From positions 92,730 through 156,729 of the forward strand of contig RHPI01000249.1 of the NCBI GenBank assembly GCA_009103225.1: DNA of 64,000 nt. Reading direction: 5' to 3'. Every line of letters begins with the position of its first letter. Within the stretch, counting starts at the first letter, position 1. A program made the position numbers and the translations under genes. The notes below the pieces were generated by a model. It worked only from the letters and a program-made list of their open reading frames with translations. It searched no databases and was not told where the DNA came from. The DNA is from Chlorokybus atmophyticus. Taxonomy: Eukaryota; Plantae; Mesostigma and Chlorokybus algae. Positions 1 to 64,000 of this stretch are shown piece by piece.

Positions 1-2359
1 ACAACGACAACTACAACACCATCATCGTCTTCGTCGACATCAAGGTCAAGGCCTACATCAGCTGCGGCCTCCTCCAGACTCTCTGCTGCCCCACCACCAC
101 CATCATCAACACCAACAACACCATCGTCGTTTACACCGTCATCAACTGCCACTTCCACTACCACAACCACCTCATCAGCAACAACAACAACAACAACAAC
201 ATCATCCACAACAGAGGAGTTTGATGGTTTCCAGGCTCATTTTGGACGCGCCGGGTCCAAAAAGCCACCCAATGACTGGGCACAACAACCACAAGCAGAT
301 GCAGAACAACGCGTCTTACAACCCCAACAAGATGGTTTGAGCGAGGATGTGGAGTGCGCGATAGCGTTGCTGCGGTCAGCTGATGATGTAGGAGATGGTG
401 GTAGTGTTGGGACGATGGTGAAGCTGCTGAGCAATGTCGTGGACAATCCTGGCGTGGACAAGTACCGGAGACTGCGGCTGGGCAACCCCGCCATCGCGGC
501 GGCCGTAGTCAACACGCCTGGCGGACTCGACCTCATACAGGTATAGTGGCACATCGGACAGATGTGCGCATGTTGTGGCACGCGCGTGCACGCACAGATG
601 CACGCTTACATGCGTGTGCATGCACATGCACTTACCGACACACACGTGCACACACAAGCGCGCACGCGCATGGACACAGGCACACACGCGCATACATGCA
701 TGCACGCACGCGTGCGCACGCATACATGTGCACCCGCACTCGCGTAAAGCTTCAACGCAGATGATACGGGCAAATGACACGCGCGATGTGTGTTGTGCCG
801 AATGTCTGTGTTTCACGCAAGCAGTGTACACACACAGTTGGCAGATCAACCAACAGCACATCCACATGGCTAACTCTCTCTCACGCAGGCAGTCGGCTTC
901 GAGTTGTCATTTGAAGAGGAGGAGGGCTGGGCCACGATGACGGAGGAACCCAACGCAGAGCAGGTCGCGATCGTGCGGGCGGTCGTAAACGCGCTGCAGC
1001 CGGCCACAACATCGCCGTCGTCATCATCAGCAGAAAACGCAAACGCCAAGGTGAAAGCAGAGTGTTGTCGTGCGTGCGTGCGTGCGTGCCTCGTGCCTCG
1101 AGTCTCAACGAGTCCGTTCGCTGTTGTCGACCCGTGTGCATGTGAACAGGTTGGTGGCGATGCACGCGCAGTGCTGGGAGGGAGATCCGATGCGAACGGT
1201 CATGATGTTGGCGTTCCCCCGGCATCAAACCAACCCAAAGCACCCCCTGTGAAGTTGCAAGATCGGCAGGTTGACACGCACGCAAGCACACCTCTCGTGT
1301 GTCATGTGTACGGCAGTGTGCATGCGTGTCCGTGTGCACATCCGCACACGTGCACGAGCAAAAATGCGTGCCATTGCATGCACACGCGTGCCAAAACAGG
1401 CTGTTATCAAACAGCATCCCCACGCGCGTGCCGTTTGGCTGTAGGTTGCTGTGTTTTTGCCGTCGAGCTCAGAAGCTGCGTCGAGCATGCAGCTGCCGGA
1501 CTGGTTCTATGATCGGTCATCCACGGACGTAAGCACGCGCGCACACGCACACACGTACAGACATGCGCATGCAAGCTTGGCTGCCTCACCGCATATAGGC
1601 ATGGCCGATTGCACGTTGTGTGTACATGTGGAGCATCCTCACTCCCTCAGGTTGTCGCGGACATGAAAGCGGCCGAGCGCAAGCGCGACAACGACAAGGT
1701 GAGTGGTTGGTTTCCACATACACACGTTACCATCATCATGTTGTCTCCACCCACCAACTCGTGTGTCACGCGCAGGTGTTGACGACGCGCGCGTTCAAGG
1801 AGAAGCTGTCGCAAGCGCAGTCGCGCGCGTACAGGCTGGCCCTCGTGCGCGTGCGCTTCCCCGACGGGCTCGTGTTGCAGGGAGCTTTCCTACCAGCAGA
1901 ACCCATCACACACCTATTCGAGGTGAGACCCACCACACCCCACGTGTGGGGATGTGTAGTGTGTACGTGTGCACTCGACACACAACACGTGTCGTTCATG
2001 GGCGCATGGGCGCGTGCGTGCGAGCGCGCGTGTGCGGGGTTGACATTTGTCAATATGATGTTGTGTACTTGTGTACCCAACACGTGTGCTGATGTGTGTG
2101 TGTGTAGTGGGTTTCCGACATGTTGGCGGAGCCGTACCGGCAGTTCGATCTTGCGCTCGCACGTGTGCCATTGCCGCGCGACAAAGGCACGCTGCGGGAC
2201 AACAAACTGGTGCCCGCCGCCGTCGTCAACTTCAGGTTTACCGATGACATTTCTTCCAACCCAACATCAACGTCGTGTTGCCTTAGACCCGACATCGCTA
2301 TGTTGGCTTCGTCGCTCAGTGCTGATGTGAGGATTAACTACCCCACTGCCTTGCAATGA
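1..2359 (+). CDS. PUB + UBX domain protein (p97/CDC48 adaptor), multi-exon, 5' end probably outside the window
   Basis: Exon ~337-543 encodes a PUB-like segment (TMVKLLSNVVDNPGVDKYRRLRLGNPAI). Exon ~1776-1922 encodes UBX-like VRVRFPDGLVLQGAFLPAEPITHLFE. The last exon 2108-2359 encodes LRDNKLVPAAVVNF. GT-AG introns lie between them. Confidence 0.85.
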
Positions 2360-2516
2360 GGGGGGATTGTTGTGAGTAGTAGATGGTATTGTTGTTGCAA
2401 TTGTGACGCGTATGTGCGTTGGATTGCTGTTGCGTGAGCATGTGACGCATGAGTTTGTGGGCTATTGACATAAGGTTGGGATACACACATGCACACACAA
2501 CTGCAGTAAGCCCACA

Positions 2517-4501
2517 CTATTCTACTCTGTCGCCACTCGCTGCGTCGATGGGCTCAGCTGCCTGCACGCGTGCACACGTACAAACTTAGGGTGTGTGCCA
2601 ACATATACGCCGCATTTCCCCAACACACGTACAGCACACTACGCACGCACCAAGACTGCGGCATTGATGTTGTTGCCCGTCTCTGCGATTGAGCGGTGGG
2701 AAGCTGCAGCAGCGGGAGACAGCGTTGCTTCAGCAAGGTTGCTGGAAGTGGATATCGCTCCATTGGATATCACTCCTGTGGATATCCTAGTGTTGGTTCT
2801 CCGCACCTACAGCAAAAGATGGTTGCGTAATCGCAGCGAAGAGAGTATCCCTCACAGGCATGCATTCGCGCACGCGCACACGCATATGCACGCGTGCACG
2901 CGCGCACACACACGTTCCCTCACTTTGAGTTCTTCCAGGTCTGGCTTGTTGGGTATCAGGCTTTTGGTCCTGAACGCTCGTGCAGATGACCCCGACCCCG
3001 ACCCCGATCCCGGACCCGACCCCGGCCCGGCAGTGGGCCCTAAACCCTTCCCTGAACCCGTCCCATACCCGTTCCCGATTTCGTTCCCTTCCCTGCTCCT
3101 TGAGCTTGTTTTGGCAACGCTGATGCTGGGACTGAGCGTGTCCGCGCCCTCGCTCGCGGCGACGATATCGGCCTCATTAGCTTCAGCCTCGGCCTCAGCT
3201 TCGCTCTTGTCAGTGGCGATGTCGGGCTGCAGCTGGTCTGATAACGAGAGAGATGCGGATACAACTCCACCCGGTTGGTAGTTTAGCGGGGGAACATGCG
3301 AAGGACGCATACTGCTTTGCCTGTGCGTGGTGGAGGAGTGCGCGCTGCCACGCTGGACCTCGCGCACCTATAAGGTTGGGGGGTACATATGCGTGTGAGT
3401 ATGTGCGTGCATGTAGCGCATGTGTTGTTTTAACTGCGTGCATAGCCAGTGTGCGCTATATGTGTGTTTGATACCCAATCAGCATCTCTCTCTTACTTGT
3501 ATGGTGAGCATGCGTACTTCCTTGTCTCGTTCCGCGAGCGCCCGTCGTATGTCCTCAATCTCCTGTCGCAGTGTTGCGGCCTCCTTCTCGCGGTCGCGCA
3601 ATGCCACACGGTGCGCGCGCTCGGACGCCTCGCGCGCGTGAGACAGCACGTCGCAACGGTGACGAAGACTCTGCGTGTGTGTGTGTGTGTGTGTGTGTGA
3701 GTGCGTGTGTGTGCATGTGCGGGTGTGAGCGCGCGCGTGTACCATCACTAGTCCTCTGTCACTCAATATCTTGCGTCGTCACATAATATTGTTATTACAC
3801 ATATCCAACTTGCCTGCAGCTCTGCTGCCATGTTGGCTTGATTCTCCTTCCCATTGGCCTGATGCACTGGACATCATCACACTCGCCGCCATCACATAAC
3901 AGAGCGCAAATGCATGGTTCCACGCATTCGTGAGCGACACGACAGAAAACAAAAGTGCAATGTGTCTCAACCCTTTGCGGTGAGGTGGGCGTGGGGTCCC
4001 CGGCGTTGCTGCTGGCGTCGTTGTTGGGGTGGTTCGCATCCACATTCCCATCCGCGCCGCTGCCGTCGCGTATGGCCGCGCGCAGGACCTTCACTTTGGC
4101 CGCCAGCTTCTTGCATCTAGAAGACAAATCAAACAGATGTTGGGTGAGGGTGGAGCTCTTTGTCGCCCTCCGTGCAGGTGCATGAGTCTATCAACGTGTA
4201 TGCGCACTTGTACGCGTGCATGAGACCATGGGTGTGCGCGCGTGTACACATGTGTGTGCGTGTGCGTGTGCTTAGTTGCTTACTTCTCGTATAGTTGGGT
4301 GTACTCGTCGGACTTCTTTCGCAGATCCGCAGCGTCGGCCTTGCGCTGGCGCTGCTCCTTGCGCAGAAGCTCCCGTATCACCCGCAGCTGCGGCAACAAA
4401 AGGACACCTCTGCAAAAGTCGCGCAGCGAGCCTAAAGGAGCACACATACGGGTGCACGCGCGCACACAAGCACACGGGCTCCACACACACACACACACTC
4501 A

Positions 4502-4564
<63 letters not shown>

Positions 4565-5520
4565 CACATGCAATTGCCCCTCAAGGCATACGGCTGCAAG
4601 CACGGTAGCCATCAGCAGCAGTGTGTGCACCTCTTCTCCTGCGCGCTGCCGCTCGGAGGCCTCGTCCGCCACACCCGCGCTACCCAACGCCTTCATCTGG
4701 TCCCGCTGCACCCGCACCACACACACACACAAAAACACCATCAAGATCTTCACCAACCACACGCTCTGGTATGTGCGCACGCCCGCACGTGCACACACAT
4801 ACGTTGGTGCGTTTGAGTGTTTTGATCTCGTCCCTCAGCTGCGCCACCTCGCCATCGCGCTCGCCCAGAAGACGGTCGAGCATCGCCGCCCTGTCCGGCC
4901 TATATGCCAGACATGTATTGCAATGGCAGTTCTCACAACGGCATCCGCACTATCGATTGATGCAATGTTGGCTGCTGTTGAGGTTTGCTGACTCTCTCTT
5001 CCTGCCTTACCCCTGTGCTTCGTACTGCCTTTTGAGGTGCCTGTGCTCGCGCTTGTAGTAAAGAGCCTCCTTGTGCGCCTCGCTCAACTGCGTGCGCATG
5101 TTCCAGTCTCAGGCCAAACAGATCTGCAGAAGAGTTTGCATGCACGGAGAGGTGGTAGTTTACATATGACATGCGAGAGTGGGAGACAAATCCACCCATC
5201 CTCGCATTAAGCCACACCCACCTTGCGCTGGCTTTCCTGGAGCTGTTCCTGGAGGCGGTCGCACTGCCGCGAAGAAGACGCCCGCGAGTCCTCCAACCTC
5301 ACGCCCGACTCCCTCACCTTGTTAATGTAACGTTGTTGTTGTTGTTGTTGTTCATAAAGTGGTGACTCGTGCAATGTAATATGCGGTACCTGCACTTTGA
5401 GCGCCTCATTCTCCGCACGCAGTAGTTGCAACGCAGCATCTTCTGCACCGTCCCCGCCGCCACCGCTGTCCACACTGATGAAAGAGGCATAAGCTCATGA
5501 CACCGCCACACAAATAGCAC

Positions 5521-5571
<51 letters not shown>

Positions 5572-6065
5572 CTAGTGCACCTGTCTGTTGTCGGTGCACC
5601 CATGCTGGGAAGCTGCTGTTGCTGCTGCCCTGCCTTGCTGAGACCTCTCTTGCTAGAATGGATGCTATTGCTAGTCTTATTCGCACTGTTGAGATTTCTG
5701 AGTCGACTCTTATTTGCATTTGAGTTCTTGCTCCCCTCCTTTACAGCTCTCACTCCCTCGTCTGTATCAGACCTGGAGGCAGGCAAGCCACAGGTGGTTT
5801 CAAGGCCTTGTGTGCATGTGTGTCGAGTTGTAGCAAGAAATGGTTGTTGTTTCTCAACTCTGCTGCAGCTCCTAGATTGGGTTCATGTTTATCCAAGTCG
5901 AGTACTGGTGTGTTGACGTTAACACGAATCCCAACAGCGCATTCGCCAGGCTCACTTTGGTTGATGTAGTGGGTTTTGGGGGCTGCGCAGCTCCGCCTCA
6001 CTGACCTCCTCAAAGCTGTCCTCGTACGCCTCCCCCCTCTCCTCCACCCCGTCCTCCTTGACCAT
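2517..6065 (-). CDS. Multi-exon coiled-coil protein of unknown function
   Basis: Spliceable exons with heptad-like charged segments (LRQEIEDIRRALAERDKEVRMLTIQ; LDRLLGERDGEVAQLRDEIKTLK; LRKEQRQRKADAADLRKKSDEY). Candidate ATG at 6065 (MVKEDGVEERGE) and candidate stop at 2517 after ...SGDRVE. Confidence 0.65.
4482..4561. repeat. Intronic (CA)n microsatellite
   Basis: Near-perfect CA dinucleotide run of about 80 bp. Confidence 0.95.
5521..5571. repeat. Intronic (CAA)n microsatellite
   Basis: Perfect CAA trinucleotide run of about 50 bp. Confidence 0.95.
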
Positions 6066-6171
6066 GGAAGGGGCAGCGGCGGCGGCGGCGGCGGCCGCAA
6101 CCCCAATGGATCTCTATTGCAACGTCTAAAAATACAAATACAAACGGCGCCGGAGGGAGACAGATGCCGTG

Positions 6172-6286
6172 GGGGGGGGGGGGGGGGGGGGGGGGGGGNN
6201 NNNNNNNNNNNNNNNNNNNNNNNNNNNNNNNNNNNNNNNNNNNNNNNNNNNNNNNNNNGGGGGGGGGGGGGGGGGGGGGGGGGGGG
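6172..6286. other. Poly-G tract containing an assembly gap (N 6199-6258)
   Basis: G runs flank the Ns on both sides. Confidence 0.95.
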
Positions 6287-8107
6287 CGAAGGGTCACGTG
6301 AGGTGCAGGATCTACACCGTGGGGCACTTTCATGTGCTATCTGTCCGTGACCCAAAAGTGTGACGCTGGGGTGCATAATCTGGCGTGACGTACCGAGACT
6401 CATTTCGCTCTTTCTTCGGTTGGTGCCGCACCAACCGAAGAAGGACTCGACGCGATCTATTGCTTGTTTACGATCATTATAAGTTTGAGTGAACTTGTGT
6501 GCTGGTATAACTGTGATTATTATAAGGTTAGCAATGCATTGACATTTCACAAATTATGATCATATATTCACACCGTCATGTATAGGCTTTGCAATAAGAC
6601 ACATGCAGAGCATGCAAGTTGGTGGTTGATCAATGTGATGTTGGCGTGTTGTTTGCTGTGTTATTGGCCCCTTTGCTATATCGTATGCAAGTAGGCACGT
6701 AAGTACTCAGCAAATAACAGGGCAGTTCCACCATGGCTGAGGCAGGGGCTTGGCTTAACCAAGTGCACTATCTATGTGCATGCAATGAGGCGGAGGGGCA
6801 GGCATCAGGGCACATTAAACAGCACGGACAACTGGCTGTCCTAAAGCGCAGGGGCGGAGAGTCAGCTCAATGGCAGGCTTGAGTGAAGTGGGCAGCACAG
6901 CAACACTACCACTACTAGTAAGCGGTTGTGCGTTGCAGTGCAATGCTGTGTATATCACGCACATCATCAATTGCACTATGTTCGAATTTATAAACCATGC
7001 AAGACCCCTTTTTCCTACGTTTATGTTACATAAGCATCAATCCCTCCCAAGATGGTTTCAGGCACTCTTGGGGCCTCCTTCCACGAGCTCATTACAGACT
7101 GTGTGCGTATGTGGTATCACACCAAGGAGCTATCTATGGCTTGTTTGTATCTATTTGTGGCCATGTACATGCGCATATCGCTGGTGCACTACAGCGAGCT
7201 TAACGCATCGCCCTTTCTAAGAGAGCGACGGATGTGTGCGCCGCTACGGGCTGGCCACCACTACGACCTCCCCTCGTGACGACACTATCAGACATAGTGG
7301 TGCTTCTGGCGTGAAGCGCAGCTGATGCATGATAGCGCTCGCAATCAGTTGAGTAGTTATCATGCTCGTTGGTATTTTTATTGTGTTGAGCTTGATTGCG
7401 CTACGCTATGGCCTTACCAAGACCTTGTGCACGTGCATCATAATAGAGGGACAGGGGTACTAGCTGCCGCCGCCGCTTCCGCTGTGGCTGCGGCCTTGAT
7501 GTGGCCTAAACCAAGACCCGTGGTAGTAAGTGAGTGCGTGTGGATGCGGCGAAGGGCTATGCGAAGTCCTTTTCTTCTTGTTGATTCTTTTATCTATGTA
7601 TTACCATGCACGCGAGTACACGCCCACATAGTCTCTATTTGCTTCTTGTGTTACTTGCCACAATTGATTGGCTGCTATGCTTGAGCTTGCGTCACGCCGC
7701 TCTTATGCATGTTATGCATTGTAATGTGGGTTTACAAAAGCCATGTACTCATTGATCAATGCATGGTCACGAAGAAGGTGGTGGCCATCAGGTTGTGGCG
7801 TGCCTATCTGCCTGCTTTGAGCAGCAGCCATTGCATTATAACAGTACATTGCTCATGCCCCGAATCCTGATTGATGACTGGATGTGTTGCTGGAGCCCAG
7901 TGCTTTGCATAAGCGGAGAAGGTGATCATTATCCTGTTGTGTCCCCTAAGTGACACATGCATGCACCTGACTGATACCCGGTTGTCATCAAGCATCATCC
8001 TTGCAGATAATTCTTCTCCAAGTGCCTTCCATCAGTCATACATTCCAGTCCAAATGAAAGCCGCCCTCTGCTGACCGCACACAACAAGCGACAAATGACA
8101 ACCGTAC

Positions 8108-11100
8108 CTAGGCATCCGAGTACACGCCTGTGCCTTCAGCAGCAAGTGGACTTTCATCGCCTTCTTCATCAGGGGCGGGTGTGGGTGTCTCTTCAGGTGC
8201 AGTAGGAGGAGGAGGCATGAGCTTGCCGCGGCCAGCTCCAAAGCCCTTCGTGCCGTCGGGACCCTTTGTTATTCGCGTGCTGGAGCCCTCGAACTTCATC
8301 TTCTCCCTCGGTGGCGGCTCGGGTGAAGGCGGGGCCTCTTTAGTGCGGCGGACTTTCCTCGCGAGCTTATCTGTGCTCTTGTTGGTCTGCACGGGGATGA
8401 ACTCCACCTCGTCGCCCTCGCGAAGGTGCACGCCATCCGTCACATCGCTGAACCGGCATAGGACCTGAGCCTTCGTGCCGTCCTCCAGCTCATACGCTAT
8501 TGTGCTGGTAGAGGCCTTCACCCCAACCACCGCGCCAGTGTACCGCAGCAGGTTCACGTTCGTGGCCATCCGTTGCTGGTTCCCGTCCACCGCCAGGTTG
8601 AACTCCACCTGCTCTCCCACCCTTGGGTTCAACCAACCATCCTCAAGGTCCGCGTTGCCGTACATGAGAGTTTCCTCTTGGCCATCTAGTGTGCATTGCA
8701 ACCGACCTGCCCAAGTAAAGACAGAACAAGAACATGTGTGTGTGCATGCGTACGATGTGGTCGCTCTTGTGAAACACCATTGCACACAAGATAAAACAAC
8801 ACAGCATCAGTAAACGGCAAGGGCCTTGCACGTGTGGCAGGTACCTGCGGTGCCTTGGGTGCTGCTCAAGCGATCCATGCACACGCCTTGATATCGTTCT
8901 TCTGAGACAGACACGTAGTCCGGCGGCCCGGCTGCCTTGCTGACTCGTATGGCCTTCAGGTTGCCTGTTTGCGTGTCCTTCACGACCGTGAAGTCCAGCC
9001 GGTCCCCAACCTCCAGTTCTGCGGATGCTCCGTCCTCCACTTCAGAGAAATGGAAGAAAACGTCGGTGCCGCGCAGTGCAGATCGGACAAACCCAAAGCT
9101 AGCTTTGAGAGACGTGATCGAGCCGGTCTCGATGGTGGCCTCCGAGTCTTCCACCTCCTTTGCAGGAACCATGATGGTTCCCTTTGGCAGCCGCCGGACC
9201 GGCACGGCAAGAGTCTTGCCTGACCGTGCATCTGGTCGTACACTGCACACCAATATGTCAGATCTCAGCAGAGACCCGCTTGTGTTTGCGTGACATGTGC
9301 ACATCAGCGTGTGCATGCTTACATGTGCACATGTGTGTTTGGAAGAAACATGTACATATGTCTCATGCTGTACCTGAACTCAACCTCGTCGCCAAGCTGC
9401 AGCTCATCGCCTCGCACGCCTTCGAGCGCGCTGAAGTGGAAGAACACCCGCGCCTGTCTGTCGGCAGACTGGATGAAACCGTACGTCTCCTTGAGAGACG
9501 TTACAAAGCCCTTCTCTGCAAGCGGCTCTTGTGTGGACGCTCCTCCTCCTTCCTGCACCTGCGTGTCTGCTTGTGCCGGAGCCGCTCGCGCGATCAGTGC
9601 CACATCTGTTGCATACGAGTCGCCTGTTCTCCTATCTGCGACCAACATGAACTCCACTTCATCGCCCACACCCAACCGCACATTCTGGTCCCGCACGTCC
9701 CCGCCATCAAATGTCACAGAGGCGGTAGCTGAGTCCGCGCTCGCATTGAAGTCGTCATTGGCAAGCCCTGGTGGAGCCAAAGTGTGATATGCAATGCGGC
9801 CACCATAAGCGTCCCGCCGTGATCGTTGGCCCCCGCGCAGCTCCCTTTCAATAAACCCGTGCAGGTGCTCGCCTTTTGGCTCCTCAACCTCAATTGTCCC
9901 TTTAGGCAGCACCTTGATGTGCTTTGCATTAGGCCGGCCGTTCTTGTTAAGAGGTTCGGTGACTTTGAACTCCACTTCATCGCCGGCTTGGATGACTTCG
10001 CTCAAGTCGGCCCTCCTCGCACCATGCTCGGCCTCCGGCATGTCAAGCACCTCGCTGACATGAAAGAACAGCTCCTCATTGCGGCTGACGCCCCGGATGA
10101 AGCCATACGAGTCCCGCACGGTCACGACAACCCCGTGCTCGGAGGGTATGCTCTCAAGCTCTTCTGCGGTCAGCGGCTGAGGCCGGTCGTAACCACCCTT
10201 CTCCCGTGTGACATAGCGTCCAGAGCCTCTGCCTCGTCCTCCCCTCCCCCACTGTCCGTCATCCATGCTGTTGCTGCTGTTGTTGTACTGTGAGTATTGT
10301 TGTTGTTGTTGCTGTTGAGGTCCTGACCCAGAGGGTTCGTCGCCAGTGTAGCGACTGTACCCTCTGCCCCGGCTTCGGCCATCTCCAGTAGGATAGTTGT
10401 AGCGTCCACGGCCTCGGCCTCGAACGGGAGATCTACCAGCAGATCAAGATCACTGGGTTACACTGGCAGTATCATACAATCAGACAACATGTGATGCATA
10501 CACTGTAAAACATGTTGTCAAAGCTCTCAGGTAATGCAGGTTGCACAACTCCACTGCTGAGCTTCGAAACCCTAACTTTTCAATTCAAACGTGGCCAAGA
10601 ACATGCAAGACCATATTGGGAGTAACCACAAGTAAACCACTTGCTTGCAATGCCGTGGAGCATGCTGCAAGCTGGTAGTAGCAAGCGACAAGCAGCTACA
10701 TGTGATGGAAAATTGGAGCAACGCTGAACATCTGTCGTCTGAAACGCTGTGATATGTGCTCTCCTTTGCGTGACTGCGTGTATGCTCAACTGGAAGGAAG
10801 CCCACGAGCGAACACACGTAACAACTCACCCGCCGTCGGTAGCATCATCGGATCTCCATCCGCCGGCGAGCTGCTGCTGCTGTTCCTGAGACAGACACGA
10901 ACAACCTGAGTAATTAGCAAGACTTGGAGCTAGGCAAAGCAGAAAACATGACCACAGCCTCAGCACAGTGGCCTCCGCCTATCCCTAGCAGGAAAGGCAA
11001 CCACCAGCCTAACCCTAAGCCACAGCTGTGACGTGATAGCAAAGCTTGATGTGTAGCAGGCACACGAGGTGAGGACAGCATACTTAAGAGCAAGTAGAAT

Positions 11101-11135
11101 ACAAGAACCATGTAAAAACTGCGTACCGATTGCAT
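8108..11135 (-). CDS. UNR/CSDE1-like RNA-binding protein with RGG-rich N-terminus and about 6 cold-shock (canonical and non-canonical) domains
   Basis: Repeated RNP1/RNP2 motifs: SYGFIRGVSRNEELFFHVSEV, TYGFIQSADRQARVFFHFSAL, SFGFVRSALRGTDVFFHFSEV. GDEVEF recurs and the UNR-type linker PKGTI occurs twice. Start reconstructed by splicing MQS|EQQQQ...DGG|SPVRGRGRGR. Confidence 0.85.
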
Positions 11136-11459
11136 GCTGCCGTCTCAGCCGCCGCCGCAGCCGCCTCCGCCGACTTCGCCTCCGCCACCGCCACCGAGTG
11201 TCAGCCTGCGGCGGAACGTCCGTGATCACCGGAAGTTCAGAGAGGAAGTTACGGTCTGGATGGTTGACTTGATTGGAAGTCGTGACTGTCGCTTTCCACT
11301 CAGTTGTCAACCTTGTCAGGTAGCCTGTTGTTAACCTAGTCTTAGCCTGCGCGGGGAGGGACATGAAATCAAGTCCTAAGAACTCCTGGACAGGCTTGTT
11401 CATCCGAGAGTTATAAGTTCACCCGATTGAGTACCGGTAACTGGCCCTTTTCACGAAGA

Positions 11460-14340
11460 TGATGCGGCTCTATGTATCATGCATGTATTATTGACCATTA
11501 TATTATGGCGGACCTTATATGCAATGCGCATGTTTTAAACAACTATGTTATTATTGCACTTTAATAACCACTAGTAATTGTGAATTCGGCTTTGCTTCAA
11601 TACGCGTTCAATATGCAGTTACATCAGAAACACAAACTCCGTACATACCCGTATGCTCGTGGTGGTTCATTATATATGATATGCCATATGATGTATATCA
11701 TACTGTAATGCGTATATGATACATACCAATCAATTTTTCTTCAAGAACATCACAACATTTTTGCTTGGTTTTTGCTGATTGGCGTGGCGAATGGTATTTA
11801 TGAAGCAAACATTAATCAGGTACGTGCTGTATGTATATTGCGTATCATTAAATATGAGTAATTGCGCGCCTGGCAATTGACAACATTACATCATATTACG
11901 TTTACAAGATGCAAACACGCATCGAATGAACAATCGTGCCATTATTTATAATGTTTAGCGCACAAATTTTAGACAACTACTTAGCATGGCTGGAAGCGAT
12001 GAGCTTACCTGCTACTTACTACGGCACAAACACTTGGGACAGGTGCCATGTTTTTTGCAAATGGATTCTGCCAGTTGTTAATGTTCATCAAGCTGCAAAT
12101 GCGTTTGATGGTGCGCTCAAATGGTGTTAACATTTAATGTCGCAAGCACTCCCGAAAGGGGATTGAGCCAATCAGCAGTTGAACACATTACATGCTCATC
12201 ATTGGAGTATGTTTATTGTTGCGGAGCTGCATGACCTTTACGGCCACTAAGCCCCCTGCCAGTGTTGGCGGGTCGTACCGCATTGCCAAGTAAAGAGAAT
12301 GAGGATCTTTTTGATTTCATCGTTCGGTTGATTCTACTGCTGAAGTGGCGCTGGTCGGGCCGGGCGATAATCATGATTGAGACCTTTGAAAAACAGGAAA
12401 ACGAAAACTGTTCAGATTCCACGATACACATATGAATTGTTTTCATCAATGGAACGTCGATGCTTCGCTTCGCTACCGCGTCGAGCAAATTGGACCGACC
12501 GTACAATGGTGGTATGCCGCCATTCTGACCCTGCTGAGCCTGCATCATCAGCTTTACCTTCGCATCCGTGCACGCATAGGGAAAGTTGGCGGTGGAGAAA
12601 TGGCGCACAACGCAGTACCCTACAGCTAAAACTTGTAGCCAAATGCAAGCGATCAGTTATGCAACCTTCAACCTTTACAATGAATTTGCAGCTGCTTAGC
12701 GTGATGTGCAATGCACATATAACTTAATGCTCCGGGTTGAAAATTTTTTGAGTTAACGGCCTGCAGCTAATGGACACCGCTAAGCTATTATGCAAGGTGA
12801 GTGGGTCTAAAGAGTATTTGCAAGTACTTGCACATGTGCGAATGGCTGCTAGCCTAGCAGCGTGGCATGCTATTAGCAGCCAACCTTGGGTTAAATCTTT
12901 TAATCACTACTTCGCATCGATGCCAACAAATGAAACCATGAAGATTTGGCAAGTTACACACATCGTTATGCAAGTTTAAATGAAGCAAGATAATCGTCAT
13001 CTAATGTCGTATATCCATGAAAGAGAACATGAAACAATGGCTTTTATAACAGTCAAAAACTAGTAGCACTTGTATGCTCTGTGACTTTATAATTGCATCT
13101 CATTGCATGATGGCTCTATGGCTGTTATGACCTTAACACAAGCAATTGTGAGTGGTTTGCACTAGGTACTCACCGGATCAATGGTGTGAAGGTTGTTTCA
13201 ATGATTTGCCGGTTTTGTTAGAAGGTGTAAGTGACTTATGTCGTTTGAAGCATGCAAATGAACTTGATACATTTTACATAATCATAACAACTCACACAGA
13301 TGTAAGTCTCGCTTTATAACTTACAGCGTAAAAATTGTTGAATGGTATGCAGTGAACCTGGTTTATGGCGAGTACTACTAGTAGTGTTGAACTCCGCTGG
13401 TATTCACACAAATTGCGTCATGTTAAACAACTTAAATTTTTAACATCATGTCACATCTACAGATTTGTGCAATTGTCAAAGACTCTGTTGGCTCAAATTG
13501 TAAAAATTCGGGCAGCTGGCAGCCTGCGAACAGCCACATGAGCAAACTTGCATATGCCGTGTCAGCGCAATGCTTTTAATAAGAGCGCAATTGTAATGGA
13601 GAGTGAGTTTGGCGATTAGGGGACTGCCTTTTTAAGACTCATGAGTTGTTGATTGCATTATGGGGCACACTCAAAGTGATTAATTGGCATTTGCGGGAGG
13701 TGCGCCACGCAGCGTCTTCATTGCAATAAGACAATGCTGCGTGGCGCACCTCCCGCTCTGCAAAGGTGGATCTCTCACTCCAATTGCATGCTTGCGGCAT
13801 CCATCCAATGTCGACCACCCCCGCAGTTTGTGATCCGCCTTAAATGGAAAAACGCCACGCAGTGTCGTCGTATTGCAACATAACAACGCTTTTTGGTCAC
13901 CTCTATTGCATGCTTGCGCCACCGATTAAGCCCTCGCGCTGCTGTCGATGAATCGTAATGTACAAGTCATCTACGTGATTAATATATCACAAAACATTAT
14001 ATATAATGATCAACTATCACATCATTGCGTTTATAAAGTACTTAACTTTGCTATTGATGAATATCGTCAGCTTGTGCGTTTATCCTCGAAGTCATAACAG
14101 AGGCTTCTTTACCAATTTCTCCATATGTTCAATCGGAGTTGAAAGCATGATGTGTTGCGTGGATTGCTTCAACTTCTTCCAAGCTCATGGCATGAACTCC
14201 ATGCCTAAGCTTGTAAGAAGTTTGAAGGGCTTTGTGCAAATGTGTACACCGACGGTTGAAGCACTGACTGTCTACGGCCGCAACCCGTTCCTAGCGCAAC
14301 CAATGCCTGGATGCGTTTAACAATGTCTATGACGGTCACA
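11460..14340. other. AT-richer, ORF-poor island, probably decayed transposon-derived DNA
   Basis: Loss of the CA-rich intron/GC-rich exon pattern, only short broken ORFs, and a long perfect hairpin inside. No family could be assigned. Confidence 0.4.
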
Positions 14341-14521
14341 TTGACACCGTCAATGACTCAGTGACCGCGCATGCTGCTTGTACCGAGGGCAGGGCGTCCT
14401 ACGTGTAAGGTTGCGTGTGCTGACTGGGCTGGAGGTGGCGCTGGTTGTTGTTGCTTTTGTTGTTGTGCACGAGGACCACGCCGACCGCCGCCTTCTGCAA
14501 GCTGCTGTGGTGGGTGTAGCA

Positions 14522-16875
14522 ATGGAGGACGAGCAGGCGTTGGTGGAGGAGGCTGCCGCCATGGCTCGCCAGGCTGCAAAGCTGGCTACCAGGGCGGCGC
14601 AGCTCGCTGAGGAAGAAGAGGCGGCAGCGGAGGAGGAGGAGGGCCAGGACGACGAGCAGGCGGAAGACATGCCTCCTGGTATGTACTGCCTTTGCCCACT
14701 TCCATGCGACCAATCGCATGCGTCAAATGCTGAAGCTTTACGCTTGCGTCCTGCTCTGTGTGGCATGCTGCAGGAGGAGGCGCAGGAGGAGGTGGAGGAG
14801 CACGAGCTGTCAAAGACATAGCTATGCACGGCGGAGCTGTCGGCAACGGGCACAGCAAGCAGAAGCACTTGCCAGAAGAAGGAGGAGATCAGGATGGTCT
14901 TCATAGCCGGCAGCACAAGCGCCACAGGGCAGGCCTCTCCTCCAGCATTGTCGACACAGTTCGAGCGCAGTTCCCAGCATTCTCTAGACATCCTCAGCAC
15001 GTCTTCGCTGAAAACGCTGGAGGCTCTCAAGTAAAGATTAAACGTTGTGTCTGTCATTCGTGCTGCTGCATTGCTTGGTGCCCGCGTTGTATGACTGCCA
15101 ATTGCATGCATGCATCGGGCAGTGACTGGCCATCAATGTGACTGACTTGCTCAAAACTGTATGTTTCTCAGGTGCCGCGCTGTGTGAGTGAGGCTGTGAG
15201 CGAGTACTTTGAGAGCAAGTATGTGCAGGTGCTGCTTTGCACATATCTGCTACTGCTATCATATGCATTCCCAGGCTATGTGCGTGTGCATGCATGTGTG
15301 CGCTAGTGTGTGCTTTTATAACTGGTGCTTAATCAAGCTGCTCCATCACACAAACAGCATGCATGTTTGTGTGATGGAGTGCTTCAGCACGCATGCACTC
15401 ATTCTCATTCTCATGTGTTGTATTACCCTTACCTGAGTGCGGGTTGTCAGCTCGGCGCAGGGTACGCTCAAGCCAATGAGGCGGACGCGGTGATTCGGCT
15501 CGCGCACCACATGTGTGAGCTGTTTGTGAATGGTGTTGACACGGGGAAGTGCGCTCTTGGGGCATCCACAAGCGCAATGCTGTACTTTGTAGCGCAGGCG
15601 TACTCTACTGTATGGCAACCAGGAGACAAGGTACAAATGTTACACACACTACATACTCTTCAACACCAATCACATGCTCATGCGTGCGTGTTGTAAGGTT
15701 ATCATCGCAGAGTCTGCGCACGAGGCGAATGTGACGCCGTGGCTACACCTTGAGCGGCAAGGCGTGATTGATGTTGTGTGGTGGCGGCTGGACCCCTCTC
15801 ACTACACTTGCAAAATAGAGGACCTGGAGTCCCTCTTAGCCGTCTCCAAGGGCAAAGTCAAGCTCGTGTGCTTCCCGCACGTGTCCAACATACTTGGCGG
15901 CATCTGTGATGCTGAGAAGATTACAGACTTGTGCCACAGGTTGGTTGCTACAACAGTAGCTGCACATGCAATGTGGGTCACCGACCAACATGGAGTTGTT
16001 TGCAGGCACGGTGCGAAAGTGTGCGTGGATGGTGTGGCATATGCATCGCATCGAGCACCCGATGTAGCGGCTTCAAAAATTGATTGGTGAGTTGTTGTAG
16101 CTGCTTGCACACATGTGCGCGCGTGCTCGTCAAGTGCCTTAGTCCTCTGCTTGCATGCAGTGTCAATGCCATTGTAAATATCATCATCTTGTCATTAGGT
16201 ACGCCTATTCTTGTTACAAGGTCTATGGCCCGCACATGGCAGCGCTATACGGGAGTCACGAAGCTTGGGAGGAGTTGTCACAACACTCCAAGTCATTTCC
16301 AAACCATGGCTTTGTGAGCAACACTGACCCTGTGTACAAGATTGAACTTGGAGGGCCCAGCCATGAGGGTTGCGCCGCCATTGTTGCCCTCGGGACATAC
16401 TTGAACATCCTCAGGTTTGACCCAACACACGCACATTGCATTGACTTGTGGTAGTTGTATTGCTTAAAACATGATCCTGTGCAGAGGGTATATGGAGCCA
16501 CAGTCTTCTATTGATCGTGCGGGCATCGTAGAAGCGTTTGCACAAGTTACTGCCTTGGAGCTGCCTTTGCAGCAGCGTTTTATGGAGTACTTGACCAACA
16601 AGCCTGGAGTGCATGTGATCGGTCCAAGCGACAGTGACTCCGCCACGCGCGTGCCAACATTCTCTTTCGTGCACAACAAGTTGGCACCCGAGGAGATTGT
16701 CGCACACCTCCACAAGCGCAACATTGGTTGCCGTAGTGGCCACATGTATGCGATACGGGTTTGCGATGCGTTGGGGTTGACTCATAGTGGCGGTGTTGTC
16801 CGCTGCAGCTTCCTTCACTACAACACAATGAAGGACATTGATCGGGTCATTGAAGCACTTGATGACATTTTGTGA
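14522..16875 (+). CDS. Aminotransferase class V (fold-type I PLP) enzyme, cysteine-desulfurase-like but lacking the catalytic Cys, with acidic N-terminal extension
   Basis: Spliced product includes VRAQFPAF..VFAENAGGSQ, SAHEANVTPW, FPHVSNILG, VCVDGVAYASH, PLP-lysine motif YSCYKVYGPH, RSGHMYA and GVVRCSFLHYNT. The true start may lie upstream of 14522. Confidence 0.85.
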
Positions 16876-17899
16876 TTGAGCCATGCACTTGGGCTTTGCG
16901 TCCTTCTACGTGTACATTACCTACTTGTGAAGCTAGCTAGCTTCAAAATGTGAGCTCTTGCTTTAGCAGCACCTATAGCTACTGTTGCTGGATGTCTGGG
17001 CATGTTGTGATAAAAAACTCAGTTGGAATAGCTAGCTAGCTTTCAATCCAACCAGACTGCGCCTCTAATCGATCCCGATTAGCCTCTAATTTATTGTAAT
17101 CAGCCTTTAATGAATTTCGATTAGGGGGTAATCCATCCGGATTACCTTAATAGATTTCGATTACCTGCAGGACTCGATTGCACTGCGCTGGCATGGGGTG
17201 GGCTGACATCACGGTAACTGCACAATTGGGGGGGATATGCGGAGGTGCTGCAGGCTACCTCCGGCCTCGCCACCCATGCCGCCGCGGTGGCGATGGCCTG
17301 CGCCATTGTGCAATAACCCCAGAGGGCAATTGGATGGCTAGTGCACGTCTCCCAGCAGGTTTGGGTAGCACACAATTTGTTTGCGCAGTACCAGCAAAAG
17401 GGATGGGTGCCCTCCAGCTTGTGGACTTGTATGCATGCACAGTATGTATGCATCAATTGTCAACCAGCAGTATGTGAAATGCGCAAGTACGGGGAAGTTG
17501 TCCGGTTCTGTCATGTTATAGCAAGTGCTGGATCACAAGTAACCCTCATATAGGTCCTTGCAGCGCATTGCAGAAGGGTTAACCACATTGGTAAACAGGT
17601 GCAACTGATTCTGGATGGGGATAAGGATAACACTGCTGGCACTCACTCTCAACTGCTGCGACTGCGTTAATAAACTCACTGTGGGTTCAAGCTGGTTGCA
17701 AGTTTAATGGCCCGCACTTCTGCCAAGCCGACTCTACTTGTAAGCGTCTGTCTGATGGCCAGTGGGCGTGCACAGACAACTGGCGCCGATACTCTCAAAC
17801 CCATATTCGCATAACAACAATATCGTAGTCCTGTCAATGGCTTTGCCTAAGTAACAACTATAATATAAATTATAATATAGTTCAATACATCTACAGCTA

Positions 17900-19816
17900 T
17901 CAGCAATGTGCCTCCATCACAATCTGCATGTTGCGCGGCACTCTAGCGCCACCTGCACGTAACCGCCGGATGGTTTGTGACATGTTGGCAGGGTCTCCAG
18001 TGGAGGCAACGCGCACAATGTGCGGCAGAATATGCTGTGTGTAGTACAAGTTGTGATTGATGCTAGATGACGAGGCGTCAAGGCCATAAGCGTACGCCTG
18101 CTGAGCGCCCCCGCGAAAATGATGAGGCAAGTTATTACTCAATCCAAGAAGAGATACTGCACGCCGAGCGACGGGCAACGCAGCATCTATGATTTGTGTG
18201 TTGGGAGCCACCCTCGCAATTGCATCCTGTGCCACCAGCCGAATGAGTTGATGATCATCAACAGCCTCCGTACCATGTGACTCACCTGTACAAATCGATA
18301 GTGTGTGCAACCAAGAGCTATCACGTCCGCACCGTCTGCCAGCGGCTCCGCCAGCGACTCACGCAAAAGTGCCTCAAGCCTCGGCCCAGACAACTGTACC
18401 AGCAAGCACCTGGTTAACAATGTAGACTGCGCACACAGACACATGTGCCCACATGCACGAGCACCCGGCCCCATACGTATAAAGGTACGCACGTGCGCGG
18501 GCACACCACACGCACATGTTTGCACAGCACATTGCACACAAGGGCACGTGTGCACACGTGTGCAGGTGCGCATGCACTGCACATGCACACGTGTACACGT
18601 ACAATGGAAAGCAAATGCATGTGCATGTGCACACAACAAATCGTATCAATGTTGCGCACCTCGCCAGCTTCAACAAGGTCGGCAAGACCGGACATGGGCA
18701 AGACCCATACGCGGGTGCTTGGGCCGCTAACGGCGTCAGCGAGAGCGGCAAGGCGTGCGCCATCAACGGTGCGTTGCGTGGCCATTACAATGACCGACTG
18801 CGCTTGCGAGAGTGCGATGGCTGGCTTCAACGGTGGCTCCATCCCAACCACCGGCACGCCCACGGACCCGCGCAGCTCCTCGAGCGCCATTGATGATGCC
18901 GTGTTGCACGCCACAACCAACAGATCACAACCCTCCGCCTCTGTCAGTGCATGCAGTGAGATGTGTGTGTGGTGTGTGAGTGCAGACAAATGCGCGTGAG
19001 CGCAAGGGTGCACGCGCACAGGTGTCCGCACAATCAATGAGAACGTCCCAAGTGCAACGCAACACATTTGCGGAACTATGCATGTGAGCGATAAGCAATG
19101 TTCATCGCAACGATGATAATGTAGTGGCTAATGTACGCACCGAGCGTGCGGCCGATGTGCAGGACACGCGCAGCAATCACTTCGGGGCTCTTGTCTCCAT
19201 ACGGGAAGAAGGCGGTGTCGGCCACATAGCGCACACGCAGCGCTGGCTGTTTGCAGTGAAGAGACACAGAGACCACATGTTGTGACTTGCGAGACGACAC
19301 AAAACAGTGCATGGCAGCGAGCAGCAACATGCTAAAACGCACGCAACAAAAGTTGCATTGGGCTAGGTGTTATACTGCTTGATGACATAAATTGCACAAT
19401 GGTGTCCTTTTATCAGCTTGTCAACCCAAAAGAGACAACTAAAAGGACACCATTGTGCGATATTTGACTTCCAGATTGCACCTTCTCACCTGCAAGTCTT
19501 GCAATGCAGCCACAACAGATAGCCCGCCGACGCCGGAGTCAAACACACCAACGGTGGCGTTCCTGTGCAGACGGCGCTCGGCGCCCTCATCCGATCTCCC
19601 TGACGTGGAGGTCAACGTGGACGACGCGGCTGAGTAGCAGGATGCTGCGGCGGCATCATGCTGCTGCTGACACCACCAGCTCTCCAGACTCCTCCTCCTC
19701 CTCCTGCCCCTGCCCCTCTTCCGACTACTACTAGAGTGTCCAGCCGCATCAACACGTACCCCATCGACCCTAGAGCCACAACCCCATCCCACCCCCACCC
19801 CTGCCATCGCCGCCAT
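17900..19816 (-). CDS. murI: Glutamate racemase (MurI) with N-terminal transit-peptide-like extension, multi-exon
   Basis: Motifs VGVFDSGVGGLSV, YVADTAFFPYGDKS, VACNTAS (catalytic Cys 1), VGMEPPLKPA, VMATQRTV and LGCTHY (catalytic Cys 2). GT-AG introns separate the motifs. Confidence 0.92.
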
Positions 19817-20121
19817 TGCCGCCGTTTACCGCTTGCACTGACATACCTCGTCTTAACACTTGCATTCAGTGCCTTAACGATTGATGAAGGCACAATGATT
19901 ACGGGTCTAGGGTTGTACTAGGCTAGTGACGTAGGTTGACGTCACATAACGTACGCTACTCATGTCACAGCCATTCGGTGTCTTAGCGGCTGCGTCAAAG
20001 CACTGAATCAACGTGCAGCACTGTGTTCAGCGTCTTAACGCAGTGACCCCAACTCTCGCCGCCGCCGCCGCCGCCGCCGCTGTGTGTGGGTCGTCCTGGT
20101 CCTTACTGCCGGGAGCAAGCG
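19817..20121. promoter_or_regulatory. Short divergent (bidirectional) promoter between murI and the BCAT gene, with paired TGACGT motifs
   Basis: Head-to-head start codons about 305 bp apart. TGACGTA at 19927-19933 and palindromic TGACGTCA at 19937-19944. Confidence 0.6.
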
Positions 20122-22447
20122 ATGTCGAGCGCTGCGACGACGTCCCAGGCGACGTCCTGTCGGCATGCTGCGTGGGGAGGAGCAGGCGAAGCTGCTGGTC
20201 GCCGTCCCAGCCTGCGGAGCAGCAGCAAGCACAGTGCGGATGGCCTGGTGCTGCTGCAGCAGCAGCCTCTGAGAGCGCTCCGCCAGGTCTGAGCTGGTTT
20301 ATGTCGCCATTGTTAGCTGCAAGTGCATATCAACATGAGACACATGCTGCGTGATGGAGCATTGCTTGACGTTGAGTTGTGTGTATGTGTGCGTGGGTCG
20401 ACAGCGATCGTCTCGCAGCGGTGCGAGGGCTGAGGCAGCTGCTATCAATGTCGCCGCAGTGGAGAGCAAGCCAGCTGCTGGGTAGGCTGTCGCTGGACTG
20501 TCGAACGATGATATTGGCATCTTGGGGACAGGGCATGCACGTTGCATTGCTGATTCGTTTCTTTCCCCAACAGCAAGAAGAAGGCGTCCGACGTTGATTG
20601 GGACAACATTGGTTTCGGCCTGGTGCCGCCAGATTACATGTTCGTTGGTCAATGCGAGTTGGGCGGGGACTGGTCTGGGCAGCTGCAACCGTATGGCAAT
20701 ATTTCAATCAGCCCTTCCGCAGGCGTCTTGAATTATGGACAGGTAATTCCTAGACAGTTCTCCCAGTTCTGCCTCATCAGAATGTGTTCATGCCGGGCAT
20801 TACACCAGGGCGTGGTTTGGTGAGGAAGTGATTTGTAAGCAGACCTGGTTCTGCTATATAGCGATAAACACTGACAGTCCATCTGGCGTTGTCTCCCTCT
20901 TGACATGCTTAGCCCAGTAGTAGTTGCTCCATCATGACCCTGCGTAATTTACACAGGGCGTGTTTGAAGGCCTCAAGTCGTATCGCACTGCTGACGGGCG
21001 TGTGGTCACATTCCGGCCAACACAGAATGCCCGCCGCATGCAATATGGCGCTAAGCGCATGAGCATGCCTCCTCCTCCTGAGGACTTTTTCGTCGATGCT
21101 GTCCTTCGCACCATCTCCGCCAACAGAGATTGGGTATGTGATTGCTCTTTGCACCTATTCCATGCTTTGCATGCAGACGGCGCGCTTAACATCATGTTTG
21201 CAGATCCCACCGTATGGGAAGGGATCCCTGTATGTGAGGCCACTGCTGATTGGGTCAGGTGCTGTCCTTGGTCTCGCGCCAGCTCCCAGCTACACGTTGC
21301 TTGTGTTTGCATCTCCCGTTGGTCCGTACTTCAAGGTGGGGATGTTGTATTCTTGCATGCGGTGGATTGCATGTAGTGTGTGAGAGGACTGTTTAACTGT
21401 TTAACTGCAATAAATGTGTGTTGCAACCTTCAACAATTGGTCTTCTATTGCAGGGTGGGCAACAAACTCCAATCAGCCTACAGGTCTGCAACGACTACCA
21501 CCGTGCTGCCGCGAATGGCCAAGGTGATGTCAAGACAATGGGGAACTATGCCCAGGTACAGTCGCTTGTCTTGCAAGCGGTTGAATATGCATGTTGACTT
21601 GTTTCCTCAAGCTTGAAGGTGTCATTGTTGGTCTGATGTTTGACGGATTTGAGCACACATCAAAGCTGCATTTCCTGCCGTGACCAGCATGTGCTCGGCA
21701 ACTCATGTGCACCCATGTACAGGTGTTGGCCATCCAGCAAAAGGCCAAGGCAGCTGGATTTGCAGATGTGCTTTACTTGGATGACAAGGAAAACAAGTAT
21801 CTGGAGGAGGTGTCATCTTGCAACATTTTTGTTGTGAAGGTGAGGCTGGCTCCCTCAGCCCTAATCCCTTCATGTCCATTTTCTGAAGCAACATCTTGAT
21901 GCCTTGCGGACGCAGGGCAAGAGGCTAGCGACTCCATGTCTAGGTACCATCCTAGATGGTATTACAAGGAGGAGTATCCTCCAACTTGCAAGCGATCTTG
22001 GTTACGAGGTGTGTTGATGACTAGCAGTGATGTCTGGTTCTCAATCCCATGTGTTGTGCTGAAGTCTGTGCCCCTGCAGGCTGTGGAGGAGAAAGTGACT
22101 GTTGACGACCTCTTTGATGCTGAGGAGGTGTTCTGCACGGGCACTGCTGTGGTTGTGTCGCCGGTTGGCAGCGTTACGTATGGCGAACGCAGGTTGGTGT
22201 GCATCCTGACCATTGTGCACGCATTGTCTGCATCACTCCACGTGGTGCTGGTTGGTTGAGCAATCGCCAGCAGTTTTGTGATGACAATGAGATGTGTTTG
22301 TTCAATAGGGCGGTTTATCACAACGGTGAGGTGGGGCCAGTGGCGGCGCAACTCTACAAGGCGCTAACAGATCTGCAGTTTGGCCGCACCAAGGACACCT
22401 ACAATTGGCTGATGGAAGTCCCTGAAGGCTACCATAACAGGCAGTAG
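20122..22447 (+). CDS. BCAT: Branched-chain amino acid aminotransferase (class IV PLP, plant/IlvE type) with N-terminal extension
   Basis: Motifs [16 protein letters not shown]|[52 protein letters not shown] and [15 protein letters not shown]. Stop at 22445-22447. Confidence 0.93.
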
Positions 22448-22896
22448 CGACCACTTGTGGTATGTATAGAACTTAGCTTATATGACAATTCAACGGCCGC
22501 TTGCAAGTGCTTAGAGGTTGTTTGGCCGGTTTCAAACAAGGTCCTTGATGGTCACACGCTGCGTGCTGTACAGGTGATGACTTCAGCTAACACTGACATG
22601 TCGCTGACTTGAATGCATGCGTGCTGTGCATAACATCACAACAAAGTATGAGTGACGGGCAAAGCAAGTAGTCGCAGTGGTGCAGGTAGCGATAGCCTGG
22701 TGGTGGACTGTGTAAGGTGCGTTTTTGCAGGTGCATATACGTGCCGTGGTTCACACCCCATGCATGAGACAAATGCAGCATGCTATTGCTTGCACACCAG
22801 CCATTTGAATTGTATCATACATCAGCACTCAATAATTTACTGGAGGCTTGTTTGAGTGGTGATCGGCAGTAAGCTCAAAGCCATGCTGGCGTTTTG

Positions 22897-23160
22897 CAGT
22901 GGCGGCCTGCGCAGCTTGCATTGTACAGCAGACTTGCACCAATGACAGCATTGCGTTACATGTATGCATACCGGCATGCATAACCACATGATAAACTTGA
23001 TCAGAAGGTGCTGGCAACACAGCACTTTCAGTGGCGGCCTGCGCAGCTTGCATTGTACAGCAGACTTGCACCAATGACAGCATTGCGTTACATGTATGCA
23101 TACCGGCATGCATAACCACATGATGAACTTGATCAGAAGGTGCTGGCAACACAGCACTTT
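22897..23160. repeat. 132-bp direct tandem duplication (2 copies, one mismatch)
   Basis: Unit CAGTGGCGGCC...CAGCACTTT begins at 22897 and 23029. The copies differ at ATAAAC versus ATGAAC. Confidence 0.95.
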
Positions 23161-25380
23161 CTGATCAAATGACTTGATTCTGCCAAATGCACAGGCCATC
23201 TTTTGGGTCTGAATTACCTTGTACATGAGACGCAAACAAGCAATGTATTGTACACCGCATTGTCTTTACCCTTACAAGCACTTGATTGGCAGACTTTGCG
23301 CGCACGGTATACATTAAGTGATTGTGCGTTGTGAGGCTTCACTTTTAGTCTACGAATGGTGGTTGCGAGGGATTGACAAATGCAAGACATTTCTTCATCA
23401 CATTTAACAGACGCTTGTGTGGATTCAACTTATGATAGGTCAATTGCAAGGACTCCTTGATATATCAACATATGTTGATCACCAAGTGGTTTTGTAACGA
23501 TATAAGGTTGATCAGCATCAAGTAGTAGTAAACATATTCATTACATAATTGAGATACGCTGAAAATGTGATGACTTTGATGTTTGTAACGCAAGGAACTT
23601 TATTTTGTTGTGCTTTCATCATCAATGTAACAATTTTCAGAGCTGCATTCAATTGGCTCCGAAAGAACAACAAATATATAGATATTATAATATAAACATG
23701 CACAATAATCATATGTGTTGTAACATGATAGATTGCAACAATGTTAATATTTTACACTATGACACAAGCGTATCCTCTATCATTGGATGCCACATGACAT
23801 TGTCTGCAAGGTGTTTCACTATGAAACTACATGTATGAATAAATAAAGCTGTAGTATTACAATATCACTGCTCTTTAAGTCATAACAACCATGCCTTAGC
23901 CCCCAAAGCATTGTCTACCCCACCCCCCCACCCACCCCTTTGCCTGTATTTCACATTGGTAAAGCATCAAACACATTGTGTTGATTTACTATTGCGATGC
24001 AAGTTGTATGTTTACATGTAATTGAAATATATAATGCAACGAGCAATGATTAGTCGCTTGAAAGTAATGGGTCATGTCAAGGTTTAACCGGGTGTTGAAG
24101 TCTGCTATAACAGCTATTGATAACCCATACTTACAAGGCCAAACCGCAATGTTTGCCAAGTATTGTGCATGTAATGGCTATTAAGCGCTTATACCATAGC
24201 GCCACAACGGTAGCATACATATCTCAAGAATTTCTATCAGCTCGTATATTTATAAAAGTCTCATCTACATGTTAGATATTTGTAATGTGATTGTGTGGCT
24301 CCCGTCATCTTAAGCAAAACAAAAGCAAAGTGTGGCTTTTTGGGGGGGTGTAAATGTAACAACAAATTGTGAAGGCATTGCCAGCAAATGAAAAAAGAGG
24401 TAAACTTTGTAGCCGCTACAAAGTTTACCTCTTCAAGGAGCTGACAGCCGGCCCGGCTGAGCCGGGCCTCCTTGAAGCCATCAATCGGAACACTGGAACA
24501 CCACGCGGTGCAGCATTGCGGTTGCGCCAATGACGGTTGCCCCAGGGGTTGCGCCATGTTGCACCGGAGGCCCCTAATTCTGGCGATTGGCGAAATCCGC
24601 ATAAACCGTACCATCAAATGCAGTTTCTAGCGGTAATCTAATGCACATGAGCATTTTCAACATGTTTATGTGCGTGGCCTTTCATACATGAAGATTTACC
24701 GACGTAATACAGTATGAGATGTGTAAGTATACTTACACAACAACTATGCTTGAGGGGTGGGGGGTAAGCACATAAGCACATAAGCAAATGTGATCTGATG
24801 GTTTACTATAGCATCATTAATCAATTTTGACATTACTACATCATCATTAATCAACTTTAAAATTGCAAATAAACGCATTTACCTTTACTTCAACTCATAA
24901 TGCATATCTGTAGTAATTATGAGTTTACAGTTGTTTCTCAGGGCTGTTTTAAGAAGCGCAAATGACGTGCAAGCTGCTGGCTGCAATTATTATGAATGTG
25001 AAACACTGTAAATGGTTTCGCCAGCTTTCGCCACATGCATCACGAGCACTGCACCAATTGCCAGAGCCCTTAGGGTTGCACCGCGTACACTGCATAAAGG
25101 GTCTACCAGTAAGTAAGGGTAAGCTTAGTGATGACACCAGTCATCATGCTGCGTAACAGCAGCCGCTGCTGCTAGCGTCGACGTCATGACGCGCACACAT
25201 GATGACAGGAATTCCCTATACCGAAACGCTGTATGCTTAGAGTAATGCACGGCCCCAGCATGAAGCGGAAAGCCACCCACCGACCGCAGCACCAAGCGGC
25301 GGCGATGGTGCGCACACACGTACGCAGACGCACACACAGCACGCGCGCACACAGGGCGCGCACGCAGGGCTCAGGTCGGC

Positions 25381-26363
25381 ATGCAGTCTCTTCAGGCGCG
25401 GGCCGCCCACATGAGCGGGGTGGCTGCGGAGGACGCCTGCGCCATCGATGATGTGGGGGAAGGCGGCGTGAGCATGTACGACAGGCTGGGGCAGAATGTG
25501 TTCGTCAAGCTCAGCCAGGCCTTCTACGACAGAGTGTATGCAGACGACCAGGTGGGTGTTTGCGCGCATACGCGTGTACATGTGTACTCACAGTGGTATG
25601 CACATTTGCATGTGGCGCAATTTGCTCGCAGCCAACCTACCAAAAATACTGTGCTACTTGCATGCCAGCTTCAGAAAGGTGTTTCAGTGTGTGCTCCTTA
25701 GCTGTTCTGTGTAGAGACAGTACACGTTGCACACACTGAGGGCGTGCGCACTGGAACAGGAGTGGTTCAGGAGCATCTTTGCCAACAGCGCAAAGGAGGT
25801 TGCGGTGCGCAACCAGTACGAGTTCTTCATACAGCGCATGGGCGGCCCCAACCTGTACTCAGAACGAAAAGGTACCCACATGCATGCTTAAGCTTAACAC
25901 GAGATAATGAAACACCACCACCAGCATCATCACCAGCATTACGTCACACACAAGCGTGCTTAACACATGATCTGTGGCACAAAGCCAACAACAACAAGAT
26001 CACGGTCATGACTGACTACGATCATGCAGGGCATCCTGCGTTGATTGGGCGTCATGGCCCGTACGCTGTGACTGAGGCGGCCGCAGAGAGGTGGTTGCAC
26101 CACATGCAGGCTGCGCTCAAGTTGGTGCCGGAGATTGACGCCAACTCTAACAAGATAATGATGGACTACTTCAGGTACAAATTGTTGGTTACTCTACCCA
26201 TCTGTTACTGTAACAAGCTGTAATTGCTTCCGAGTTGTCTTGAAGATCTTTTTTTGTGTGATGGTTGGTCAGGCACACGGCATATTTTCTCGTGGTGGGC
26301 AAAGAGCTTGTGAACCGGCAGCGGCTGGTTGGTTATGGTGGGCGTCATAGAGGTGGTGCATAG
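25381..26363 (+). CDS. GLB3: Truncated (2-on-2) haemoglobin, plant GLB3/group II type, 4 exons
   Basis: [14 protein letters not shown]..., [10 protein letters not shown]|[27 protein letters not shown]|[26 protein letters not shown]|[15 protein letters not shown]. Confidence 0.92.
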
Positions 26364-26909
26364 TGGTGATGCTGCAGATGGGTTGTAGCGATTGGTATGG
26401 GGCCGTACACGCCTAGTGCGTGGGTGACACATTGTCACTCACGGTTGTGCGGAACTTGTTAGCTTAATTAATGTACAGTAAGTTTATGGGTTGTCAGCCT
26501 GAGTGATATGGTGCGATGTCATCCTTCTCACAAACTCTCTCCACACCAACACTTGCACATGGGAGGTCTGACGCCCAAGGGTATTAGATTGTGCCTTTAC
26601 TTGTTACCGTATCAAGGCTGTCTTCTGTATTTCCTCTGCTCCATCTTTCTGCTCAGCTCGTTATGCATTCACACGGGCAGCTTTGTATACTTGTGGAGCC
26701 AAGTGCCAAGTGCATTGGTGCGCATCTACCGTACCCATTGTGTTGGCTTGCGCATGGAAAATGTGTTGTCTATTTGCATTGCTATTGAGTAATTTGGTGT
26801 TGTAGCAATACCTCCAAATCATGGGAATTACTACTTGTACTAATCTTGCACTACTGTTACAACAAACGCACATTTGAAGCCCGTGCAATGATAGTGCTGG
26901 GGAAGGCAG

Positions 26910-27248
26910 ATGGTGGGGGTTGCAAGATTTGTTGCGCTTGTCAATGTTGTCGTTGTTGTCGCTGTCATTGCTGTTGTCATCAGCTCCACCCGTAAACCCT
27001 CATTTTCTCACCACCGATCTCATCTCCTCTTTTCTCGGAGAAGAGCGGAGTCTCATGCCGCAATTGAGGAGTATAGCCTCGACAAGAGCATGCGGCTGAG
27101 CAGCGGAAGTGGCGGAAGTACCACGACCACTACGACTAGTAGTAACCCCGCTTACTCGTTACTGCCACTAGCTATGAAGACACACGGGTGGTTGGGAGAT
27201 CCGTTCATGCAGCTGCTCACGGATTGTACGCGCCGAGTGGTAGTGTAG
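26910..27248 (+). CDS. Possible first exon or fragment of a type II membrane protein, truncated near the TE block
   Basis: N-terminal hydrophobic stretch (FVALVNVVVVVAVIAVVISS) followed by a Ser/Thr-rich stem. No family recognised. Confidence 0.3.
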   Translation: MVGVARFVALVNVVVVVAVIAVVISSTRKPSFSHHRSHLLFSRRRAESHAAIEEYSLDKSMRLSSGSGGSTTTTTTSSNPAYSLLPLAMKTHGWLGDPFMQLLTDCTRRVVV

Positions 27249-27499
27249 CTAGGAGGCATCGAGGCGTGATACATGGTCTACTTTGTGGCTTTGTATTACA
27301 AGCAAGTGCCCGCGACACTATAGCACTTGCAGACAACAGCGATGTTGACGTCAGTCGACGCTCGTCACCGTGGCCATCCGCCTCACCCGGAGACGCGAGG
27401 ATGACATCGTCTACACGACAACTATAACCGATATTGCTGCTCTGATGATATTGTGATGTGGTGTGCATGTGGTGCTTATGCGCGTGAGTAGGTGTCCAC

Positions 27500-28092
27500 A
27501 TGCACCGTTCTTTGACACTTGAATATTAACTAGTAGGTATCATGTACTACGAGTTAATGAACCCATGCGTTTTCATGTAATACACTTCGTTCATTCAATT
27601 GCGTTAGTCCCATGGCCGTTGCTCATATGTCTGGCATTGCATTGAAATTTGATCGCTCAGCACATACTACATTGTCATATTTGTCACGCCTATAAGGCGC
27701 GCAAAAGTCATTCCCTGTACCTTACTTATGTGAGTTGGAAGGGACTGGTGGGTTTTCCATGTTATAAGCGAATGTAGTGCTTGTGGGTGTGCTTTGGGTA
27801 TGCGGTCCGCTCTTGAGCCTATGCGGCCTTGAGTAACGATGTTTTGGGTCGAGGAGAGTCGAGGGTCGCATTGCCTCGTGCCGCTGGAAGGAAATGCATG
27901 CTTGCTGGACATGCTATTGCAGCATGCTGTAGCAAGTTCGGTGGTGTCAGCAAAAGCAAAAAGATCATCCAGCTCTTGTAACAGCAGGTGCTTCCTGGAG
28001 CATGTCCGCTGATGTGGAGTGGTGCGGACATGTGGAGCGAATCCCCTCCTTAGTATACATGATGTGCTGTAGGACACACAATCAACAAGCCA
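27500..28092 (-). repeat. Putative 3' LTR of the Gypsy element (left boundary uncertain)
   Basis: On the minus strand a purine run (..GAGGCTCAGGGGGGG) is followed directly by TG at 28092, just downstream of the integrase-PHD stop. No second LTR copy was found in the window. Confidence 0.35.
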
Positions 28093-28137
28093 CCCCCCCT
28101 GAGCCTCTAGGGAGGTTCCAGCTCCAGAGCTCAGTGT

Positions 28138-29061
28138 TTAGCGCGAATGTGGTGGGCAATTGGCACGGTAGTTATCACACCAGTATTCCTCCATGGGTAC
28201 CGCATCCAGTGGGGGCTCTAGACAGTAGCAATGCAGGCCCTTATTGCAGCCATTGCGGAGCATTATGAGCGGGTCGTCGTTAGCGCTGCCGCAGCCCTCG
28301 CAACGCGTGCTGCGGGCGGGGCGAGGCTGATTGATGCGCAAGAACCCTGCTACATAATGGAGGTGACACGGCGCGCAGGTCACCATGTTGTCCTTCAACC
28401 TCTTGCCGGGCGAGGAGATCCAGTACCCCTGTGGGGTACACGTTAAGCACCTTGTAGACAGTGCGGCCAACGGAGGTATAAGGCGTGTCCTTGGTGGCCT
28501 CCATTCGGTAGGCAAAATCTCCTGCTTGAAATCGGCATTGGCGCTCCTTGTAGAAGCCACTGCGCACGCGCTTATAGCGTAGCGTGTCGCGGTACTGCGC
28601 GATGCGCAAGTTGTTGAAGGCCATAGGGACTGTGCGCTCAAATAGTGCTGCGCACGTGAAAATGTCATGGTGCATCCAGTCGGGGTCGACGAGGTTGTTC
28701 ACCACGCGATCCACCTCCTGCTGTGCACGGAAAGGAAGCAGCAGCGGTCGCCTGAACAGTAGATAGTATTGGGGCTGTACTCGCGCAGAGCTGCCTGCCT
28801 TGATAGTCAGTATCCAAAAGCCACCCATGGGAGGTGGTCACTCAAGGTATTCTTCTCGTACTCCAGCACATACTTGCAAAGTGCCTTCTTGATGGTTTGC
28901 ACCGTGCGCTCGGCGAGACCGTCAGCTTGGGGGTGGTCAAGCGAGGTACGGCGATGGTCGATGTAGCACTTGTTCAAGAGAGTGTCGAACTCCCCTCTGA
29001 ACTCTGTGCCTTTGTCAGTGATGACCTCTGCGCAGCTACCAAACCGGCTGATGACATCATG
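28138..29061 (-). pseudogene. Ty3/Gypsy integrase C-terminal half fused to a PHD finger (frameshifted, stop codons)
   Basis: HDVISRFGSCAEVITDKGTEFRGEF...HPQADGLAERTVQTIKKAL (second D and the E of the DDE triad). The C-terminus reads CEGCGSANDDPLIML.NGCNKGLHCYCLEPPLDAVPMEEYWCD, a partly decayed PHD. Confidence 0.9.
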
Positions 29062-29141
29062 GTGACCATCCTGTACACAGCATTAAGGGGTTTTGGTTCA
29101 ATTTACTTCCTCAGCGGGTTACTTTTCGTTCTAAAGTTGAT

Positions 29142-30160
29142 ATGATTTCTTTATACAACCAATCACGCACTTACTATGAAGAATGTGTGTTGCGGGGTTT
29201 CATTAACAACACAAACTGCAGTTTGTTGACACGTGTCACGCGCTATGCCGAATGTCATCTATACAATGATGTTAAGATTCACCATATGATGAACGCCATG
29301 AGGCAGACCACTAATAATGCTATTGATGCCTTGTCTATGGCTGCAGCTGGTCCGACAGACAGCGAAACTGCACCAGAACCTACCACGCAGTATCCAACAG
29401 CAACATCATCCAATCCTGCATCTCCAGCTTCAACTGTGACAACGGACTCAGATGTATCAGCGCCGATGTTTCAAGGTACTTTGAATGTTGAGTAGTTTGC
29501 GTTGTTGAACGATCCCAGCCAGCAAGACAAACCGCAAGTAATGACATTGCAGCACCGGTTGGTCTACATGTTATATCTGGTTGTCCAGGAGTAGGCAAAA
29601 CACTTTGGCCAAATTCATCACTCACAATTTGCGCGTGGCTGGAATACCTGTTCTACTCAGTGCTACAACTGGCGCTGCGGCTCTGCGGCTCTGCGGCTCA
29701 TCTGCTTCAACTGTACATTCCGACTTCGCAATACCTGTCAACGGTCAGCAACTGCGGTTTATAACTGCTATGGATGATGCTTACAAACTGTTCCATCATT
29801 GTCGAGTGTTTATTATTGACGAGTTTTCCATGATGACATCGCGAATGTTTGACTTGGTAATGCTGCACTTACAGCAAGTTCATGGACCAAATTTCTAGAA
29901 ATCGGCGTTGTATTGGTGACCACAAGCAACTGCCAGTAGTTTGTGGACACAAAGTCCAAGACACATCGCAGGTTTGCCACAAATGCTATATTTCTGCATC
30001 ACAGAGGTGGCCATTACGTAGGCAACATTTTCTTTCTGTTTCAGTGCGTCATGCTTCAGACCCTCGATTTGCTCAATTCTTGATTCAGATTCGTTCTGGC
30101 ATACCCAGTTCAACAGAGATAGCAAATGCGTTAGATGGCTGTCTGGTCACTTCGGAGTAA
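29142..30160 (+). pseudogene. PIF1-family helicase remnant (Helitron-like)
   Basis: Motifs in order: LSATTGAAA (Ia), STVHSDF, FIIDEFSM (II), IGDHKQLPVV (III), VRHASDPRFAQFL (IV). Broken by stops and frameshifts. Confidence 0.8.
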
Positions 30161-30169
30161 GGCACTGCG

Positions 30170-30356
30170 GCGTACCTACCCACTCCAGACCAGCAGCAAG
30201 GTAGAGGAGTTGAGACGCTTTCGATGGAAGCCCAACGAGGACCCTCTCCGGCTGTATTCGCGGCTGGAAGGACTACTGAAGGACACTGATTACAAATCGT
30301 TAATGGAGAGGCAGCCGCAGTGGTGTACGTGGCTGAGTTGGACCCCACTTGAGTGA
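30170..30356 (+). pseudogene. Retrotransposon gag-like fragment
   Basis: YPLQTSSKVEELRRFRWKPNEDPLRLYSRLEGLL resembles the retrotransposon gag core (..L..Q...E....Y..RF). It has the same orientation as the downstream pol. Confidence 0.5.
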
Positions 30357-30399
30357 GTCGACGCGTTTAACGCTGAACTACAGTAAAACAAAAAAAGAA

Positions 30400-31557
30400 A
30401 TAAGTTACAATGTAATATATTGAGCTACTACTACTGCTAGTACAACTAGACTACCACTACTGCTACCATTACCACTACTGCTACTACTACCTTAGGTACT
30501 GCTGCTAGTACTACCCTTGTACTGAGCTGCGGCGCCTGCACCGCCCGCTCCAGCTCCGCCCCCGCCGTTCCTTCTCCGCCGCCGCTGCCGCCGCCTGGCC
30601 TGGTCTGACCTAGCTTGGCCTGGTCTGGCCTAGCCTGGCCTGGCCTGGCCGCCCTAAGGCAAGAAGGGTGGTTAGATGGCATGCGGTGTTGCGCGTGGTA
30701 CAACGCCAGACATCAACTAAGCTCACCTACTGTTAGCCGTTGCCGCCGCCGCCGCCGCCCACAACGCTCTGTTCAACTTGAAGCCGTTGAGCGTTTGAAT
30801 AACTTGAGCAGCCCAAGTTATGCAAACGCGTTGTCGAAACGTGACTCGCAACGGCATTATCGTATTATTACAATGGTACAAAAGTACCATTGTCGCAATG
30901 GCACTATCGTACCATCAGTATGGTACGATAGTGTCATTGCAACAATGGCATTGTTCGTACCATTGACATAGTATGGCGGCTGCATTGTATCAGTGTCTTG
31001 ACTTGCCGGCCGGTACCACCGTCCCGACTTGCCGACCTTTTGGGACCGGCGGTCACTTGCTTATCATACTTGACACATAATAAGTAGGTCGCCGCCGCGT
31101 TAAGTGCACGACCGGCGATCGGCCGTCACTTAATAAACGCGGTAAGGTCACCTGATAGGGACCAACGGTGACTGGCTTGCCAAAGTAGGCAGGCCGTCGC
31201 GCATACTTTTCGACGGTCAGGGTACGACCGACGGTCGGCTGTCACTATATGTGATCAAATCGTGACTTATCTTCTATACAGAAAGGTTGCCATTGCGCAA
31301 ATGGGATGACCGACAATTGGTTACCGTTACCGCTACCGTTACCGTTACCTTAAAGTGCGGTGTTGCCGTCACAGGCAGGCCGCCGTCGATTGTACTTATC
31401 GGTCGACCGCTTGCCGTTGATGTACGTTGCTTGATAGTAACGGCCGTCCTAAAAAGTCCCTTCATGGACCAATCCATTACGTCAGGTAGGGTCATGCAGG
31501 GTCAGGCACCCGTCAGTCCCTCAATCCCTTGTCAGTCACCGTGTAAAATTTGCGACG
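30400..31557 (+). mobile_element. Left-truncated copy of a hairpin-rich non-autonomous DNA element (homologous to 34957-36534)
   Basis: Colinear with ~35400-36534: CTA/CTG triplet tract, GCCTG/GCCTA pentamer array, ATGGTAC hairpins and an identical terminus AGTCACCGTGTAAAATTTGCGACG. Confidence 0.75.
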
Positions 31558-31569
31558 TCTTTCTGTTCT

Positions 31570-34500
31570 AGCCGCTGATCACATCGCGCTTCTACCACTA
31601 TGAAGGACACGGCACGGTGGAAGACTATGATATGAAAGCCACCGGAGTCGTGGAGTTCCATACATTTCGACAGCAGCAAGGCATCACACTGATAGAACTG
31701 TTCCGAGGCCTCGGCAGTGGTCTCGCTGCAGTTGTCATTACAGGTGTCAAAGTCACCAAGCATTACCATTGCGACCCTAACCCGCGCGCTCAAACAGCCC
31801 TCAAGCACCATTTGCGTCAGCTGCACGAGCGCTATCTACAGCAACTGCCTTCGTCAAAACTGCTAGGCAGCCTCAAGGCATTGCCACAAGACATCCCACT
31901 GATCGCAGAGGACCACCTATTGTCCCTCAGCAACATCGACTTGTTGCTAGATGGATGGGAGTGCGAGAGACACTCCAGGGCCAAAAAAAGTGAAGGCCTT
32001 GACGACCCTCGCTCAGGTTTGTTTTGGAAGTTGATGAGTCATCCACCTCCTCCGACAGCACCAGAACTTCAGGCCACTAGGTACGTCATCGAGAACGCGC
32101 ACTCAGAGGACGATCAGCGTCCCCATGTAGCCTCCACCTACCGGCAGGTGTGCTCCATTCTTGGGCATTCACTCAGAATGAACGCAGCGCGCCATGTCTC
32201 CCAAGCACATCGCGTCCGCACCAAGTGGACAAACTTGGCCACCACACAAGAGCTGATGACAGCAGAATACACGCGGAGTACACGGCCACGCAACCTCTTG
32301 GTCGATAACATCCTCGGCTCAGACCGTAGAGCTCAACCTGTCACACGTCTTGACCACAGCAGCTTCTACCAATGCAACTAACATGGCCAACCGCGCCGCG
32401 CACTTCCCACGTCGATGTCCTACCCAAGGTCCATTGCCCTCCGCAACGGGGGCAATAGCATACTGTTCGACACCACAACGGGCAAGCTGGAAGAATCCAA
32501 AGCACGTGAGCGCGAACGCGCCATGGGGTTCTTTCCCAACAGTATCACAGGGTCCCCACTGACCGATAGTCAGCACTGTCAGCTGCTTGGCCGCGCCATG
32601 GACCAAAATAAACACCTGGCTAGGGGGTGGGCTGATCGCGATGCAAACATTAAGGCAGCTCACACAGCCCTCGAGGTGGTTCACATGGAGGAGCAAGCAG
32701 CAGTGATAGTGGAAAACATTCCCGTGGACGCCAACTCAACGTCTTGGGACCACGCCATTGGCCCCCTTGCCACGGAACACACAAAAAAGAAGCTGAAGGC
32801 TCTCCTCAACAAGTCGAGGAGCCAATTCAACTTTAAAATAATGGAGCTAAGTACATGTTCAGTGTACCAAATGGACATCGAGCTGGTGGACACTAAGCCG
32901 GTGTTTCGAGGGCAATATACGCTCTCCAAGCTAAAGGAGGATTTGTTGGAACAGTGATGTAAGGCGCTGCTGGATGCAAGCCTTATTGAGGAGTCCACGT
33001 CAGACTTTACAGCCGCAACCGTCATGCCACTGAAGAAAGATTCGGCAGGCAACTGGACAGAACGGCGCATGTGCGGCGACTACCGTCCCCTCAACAACAA
33101 GACCAAACAAGACAGGTACCCAATGCCCACAATAGAGGGCATCTTTGACAATGTAGGAAACTGCACAATCTTCAACATTCTCGACATGCGCCAAGGGTAC
33201 AACCAAATCGCCATCAAGGACGAGGACAAGCACAAGACTTCCTTCTAGGGCAACCGACAGTTGACCAGTGGAAGGTGATGCCGTTTGGGCTGAAGAATGC
33301 CTCCGCCAAGCTCTAGCGCGTAATGGACAAAGCCTTGAAGGGGCTGGACTTCGCGCGGTGCTACATCAGCGACATCCTCATCTTCAGTTGCAGTAATGAA
33401 GAGCACCTACAGCACATCGAGGAGGTGCTGAAAAGGCCTAAAGGAGTGGGGATGACTGTGCACCCTGACAAGTGCACCTTTCTCACTCACAAGGTACCCT
33501 ATTTGAGACACATGATTGTGCCCCACGGTGTGTACGTACAGCAGGCAAAGGTGGAGGCGCTGGCAGGTACCCCTGCTCCATCAGATCTCACGAGCCTGCG
33601 CGCCTTCTTGGGCCTTGCCAACTACTATTGCCGGTTCGTGAAGGACTTCGCAAAGATAGCGCGACCCCTCAACGAGCTACCGAAAAAGAAGTAGAGTTTT
33701 TGTGGAAGGAGCCGCAGCAGCGGGCCTTCAAGGAGCTGAAAAGCAGGCTCACCACAGCACCCATCCTTCAACGCTTTGACTACACCAAGCGTTTCATCCT
33801 TCACACCCAATGGAGCAAGCTCGAGTTGGGAGCTGTGCTGGTGCAGCACGGTGAGAACAAGAAGGAGCGGGTGGTGTTGTACGCCAGCCGGAGCAACAAC
33901 AGCGCCGAGACCAACTACAGCAGCTACGAGAGTAAGTATCTCGCTGCGCTGTGTGGGGTATCTCCCTTTTCCGACCCTTCCTTTTCGGACGACAATTTCA
34001 GTTGATCACCAATCATCAGCCACTCAATTGATTGATGACAACTAACATTTGGCAGGGAAACTTGCCCGTTGGGCTCTGCTACTGCAGGAGTAAAACTTTA
34101 AGATTGACCACCGTGCTGGCCTCACCAACCAAAGCGCCGATGGACTCAGTCGCAATCCCCACCTAAACACCAACGATCCAACTGGAGCTCTGCATGAGCT
34201 CGGCCCTGCATCATCAGCTCCAACCGTGGCTGCCATGTTTGCTGTCGCCGCCTTGCACTCAAGGCGCAACACCGACGCCGGTGCCTCAGCAACAACTGAA
34301 GAGGTACCTGCCTTTCAGCCCACCAGCTCCACGACCACCACACCCGCAGGGAGCACTTGCGGTGGCGACATCGAGGTTGATGTCACAGAGCTGGCACTCA
34401 TCGACACCAGGCAGGACATATAGCTGGACAAGCCATCCCTCTCTTTCCTTCAAAGTGGTCAACTTCCCTCCAATATGAGGGCGCGTGAGAAGGACGGCGT

Positions 34501-34947
34501 CAACCAACGCACCTAGCACTACCGCTGGGCGGATGATAAATTGTATTGCCTCCATGGTGAAGACAAGGAGGTGCCGAAACCGGCCACACGCGAAGGCATC
34601 ATCACCGCCCTCCACACTGAGCTTGCACACTTCGGTGTCAAGCGCACAGTCAGCCTTGTGAGGGCATTATATTGGTGGCATGGTTGTACAAGCAAGTGCA
34701 GGAGTTTGAAAGTCAACATTAATTGGGGACGTGGTGCGCGCCGGCCTCAACACACGCAGCGCCACATTACACCCTCTTCCCATCTTCAGCCTTTTTCTAT
34801 CGATGGGGACTTAATATCTAAGGGGACTTAGCACCCTCGGCACGCGGCAACCGTTACATTCAAGTGATGATCGAGCATTTTTCAGGTGGGTGGAGCTGGT
34901 GCCACTACCCGACAAGAGCAGTACGGGGGTGGCTCAAGCCTTCCGTC
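31570..34947 (+). mobile_element. Decayed Ty3/Gypsy pol: C5 DNA methyltransferase - RT - RNase H - integrase N-terminal half
   Basis: RT motifs RMCGDYRPLN, DRYPMP, LDMRQGYNQI, MPFGLKNA and YISD (decayed YIDD). RNase H: FILHTQWSK..LGAVL..YASRS. Integrase: LHTELAHFGVKRT and MIEHFS.WVELVPLPDK. Multiple stops and frameshifts. Confidence 0.93.
31617..32600 (+). pseudogene. Retrotransposon-borne cytosine-5 DNA methyltransferase domain
   Basis: Motif I IELFRGLGSG, motif IV DGWECERHSRA (catalytic Cys retained), GLDDPRSGLF, motif VI YVIENA, motif VIII AHRVRTKWTN, and motifs IX-X RERERAMGF..LLGRAMD after a frameshift near 32380. Confidence 0.9.
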
Positions 34948-34956
34948 CTCTTTTAT

Positions 34957-36534
34957 CGTCGCAAAATGTTACCCTTGACGGCCGATAATATATATAGAAT
35001 GGTCGTAGGTCTGAAAATGCTCAATCAGACTGTCGATGTTCAGGCTGCCGGCGCTCTCGATACAGGGGCCTGAGCATAACGGCCGTTACCATCAATCGAC
35101 GACCTTCTGCATAAAGGAACCAACTCTAACTGACAGGTACCTGTAAGGATACCCATCAGTAAAGCAAAAGGGACTTACCCTAATTGACAAGTAACTATCC
35201 GGTACCTAATAGTTAGGTACCGGCGACCGTACATTAACAAATTGTAGCTGACAGGTACCTCATGGTACCTGTCGTTACAAAAAGGGTACCTTGAACGGTA
35301 CTTGTTGAGTACGGTTCAGTCATGATTAAATACCTTACGTAAGTGTCATCAACAAACATGAAGTAATCATAAAATAGTATATTACATGTGCTGCAAGTCA
35401 TACTGGTACTATGCTACAACATGAACTACTGTGAGCGGCTACTACTGCTGTTGCTACTACTACTACTACTACCACCCTAATCCAAGGCCTTATACCAAGC
35501 CGCCGCTCTTGCGCTCCACCTCCGCCGCCGCTCTTTGTCCACTGCCGCTCCTGCAAGCACAAGTCAATCACACCAGCGCCATCAACAGTGGACAAATGCT
35601 CACAGTGTGACAACTTACATACACATGTTGTTGCTTGCCATATACCGCCGCCGCCTAGCCTAGCCTAGCCTAGCCTAGCCTAGCCTAGCCTGGCCTAGCC
35701 GCCCTGAGATCAGAAGGGCGGTTGGGATGCATGCGCTGTTGCACATAACACAACGTTACAACACCAAGCAAACTTGCTTACCGTTAGCCGTTGCCGCCGC
35801 CACCACCGCCGTCGCCGCCATTAGCGCTGCCGCCGCCGCTGCACAACTCCACTGTTTAACTTGCTTGAAGCTGTTGAGCGTTTGAACCTTGGGCAACCCA
35901 AGTGATTTAAACCCGTTGTCACAATGGCACCATCGTACCATGATTATGGTACGATGGTGCATTGTAGTAATGGGATTTTTGTACCATTCATATGGTACGA
36001 TAGTTGCATGTACCATCGTTTCGCATTGCTCGCCGGCCATAAAGGACGGGCGGTCACTAAATTGTCATAGTCGGTAGGTCGCCGCCGCACTAACGGATGA
36101 CTGGTGGTCTGCCGTCACTTATCAACTGGCGGGCAGGTCACGGAATAGGGACTGACAGTGACTGGCGCGGCCGCTTGCCATAGTAGGCAAGCGGCCGCGC
36201 ATACGGTAAGATGGTTATGGTACGACCGGCGGCCGACTGACGCAAAACATGACCGAAAGGTGACTATCTACTATGCTAGATAGGTCGCTATCGAGCAAAA
36301 TAGACGACCGGCAATCAACCGTCACTTGTCGATACGGTGACGTCACGTTCTAATCATTGCAGGCAGGTTTTAATCGCGTGTAGCTATCGGCCGACCGCTG
36401 GCCGTCATTAAATGTTGCTAAGTAGCACCGGCCATTCTATAAGTCCCGTCATGGACCAATTCGTTAGGTCAGGCAGGGTTAGGTACTCGTGAGTCCCTCA
36501 GTTCCTTAACAGTCACCGTGTAAAATTTGCGACG
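34957..36534 (+). mobile_element. Non-autonomous DNA transposon (~1.58 kb) with short imperfect TIRs beginning CGTCGCAAA and many internal hairpins
   Basis: Left end CGTCGCAAAATGTTAC (34957) and right end GTAAAATTTGCGACG (36534). No long ORF. A second partial copy lies at 30400-31557. Confidence 0.7.
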
Positions 36535-38169
36535 TTGGGACCATTCATATTCTCCCGTTTCGCTGCTCTTTGATCGAGAACCGCCATGTTCAAGACCGCT
36601 TGCCTGCTCAAATCAGCGTTCACCTTGTTCCAGCCTCGAGGGTGTCACCCATGAGCACTAGTACTTTCATTGTGCATCGGGCTAATCACAACATCAGCTT
36701 CGCATATTGTCGTCTTTGGCTGGGCATACCAGCCTCGAATATTGCACACACGCATACATATGCACACATATCCATATTATCGCATACGCGCACATATAAA
36801 TACATCCATGTGTGCATGGATGCATACGTATGAGTACTTCAAAGCAGACATTTGCATTAATACGCGCACATGTGCACTCATAAGAGAACATCTGCAGAAA
36901 TATGTTCATACATGTCACATGATGTCTGATCGGTTATAAACAGCTATGTGCTTCCACCATACATGCGTTATATTTCATCGCATTTCAAGCCTCATATGCT
37001 TTGGAGCAGACTTATGTGAGAGCACACCCACAACCACTACACATGCTTGTGAAATGTGGGTCCCAATTAGGCCTCCTCTTACCACATCAGTAAGAGACAG
37101 AGTAACTTTTGCTAACCCTATTTGCGTGACACACATGACTTCTACAGATGATTGCGCTTGAAAGTGTAACTGTCAATTGTAGTAAGCCGCGAACCACCAC
37201 CCACACATTGTTGTTGCATGCTGCATACAATCAAACAATTGCTCACATATCCGTATTGGATAGCATAATGATGACATCATAGCAAATTAAGGGTCGCTCA
37301 ACACCGGCAGCCATTGCATCCATCCGCTATTACCGGCGACACCTGTTTATCACAAGCGCAATGTGATCAATCAAGCCCATTGGAGTGCAAAGCGAGATAA
37401 GGACATCTACTCTCCATGTTCCATTCAGCTAGGCATATACATGTTGCTCAAACCATTGACTTACCGCCCAGTGCTGACAACATCAACGCAATAGAAATAA
37501 GCTTGTTACTTCTACACATTTGCAAAAACACCATGTGTCATGGCCCTACAAGCACACATTGTCGTTAGTAACATCGTTATTGTTACAAGAGAGAATGGAT
37601 ACATAAGTGTGTGCACTAACACACAACACACCTATCAAAGGGTCTCTTCATTGCGTGAATATGCAGGCCAAAAGCCATGGAGAAACTCTATGCGACGGTA
37701 GTGTAACGCCATAAGAGGGCCATGAGTAATATGCGTGGATGTCCACCTGCAGCAAAAAAAATCTATTTATTAAACAATGCCAATGCGTGCTACTTAATAG
37801 CACGTAATATGTACAACTCACCACACAAATGGCAAGGCTGATTGCGTACCGTTATGCACAAGTAGCTGCTGCCAGTAACGGAGCTACTGTCGATGTGAAT
37901 GCCGCTGCTGCTGTTGTTGTAGCTTCCATGAGTATGCTGTAGTTGATGTTGCCTTCGTTGGCAACAACACGACTTTGGCCTACTCGTCAAAGCTATACCG
38001 CAATCCTCTATGCCCATATCACTTCGGCATTGCACACTCCCCTTGGTTGTACTCCTCCCAAACCTTATACTTTGCCTCTCTCCGCCCCGTGTATAATCTA
38101 TCCGATACAGCAATTGTGCAACCGCCCCCACTCTCACCGGTGTTGTTTGCCAATCTGACACAGCGACAC

Positions 38170-38580
38170 ATGGAATCCCACCACCAAGCCTACCATTACC
38201 ACCACCCCATGCCCGTCCCCTTCTACTCCCTACCATCCATCGCCCGACCACCGCCGACCGCAACTGACATCAGACCGAGTAGGCCAGGGCGCTGCTGGCA
38301 AAGCGACGCATGGTCTCCCACCACCACGCCTACCACTACCACCCACCCGTCCCCTTCTACTCCCTACCATCCATCACCCGACCTCGGCCGACCGCAACTG
38401 ACACTGGTCCGACTAGGCCAGGACGCGGCTGGCAGAGCGCCGCATGGTATCCCACCACCACGCTTACCGCTACCACCACCCCATGCCCGTCCCCCTCTAC
38501 TCCCTATTATCAATCGCCCAACCAAGACCGACAGCCACTGACACTGATCCGACTGGGCCAGGGCGCGGTCAGTGCCGCTG
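38170..38580. repeat. Three diverged tandem repeats of about 134-140 bp
   Basis: Units begin TGGAATCCCACCACC (38171), TGGTCTCCCACCACC (38311) and TGGTATCCCACCACC (38445). Each contains CCCGTCCCC.TCTACTCCCTA and ACTGACA..G..CCGA.T.GGCCAGG. Confidence 0.9.
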
Positions 38581-38829
38581 TCTATCACAAATTCATCGAT
38601 CTGCTCTGGCTGGACGGACAGTAGCCCTGCCAGGCCAGGCTATTGCCTGCCCATCTCTTCGCCGCACTCCCGACCCACTCCCGACACCACTCCCGCTCAA
38701 CTGGTCAAGCACACACATTTCGCATATGCTTCAAGCATACGGTGTTCGTTTGTGCCCTTACACAAGTTGATACAGTATCGATGGCGGGACACCATTCCAC
38801 TCTTGCATCGTTTCGAGGCATTGACGTCC

Positions 38830-41190
38830 TCAATCAGAAAAATCAACACCATGAATAAATCGGTAGGCTTCAGCTCTAGATGGAAATGACCTGCCCTCCG
38901 GGCTGCAGCAACAAACCGCAACATCAGTGCTCTTGACAGGGCTACACACAGCGCGTCATCATGGCTTAGGCCTACCTCACAAACCGCCTTCGCGGCCTTC
39001 CTTGGCACTCATACTTGATGACAAACCAATTGCCTGGCAGCGGGATGATCAAAGCTGATGACTTTTGCCGTGCCTTGTCATACTCTGCTACTGTTAGCTG
39101 CTGATGTATCTGCTTGGAGGCTGTTCGCCGTCGAGTTTGCTTGCGATGCTGTTGCGAGATGTGTGCGTGCAGTGTAGCCTCATGCCGAACAGCAACCCCA
39201 GCACGCCTTTGCTGACTGCCCGTCTTGCTGGATGCTGGTGGAGACAACGGCCCTGCTTTGGCTGCTTGCTGCTTGAAGTAATGGCGTATCTGAGGTATAG
39301 TATAGAGCTTCACGCCGGTAGGTCTGAACATAGGACACACGGTGAATGACAACAGACTACCGTAGTGTTGTTCGCATGCTGTTCAGCTGAATCTGTGATA
39401 TGACATGATTTACGTAGTTGTCGAGCCAATACAAGATGAGATGTTTACAACAATTTACAACAACGCACTTTATGTTGACATGACACGTTCGAGGAGGGGA
39501 AGGGAGGGGNNNNNNNNNNNNNNNNNNNNNNNNNNNNNNNNNNNNNNNNNNNNNNNNNNNNNNNNNNNNNNNNNNNNNNNNNNNNNNNNNNNNNNNNNNN
39601 NNNNNNNNNNNNNNNNNNNNNNNNNNNNNNNNNNNNNNNGGGGGAGTTGAGTGCTTGTTTTGCAAGCCGTATGTGTCAGCCCTATGCCACGTGCCACCAC
39701 GGTATGCATGCACTGCCAGTAATGCTGCCTTACCCAATGTAGCGTTTGACACGGTTGCCACCCTTCTGAGTGTGGTAGTCTATCCTCCAGCCAGCTGGCA
39801 GCTGGTCCATATCCAACGCCTTAAGTGCGAGATGTGCATCTTGGTTGGTGCCGGATGTGTGCGCGAGTGATGATGGCTCTGCCAACTGAGGCTCCGACGG
39901 TGGTATGGCTTTGCGCGCAAGCTGTTTGAGCCGCATTCCTTTCGGAACCGCCATTGGCAGAAATGCCGCCTTTCCCTTCTTGCTTGGCCGGCCTGGCCCA
40001 ACACAGTTTGCTGAACGCTTCTTGTGATTGCGCGGTGCTGCGGGATCATCATCACCAGGACGTCTTATGTATGTCACAACGACAGCAGCGTAATCCAAGT
40101 CTGGTGGCTGCGTAAACGCGGCCAAAGTTTGCAGCTCGTCCTGCAAGGCATGAGTTGTTACCTCCAGATGTCTGTGAAGCACAATCCGTGGGTGCATGCA
40201 TGATGGTGTTGTGCGCAGGCATACATACATGCGCACACATCAATGCATGCACACACACAACATCCTTGCCACGGACACTGACCTGTGCCATGCCTTCAAT
40301 GTGAAGGTGTGGCACGTACGCTAAAGAAGCCTCTGTGTTGCGCGAAACAAGAGCTTCCGAGCTTGCACTGCCTTCTACATCATGTGGTTGCATGCATGTG
40401 GTAGAATCTGGAAGGCCACAGCACCGCTCCACATCCAGTGCGAGCTGCTGAAGAACTGCTTGGGACTGCGCCACTGTGCTGGGGTGCGCCTGTGTGCAGC
40501 AACGTAGTGCTAACAACCGAAGTTGCAAAGTTTTAACGCAACCAAAGGCAAACACAGCTAAAACGTAGCCAGTACCACACACTGCACTGACTACCGCCAG
40601 CCTGTCGTTGCTGGCAAAGAGAGGTCATCTCACCTTATCAGCAATGCTGCCTGCGAGTTCAGCGGCCAAGCCAGACCCGCTGAAGCCATTGCAGTGACCA
40701 TCCTCACTACCACGACTGCCAGGCTCAGCTGCGAGGTGTTCACTGTTCATCGTGGCGTTCTCTGTGAAACACCAGTCTGCACTGAGACCCAGGCCACTAC
40801 CGCTAAGCACTTCCACCTGCATAGCACACGATGGGAAAGGCTGTATGTATAATCTGAGCGCCGAGCCTTGGCAGCAAGCCACCAAGCCAAGCTGCCTCTG
40901 TTTTTCTTCAATTTATTGCAAACAACATAGCGTGATAAAAGTTGTTTTCGTCGCTCGTGACTGCGATAGCTATCAACCTAGGGTACAGTTGGGCTTGCTC
41001 TGTCGCCCTTTTCATCAGGAAGCGTTGGCGTAGGAGGAGCAGCAGACGGAGCAGAAGCTGGTAATGAAGGAGGAATTGTAGTAAAAAGACCTACGGAATA
41101 GGGCAGGGGCGGCAGCAGCATGCATCCATACACACTCCGCAAGGGACTTCTGCTCAGCAGTCAGCAGCTTTGATAGCTTGCGCAATGATA
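38830..41190 (-). CDS. Protein with two C-terminal MBD (methyl-CpG-binding)-like domains, multi-exon; start uncertain
   Basis: Splicing 39734>39323 gives LPAGWRIDYHTQKGGNRVKRYIG-PTGVKLYTIPQIRHYF. Splicing 38976>38902 gives LPGNWFVIKYECQGRPRRRFVS-PEGRSFPSRAEAYRFI, with the stop at 38830. Both joins are GT-AG and keep the frame. Confidence 0.7.
39510..39639. other. Assembly gap flanked by G-rich sequence, within an intron of the MBD-like gene
   Basis: N run preceded by GAGGAGGGGAAGGGAGGGG and followed by GGGGG. Confidence 0.95.
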
Positions 41191-41261
41191 TCTGCACGGT
41201 AAAGCGACTAATCCGCGACGGCCAAGCCGCCGCCGCCGCCTGATTGACAGCTGCTGCCACA

Positions 41262-41325
41262 GCTCAAGCTGGAAGTTGAGCTTGAGCTTCAGCTTCAGCT
41301 TGAGCTTGCAAGCTTCAGCTTTCAA
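41262..41325. repeat. AGCTT(G/C) hexamer array in the divergent region between the MBD-like gene and THOC5
   Basis: Sequence ...GAGCTTGAGCTTCAGCTTCAGCTTGAGCTTGCAAGCTTCAGCTTT... Confidence 0.8.
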
Positions 41326-41574
41326 CTAGGCCTACACCAGGCTTCTGCAAGCCTTTGCATTTGCTCACTGCTGCACTCAGCCCAATTTTTAAGTGCATCG
41401 GCAGCTGCTCGTCCTCGGGCTCACAACCACGGCAACCACGACAACGCCGCCCTTACTGAAAGCACATCAAACTGCGTGAAGACTTGCACATTGATTGCTG
41501 TTGCAACTCGCAAGTGTGTTGAGCTGCTGTGGCATTCCCGGCGGCGGCGGCGTGGTGGGGTGTCGTTGGCAGCG

Positions 41575-44500
41575 ATGGCGGCGGTTGCTGGAGAGCTTGG
41601 GGAGGTGTGCCGGGAGCTGAGGGAGGTGGCCGGCCTTGCTGTCACCGCCGCCACAGCAGCGGCGGGTAAGGGAGCTGGTGACAGCTTCAGCCAGCTGCAG
41701 CAGCAGCAGCTCGCTGAGGCTGCGGCGAAGGGTGCTCTGCTGATGCTGGAATTGAGGGAGCTCAACAGACGGGCTTACATGGCCGCCCACGAGGCTAAGG
41801 AGAAGACCGCCGCCGCCCGCAAGAGCCTCGACCATGCCCACCTCGGCCTCGCCGCCCTCATGTATGAGCGGGACCAGCTGGCAGCGGAGATCAATGCCTG
41901 CCGCTCCTTCAGGACCGCCTATCCTGACGTTGACGCCGCCCTCGCCCCTGCTTCCGCCTCCCCTACCGACCCACAACAGCCTCCCTCATCGCCCCACAAT
42001 GCCATGCTCGCGCGCCTGAGCAAAGAGCTGCAGGATCGCCAGGTGCTTGCATGCTCACTTGCAATGCAGCAGGTTTCGCACGCTATGACCACAAGTCCAA
42101 GTTGAGCAAGTGCGTGTATAGTGTGCGTGTTGTCGTGTGTATAAGCTTGGGGGGCATTTGTGCATGGTGTGTCCATCTAACGAGTGCGCATTGTGTGACT
42201 CTTAGCATTGCGCGCTCGCAGTCGCTAGCGGCGAGACTGGAGTCACTCAAGGCACGCAAGAAGGCCATGAAGCATGCACTGTCAGCACGCAGCAAGTTTC
42301 TGCAGGCGTTGCCAGCTCAGCTGGAGGCGCTCAAGGCAGCTTCACAGCCATTGCAGGAACAGCTGAAGCAGCCACATGCCGCGCGCAGTGCACAGCGGCG
42401 ATTGGCATCCCTTCTCCCAGCTCCTTTGTACTTGCTCTATTTGCAGCTTTCTGCGTATCATGATGCTTTTGACGCCAACATTCGCATTGGCATCAGTGGT
42501 GACGCCTCCACAGCTGCTGCTGAACTGGAATCAGATGGTGGGTTCACTCTGCTTGCTTGCTTGGTTGTAACAGCAAGAGCTGAAGGACTGGGCATTTACA
42601 TTGATTTGCATTGCACAGAAGTGGCTGAGCAGACTGGAATGCGCCTGACAGTAGACACCGCTGCACTCAGTGATGAGCAGCTTTACCGTACGCATCCGTT
42701 AAGCGTCGAGCTGCACGTCAGCGATGATCATGACGCCGCAGCTGAGCTGCTTGTGGTACGCTTGCTGTCTGTGCTGCTAAGCTGTTTCTCTATCAGGACC
42801 TGCTGACAACCTCAAGTGCAGGTGTCCTTTCGCTTCTTGCCTCGCTTGCATGTGATTGGTGTGGCGAGTTCTTTCCCGGATGGTTCATCCGCATCACTGG
42901 CCAACCTCTTCCCAAATGATACGGGTGAAGACACGCCCAACCAGGTACCCAGCACAACACTACATTGGTTGAGAAGGATGTGTCGAGCTCCCAGCTCTGA
43001 ATGTTGGCGGCCATTGTGTCTTGTGTGAGATGGCTGATACCCATACTGACAGGCGAGCAAGTTGCTTCATAATGGAGCATTCATGTTTGATGGTCAATTT
43101 CCAAGCAGGCCCTTTCGCTGGGCTCAGCACCTCGCTGGCCTTGACTTTCTTGATGACCCCTCAGCATCTGGTTGGTGGCATGGCTTCCCTTCACATGGTT
43201 GCATCAGAGAGGTGCTCAGGCTATGATTGGTTTGTGTGCAGGCATGCTTGGCAGCATTGAAGCATTGGCAGCGCACAGGCAACAGCAGCGATGTGCACGG
43301 GTTGTTGAGCAGCTACGCAACCGTGCAAGAGCCTTACAGGCAATACAGTGAGTTTGTTTGCTGCATATAAAACAACTATCATCCCATGTGTGCTGTGCCT
43401 CCTGGCCGTGTTCATCCCATGTGAACATGCAATAGCATTGCTCTGTAACTCTGGTACATGATCTGCGGGAACACGCTTGACGCACGTGTTGCAGTTGACA
43501 TATTGTGTGGTTTTACAACCATCTGACATTATGCCCATTTGGTGTAATGCAGAGCAGAAACGGCACAGCTGTTAAAGCTTAACATCCCGAATACGTTGCT
43601 TAAGTACACTCCCCAGTGCAAGCTTACAGAGTTCACAGAGGTAGAGCACCCACAAGAGCAGCCACCTTCCTTGCTACCCGCACACCAGCATAACTCGGCA
43701 GCAACACCCATGGTAACATCAGGAGTGCCACCATCTCCATCAGTCACGCCCACAGATTTTCCCCACTCAGCAATCTCCGTGTGCTATGCTGCCACACCTA
43801 TGGCCGCTCAAATGTCATCTGTAGCAGTTGTGGATGTAGTGCCACCGCCAGAACCACAGCTGCCATGGCATCTGCATGGCAAAAGGACATTTCGCCTGTG
43901 CGTACGCCTTCGCCACCCAACAGTTGAAGTTCAAGCAGGGGTTTGTTGCTCACTTGATATGCTTGTAGGACGCACACATGCGGGCATGCATCTACCCGGT
44001 GCTATCATAGCACATGCCTTGTGTCGTTGTTATGCATGAGAATACGTCCATGCAGGTGGAGCTGTACTTGGAGTATCCAACTCGTGCACCAAGTTTCCAT
44101 CTCAGCCTCTTACGTCCTGCATCGCCTCATCCATACACAAACGAGCTTGCTGCCATAGAGGCTGAGGTACAGTGCGTGTGTGGGGGGGGGGNNNNNNNNN
44201 NNNNNNNNNNNNNNNNNNNNNNNNNNNNNNNNNNNNNNNNNNNNNNNNNNNNNNNNNNNNNNNNNNNNNNNNNNNNNNNNNNNNNNNNNNNNNNNNNNNN
44301 NNNNNNNNNNNNNNNNNNNNNNNNNNNNNNNNNNNNNNNNNNNNNNNNNNNNNNNNNNNNNNNNNNNNNNNNNNNNNNNNNNNNNNNNNNNNNNNNNNNN
44401 NNNNNNNNNNNNNNNNNNNNCCATCACCATGGGGCTGAGAAGCTTGAGGACGCAAAAGGCCGCCCTTAGAGTGCTCAAAACCACTCACATGCTATTCATG

Positions 44501-44878
44501 TTGCAGGTCAACGCACATATCTGGGAGGTGGTGCCTGCAGAGCAGCGCCTTCAGTTGCTGACTCAACAAGTTGCGAGGCTCATGCAGTGTATCGACTTGG
44601 TTTTTGGCGGTGTGTCAGCCCAAGAAGTGCGTTGGCAACTCTGAGTCGGCATTAATAGTTGTTCTCACATCATCCAACTGCTGAGCATAACTGCAACGAA
44701 GCGATGTGAACATGCCAGGAATGATCCATGCACTTGAGAAATATGCATTGGGACTCGTGAAGTCTAGTATCTTACTGCATTATCTGGTGCGTTGCAGATG
44801 GGTTTGCGAGCCGTGCGAGGTAGAGATCGCAGAAAAGCCCTCGTCCCAAACGGAGGAGCTTTTGACCATCGTGTATAG
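41575..44878 (+). CDS. THOC5: THO complex subunit 5 (FMIP family), multi-exon, spans the gap at 44192-44420
   Basis: LELRELNRRAY..KEKTAAARKSLDHAHLGLAALMYERDQLAAEINACRSF, LLPAPLYLLYLQL, YRTHPLSVEL, LANLFPNDTGEDTPN, PFRWAQHLAGLDFL, LEYPTRAPSF, and last exon 44798-44878 GLRAVRGRDRRK. Confidence 0.88.
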
Positions 44879-46014
44879 ATTGCGTCATTATGGCTGATAT
44901 AGCGGCAGTTGCTAAAGGTATTAGGTCCTCTTAAGTCAGCATAAAAGCCAATTGTTGCAAGTGGGAAGGGAATTTTTCAATTCTGTGTTATGTGTGATGC
45001 TGAACTGAAACTGACAGGCATGGTGCAACCGCAGCAGACCAGTGGTAAGACTGGTAGAGACTCGCACAGCTGCTAACCCTGCTCTTGGAACTGCAAGTCA
45101 TTGTCATAGCTGTGTCTCTGTGCCGGCAGCTTACTGGCAATGTCGATGATTATGGTGTGCAACCTCATGAAATAGGTTCCGCAATCTGGTCTGACTGACC
45201 AGATGATTTGCCCTGGTTGTGCCAATGTATGTAAGGGGTATGCTGTGATCTATGACAACAGCCCAACACTTCACCTACAATCAGCCACACGAAGTGCAAT
45301 TGCTTACTTCACATTGTACATGCCATTGTGCTAGATATATTTACCCAATTGTGTGACCTAGCCGTACTAGTTGTACTGTGCAAGCATGATTTGCAAATGA
45401 GTATTGTAAAATGTTGCTCGTCATCCGCAAGGTATCACACTTAACAACCCCAGCTGATCAACTGTTCCTATTCGCTGAACCCTAACCCCAACTTCAACCC
45501 GAATCCCAACCCCAATCAACTACCGCTGTGCACTGATAATAGACCAATTGTGACACTACCATGGTAGGTATAGGCTAATGCCAAGCACGGTTGCCCTGCT
45601 TACATTCATCCTTAAGCTCTGTTCATTTTCACATTATGAGGCCCTTGGGCCAAGCAATGTTGTTGTAGCGTTGTGGTCTAAGTAGCTGTCGTCGTGCATG
45701 CTGCCGCCCCTGCTGAAGGACTCAGCCTGACCTCTCCATGTGCCTCTACTGCGCTCTGCAAGTTTTTGTTTTTGTTCCTTACTGCCTTGCCCGCCTCTGC
45801 ATGCTGCCTCAATTGCAGGGTCCTAGTCTAGTATAAGGTCATGTCTTAGGCTAGGCTCGGTTGGTGTAAGCTCTGTCTTGGCCCCTACTTGATTGTGCTA
45901 TTCTGCGTACTGCTACTGTGTTTGTTGCATGTCTTGTAACCATGTGGAAGTATGATGGCACTAGGTGAGTCACATGCTAGCTGAGCGCGCCTGACCTGGG
46001 CATGCGCCGCGAGG

Positions 46015-46525
46015 GTGTGTGTAACATATATGCAATGTTATGCATGTGACCCCATTGCATTGTGAACATGACATGCACACACACGCACACTTGCACACGC
46101 CAGCAAACAACTTCTTACACCACCGGGCTACCTATACAAACTAGGTAGCTACTTTCGCTAAGCCCTTGCCCCGTTAGTCAACATGCATGCGTAGTTACCT
46201 GTACACAAGTAGAGTCCCCACAGTTAGGCACCGGTGTGGCTGTAGTTGTGGCAGCAGCACAAAGCAGACGGACTCCCCCTCCCTCTGCTCTCTCGCTCTC
46301 TCTCCACCCGCCGCCCTGCTTCTCTCTTGGCAGTCTGCGCCCCTGCTGCTGTTGACGCTGCCAGGGTTGCAGTGTCAACGTCAGCAGTACGCAACTGCGT
46401 GCAAGGCTGTCGCGACTTGCCCGCATGGTCGTCAGTGGCTGAATGTCGCATGCTGTGCCAGTGCAGTCGGTTGTGGTTTGAGGCTGGCAGTTAGGTGCTG
46501 CGGTGGGGTTGGGTGGTGGGGTTGG
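46015..46525 (-). repeat. PLE terminal direct repeat (pLTR), downstream copy
   Basis: Matches 49771-50283 except for one CA unit and about three substitutions. Confidence 0.95.
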
Positions 46526-46625
46526 AGCGATATTTGCTTCGTACAGGCAAGCTGCTTTACCACGCAGCTTGCTCCTCGCGCATGATGCCTGTTGGGCAGT
46601 GTGTCATTGCCGGTGCTGCACGTCT

Positions 46626-49487
46626 TCAGCGCTGCGGGTGTTGCTTCACCTTCACCTTCTTGAAGACCATCATGTACAACAGCATTGGTGGTGTGCAATA
46701 GACGCTCCGCCCCTTGCTGCGCAGCAGCGTGTGCCTGAGGGTAGTGAGCAGCTTGTTCAAGGGGTGTCCATCACGCTGCATGGCGTGAATCAAATCTGTC
46801 ATGGCTGTCAGGAAGTGTGTTCTGTAGGTACACACGCGGGTGAAGCGCGCATACTGCGAGCTGATGACACCCAGCTGCACTGTGCGCGGGGTGTTTGCGG
46901 TTGGCAACGGGGCTCGGTGGTGCGGTATCGTGCTGTAGGCTGGCAAGTCCCGTTTACTGTACAGTTTGGTACAAATGCCGTCCTTTGTTTGAAACACCTC
47001 CAAGTCCAGAAACGGCACTTTCGTACCCACAGCTGTTTGTGTCACGGTGAGGCTGTCCCGTGGGTACAAGCCTCCTCCGGGTACGTGCGGTTCCATGTAG
47101 AGCAGCCGCTCAAAGTCTGGGACTCCCACGACGAAAAGGTCATCAATGTAGCGCAAGATGCCGGTGGCGCATCGCTGCAACAGTTGCACATGGCCCTGTT
47201 GTCGCAGGTGTTCCATAAAATCCAACTCATATGTCAGCAAGTCACCATTGGCTAAGTGCACCCCCGCACTGTTGCCCATGGGGATGCCCACTCGCTGCTT
47301 GTACAACTCATCACTCGCCGTGCGTATATACAAGTTGTCCAACAGAAATGCCAGCACGTTGTGCATCGACTCCGCAGTGAATGTTCTCCAGGTGCCTTTC
47401 TCGTCCGTCCGGAACTGTGCTGCTGCTGTCCACCGGTGCTGTAGCGATCTTTCGGGGTTCACGGTCAGGTGCGAGTGTGTGGCACGGGTACGCTGGTGCT
47501 GCATGCGAAATGTGGCATTGACTAAGCGGCGCATGCGCTCGAGCAGATCTGTGTGCTGTATGTGTGTATAGAGGGTGGAGAAGTCAAAAGTCCGCAGCAA
47601 CAAAGGCTGGCGCTTGTCTTGCATTGTGCGTGTGGTGTTAAATGCGGCTTGCAATCTGCCAAAAGCTCCGGAATCCTTCATAATCCAGCTGTGGTGTACT
47701 GTTGATAGCCCCACTACTTCCTCCCACAGTTGATGCCAAATGGGTGTCATGCATTGATAGCCTCTGCTCAGCCACAAACTGGCATCCGCCAGTGAACTGT
47801 CACGCGCCGCCGCGATGAAGCGTGGTTGAGGTGGAGTCATGTGTAGTTTGAACAACAAGTACAAGTGCGGCAGCTTGGGCTGTTGGTGTAATTTCGCAGT
47901 ATAGTAGTCATGCAGTTGATTCCATTGTGCATGCCGTTGCAGCACTGCCTGGGCCTGTGCATCTTCACGTTCATATGTCTCCGTCAACAAATCTTGCGTC
48001 AAGCACAGCCAGTAATGCTTCCTGCATACTGCTACCAGAGTCCCAGTGCACTTGTCCACTTCTGTAATGATAAAGTCCCGATGCAGCAACTGCAAAGCTG
48101 CAGCATCCCACGGCGCCATAGTATCCATTGCGTGGTTTACATTTTGTCCCTGGTACTCAGGCATGGCAGTTTTGGCATCCGCACGTTGGCGTACCAGCGA
48201 CAGCAACGTTGTCACCCACTGTTGCAAGACAAAAGGCAGGCCCCACTTGTCCTCTGGTTCGCTTGCAAAACGCGACACAGCAGATGTGATTGCTGGCAAA
48301 CACACAGCGACGTCAGCCGGCACCTGGCTCCGGAACTTGGCCCCACGCTGCAGTATCCCGCGCAGCACGGTGGAGCATGTCACGCGGTCGTAGTCACAGC
48401 TGACTACATGGTTCAGGTCTGCATGCAGCTGGCCTCTCCACTGCGGTTGTTGACACACGCACAGCGTTGCCGACATGACCTGCACTTGCTGCAGGGCGGT
48501 CGATGCCAGGAGGTCTCTTGTGCGATTGCAGAGCATTCTTCCCACCGATTGACTACAACGCCACACCACCAGTGGCTGGCCCAGGCGTGCTTGCAGGTGT
48601 GCGGGCAGCGTTGCCAGCAGCAAGGGGTGTGATAGTAGCTTTTGCAGTTGCAGTTCATCAGCTGCGCCATTGGCAAATGGGCATGCTATCAGCAGCCTTG
48701 CACTGCGGGTTTGCGGTAATGCAGTTGGGTAGTTGGCAAGCAGACGCTGCAGGGTTTCTGTGAGTGTAGCAGCATGACTGGGTAGCACGCGCAGGTCCTG
48801 CGGCGCTGTATGCAGTAGCACATTCAACATCTTGCACAAGTTCAGCTGCTTGAACTTCAGCAGATTGGCAAGGGTCAGGCGCTGTTGTTGTACTCGCTCA
48901 GCCAGTCTTTGGATGCGCCTAAAGAAGTCTCTGTAGCCAAAAATTCTGCCTGGTTGTTCATGCGGTCGTGGTTGTGGTTGCCTCCTCAACTGCTGGCGTC
49001 TCCAGTGTGGTAGTCTCGCACTTTTGTAGGGGCCATGTTCCACATTGTATCCGCGTGGTACATGTGTACGCAAACGCTGCGTCCACAACCACTCTTTCTG
49101 TGCAGCCCGGTGGTGCCAAGCATCATTGGTTTCATTGGGCAAGGGAGGTATGTACTCTATTGGTGACACTCCCCACGACTGCACGGGTATCTTGCACATG
49201 GTTTGTTCCAGCACAGTAGCAGTCGGACGATGTGCAGCTTCCGAATGCCCTTGATACCGCTCAAATGCCGAATTCACTGTCATGCTCACGTAACACTTCT
49301 TCGCGCCAGTCAGCAGATATATCACATAAATGACATGGTTGTCCTCGGTCGGTGACAGGCACCAGGGCGTGTGCAAAATGTGCAGCACTCGCTTGCGTAA
49401 TCTTCTCAACACTGGCAGCTGCCAATGCCAATGCACGTCCAACACTCGCGCTTTGATGCTCTGCCAATCCCTTGCCGGTGATGCCAT
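46626..49487 (-). CDS. PLE polyprotein: GIY-YIG endonuclease - linker - reverse transcriptase - thumb
   Basis: VIYVIYLL..KCYVSMT..AFERYQGH..KEWLWTQRL..RGYN (GIY-YIG). Linker CVC..HADLNHVVSCD. RT motifs LPHLYLLFKLH..PRFIAA, TFDFSTLYT, YKQRVGIPMGNSAGVHLAN, RYIDDLF and VPFLDL. Confidence 0.95.
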   Translation of the reverse strand: MASPARDWQSIKARVLDVHWHWQLPVLRRLRKRVLHILHTPWCLSPTEDNHVIYVIYLLTGAKKCYVSMTVNSAFERYQGHSEAAHRPTATVLEQTMCKIPVQSWGVSPIEYIPPLPNETNDAWHHRAAQKEWLWTQRLRTHVPRGYNVEHGPYKSARLPHWRRQQLRRQPQPRPHEQPGRIFGYRDFFRRIQRLAERVQQQRLTLANLLKFKQLNLCKMLNVLLHTAPQDLRVLPSHAATLTETLQRLLANYPTALPQTRSARLLIACPFANGAADELQLQKLLSHPLLLATLPAHLQARLGQPLVVWRCSQSVGRMLCNRTRDLLASTALQQVQVMSATLCVCQQPQWRGQLHADLNHVVSCDYDRVTCSTVLRGILQRGAKFRSQVPADVAVCLPAITSAVSRFASEPEDKWGLPFVLQQWVTTLLSLVRQRADAKTAMPEYQGQNVNHAMDTMAPWDAAALQLLHRDFIITEVDKCTGTLVAVCRKHYWLCLTQDLLTETYEREDAQAQAVLQRHAQWNQLHDYYTAKLHQQPKLPHLYLLFKLHMTPPQPRFIAAARDSSLADASLWLSRGYQCMTPIWHQLWEEVVGLSTVHHSWIMKDSGAFGRLQAAFNTTRTMQDKRQPLLLRTFDFSTLYTHIQHTDLLERMRRLVNATFRMQHQRTRATHSHLTVNPERSLQHRWTAAAQFRTDEKGTWRTFTAESMHNVLAFLLDNLYIRTASDELYKQRVGIPMGNSAGVHLANGDLLTYELDFMEHLRQQGHVQLLQRCATGILRYIDDLFVVGVPDFERLLYMEPHVPGGGLYPRDSLTVTQTAVGTKVPFLDLEVFQTKDGICTKLYSKRDLPAYSTIPHHRAPLPTANTPRTVQLGVISSQYARFTRVCTYRTHFLTAMTDLIHAMQRDGHPLNKLLTTLRHTLLRSKGRSVYCTPPMLLYMMVFKKVKVKQHPQR

Positions 49488-49770
49488 GGCGCTGTTCCCT
49501 TCGCAGCACTGCTATGTATGATCAAACGGGGTGGGCACTATTTCTAGCTAACAACACAGCAGCTGTCTAGATTAGTTCAACATGCAGAGTGCTCCCGGCC
49601 AAGCACTCACAACATACAGAGCGCATGCCACTCATGACATTCAGGACATCACAACGCATATGTGGCATGCACGAACCCATGCCGAAGCATAGGGTAGCCA
49701 GCCGCTTACCCAAAATGGCGCAAGCGCGCTGGCCTCTGGCTTGGGACGGTCGGACTGACCAACCAGGGCA

Positions 49771-50283
49771 GTGTGTGTAACATATATGCAATGTTATGCA
49801 TGTGACCCCATTGCATTGTGAACATGACATGCACACACACACGCACACTCGCACACGCCAGCAAACAACTTCTTACACCACCGGGCTACCTATACAAACT
49901 AGGTAGCTACTTTCGCTAAGCCCTTGCCCCGTTAGTCAACATGCATGCGTAGTTACCTGTACACAAGTAGAGTCCCCACAGTTAGGCACCGGTGTGGCTG
50001 TAGTTGTGGCAGCAGCACAAAGCAGACGGACTCCCCCTCCCTCTGCTCTCTCGCTCTCTCTCCACCCGCCGCCCTGCTTCTCTCTTGGCAGTCTGCGCCC
50101 CTGCTGCTGTTGACGCTGCCAGGGTTGCAGTGTCAACGTCAGCAGTACGCAACTGCGTGCAAGGCTGTCGCGACTTGCCCGCATGGTCGTCAGTGGCTGA
50201 ATGTCGCATGCTGTGCCAGTGCAGTCGGTTGTGGTTTGAGGCTGGCAGTCTGGTGCTGCGGTGGGGTTGGGTGGTGGGGTTGG
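49771..50283 (-). repeat. PLE terminal direct repeat (pLTR), upstream copy
   Basis: Matches 46015-46525. Confidence 0.95.
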
Positions 50284-51181
50284 GTGATTGTACACCGTGA
50301 CTGCCTCATCTCGACCTTAGTTCATATGCTTGGTTGCTTGCTACGTTGCCCTAGATAGAAGCACACCCACTTCTTAGAGCTCGAGTGTGCTTCGCGTAGC
50401 TCTTCCACCCCCGTTGCTGCTTGAGGGTCTGGATTGGTTGTTGAATTAAACATAGAGTCCGTCTTTCTAAAGCTCCTTGGCCCCCACCTACTCTAGTTGC
50501 TTGCTTGCGTGTGTTTATGCTTGTGTAGATGCTTGTGCCATGTGTTTGCACACCCCTCGTTATCGGAGTGTGCTTCGCGCAACTCTGCAGTAAGTTATGT
50601 GCGTGCGTTGTCAGTGCTGCCATCTGTTACTATCATTTGGGCTAAGCATGACCAGAATTATACCTTGCACTCTCACTCTCAACACTTGTATTTGCCACCA
50701 TTGCATGTGTACAACATACAATGCAATTATTCGCGGCATGCACGATTTGCACAATAAGCATGCAACCACCATCACCATCACCAAGCATTTACAATAGCCG
50801 CCGGAGTATCTACCTAGTCCCTACATCCTTACATGCATGACATATGCCAGGCATGCAATTGAACCACCAAGCATTTACAATCACCACCGGGGTATCTACC
50901 TAGTCCCTACCTCGCTACCTTCACTACCACCCTCAACCCCGTTAAGCATACATGCATGTACGTGTCAATGTAATTACCTGCACAGCATTGGCGGTTTTCA
51001 GCTTCGCCGCAGTAGCAGCACGGAAATAGCAGCAACACGCAGTGCAGCACTCTGACTCCCTCCCTCCCCTCCTCCCTTCTTCCCTCACGGCCCTTTCTCT
51101 CTCTCCTCCGCTCTCTCCTCTGTGTTCCAAAACGTGAGGGCTCTGTTGTAGGCATGTTTGTACATCATGTCATGGCATCTT

Positions 51182-53274
51182 TCAACTCAAGGCAGCAACC
51201 GCAGTCACAATGTCAAACAGGAGCTCCTTGTCCAAACACTCAACCATCCGATGCACCAGCTCGTGGAAATGCCGCACAACGTGTGCGGTTGCGTGCGCTT
51301 GCAGCCGTGTGTACTTCAAATCTTTGGCCAACTGGAGCATAGGCAAAACGACATCGGGGGTGGTGTGCGTGCTCTCACATAATCTGCGAACCAACAAGTC
51401 CTCGCATGTGTCCCCGAGATGCAGCAGCATTGCCAGTCGGGCGTAATTCAGCAGCTCAACGGCTGCAACAGTTGTGATGTGGGGAGGGATACCGTCTGTG
51501 GCCAAATACTGCAGAACATATTCGAACACCTGACACGAAACCTGTTCCTGAATTATGATCACGCCTTCAACGGCGTGCTTTAGCAGCGCAGCAAAATACT
51601 CGCTCCTTTGCACAAGGATGCAGCGCACTGCCTGCATCTGCATTGAAGAGATGTTACAGCAAGGCAAGAGTGTTTTGCAACAAAGGATGTGTTAACTGTG
51701 CTTACAGTGAAGCCGTGGACATTAAAAGTGGCCACGCCCTGGTTCGCCTCAGCAATCGCTGGCACGGCAAGCATGTCCTTGACAAAAGTGGATTTCAGGC
51801 GCAAGCACGACTGCGGTAGGCTGATGCATCTTATGCAATGTCCGTCCGTGGCGTACACGACACCGCGCCGCACATCCAATGCGAGCTTCTGTAAGTCCAT
51901 AAACCTTGCTGCCAACAGTGTTCAGTTGTAAGTCACAACAAGTTCTCACATGCACACACGTGCACACAGACGCGCACATGCACTCATGCAAGCGCGCTCA
52001 CATGTGCACGTGTGCTCACGCTGTTCGCAAATCGTGCGCGCACAAGTATACTACACATACATGCTGCTCTGTTTTGACAGGAGGTCGAGCACCCCAATGC
52101 TACAACGGCAGAGCGCGTACATGCAAAATAAAGCATAAAGCAGTAGTAACAATGTCATTTGCAGATACCCAAACAGGTGACGTTTGTGGTTACCTGCCAA
52201 ACCAACGCCGTCAACATGCGCCGGGTCCTCTTCACCATCATCATCTGGGTGCATAAACTCCTTGCCTCTGTTCCAAGCGCCCGCAACTCGCAAGACCTCA
52301 TTGCCGTTGGGTGAGCCGTGGTACACAGAAATGTCACCGTGTGACATAAGCAGGGAGCAGTCCGGTAGGACAACAATGCTTTGTACGTAATAGTCCTTTT
52401 TGCGGAACGTGTGGTACCTTGATAACACGTGGTTCGTGTGCTGGACGTCTTCACCTGCTGACACATGCATCGGGGAGAGCCTCCAGACTCTGTCGTAGGC
52501 GTTGTGTGCATGGCTGTTAAAGTTGTCAGCGCCGCCTATGTACAACACTCCCGTGGGCGAGCACGCGAGTGCGCAGGGCTCGTAACAGCTGCCCCTTTGG
52601 TTGTTTGCATCTGCCTGTGGCGGCTTATCAATGCTGGCAACCTTGTGCGTGTCCAGATCCACGTGCCAGATGCCACATCTTTCGCCATACTCTCCATGGC
52701 CAATGAGAAGGCTGTTGTCTGCGTGGTCGCACGTCAGCGTGTTGATGATGTTGTTGAAACTATGGTCAACCTCTTCATCATCGCTGTCGATATCTTTAGA
52801 ATGATCCATCTCTCTAAAGTGACCCCTCCCGTTGAAGGAGCTCACATGGCCTGAGGGCGCTATACGCCTGACCATGAATTCGCCTTGGTTGACATATACA
52901 CAGCCGCGAGCATCGACTGCGAGCGCGCTCGGGTTGCTGAACTCAATGCGAGTGTTGGCAGGGTGGCCATCGCTGTGGCCTTCGTGCGTGCTCCCCGCAA
53001 AGGTTGTGACGCTGCCCGTGTTTAAGCATAGCTTGCGCACGCGGTGGTTCCCTCTGTCTGCGATATACAAACAACCTGCCTCAGGGCTTACAGCCAACCC
53101 AGCAGGGTGGTTGAAACGCGCCTCTGGCGCCGAACAGCTGGCAATGAAACCCTCCGCTTCTCCCCCCGCTATTGTCCATACCGTCCATGGCGCTCGCTTC
53201 CGCCCAAGGTCCGCACCGAACGAAAACATTTCCTGTGGACATATGTTGATGAAGATGGTCTCTGGCCTCAGCAA
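51182..53274 (-). CDS. NHL-repeat beta-propeller + BTB/POZ(-BACK) protein
   Basis: NHL repeats ARFNHPAGLAVSPEAGCLYIADRGNHRVRKL and IEFSNPSALAVDARGCVYV. BTB: RCILVQRSEYFAALL..VFEYVLQYLATD..VELLNYARLAML..LGDTCE. Large first exon (~52160-53274). Start is 53274 or ATG 53229. Confidence 0.85.
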
Positions 53275-55109
53275 GCTAATATGGACTTGCTAGCGGCTCA
53301 TGTGGAAAACAACTCTGCACTACTAAGCGCAACCTTTAGCTGACCTCTTGGTTTGAGGATGACGTCAGTTGATGCCAGCGGAAATGTTGTTTGTTCCTTA
53401 CAGTTGTGTTGCTGTCGCTCTCTACAACTTGGCGCCATGCGCTAGATGCGCTTCAGCTGGAAGTTGCGCAGTATGCCTGTGCACTATCAAGGCATGCATG
53501 AGTGTGTGCATGTAGCAATGCGTGCGTTGCATGTGTCTCTTGTACTGCATGGACAAAACACAGCACGTGTGCATGCCACCATGTCAGCATGTAACGAAAG
53601 TACTTGTGCATGCGATGGACACCCAGCTCCAGACATACAACCACAAAGCAACCAATCCGCTCGCATGTCCGTCAATGCACTCTCTTGCTACAAATATGAA
53701 GAGCTGTGCTGCCTGAGACTGCACAGAGTGTCAACACACATGAGCGGGATTACAGGATTCAGCTGTTGAGTTGGTCAGGAGTTCTGGCTTGCTCAAAGGA
53801 CTGCAACGACAGTGGCAGTTTTGGCTACTACTCACCTTTTAATGCCTGCTTGTGTAGCGCTTCATGCATGGTTCGAGCGTCGCTTCAATAATGCTGCACC
53901 AACCAGCATCACAGTCACTACTAGCATCGTGCTAGGCCTGCTCGCTTGTGTGCGTGGAAGGGCTCGTGTGATAGGGCTTACACGCGCATGTGCGTATGTA
54001 GCTGTGTTTGAGCATGCTGCCTTTCGGCGCGGTAGTACTAACCTACTTTCAAGCTGCGGTGACCCCCTACCACACGGCATGCACACTGTTGTCCACATCT
54101 CTCACACCAACACAAGCCCATTGTTGCAAGGTTGTCATCGTGGTAGCAGCATGGCGGGCAACACACCATGCAGCAAACACATACAGACAAGCAAGCAGGC
54201 GGCAGTTGTTACAAGCCGAAAACGTTGCATGCATAGACTAGCATGCATTGTTTGAAACAAAAGATCACAAGCAACAACTGCTGCCTGCTTGCTTGTGCCT
54301 AGGCAGCTATGCCGGCGACCTCAAACACAGCGCACCTTCATTCCGCTCGCCATCGCCGCTGCTCCCCCCTTCTGCAACCAGCGCAACACTGACCCAAAGC
54401 AATTGCGAGAGCACGAGCACGAGGAGGAGCACGGGGAGGAGCTGGAAACGGTAGCGGCAACAGGTCTGCTGTCAGACCTGTCACTCAAGTGGAAGAGGGG
54501 GGGGCTGGCCTAGGCCGCAAGCACGAGAATACAGTACGAGAATACAGTACTTGATACATGATATACACATTTGCACATCATCGACCGTAATTCCAGTATG
54601 TGTAGTCCGATAAGTTGTTGGCAATAACGCCAACAGATGCTGCAGCCTCTTTTGCCGCGTAATACACTGCTGGCATTGTACCAACCTGCTGGCATTGTAT
54701 GTATTTGCATTTGTATCATGCTTTGTGACCTCCACGAGCGCACATCCGGCACATTCTAATGCCGGCGGGCCACCATCATTATGGTGGTAGCTGCAGCGCA
54801 TGCACGCCCCACTTTGCGCGTGCACAATACACAGCATGTAGCTCTTAAAGACATTGCTTGCGAATAGTCTACTATATAATGGTGTTTTAGAATAGTAGCA
54901 TTGGACACCACACACATCAATCGTCGGTTGGCATCCGTGTAATTTATTCATGCATACTACGTACTGAAGACGCTATACGATTCATTGTAAGGCTGATCGC
55001 CCAGGGCCAGACCTTTCTCTAACAACTTAGCTAGCTCATGCAACCAAGCACTAGCATACATGTGCATACAGTATCTGTCATACAACAGTCTATGCAAAAC
55101 AGCACTACT

Positions 55110-55300
55110 CGGTTTTTAAGCAGGAAATGTCCCAGGTCCTTCTCGTCGTAGCAGGCTCCCAAAGACACACCCGTGAAGAAGGCTCCTCAAGTCTTCCTTC
55201 GCACACAGCTCCCAATACGGCTCACAGCCTACCCAACATAGAGCAGGGGGAAGGCCCCTTGCACAGCTACCGCCAAGCACCCCTCACACAGCAGTAAGCA
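55110..55300 (-). pseudogene. Possible LINE ORF2 C-terminal zinc-knuckle remnant
   Basis: Broken frame reading ..GACYDEKDLGHFLLK resembles the C..C..EDL.HFLL.C motif at LINE ends. Heavily decayed. Confidence 0.3.
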
Positions 55301-56692
55301 TAAGGAGTCCCACAATTGTGATTGTCTGGACACTACCAGCAATCTTCTTATATCCTCCTGCCCTCCCACTTAGCCACATGTTGGCAGCAGAGGTGCTCCT
55401 TATTAGCCAGCTGGCTAAGTGCCTTCTTTACCACGCGTGCTGACCTTAGTCATATGCTCCGCCACCTAAGGCTTTACAGCTAACAGTTAAAACACATCAC
55501 TTGACAGCTGAGTGCCTGCTTGTCTTAGCCGAGCACCCTTACGCGGATGATACCAACGCGGGGTTGTCCTCACATGAGGCAACAGAGCATGTCACATCAT
55601 GTCACAAGCATGACAAGCAAACATTCAATAAGCATAGTACATGCATGACCAACTGTAGCATACCACATGGGCAATGTTGACAGCGACCACATGGTTATGT
55701 ACACCAGTCATCTGGACATATACCTTGACTACTGCCCTTTACCCTGTCAACATACATGCATGCATAGCAAACATGGCAACTCAAGCAAAAAGGGGCCAAT
55801 GTAGAGCAAGCAAACACACCGCACAATGCATACAATTTCTGTGGGGGAAGGTATAGTTGTAGCAGACTCTACTATAGTTAGGACACAACATCAACTACGA
55901 CCCTCAAGCAGCAACGGACAAGTGTGAGGGATGGGCGAGAAGGAGATAGCAGTGAGCACCACCGAGCACGGCGAGCTGCGGGCCGGCCCCCGCAACGCCG
56001 CAGGCGAGATCGTGCTGAATCCACTAATCACCGTGGCGGCGGTGGTGGCGACATCTATGAGGGTGTCCTTGCACTCCTTCGCAGCAGGAAGGACATGTCT
56101 ACATGTCAAAATATCTGTGCAAAGTGCAAACTGTCATGTAGCGTCCATGATGCAGCTTTGGCAGTATCAACAAATAGCAGACCAATTTCCCCTCCCCCTC
56201 CTCTCCTCTGCTCCACCACCACCCTCCTCTTCTGCCTCCGTCTCTCCCACTGCTGCTCTATCAGCACTTGCAGTGCTAAGTGCTATGCGCACAGCCCGGC
56301 CTTGTATTAATTGCTGCACTCTTCAACTTTATGCCAATGTAACCACTTATGTATTACCTAATTTGAAAACCAGCCAGCGCCAAAGCGTAATTCTGCACTA
56401 AACTGCAACCAGCAATGTACAACTTCTTTATTACTACTGCTTTTCTAGTTCCCTCAATGCATGCTCACGTTTGAGCCACGCTCAGTGGTACGCCGCTGCA
56501 AGAGAACTTAACAACTATCACCAACTAGCTAGATTGCATTCCTAGACAATGATAGAGATGTCATGCACTACTATGTCAGGCAGAGGTCAGTGCACCAGCG
56601 CTAATGATCGAATCTCTACGCACCTTGCTTGTATTCACATGTAGCAACCACTAATGATCCCATCTCTACGCACCGCGAATAAGGCTCACATA

Positions 56693-58660
56693 TTAGCCTG
56701 GGTCTTCCCCGAGAAGCCAGCCGGCTCCGAAGGTGACAAGCATGGCCAACACGCCCCCAATGACCGTGCGCAAGGCCGCGCCGAGAAGCCTCGCACCGCC
56801 CAAGTATGCCCCAACTCCGCCGGATAGTGCCAGTGTCGCGGTCACGATACCTCCCGTTATGTACAGCCTCAGCCACTGCATACCAAAGTTGAGAGCCTAT
56901 ACAGATAAAATTCTGCTTGTGCGCGCGTGCATATGTGTGTGGTGTCTGGGACATGGTACTCACCTCTGGCGATGCCAGTATGGCAAGGAGCGGGATCATT
57001 GCGCCCAGCGAGAATGAGATGAACGAGACCACAGCAGCTTGAAGCGGGCGAGCCTGAACGACAAGCAAACACAAAGAGCAACAAGTTCAATGGCCACATC
57101 ACTGCCTTGATGGGTGAAGTTGCTGCATACTACTCTGCTGCATGTCATGGCCTTGCGGTTGACTTACCTGAGAGACCTCAGTGATGCCCAACTCGTCGCG
57201 CATGTGCGCCGCCACAGCATCCCTCTTGGACAACTCCACTGCAACCTGGACAATGACGACAACAACAACATCAGCACTACGGGTGGAGCCATTGATATGA
57301 TTCATTGACTCATTCACTTGAATATTGCAACATAGACATGGGTAAACACCACATACCTGACGAGCGAGGTCGTAGGGCAGTCCTCGTGCAGCATAGATGC
57401 GTGTAAGCTCCTCCAACTCATACCTTCATGAACACGCGCGAAGAGTGTGAAACGACAATACAAAGTGTTGTTTATATAATGAGCGAGAGAAGGGCGAGTG
57501 AAAACACTCACTGAGGGTCTTTTCTGTGCTCCTCCTGCTCTTTCTTCAGATCCGCGAGCTCGGAGTCCGACTGGCTCGAGACAGACACGTACTCGCCGCA
57601 TGCCATGCTCATTGCACCCGCTATCCATCCCGACACACCCGCAGTCAAGATCTGTGACCAACAATATAACGCGAAACTCACATCAACAACTACAATTGCA
57701 TCGCTTGATGTGACTTGAGAGTGTTTTACCCACAAGCTTTTCATGGACAAAGCATACGACTGGTAGAAATTGTCTGCTGCTTGCTATGAGAGTGGGTTTC
57801 CAGTGCAGTCATAGAATACACGCATACATGCGCGCATGCATGCGCACGCATAAGTCAGACACGCGTCCGCACACACCCGCACAGACACATGCAGTCACAC
57901 CCGCAATACACACACGCGTGCGCATTAGCACACGCACAGGCGCACACACCCACATATGCACGCGCACTGCAATGTGACTGGTGGAGACTCTCTGCTGCTT
58001 ACAATGCCATGCTTGGAGTCCGTGCTTCAGTTGCAATTGCATGACACATGCACGCACGCACACATGCGCATGCACAGACAAAGACGCACGCATACACGAG
58101 CGTGCGCGCACACATGTGCACACGCACACGCACGCATGCATGCAGAAACACACGCACACAACATGAACATGCAGCCACACACGCACACAACATGAACACG
58201 CGCACGTGCAGCCATACGCGCGCGCCTGCACACACACACACGCATGCACGCATGCCTACCTGAGAGCGCCCAGCGCGGGCAGCAATGACGCCAAGTATGA
58301 GACTGGCAGTGGAAACGATGCCGTCGTTGGCACCCAGCACCATCGCTCTCAGCCACCCTGAGCGCTGAGACAAGTGCGTCTCCCCATACTCCTGCAAATG
58401 GGAACTGTTACCACACACCAACGCCCACAGCAACATTGACGACGAGAAGAAGGCGAAGAAGTAGGAGGAGTAGGAGGGTAGGAGGTGTGGCACAGCAATG
58501 CCTTGAGCCCTGCCCTGCCTACCTTGATGTGGCGGATCTCGTATGAGTCGTTGCGGTCCAGCGTGCGCTTGTCAGCGCCGGCGGCGGCGTCATTGCCAGC
58601 GGAGCCTTCCTCAATGCTGTCTAGCAGAGGCTCCCTGGCTCCATCCCCAGCACCTGGCAT
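56693..58660 (-). CDS. VIT1: Vacuolar iron/manganese transporter (VIT1/CCC1 family), multi-exon
   Basis: HLSQRSGWLRAMVLGANDGIVSTASLILGV, AGAMSMACGEYVSVSSQSDSE, ELEELTRIYAARGL, HMRDELGI, PLQAAVVSFISFSLGAMIPLL and AALRTVIGGVLAMLVTFGAG. Confidence 0.93.
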
Positions 58661-58860
58661 CGTCACCCGCTGCCACCGCCACCACCGCCGCCGCCGCCGC
58701 GCCCGCGACTCTTCGCGTTGACGCCTGCCACTGGATCCTACGTGGCCATGCAGATGGATCTCTGAGGAAGATTCATTTATGCTCTCTTCCCGGGACTCCC
58801 GAACAAGCAAGAAAAGCAAAAACCAATGAATACATGAACGGAATGACAAAGCAAACACTT

Positions 58861-58920
58861 GGAGTTACGACGCGTGACCGTGAACCTTTGTGACGTAACT
58901 GTAGTGACGTCACTGGGGAG
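58861..58920. promoter_or_regulatory. Paired TGACGT motifs in the divergent VIT1/PRP28 promoter
   Basis: TGACGTA at 58891-58897 and TGACGTCA at 58905-58912. Confidence 0.5.
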
Positions 58921-59758
58921 ATTTAGGGTTTGCTTGCTCTGTGCTTGTCGTGGTTGTCGTCGTCGTCGTCGTTGGGCGTGGCGGCTGTGGCAGCGGCGGG
59001 ACCTGGTTGCGAAGCAGGTGGGATCTGTATTGGAGAGAAGAGGTATTTCTGTTGTCCAACTGTCGCCAGCTCGTTTCGTCGCTTGGGGTGGCAGCACTGT
59101 GGTAAACATCAACGCCCAGGTGCGGTGAAGCAGTGTGCGTGCGTGGTTGCTGTCGCCTTGCTTGTTTGATTGCAGTAGTGTGCGTATGTCATATTGTACT
59201 TATGACTGCATTGTATGCGCTTGTTTGTTGATGCCTTGCAGTTGATGCTCAATTCGGCTATTTGTTTACGTGTAATTGAAATAGTACAGTTCGCTTGCAT
59301 GCTGTGGGCTCCTAGAGGCGACTCCTGTCTCAGCTGAATCGTTGTTCTTGATTTGCTTACAGCACTTTGTCAATTCTTGGCCATCACATGGACTGCACAT
59401 CTATAGCTTTGGGAGGCTGCAGACAGCTGCGCACTTGATTGGCCCCTTTGGCAACTGTCGCCAAGTAAGTTGAGGTTTTTTTGCACATCACACAGCATGA
59501 TGTGCATGCGGAGCGTATGCATTAGCTTGTTAGTCACAAGCAACGGTTTGCTTGTGACTAACAAGCAAACCGCGTTTTCCCTTCGACACACCCATTCTGT
59601 GCATAAACAGCACCAGGTAGTTTAAATGCAGATAATCATGCGTATTCTTAGCGCATGTGTGGCATCCACTCTCCTTTCTCACGATGCATGGTATAATTGT
59701 GTTTACATTTATATTGTATTTACAAATTGAGCACCATTGACTACACATCTGCTGCAGG

Positions 59759-62700
59759 ATGCCTTCGCTTTCTCCTGATCGTCGCGGGCGATCCACTGAG
59801 AGGGAGAGAGACCGAGACCGCGAGAGGGGAAGGGATCGGGAAGACAAAGACAGCAAGGCTGGGCGCAGGGATGAAAGAGAGAAAGACAGAGACAGAGACC
59901 GTCGGGACCGGGACCGAGACCAGGATAAGGACCGCGATAGGGATAGGGAAAGGGAAAGGGAAAGGGAAAGGGAAAGGGAAAGGGAAAGGGAGCGTGGCAG
60001 GGATGATAGAGACAGAGGCAGGGACCGGGACAGAGACCGCGAGCGCAGCCGGGATCGGGACAGGGCAGTGAGCCGAGACAGAGCAGTGAGCCGGGATCGA
60101 GACCGGGAGCGGGAGCGGGAGCGGGATGTTGATAGGGATCGTGTGCGTGAGAGAGAGCGGGATGAGAGGGATAGAGATCGGGACAGGGAGAGAGAGCGGG
60201 ATAGGGATAGGGAAAGGGATAGGGGGAGAGATAGGGGGCGTGATGAGAGTCGCGATGGGAAGGACAGGGCAGATGGCGACAGAGCAGAGAATGGGAGCGC
60301 ACGCAAGCGCAAGGAGAGGGACGGCTCTGAGGACGGTGAAGTGGTTGTGGAGGACAAGACGGCGGATGCGGCTGCAGAGAACGGCAATAATAAGAAACCC
60401 AAACTGGACCCATTGTCATTGGAAGAAATCCTGCGCCGAAAGGTGATGCAACACATGTGGATACATGGCCTGGACAGTTGCTTTGTGCAAGCGTTGAACA
60501 AACACAGCTTGCATGCAAAGTCAGCTGTGCTGTTGTGTCTTGCAGAAGGAAGAGGCGGAGAAGCAGGCCAAGCCGGTGTTCTTGAATAAGGCTCAGAGAG
60601 AGGCGCTGGCTTTGGAGCGGCGCACGGCAGCCGTTGCAGAACAGCAGAAGTTGCGCGAACAGCAGGAGCGCGACCGTGACCACATGCGGTCTCGTGATCG
60701 CACTGAAAGAGACCGGGAACGCGAGCGCAGGTACGTGGCATTGACAGTTGCTGCCTCCGTTGGTGTGACACATTGCAGCAGGAACTGATGTGAGTTGTCT
60801 TGCAGGGAAGCGGAAGAGAGGGAGAAGCTGCGCGATGCCGAGCGGGAAGAAAGGCACAAAGAAGTGGAGCGCAACAAAGAGTTGCAAGCGCTTAGGGACC
60901 AATATCTTGGTGTGAAGAAGCAGAAGAAGCGCGTCATCAAACCGAGTGAGAAGTTTAGATTCAGCTTCGATTGGGAAAACACCGACGACACGTCGCGTGA
61001 CAACAATCCGCTTTACCAAGTAAATGCCTGCAACTGTTGCAGTCAACTCTCTGTTTCTCGTACTTGATGTGTTTTTGTGTCAACTCCTGTGCCTTGCAGA
61101 ACCCTCATGAGGCGCACCTGCTGTTTGGAAGGGGTTTTATCGCCGGCATGGACAGGAGGGAACAGAAGAAGCAGGCTGCTATATTTGAGAAGACTCTCAG
61201 AGAGAAGATGCGCACCGCACATGGCGAGACCACAACATCTGAGCACAGGCTCCTCGATCAACAACTCGCAGACGCAGCTGACAGGTACACATTTTTGGTC
61301 ATAAGCTCAGAGGGTATCACTCGTCATCGTGTGGCAAGCTTGTCTGTTAACATTAAAATCTAATGCAGGTATGACTCCTTTGATATGCGCATCGATCGTC
61401 ACTGGACGGAGAAGAAGTTGGAGGAGATGACTGAGCGAGACTGGCGCATCTTCCGTGAGGACTTCAATATGGCTTTCAAGGGCGGGAGGCTGCCCAACCC
61501 GATGCGCAACTGGGACGAGGCAGGCCTGTCCAAGCAGGTCATGCGCGCCGTGGAGAAGGTCGGGTACAAGAACCCGACGCCCATCCAGATGGCGGCCATC
61601 CCGCTCGGCCTCCAGCAAAGAGACGTCATCGGCATCGCTGAGACGGGCTCGGGCAAGACAGCCGCCTTTGTACTGCCCATGCTTGAGTACATCCTCAAGC
61701 TCCCGCCCATGAATGAAGAAATCGAGGCCGAAGGGCCATATGCCGTCATCATGGCGCCCACGCGCGAGCTCGCGCAGCAGATTGAGGAAGAGACTGTCAA
61801 GTTTGCGCAGTTTCTGGACCTGCGAGTCACGTCAATTGTTGGAGGACAGTCCATTGAAGAGCAGGGATTTAAGTTGAGAAAAGGCTGTGAGATTGTTATT
61901 GCCACGCCGGGACGACTCCTGGATTGTCTGGAGCGGCGGTATGCGGTGCTCAACCAATGCAACTATGTCGTGCTTGATGAAGGTATGGCCATGGCGTATT
62001 GCTTTGCTTTTTCAATTGTTCTTGTCGTTGGCGTCGTTGTTGTTGTTTTGCAAGTATGCGTGTGCGCGTGTCATTGCGTTCTGGTGTGTGTGCATGTGCA
62101 CATGCGTGTGTGGCTCGTGCTTGCGTCGTACTTATGTTAAGTTGTCAATTGCAGCTGATCGCATGATTGACATGGGTTTCGAGCCTCAAGTTGTTGGCGT
62201 CCTTGAAGCCATGCCGTCCAGCAATCTCAAGCCGGAGAATGAGGAGGTGGAGCTTGAGGCTAACAAGGTGTACCGCACGACGTACATGTTCAGTGCAACC
62301 ATGCCGCCTCAAGTTGAGCGCCTCGCTCGCAAGTACCTCCGCAGGTCAGATAAGTGGTTATCACAGACGTTGTGTCAGAAGTGACATGCAAGCTGCTCTT
62401 CATCAGAAGCAATGTTGCATCTCAACGTTCAGGCTGGACATCATAGCCTTGCGTGTTGCATGGTTGTGCACACTAACACATGTAATGTCTAGGCCCGCGG
62501 TGGTGACGATTGGCACGGCAGGACGCGCGGCGGAGAACGTGACGCAGAATGTGGTGATGGTGAAGGAGACGGAGAAGCGTGACAGGCTGATATCCTTCCT
62601 CGAGCAGATTGGTGACCAGCAGTGTATCGTGTTTGTGAATGTCAAAAAGCAGTGCGACAGTGTGTTCAAGTCGTTGGACAAGTTGGGCTACAAGGCCACG

Positions 62701-63087
62701 GTGCTGCACGGAGGTAAGACCCAGGAGCAGAGAGAGGTGAGTCTCGAAGGTTTCCGAGGCAGGAAGTACAGCGTGCTCGTGGCTACGGATGTGGCTGGCC
62801 GTGGTATCGATATCCCCGACGTGGCCCATGTGGTCAACTACGACATGCCCAACACAATCGAGGCGTACACGCATCGCATTGGGCGCACAGGACGCGCCGG
62901 CAAGAAGGGCACGGCCACGACGTATCTCACAGTCGGCGATTCAGACGTGTTCTATGATCTCAAGCAGCTTCTTACTTCTTCGGACAATGCTGTGCCACCC
63001 GAGCTCGCGCGACATGAGGCTGCCAAGTTCAAGCCGGGAAGCGTACCCGACAGACCAAAGCGCAAGGACGACAAGATCTTCCTGTGA
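59759..63087 (+). CDS. PRP28: DEAD-box helicase PRP28/DDX23 (U5-100K) with RD/RE-repeat N-terminus, multi-exon
   Basis: [70 protein letters not shown]|[25 protein letters not shown] and [12 protein letters not shown]. Confidence 0.96.
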
Positions 63088-63685
63088 AAGAAGCTGTGTA
63101 TGTGCGCTGGTTGCTCGTTGTTAAAATAGAACTTGTAGTATGGTACTATCAGATAATCATACACGCACAGGTAATGTACAATTTACGTCAATGGTTGCAT
63201 GCTGGCATAGCCTTGTTCCTTGTGCATTTTTAAATGATTTCACAGATTATGTGTGTTGAGGCCGTACGATTATACTTTTGCACAGCATTGCATATATATA
63301 CACACACGCATAGCTGCGCTTGCCAACTGCATCAGCAAAACTCACCTTGCATGTGTTGCTGCGTGCTGACTGAACTACACATTATGCATGCGCATGCATG
63401 TCCTGCATTTGATGTACACTGTACACTGTCTTGCATGCAAGCATCCGAGTACAAGGCTGGTGTACAAAAAACGGCGGTATGTGTGTTCAACTGGGTGGGT
63501 AGAAGAATTATTATTGCAGGTGCTTTGCGATGCCATTGCACCCTATCACAATGCATTATACATGTCCGCATGTCACGTGTGCAGTGTACATTAAGAGTAA
63601 TGTATTGTGAAATCTGAACAGCACAAGTCGGGACTGGAAGCAAGCCAGGCCAGACCAGGCTAGGCCAGGCCAGGCCGAGTGGCGG

Positions 63686-63808
63686 ATGGCGGCCCAGCAG
63701 CAGCCGCTCCTGCTGGTGGCGGAGGAGTACGCAGGCGGCGGCGGTGACGTGGGCAGGCGCACGCTGAGCATTGTCCAAGACAGTGGCGGCAAGCTAGTGC
63801 ATGTCAGG
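63686..63808 (+). other. GC-rich exon-like segment after a GGCCA/GGCTA pentamer array; start of a downstream gene or a relative of the hairpin element
   Basis: ATG MAAQQQPLLLVAEEYAGGGGDVGRRTLSIVQDSGGKLVHV followed by a GT donor-like site. The pentamer array at ~63645-63680 is the reverse complement of the type seen at 30594-30650 and 35652-35700. Confidence 0.3.
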
Positions 63809-64000
63809 TCCGTGCTTGCATCCCGCATTGTTATCATCAATTATTTCGATGTATGGAAGTTATGATAGTGTGATCGGCACTGCGTCTGCTGCTGTACTGC
63901 GCATGGATATAAGCACTCCCACCAACGGCTGGTTAACGTTTGACGTTGTTACATAGTCATGCATGCCACCAACATACGCTCAGGTATACAACTCTGCTTA

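Follow-up and report, generated by a model that had tools for sequence, protein, structure and literature searches.

A spliced and expressed gene for a predicted glutamate racemase (MurI) in the streptophyte alga Chlorokybus atmophyticus, with affinity to Dehalococcoidia-type sequences and a putative role in plastid peptidoglycan synthesis

Introduction

Peptidoglycan synthesis depends on D-glutamate (D-Glu), which is required by MurD, and the source of this compound for the chloroplast peptidoglycan of algae and mosses is an acknowledged gap. The reaction of glutamate racemase (MurI) is freely reversible, and the Escherichia coli enzyme requires the activator UDP-MurNAc-L-Ala. We know of no D-Glu-containing product of green algae besides peptidoglycan.

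Green lineages have been reported to retain the peptidoglycan synthesis pathway (PMC7455551, PMC4815162), with one sentence in Li 2020 (PMC7455551) stating that all streptophyte algae encode ten core peptidoglycan enzymes. Most green plants were nevertheless described as being without an obvious MurI, the gene being absent from Mesotaenium and from moss, for which a D-amino-acid aminotransferase or DapF was proposed as a substitute (Dowson 2022, PMC9434261). The initial annotation of the locus described here, which held MurI to be patchy in eukaryotes and a transaminase to have been proposed for moss, agrees with that account. The same paper named two kinds of exception, the Klebsormidium nitens protein GAQ85716.1 and a Cyanophora MurI candidate. 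In the table of the Cyanophora genome paper the two Cyanophora candidates are entered as 'MurI ?' with eukaryote-type (eukaryote-specific) best matches, and as their own table marks them as doubtful they are not counted as MurI here. Horizontal gene transfer (HGT) of Asp/Glu racemases into eukaryotes has also been reported, the use of D-amino acids as a nitrogen source being the role proposed for them (PMC5169069).

Gene structure and expression

The window analysed is a stretch of 64,000 nucleotides of C. atmophyticus DNA, within which a MurI gene model was built manually from the reverse strand and then checked by script. The coding region was found to occupy positions 17900–19816 of the minus strand, running from an ATG at 19816–19814 to a TGA at 17902–17900, and consists of five exons with a CDS of 1149 nt for a protein of 382 aa. 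Exon 1 (19490–19816) encodes residues 1–109, comprising an N-terminal extension of 86 aa (19559–19816), which is a candidate organellar targeting peptide, and the FDSGVGG substrate-binding motif (FDSG at 19543–19532). Exon 2 (19141–19246) is 106 nt long and exon 3 (18660–18940) 281 nt, the latter carrying the ACNTAS motif (18911–18894, with the Cys156 codon at 18908–18906) and the signature GMEPPLKPA, typical of Dehalococcoidia-type MurI. The GCTHY motif (18312–18298, with the Cys267 codon at 18309–18307) lies in exon 4 (18286–18393, 108 nt), while exon 5 (17900–18226, 327 nt including the stop) encodes a loop insertion at approximately 18145–18020 and the C-terminal TGDP...RLRxxGAxxP region. 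The four intervening introns, also on the minus strand, are all of the GT..AG type: intron 1 (19247–19489) of 243 nt in phase 0, intron 2 (18941–19140) of 200 nt in phase 1, intron 3 (18394–18659) of 266 nt in phase 0 and intron 4 (18227–18285) of 59 nt in phase 0. A 3' UTR on the same strand (17748–17899) is delimited by the reach of transcript contigs, the pieces of which begin at 17748–17758. The translation of this model shows no differences from the EukProt/JGI protein Chlat1 Chrsp59S06971 (jgi/Chlat1/7336), so that the window is nuclear DNA of Chlorokybus (atmophyticus/melkonianii) and the gene itself had been publicly annotated before.

Splicing was examined with Logan contigs from four runs, all entered under one organism, over positions 17500–20200, where runs X1 and X3 belong to one study and X2 to an independent study. 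The RNA nature of the runs was guessed, and contigs without introns are those expected of cDNA. Contigs of 1291 nt (X1) and 1256 nt (X3) cover the five exons and skip the four introns (18227–18285, 18394–18659, 18941–19140 and 19247–19489) exactly at the predicted junctions. Run X3 represents a diverged strain with many substitutions, being ~93% identical to the window. The contigs of X2 are identical to the window in sequence and support intron 4 and the junction of exons 3 and 4, the latter by a loose end at 18660 which bears the first bases of exon 4. Chlorokybus MurI is an expressed, spliced nuclear gene. The ~40-residue loop might have been explained by an unrecognised in-frame intron within exon 5. 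This was excluded, since the transcript contigs run unbroken through exon 5 from 17748 to 18225; the extra loop residues are therefore coding sequence and not a missed intron.

Protein family, active site and predicted fold

The protein scored 171.6 bits against the NCBIfam equivalog model TIGR00067 (glut_race; cut-off 146.65), far above chance, with residues 89–306 aligned to positions 1–220 of the 251 in the model, while the scores of the aspartate racemase and cysteate racemase models were far under their own cut-offs. Pfam PF01177 matches residues 102–290. In the protein, FDSG begins at residue 92 and the two cysteine motifs are located at residues 155–160 (ACNTAS) and 266–270 (GCTHY). Eight residues (D93, S94, C156, N157, E235, C267, T268, and H269) were invariant in an alignment of 45 sequences; T158 is present in the Chlorokybus protein and is not among the listed invariant columns. 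The active-site residues D93, S94, N157, T158, E235, T268, and H269 align with their counterparts in the structures 2JFN, 2JFU, and 1B73, and sequence matches in the PDB were glutamate racemases in 23 cases out of 23.

An AlphaFold2 model based on the 45-sequence alignment has the two-domain alpha/beta fold of MurI, with pLDDT values above 90 in the core. A Foldseek comparison with the PDB gave MurI/RacE for each of its top 48 matches (E-values down to 5e-20, target-normalised TM-scores of ~0.82–0.85). Confidence was low (pLDDT ~50–74) for the loop at residues ~301–340, a region of about 40 residues that exceeds its bacterial counterpart by ~28 residues. By all sequence criteria and by its predicted fold, the Chlorokybus protein is a MurI (EC 5.1.1.3), and it would probably act as a catalytically competent, cofactor-independent glutamate racemase.

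These results bear out the initial annotation, which had outlined a spliced eukaryotic MurI at 17900–19816 with several GT-AG introns, intact cysteines in ACNTAS and GCTHY and an N-terminal extension of ~85 aa rich in Ser, Arg, and Ala. The span proved to coincide exactly, from stop to start codon, with a CDS on the minus strand that has four such introns, both cysteines were located, the extension is 86 aa long, basic and rich in Ser/Arg/Ala/Gly, and the description as a spliced MurI is upheld by the TIGR00067 match and by the removal of introns in transcript contigs.

Related genes in other algae

In a full-length word search the best match was Mesostigma viride Mv07897 (50% identity, 279 bits), followed by bacterial MurI proteins of 267–300 aa, every named one of which derives from a Chloroflexi/Dehalococcoidia MAG. 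A length-restricted search, in which a 575-aa MurI fusion served as query in order to leave out proteins of ordinary bacterial length, gave two EukProt entries among the matches listed, those of Chlorokybus and Mesostigma, together with the Logan proteins P0169 and P0170. The 90% cluster of P0169 contains the EukProt protein P004738 of Diacronema (Pavlova) lutheri (EP00963). P0169 itself is encoded on a gene-dense contig of 6.2 kb carrying intronless GMPPB-like, MurI, and CD36 genes, and on account of the GMPPB-like and CD36 genes this contig is considered eukaryotic and not bacterial contamination. Further relatives were identified by an exhaustive search of representatives and by looking up the clusters closest to the eukaryotes. 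These were P0303, which is Klebsormidium nitens GAQ85716.1 (KFL_002500140) and shares 51% identity with Chlorokybus MurI; P0307, a MurI of the prasinophyte Nephroselmis pyriformis (MMETSP0034); and P0304, a pavlovophyte-like MurI which is 81% identical to that of Diacronema and occurs on many metagenome contigs.

The Klebsormidium locus was fetched and mapped as seven exons and six introns, the positions of which were compared in the protein alignment. All four Chlorokybus introns were found to match Klebsormidium introns (four of the six) in both alignment column and phase (0, 1, 0, and 0). As there are ~840 possible codon-phase sites, this agreement is not attributable to chance, and the common introns therefore point to a gene that is ancestral to streptophytes and is no recent import or contaminant. 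Judged from this alignment, a MurI gene with introns was already present in the common ancestor of Chlorokybus and Klebsormidium.

Phylogeny and origin of the gene

One genome per GTDB species was scanned with the patterns VGMEPP[LV]KP and DSGVGGL[ST]V[VA]. Among the matches listed, the top seven loci were all from Chloroflexota or unlabelled MAGs with 45–56% identity, after which identity falls to 45% or less over many phyla. No cyanobacterium was present among the matches listed from the word and exhaustive searches (best 120 or 150) or from this narrow-pattern GTDB scan. To our knowledge, cyanobacterial MurI is without the GMEPPLKPA signature.

Two trees were calculated, both from sets containing no cyanobacterial MurI. 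In the first (IQ-TREE, LG+C20+F+G4 PMSF, 68 rows), Chlorokybus grouped with Mesostigma (support 96/83) and two pavlovophyte-like sequences with each other (100/100), all eukaryotes falling inside a 45-row clade (100/97) in which every bacterial member with a name belongs to the Chloroflexota (Dehalococcoidia). With Klebsormidium, Nephroselmis, and more representatives added, the second tree united Chlorokybus, Mesostigma, and Klebsormidium (92/83) as well as Nephroselmis and the pavlovophytes (87/79); the seven eukaryotic sequences formed one clade (70/81) within an enclosing Dehalococcoidia-type clade (93/90). As a tree holding the 41 bacterial members together was not rejected by the AU test (p = 0.2), the eukaryotic sequences may branch as sister to the Dehalococcoidia-type sequences sampled here instead of being nested in them. 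The small eukaryotic MurI group formed with Mesostigma, Klebsormidium, Nephroselmis, and the pavlovophytes would thus stand within or beside the Dehalococcoidia-type MurI.

The initial annotation had allowed for an endosymbiotic or a horizontally acquired gene, and had proposed a MurI phylogeny to separate a cyanobacterial from another bacterial origin. The trees built here, without cyanobacterial sequences, disclose a Chloroflexota affinity. The gene is old, and the Dehalococcoidia-type grouping favours ancient horizontal acquisition over cyanobacterial descent, so far as trees lacking cyanobacterial sequences can speak to it. On this reading MurI would have been acquired anciently by horizontal transfer and not from the cyanobacterial ancestor of the plastid, with the direction of the transfer and its Chloroflexota-type donor being what we infer.

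The N-terminal extension

Residues 1–86 consist of 16% Ser, 16% Arg, 14% Ala, and 13% Gly with a net charge of +8, include the Arg run RKRGRGRRRRR, and are predicted to be disordered (AlphaFold2 pLDDT 37–58). No such extension exists in the bacterial MurI relatives, which start approximately 5 residues upstream of FDSG. An Ala/Pro/Arg-rich extension of 64 residues was observed in the Nephroselmis fragment, and only 4–20 residues precede FDSG in the Mesostigma, Klebsormidium, and EukProt Diacronema models. The Klebsormidium model would gain ~60 residues from an upstream ATG in the same frame, and so at least this one may be short at its 5' end. In its composition the Chlorokybus extension fits an organellar presequence in general, and the Arg run would likewise agree with a signal for the mitochondrion or the nucleus. 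A plastid location for Chlorokybus MurI may be supposed.

Possible function

A plastid peptidoglycan role is plausible because the core pathway has been reported in all streptophyte algae (PMC7455551), and from that paper's one sentence MurA–G, MraY, Ddl and PBP would be expected in Chlorokybus. The reading we favour, and consider somewhat probable, is that of a native MurI of ancient horizontal origin which supplies D-Glu for plastid peptidoglycan, the extension being a transit peptide. Under this proposal, the enzyme would interconvert L- and D-glutamate through its two cysteines, Cys156 and Cys267, the 86-aa extension would direct it as a transit peptide, and MurD would use the D-Glu formed for the layer of plastid peptidoglycan which early-diverging green algae are thought to retain. 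Such a use of D-Glu in Chlorokybus is presumed here. With slightly greater caution it may be proposed for the early-diverging green algae in general that their plastid peptidoglycan receives its D-Glu from MurI, the gene having been lost toward the Zygnematophyceae and land plants.

The haptophyte sequences complicate this picture. The host of the Diacronema gene has a red-derived secondary plastid, and we know of no report of plastid peptidoglycan in pavlovophyte haptophytes; the presence of the same MurI clade in pavlovophytes therefore means that the gene need not be tied to peptidoglycan. A broader history can be sketched only tentatively, and as a whole it is doubtful. A Chloroflexota-type MurI, in place of the cyanobacterial one, would have been recruited in the common green-algal ancestor to furnish plastid peptidoglycan with D-Glu, and early streptophytes and some prasinophytes would have received it, introns included, by vertical descent. 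It would then have been lost before the Zygnematophyceae and land plants, which needed another D-Glu source, and have been passed to pavlovophytes, in which it would work outside peptidoglycan.

It could also be argued that MurI operates mainly in the D-to-L direction in salvage or catabolism, turning D-Glu from peptidoglycan fragments back into L-Glu, whether in the cytosol or elsewhere in the cell. The fragments would derive from turnover of the alga's own plastid wall or from the bacteria of its soil/biofilm habitat; both the direction and these sources are considered unlikely. MurI is freely reversible, as this would demand, but MurD requires a source of D-Glu and none other is established. 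The gene models of several relatives are without a targeting extension, whereas the Chlorokybus and Nephroselmis proteins have one. Pavlovophytes keep a MurI of the same clade beside eukaryotic genes, with peptidoglycan synthesis not being known there, and eukaryotic racemases derived by HGT have been proposed to draw nitrogen from D-amino acids (PMC5169069); against this, the known hosts besides haptophytes are green lineages reported to have the peptidoglycan pathway (PMC7455551, PMC4815162).

Production of D-Glu for another product or compartment, for example in the mitochondrion, or for an unknown metabolite unrelated to peptidoglycan, is more improbable still. A mitochondrial presequence would be in keeping with the Arg-rich extension, and the haptophyte occurrence is consistent with such a role, but peptidoglycan is the only green-algal product of D-Glu known to us and no direct evidence favours this reading.

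Genomic neighbourhood

A type-II branched-chain aminotransferase (BCAT) gene on the plus strand stands in head-to-head orientation to MurI; its transcript contigs start near 20092, ~280 bp from the MurI ATG. This adjoining class-IV aminotransferase was considered as a D-amino-acid transaminase partner and excluded, its exons matching the BCAT type II models TIGR01123 and NF009897. On the other side, a cysteine-desulfurase-like class-V gene is found at ~15.6 kb, both flanking genes being eukaryotic and intron-bearing. The three genes are regarded as coding for ordinary housekeeping enzymes, and nothing in the data points to their forming a functional cluster. The GC3 of the MurI CDS is 0.63, compared with 0.54–0.67 for the neighbouring BCAT exons, and the bacterial contigs have a G+C content of 69–75%. 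That the locus stems from contaminating bacteria, from an error of assembly or from a recently transferred gene now decaying and without function, readings for which the ~50–56% identity of the closest bacterial relatives might be cited, has a negligible probability: four spliceosomal introns are removed in RNA, their positions are common with Klebsormidium, eukaryotic intron-bearing genes stand on both flanks, the reading frame and active site are intact and the base composition (GC3) is host-like, with the introns, their shared positions and the GC3 excluding contamination or recent transfer.

Significance

Full-text literature searches returned no paper on the MurI of Chlorokybus, Mesostigma, Nephroselmis or pavlovophytes, and in them the Chloroflexota affinity of algal MurI was not discussed, the K. 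nitens protein receiving only a one-line mention. What is new here, namely the shared introns, the non-cyanobacterial affinity and the haptophyte copies, makes a modest evolutionary point. A bona fide MurI with conserved introns, shared by a prasinophyte and the three streptophyte algal lineages that branch deepest among those sampled, provides a concrete candidate enzyme for the D-Glu source. With none in Mesotaenium or moss (Dowson 2022, PMC9434261), there is a dated loss of MurI to explain. The locus can also be used to test whether a plastid pathway of cyanobacterial origin is served by a gene that is not cyanobacterial. The haptophyte copies are an unexplained extra.

Comparison with known glutamate racemases

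The characterised MurI/RacE structures of E. coli (2JFN), Bacillus subtilis (1ZUW), and Aquifex (1B73) have the same two-domain fold as that predicted for the Chlorokybus protein, with the catalytic Cys pair and the Asp/Ser/Asn/Thr/Glu/His residues in common, although sequence identity is just 24–30%. Closer in sequence are the MurI proteins of Dehalococcoidia/Chloroflexota (for example L001–L006, P0123, and P0124), which are 45–56% identical, form one clade with the eukaryotes and have the VGMEPPLKPA signature and the C-terminal RLRxAGAxLPP region in common with them. These bacterial proteins are, however, of 267–290 aa, without the extension, the loop insertion or introns, and are encoded in genomes of 69–75% GC.

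Within the eukaryotes, the pavlovophyte protein of Diacronema lutheri (EP00963 P004738/P0169) is 41% identical and belongs to the same weakly supported eukaryotic clade, its gene being intronless in contrast to that of Chlorokybus. The best match in the word search, Mesostigma viride Mv07897 (EukProt EP00899 P011984), has an insertion at the same loop, whereas its model begins ~20 residues before FDSG and its C-terminal tail is longer. Klebsormidium nitens GAQ85716.1 falls in the same clade and differs from the Chlorokybus gene in having two additional introns, a shorter loop insertion and an annotated start 4 residues before WDSG with no annotated extension, while having all four of the Chlorokybus introns in common with it.

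Genomic neighborhood of MurI

A multi-exon gene matching models of type-II branched-chain amino-acid aminotransferases (BCAT) was found on the plus strand at positions 20092–22447, where it lies head to head with the glutamate racemase gene (MurI), and the identity of this adjacent aminotransferase as a D-amino-acid transaminase was ruled out, as it was the BCAT models that it matched. The start of the BCAT transcript is separated from the MurI ATG by ~280 bp, a spacing which suggests that the two genes share a bidirectional promoter. Contig depth figures, which are a poor measure, were higher for BCAT than for MurI. Downstream of MurI is an exon of a class-V aminotransferase/cysteine-desulfurase-like gene (15593–16087, plus strand; PF00266, TIGR01976-like). 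Several cold-shock domains of the CSDE1 type (PF00313) were identified in long open stretches at 8111–10443 on the minus strand, and this region is probably a gene for a multi-CSD RNA-binding protein.

Variation in the N-terminal extension

The N-terminal extension of Chlorokybus MurI diverges rapidly between strains, as seen in its part at 19620–19760 (minus strand), unlike the core of the gene, in which only a few substitutions were observed. Among the transcript contigs aligned to the window, the match of one from X3, a run from a diverged strain, ends within the extension at 19705, and one from run X1 has a 118-nt skip there (19669–19788). In Klebsormidium nitens (DF237199.1; L083:3737–4000) the MurI frame is open for 88 codons 5′ of the annotated ATG, with earlier in-frame ATGs present, and an N-terminal extension may be missing from the public annotation.

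MurI in other lineages

A MurI gene that lacks introns and belongs to the same clade as that of Chlorokybus was located in a pavlovophyte haptophyte (L081:1402–2412, a Logan SRR5826620 contig, Diacronema/Pavlova lutheri cluster), with a GMPPB-like gene on one side and a member of the CD36 family on the other. Domain fusions were observed in the metagenomic proteins P0153, P0172, and P0195. Some MurI of the Dehalococcoidia type (Chloroflexota) are fused to orotidine-5′-phosphate decarboxylase (PF00215), while the partners of other MurI in the length-restricted list (a search with a 575-aa fusion query, excluding ordinary bacterial MurI lengths) are macro domains (PF01661), glutamine amidotransferase-like domains (PF07722/PF00117) or PfkB kinases (PF00294).
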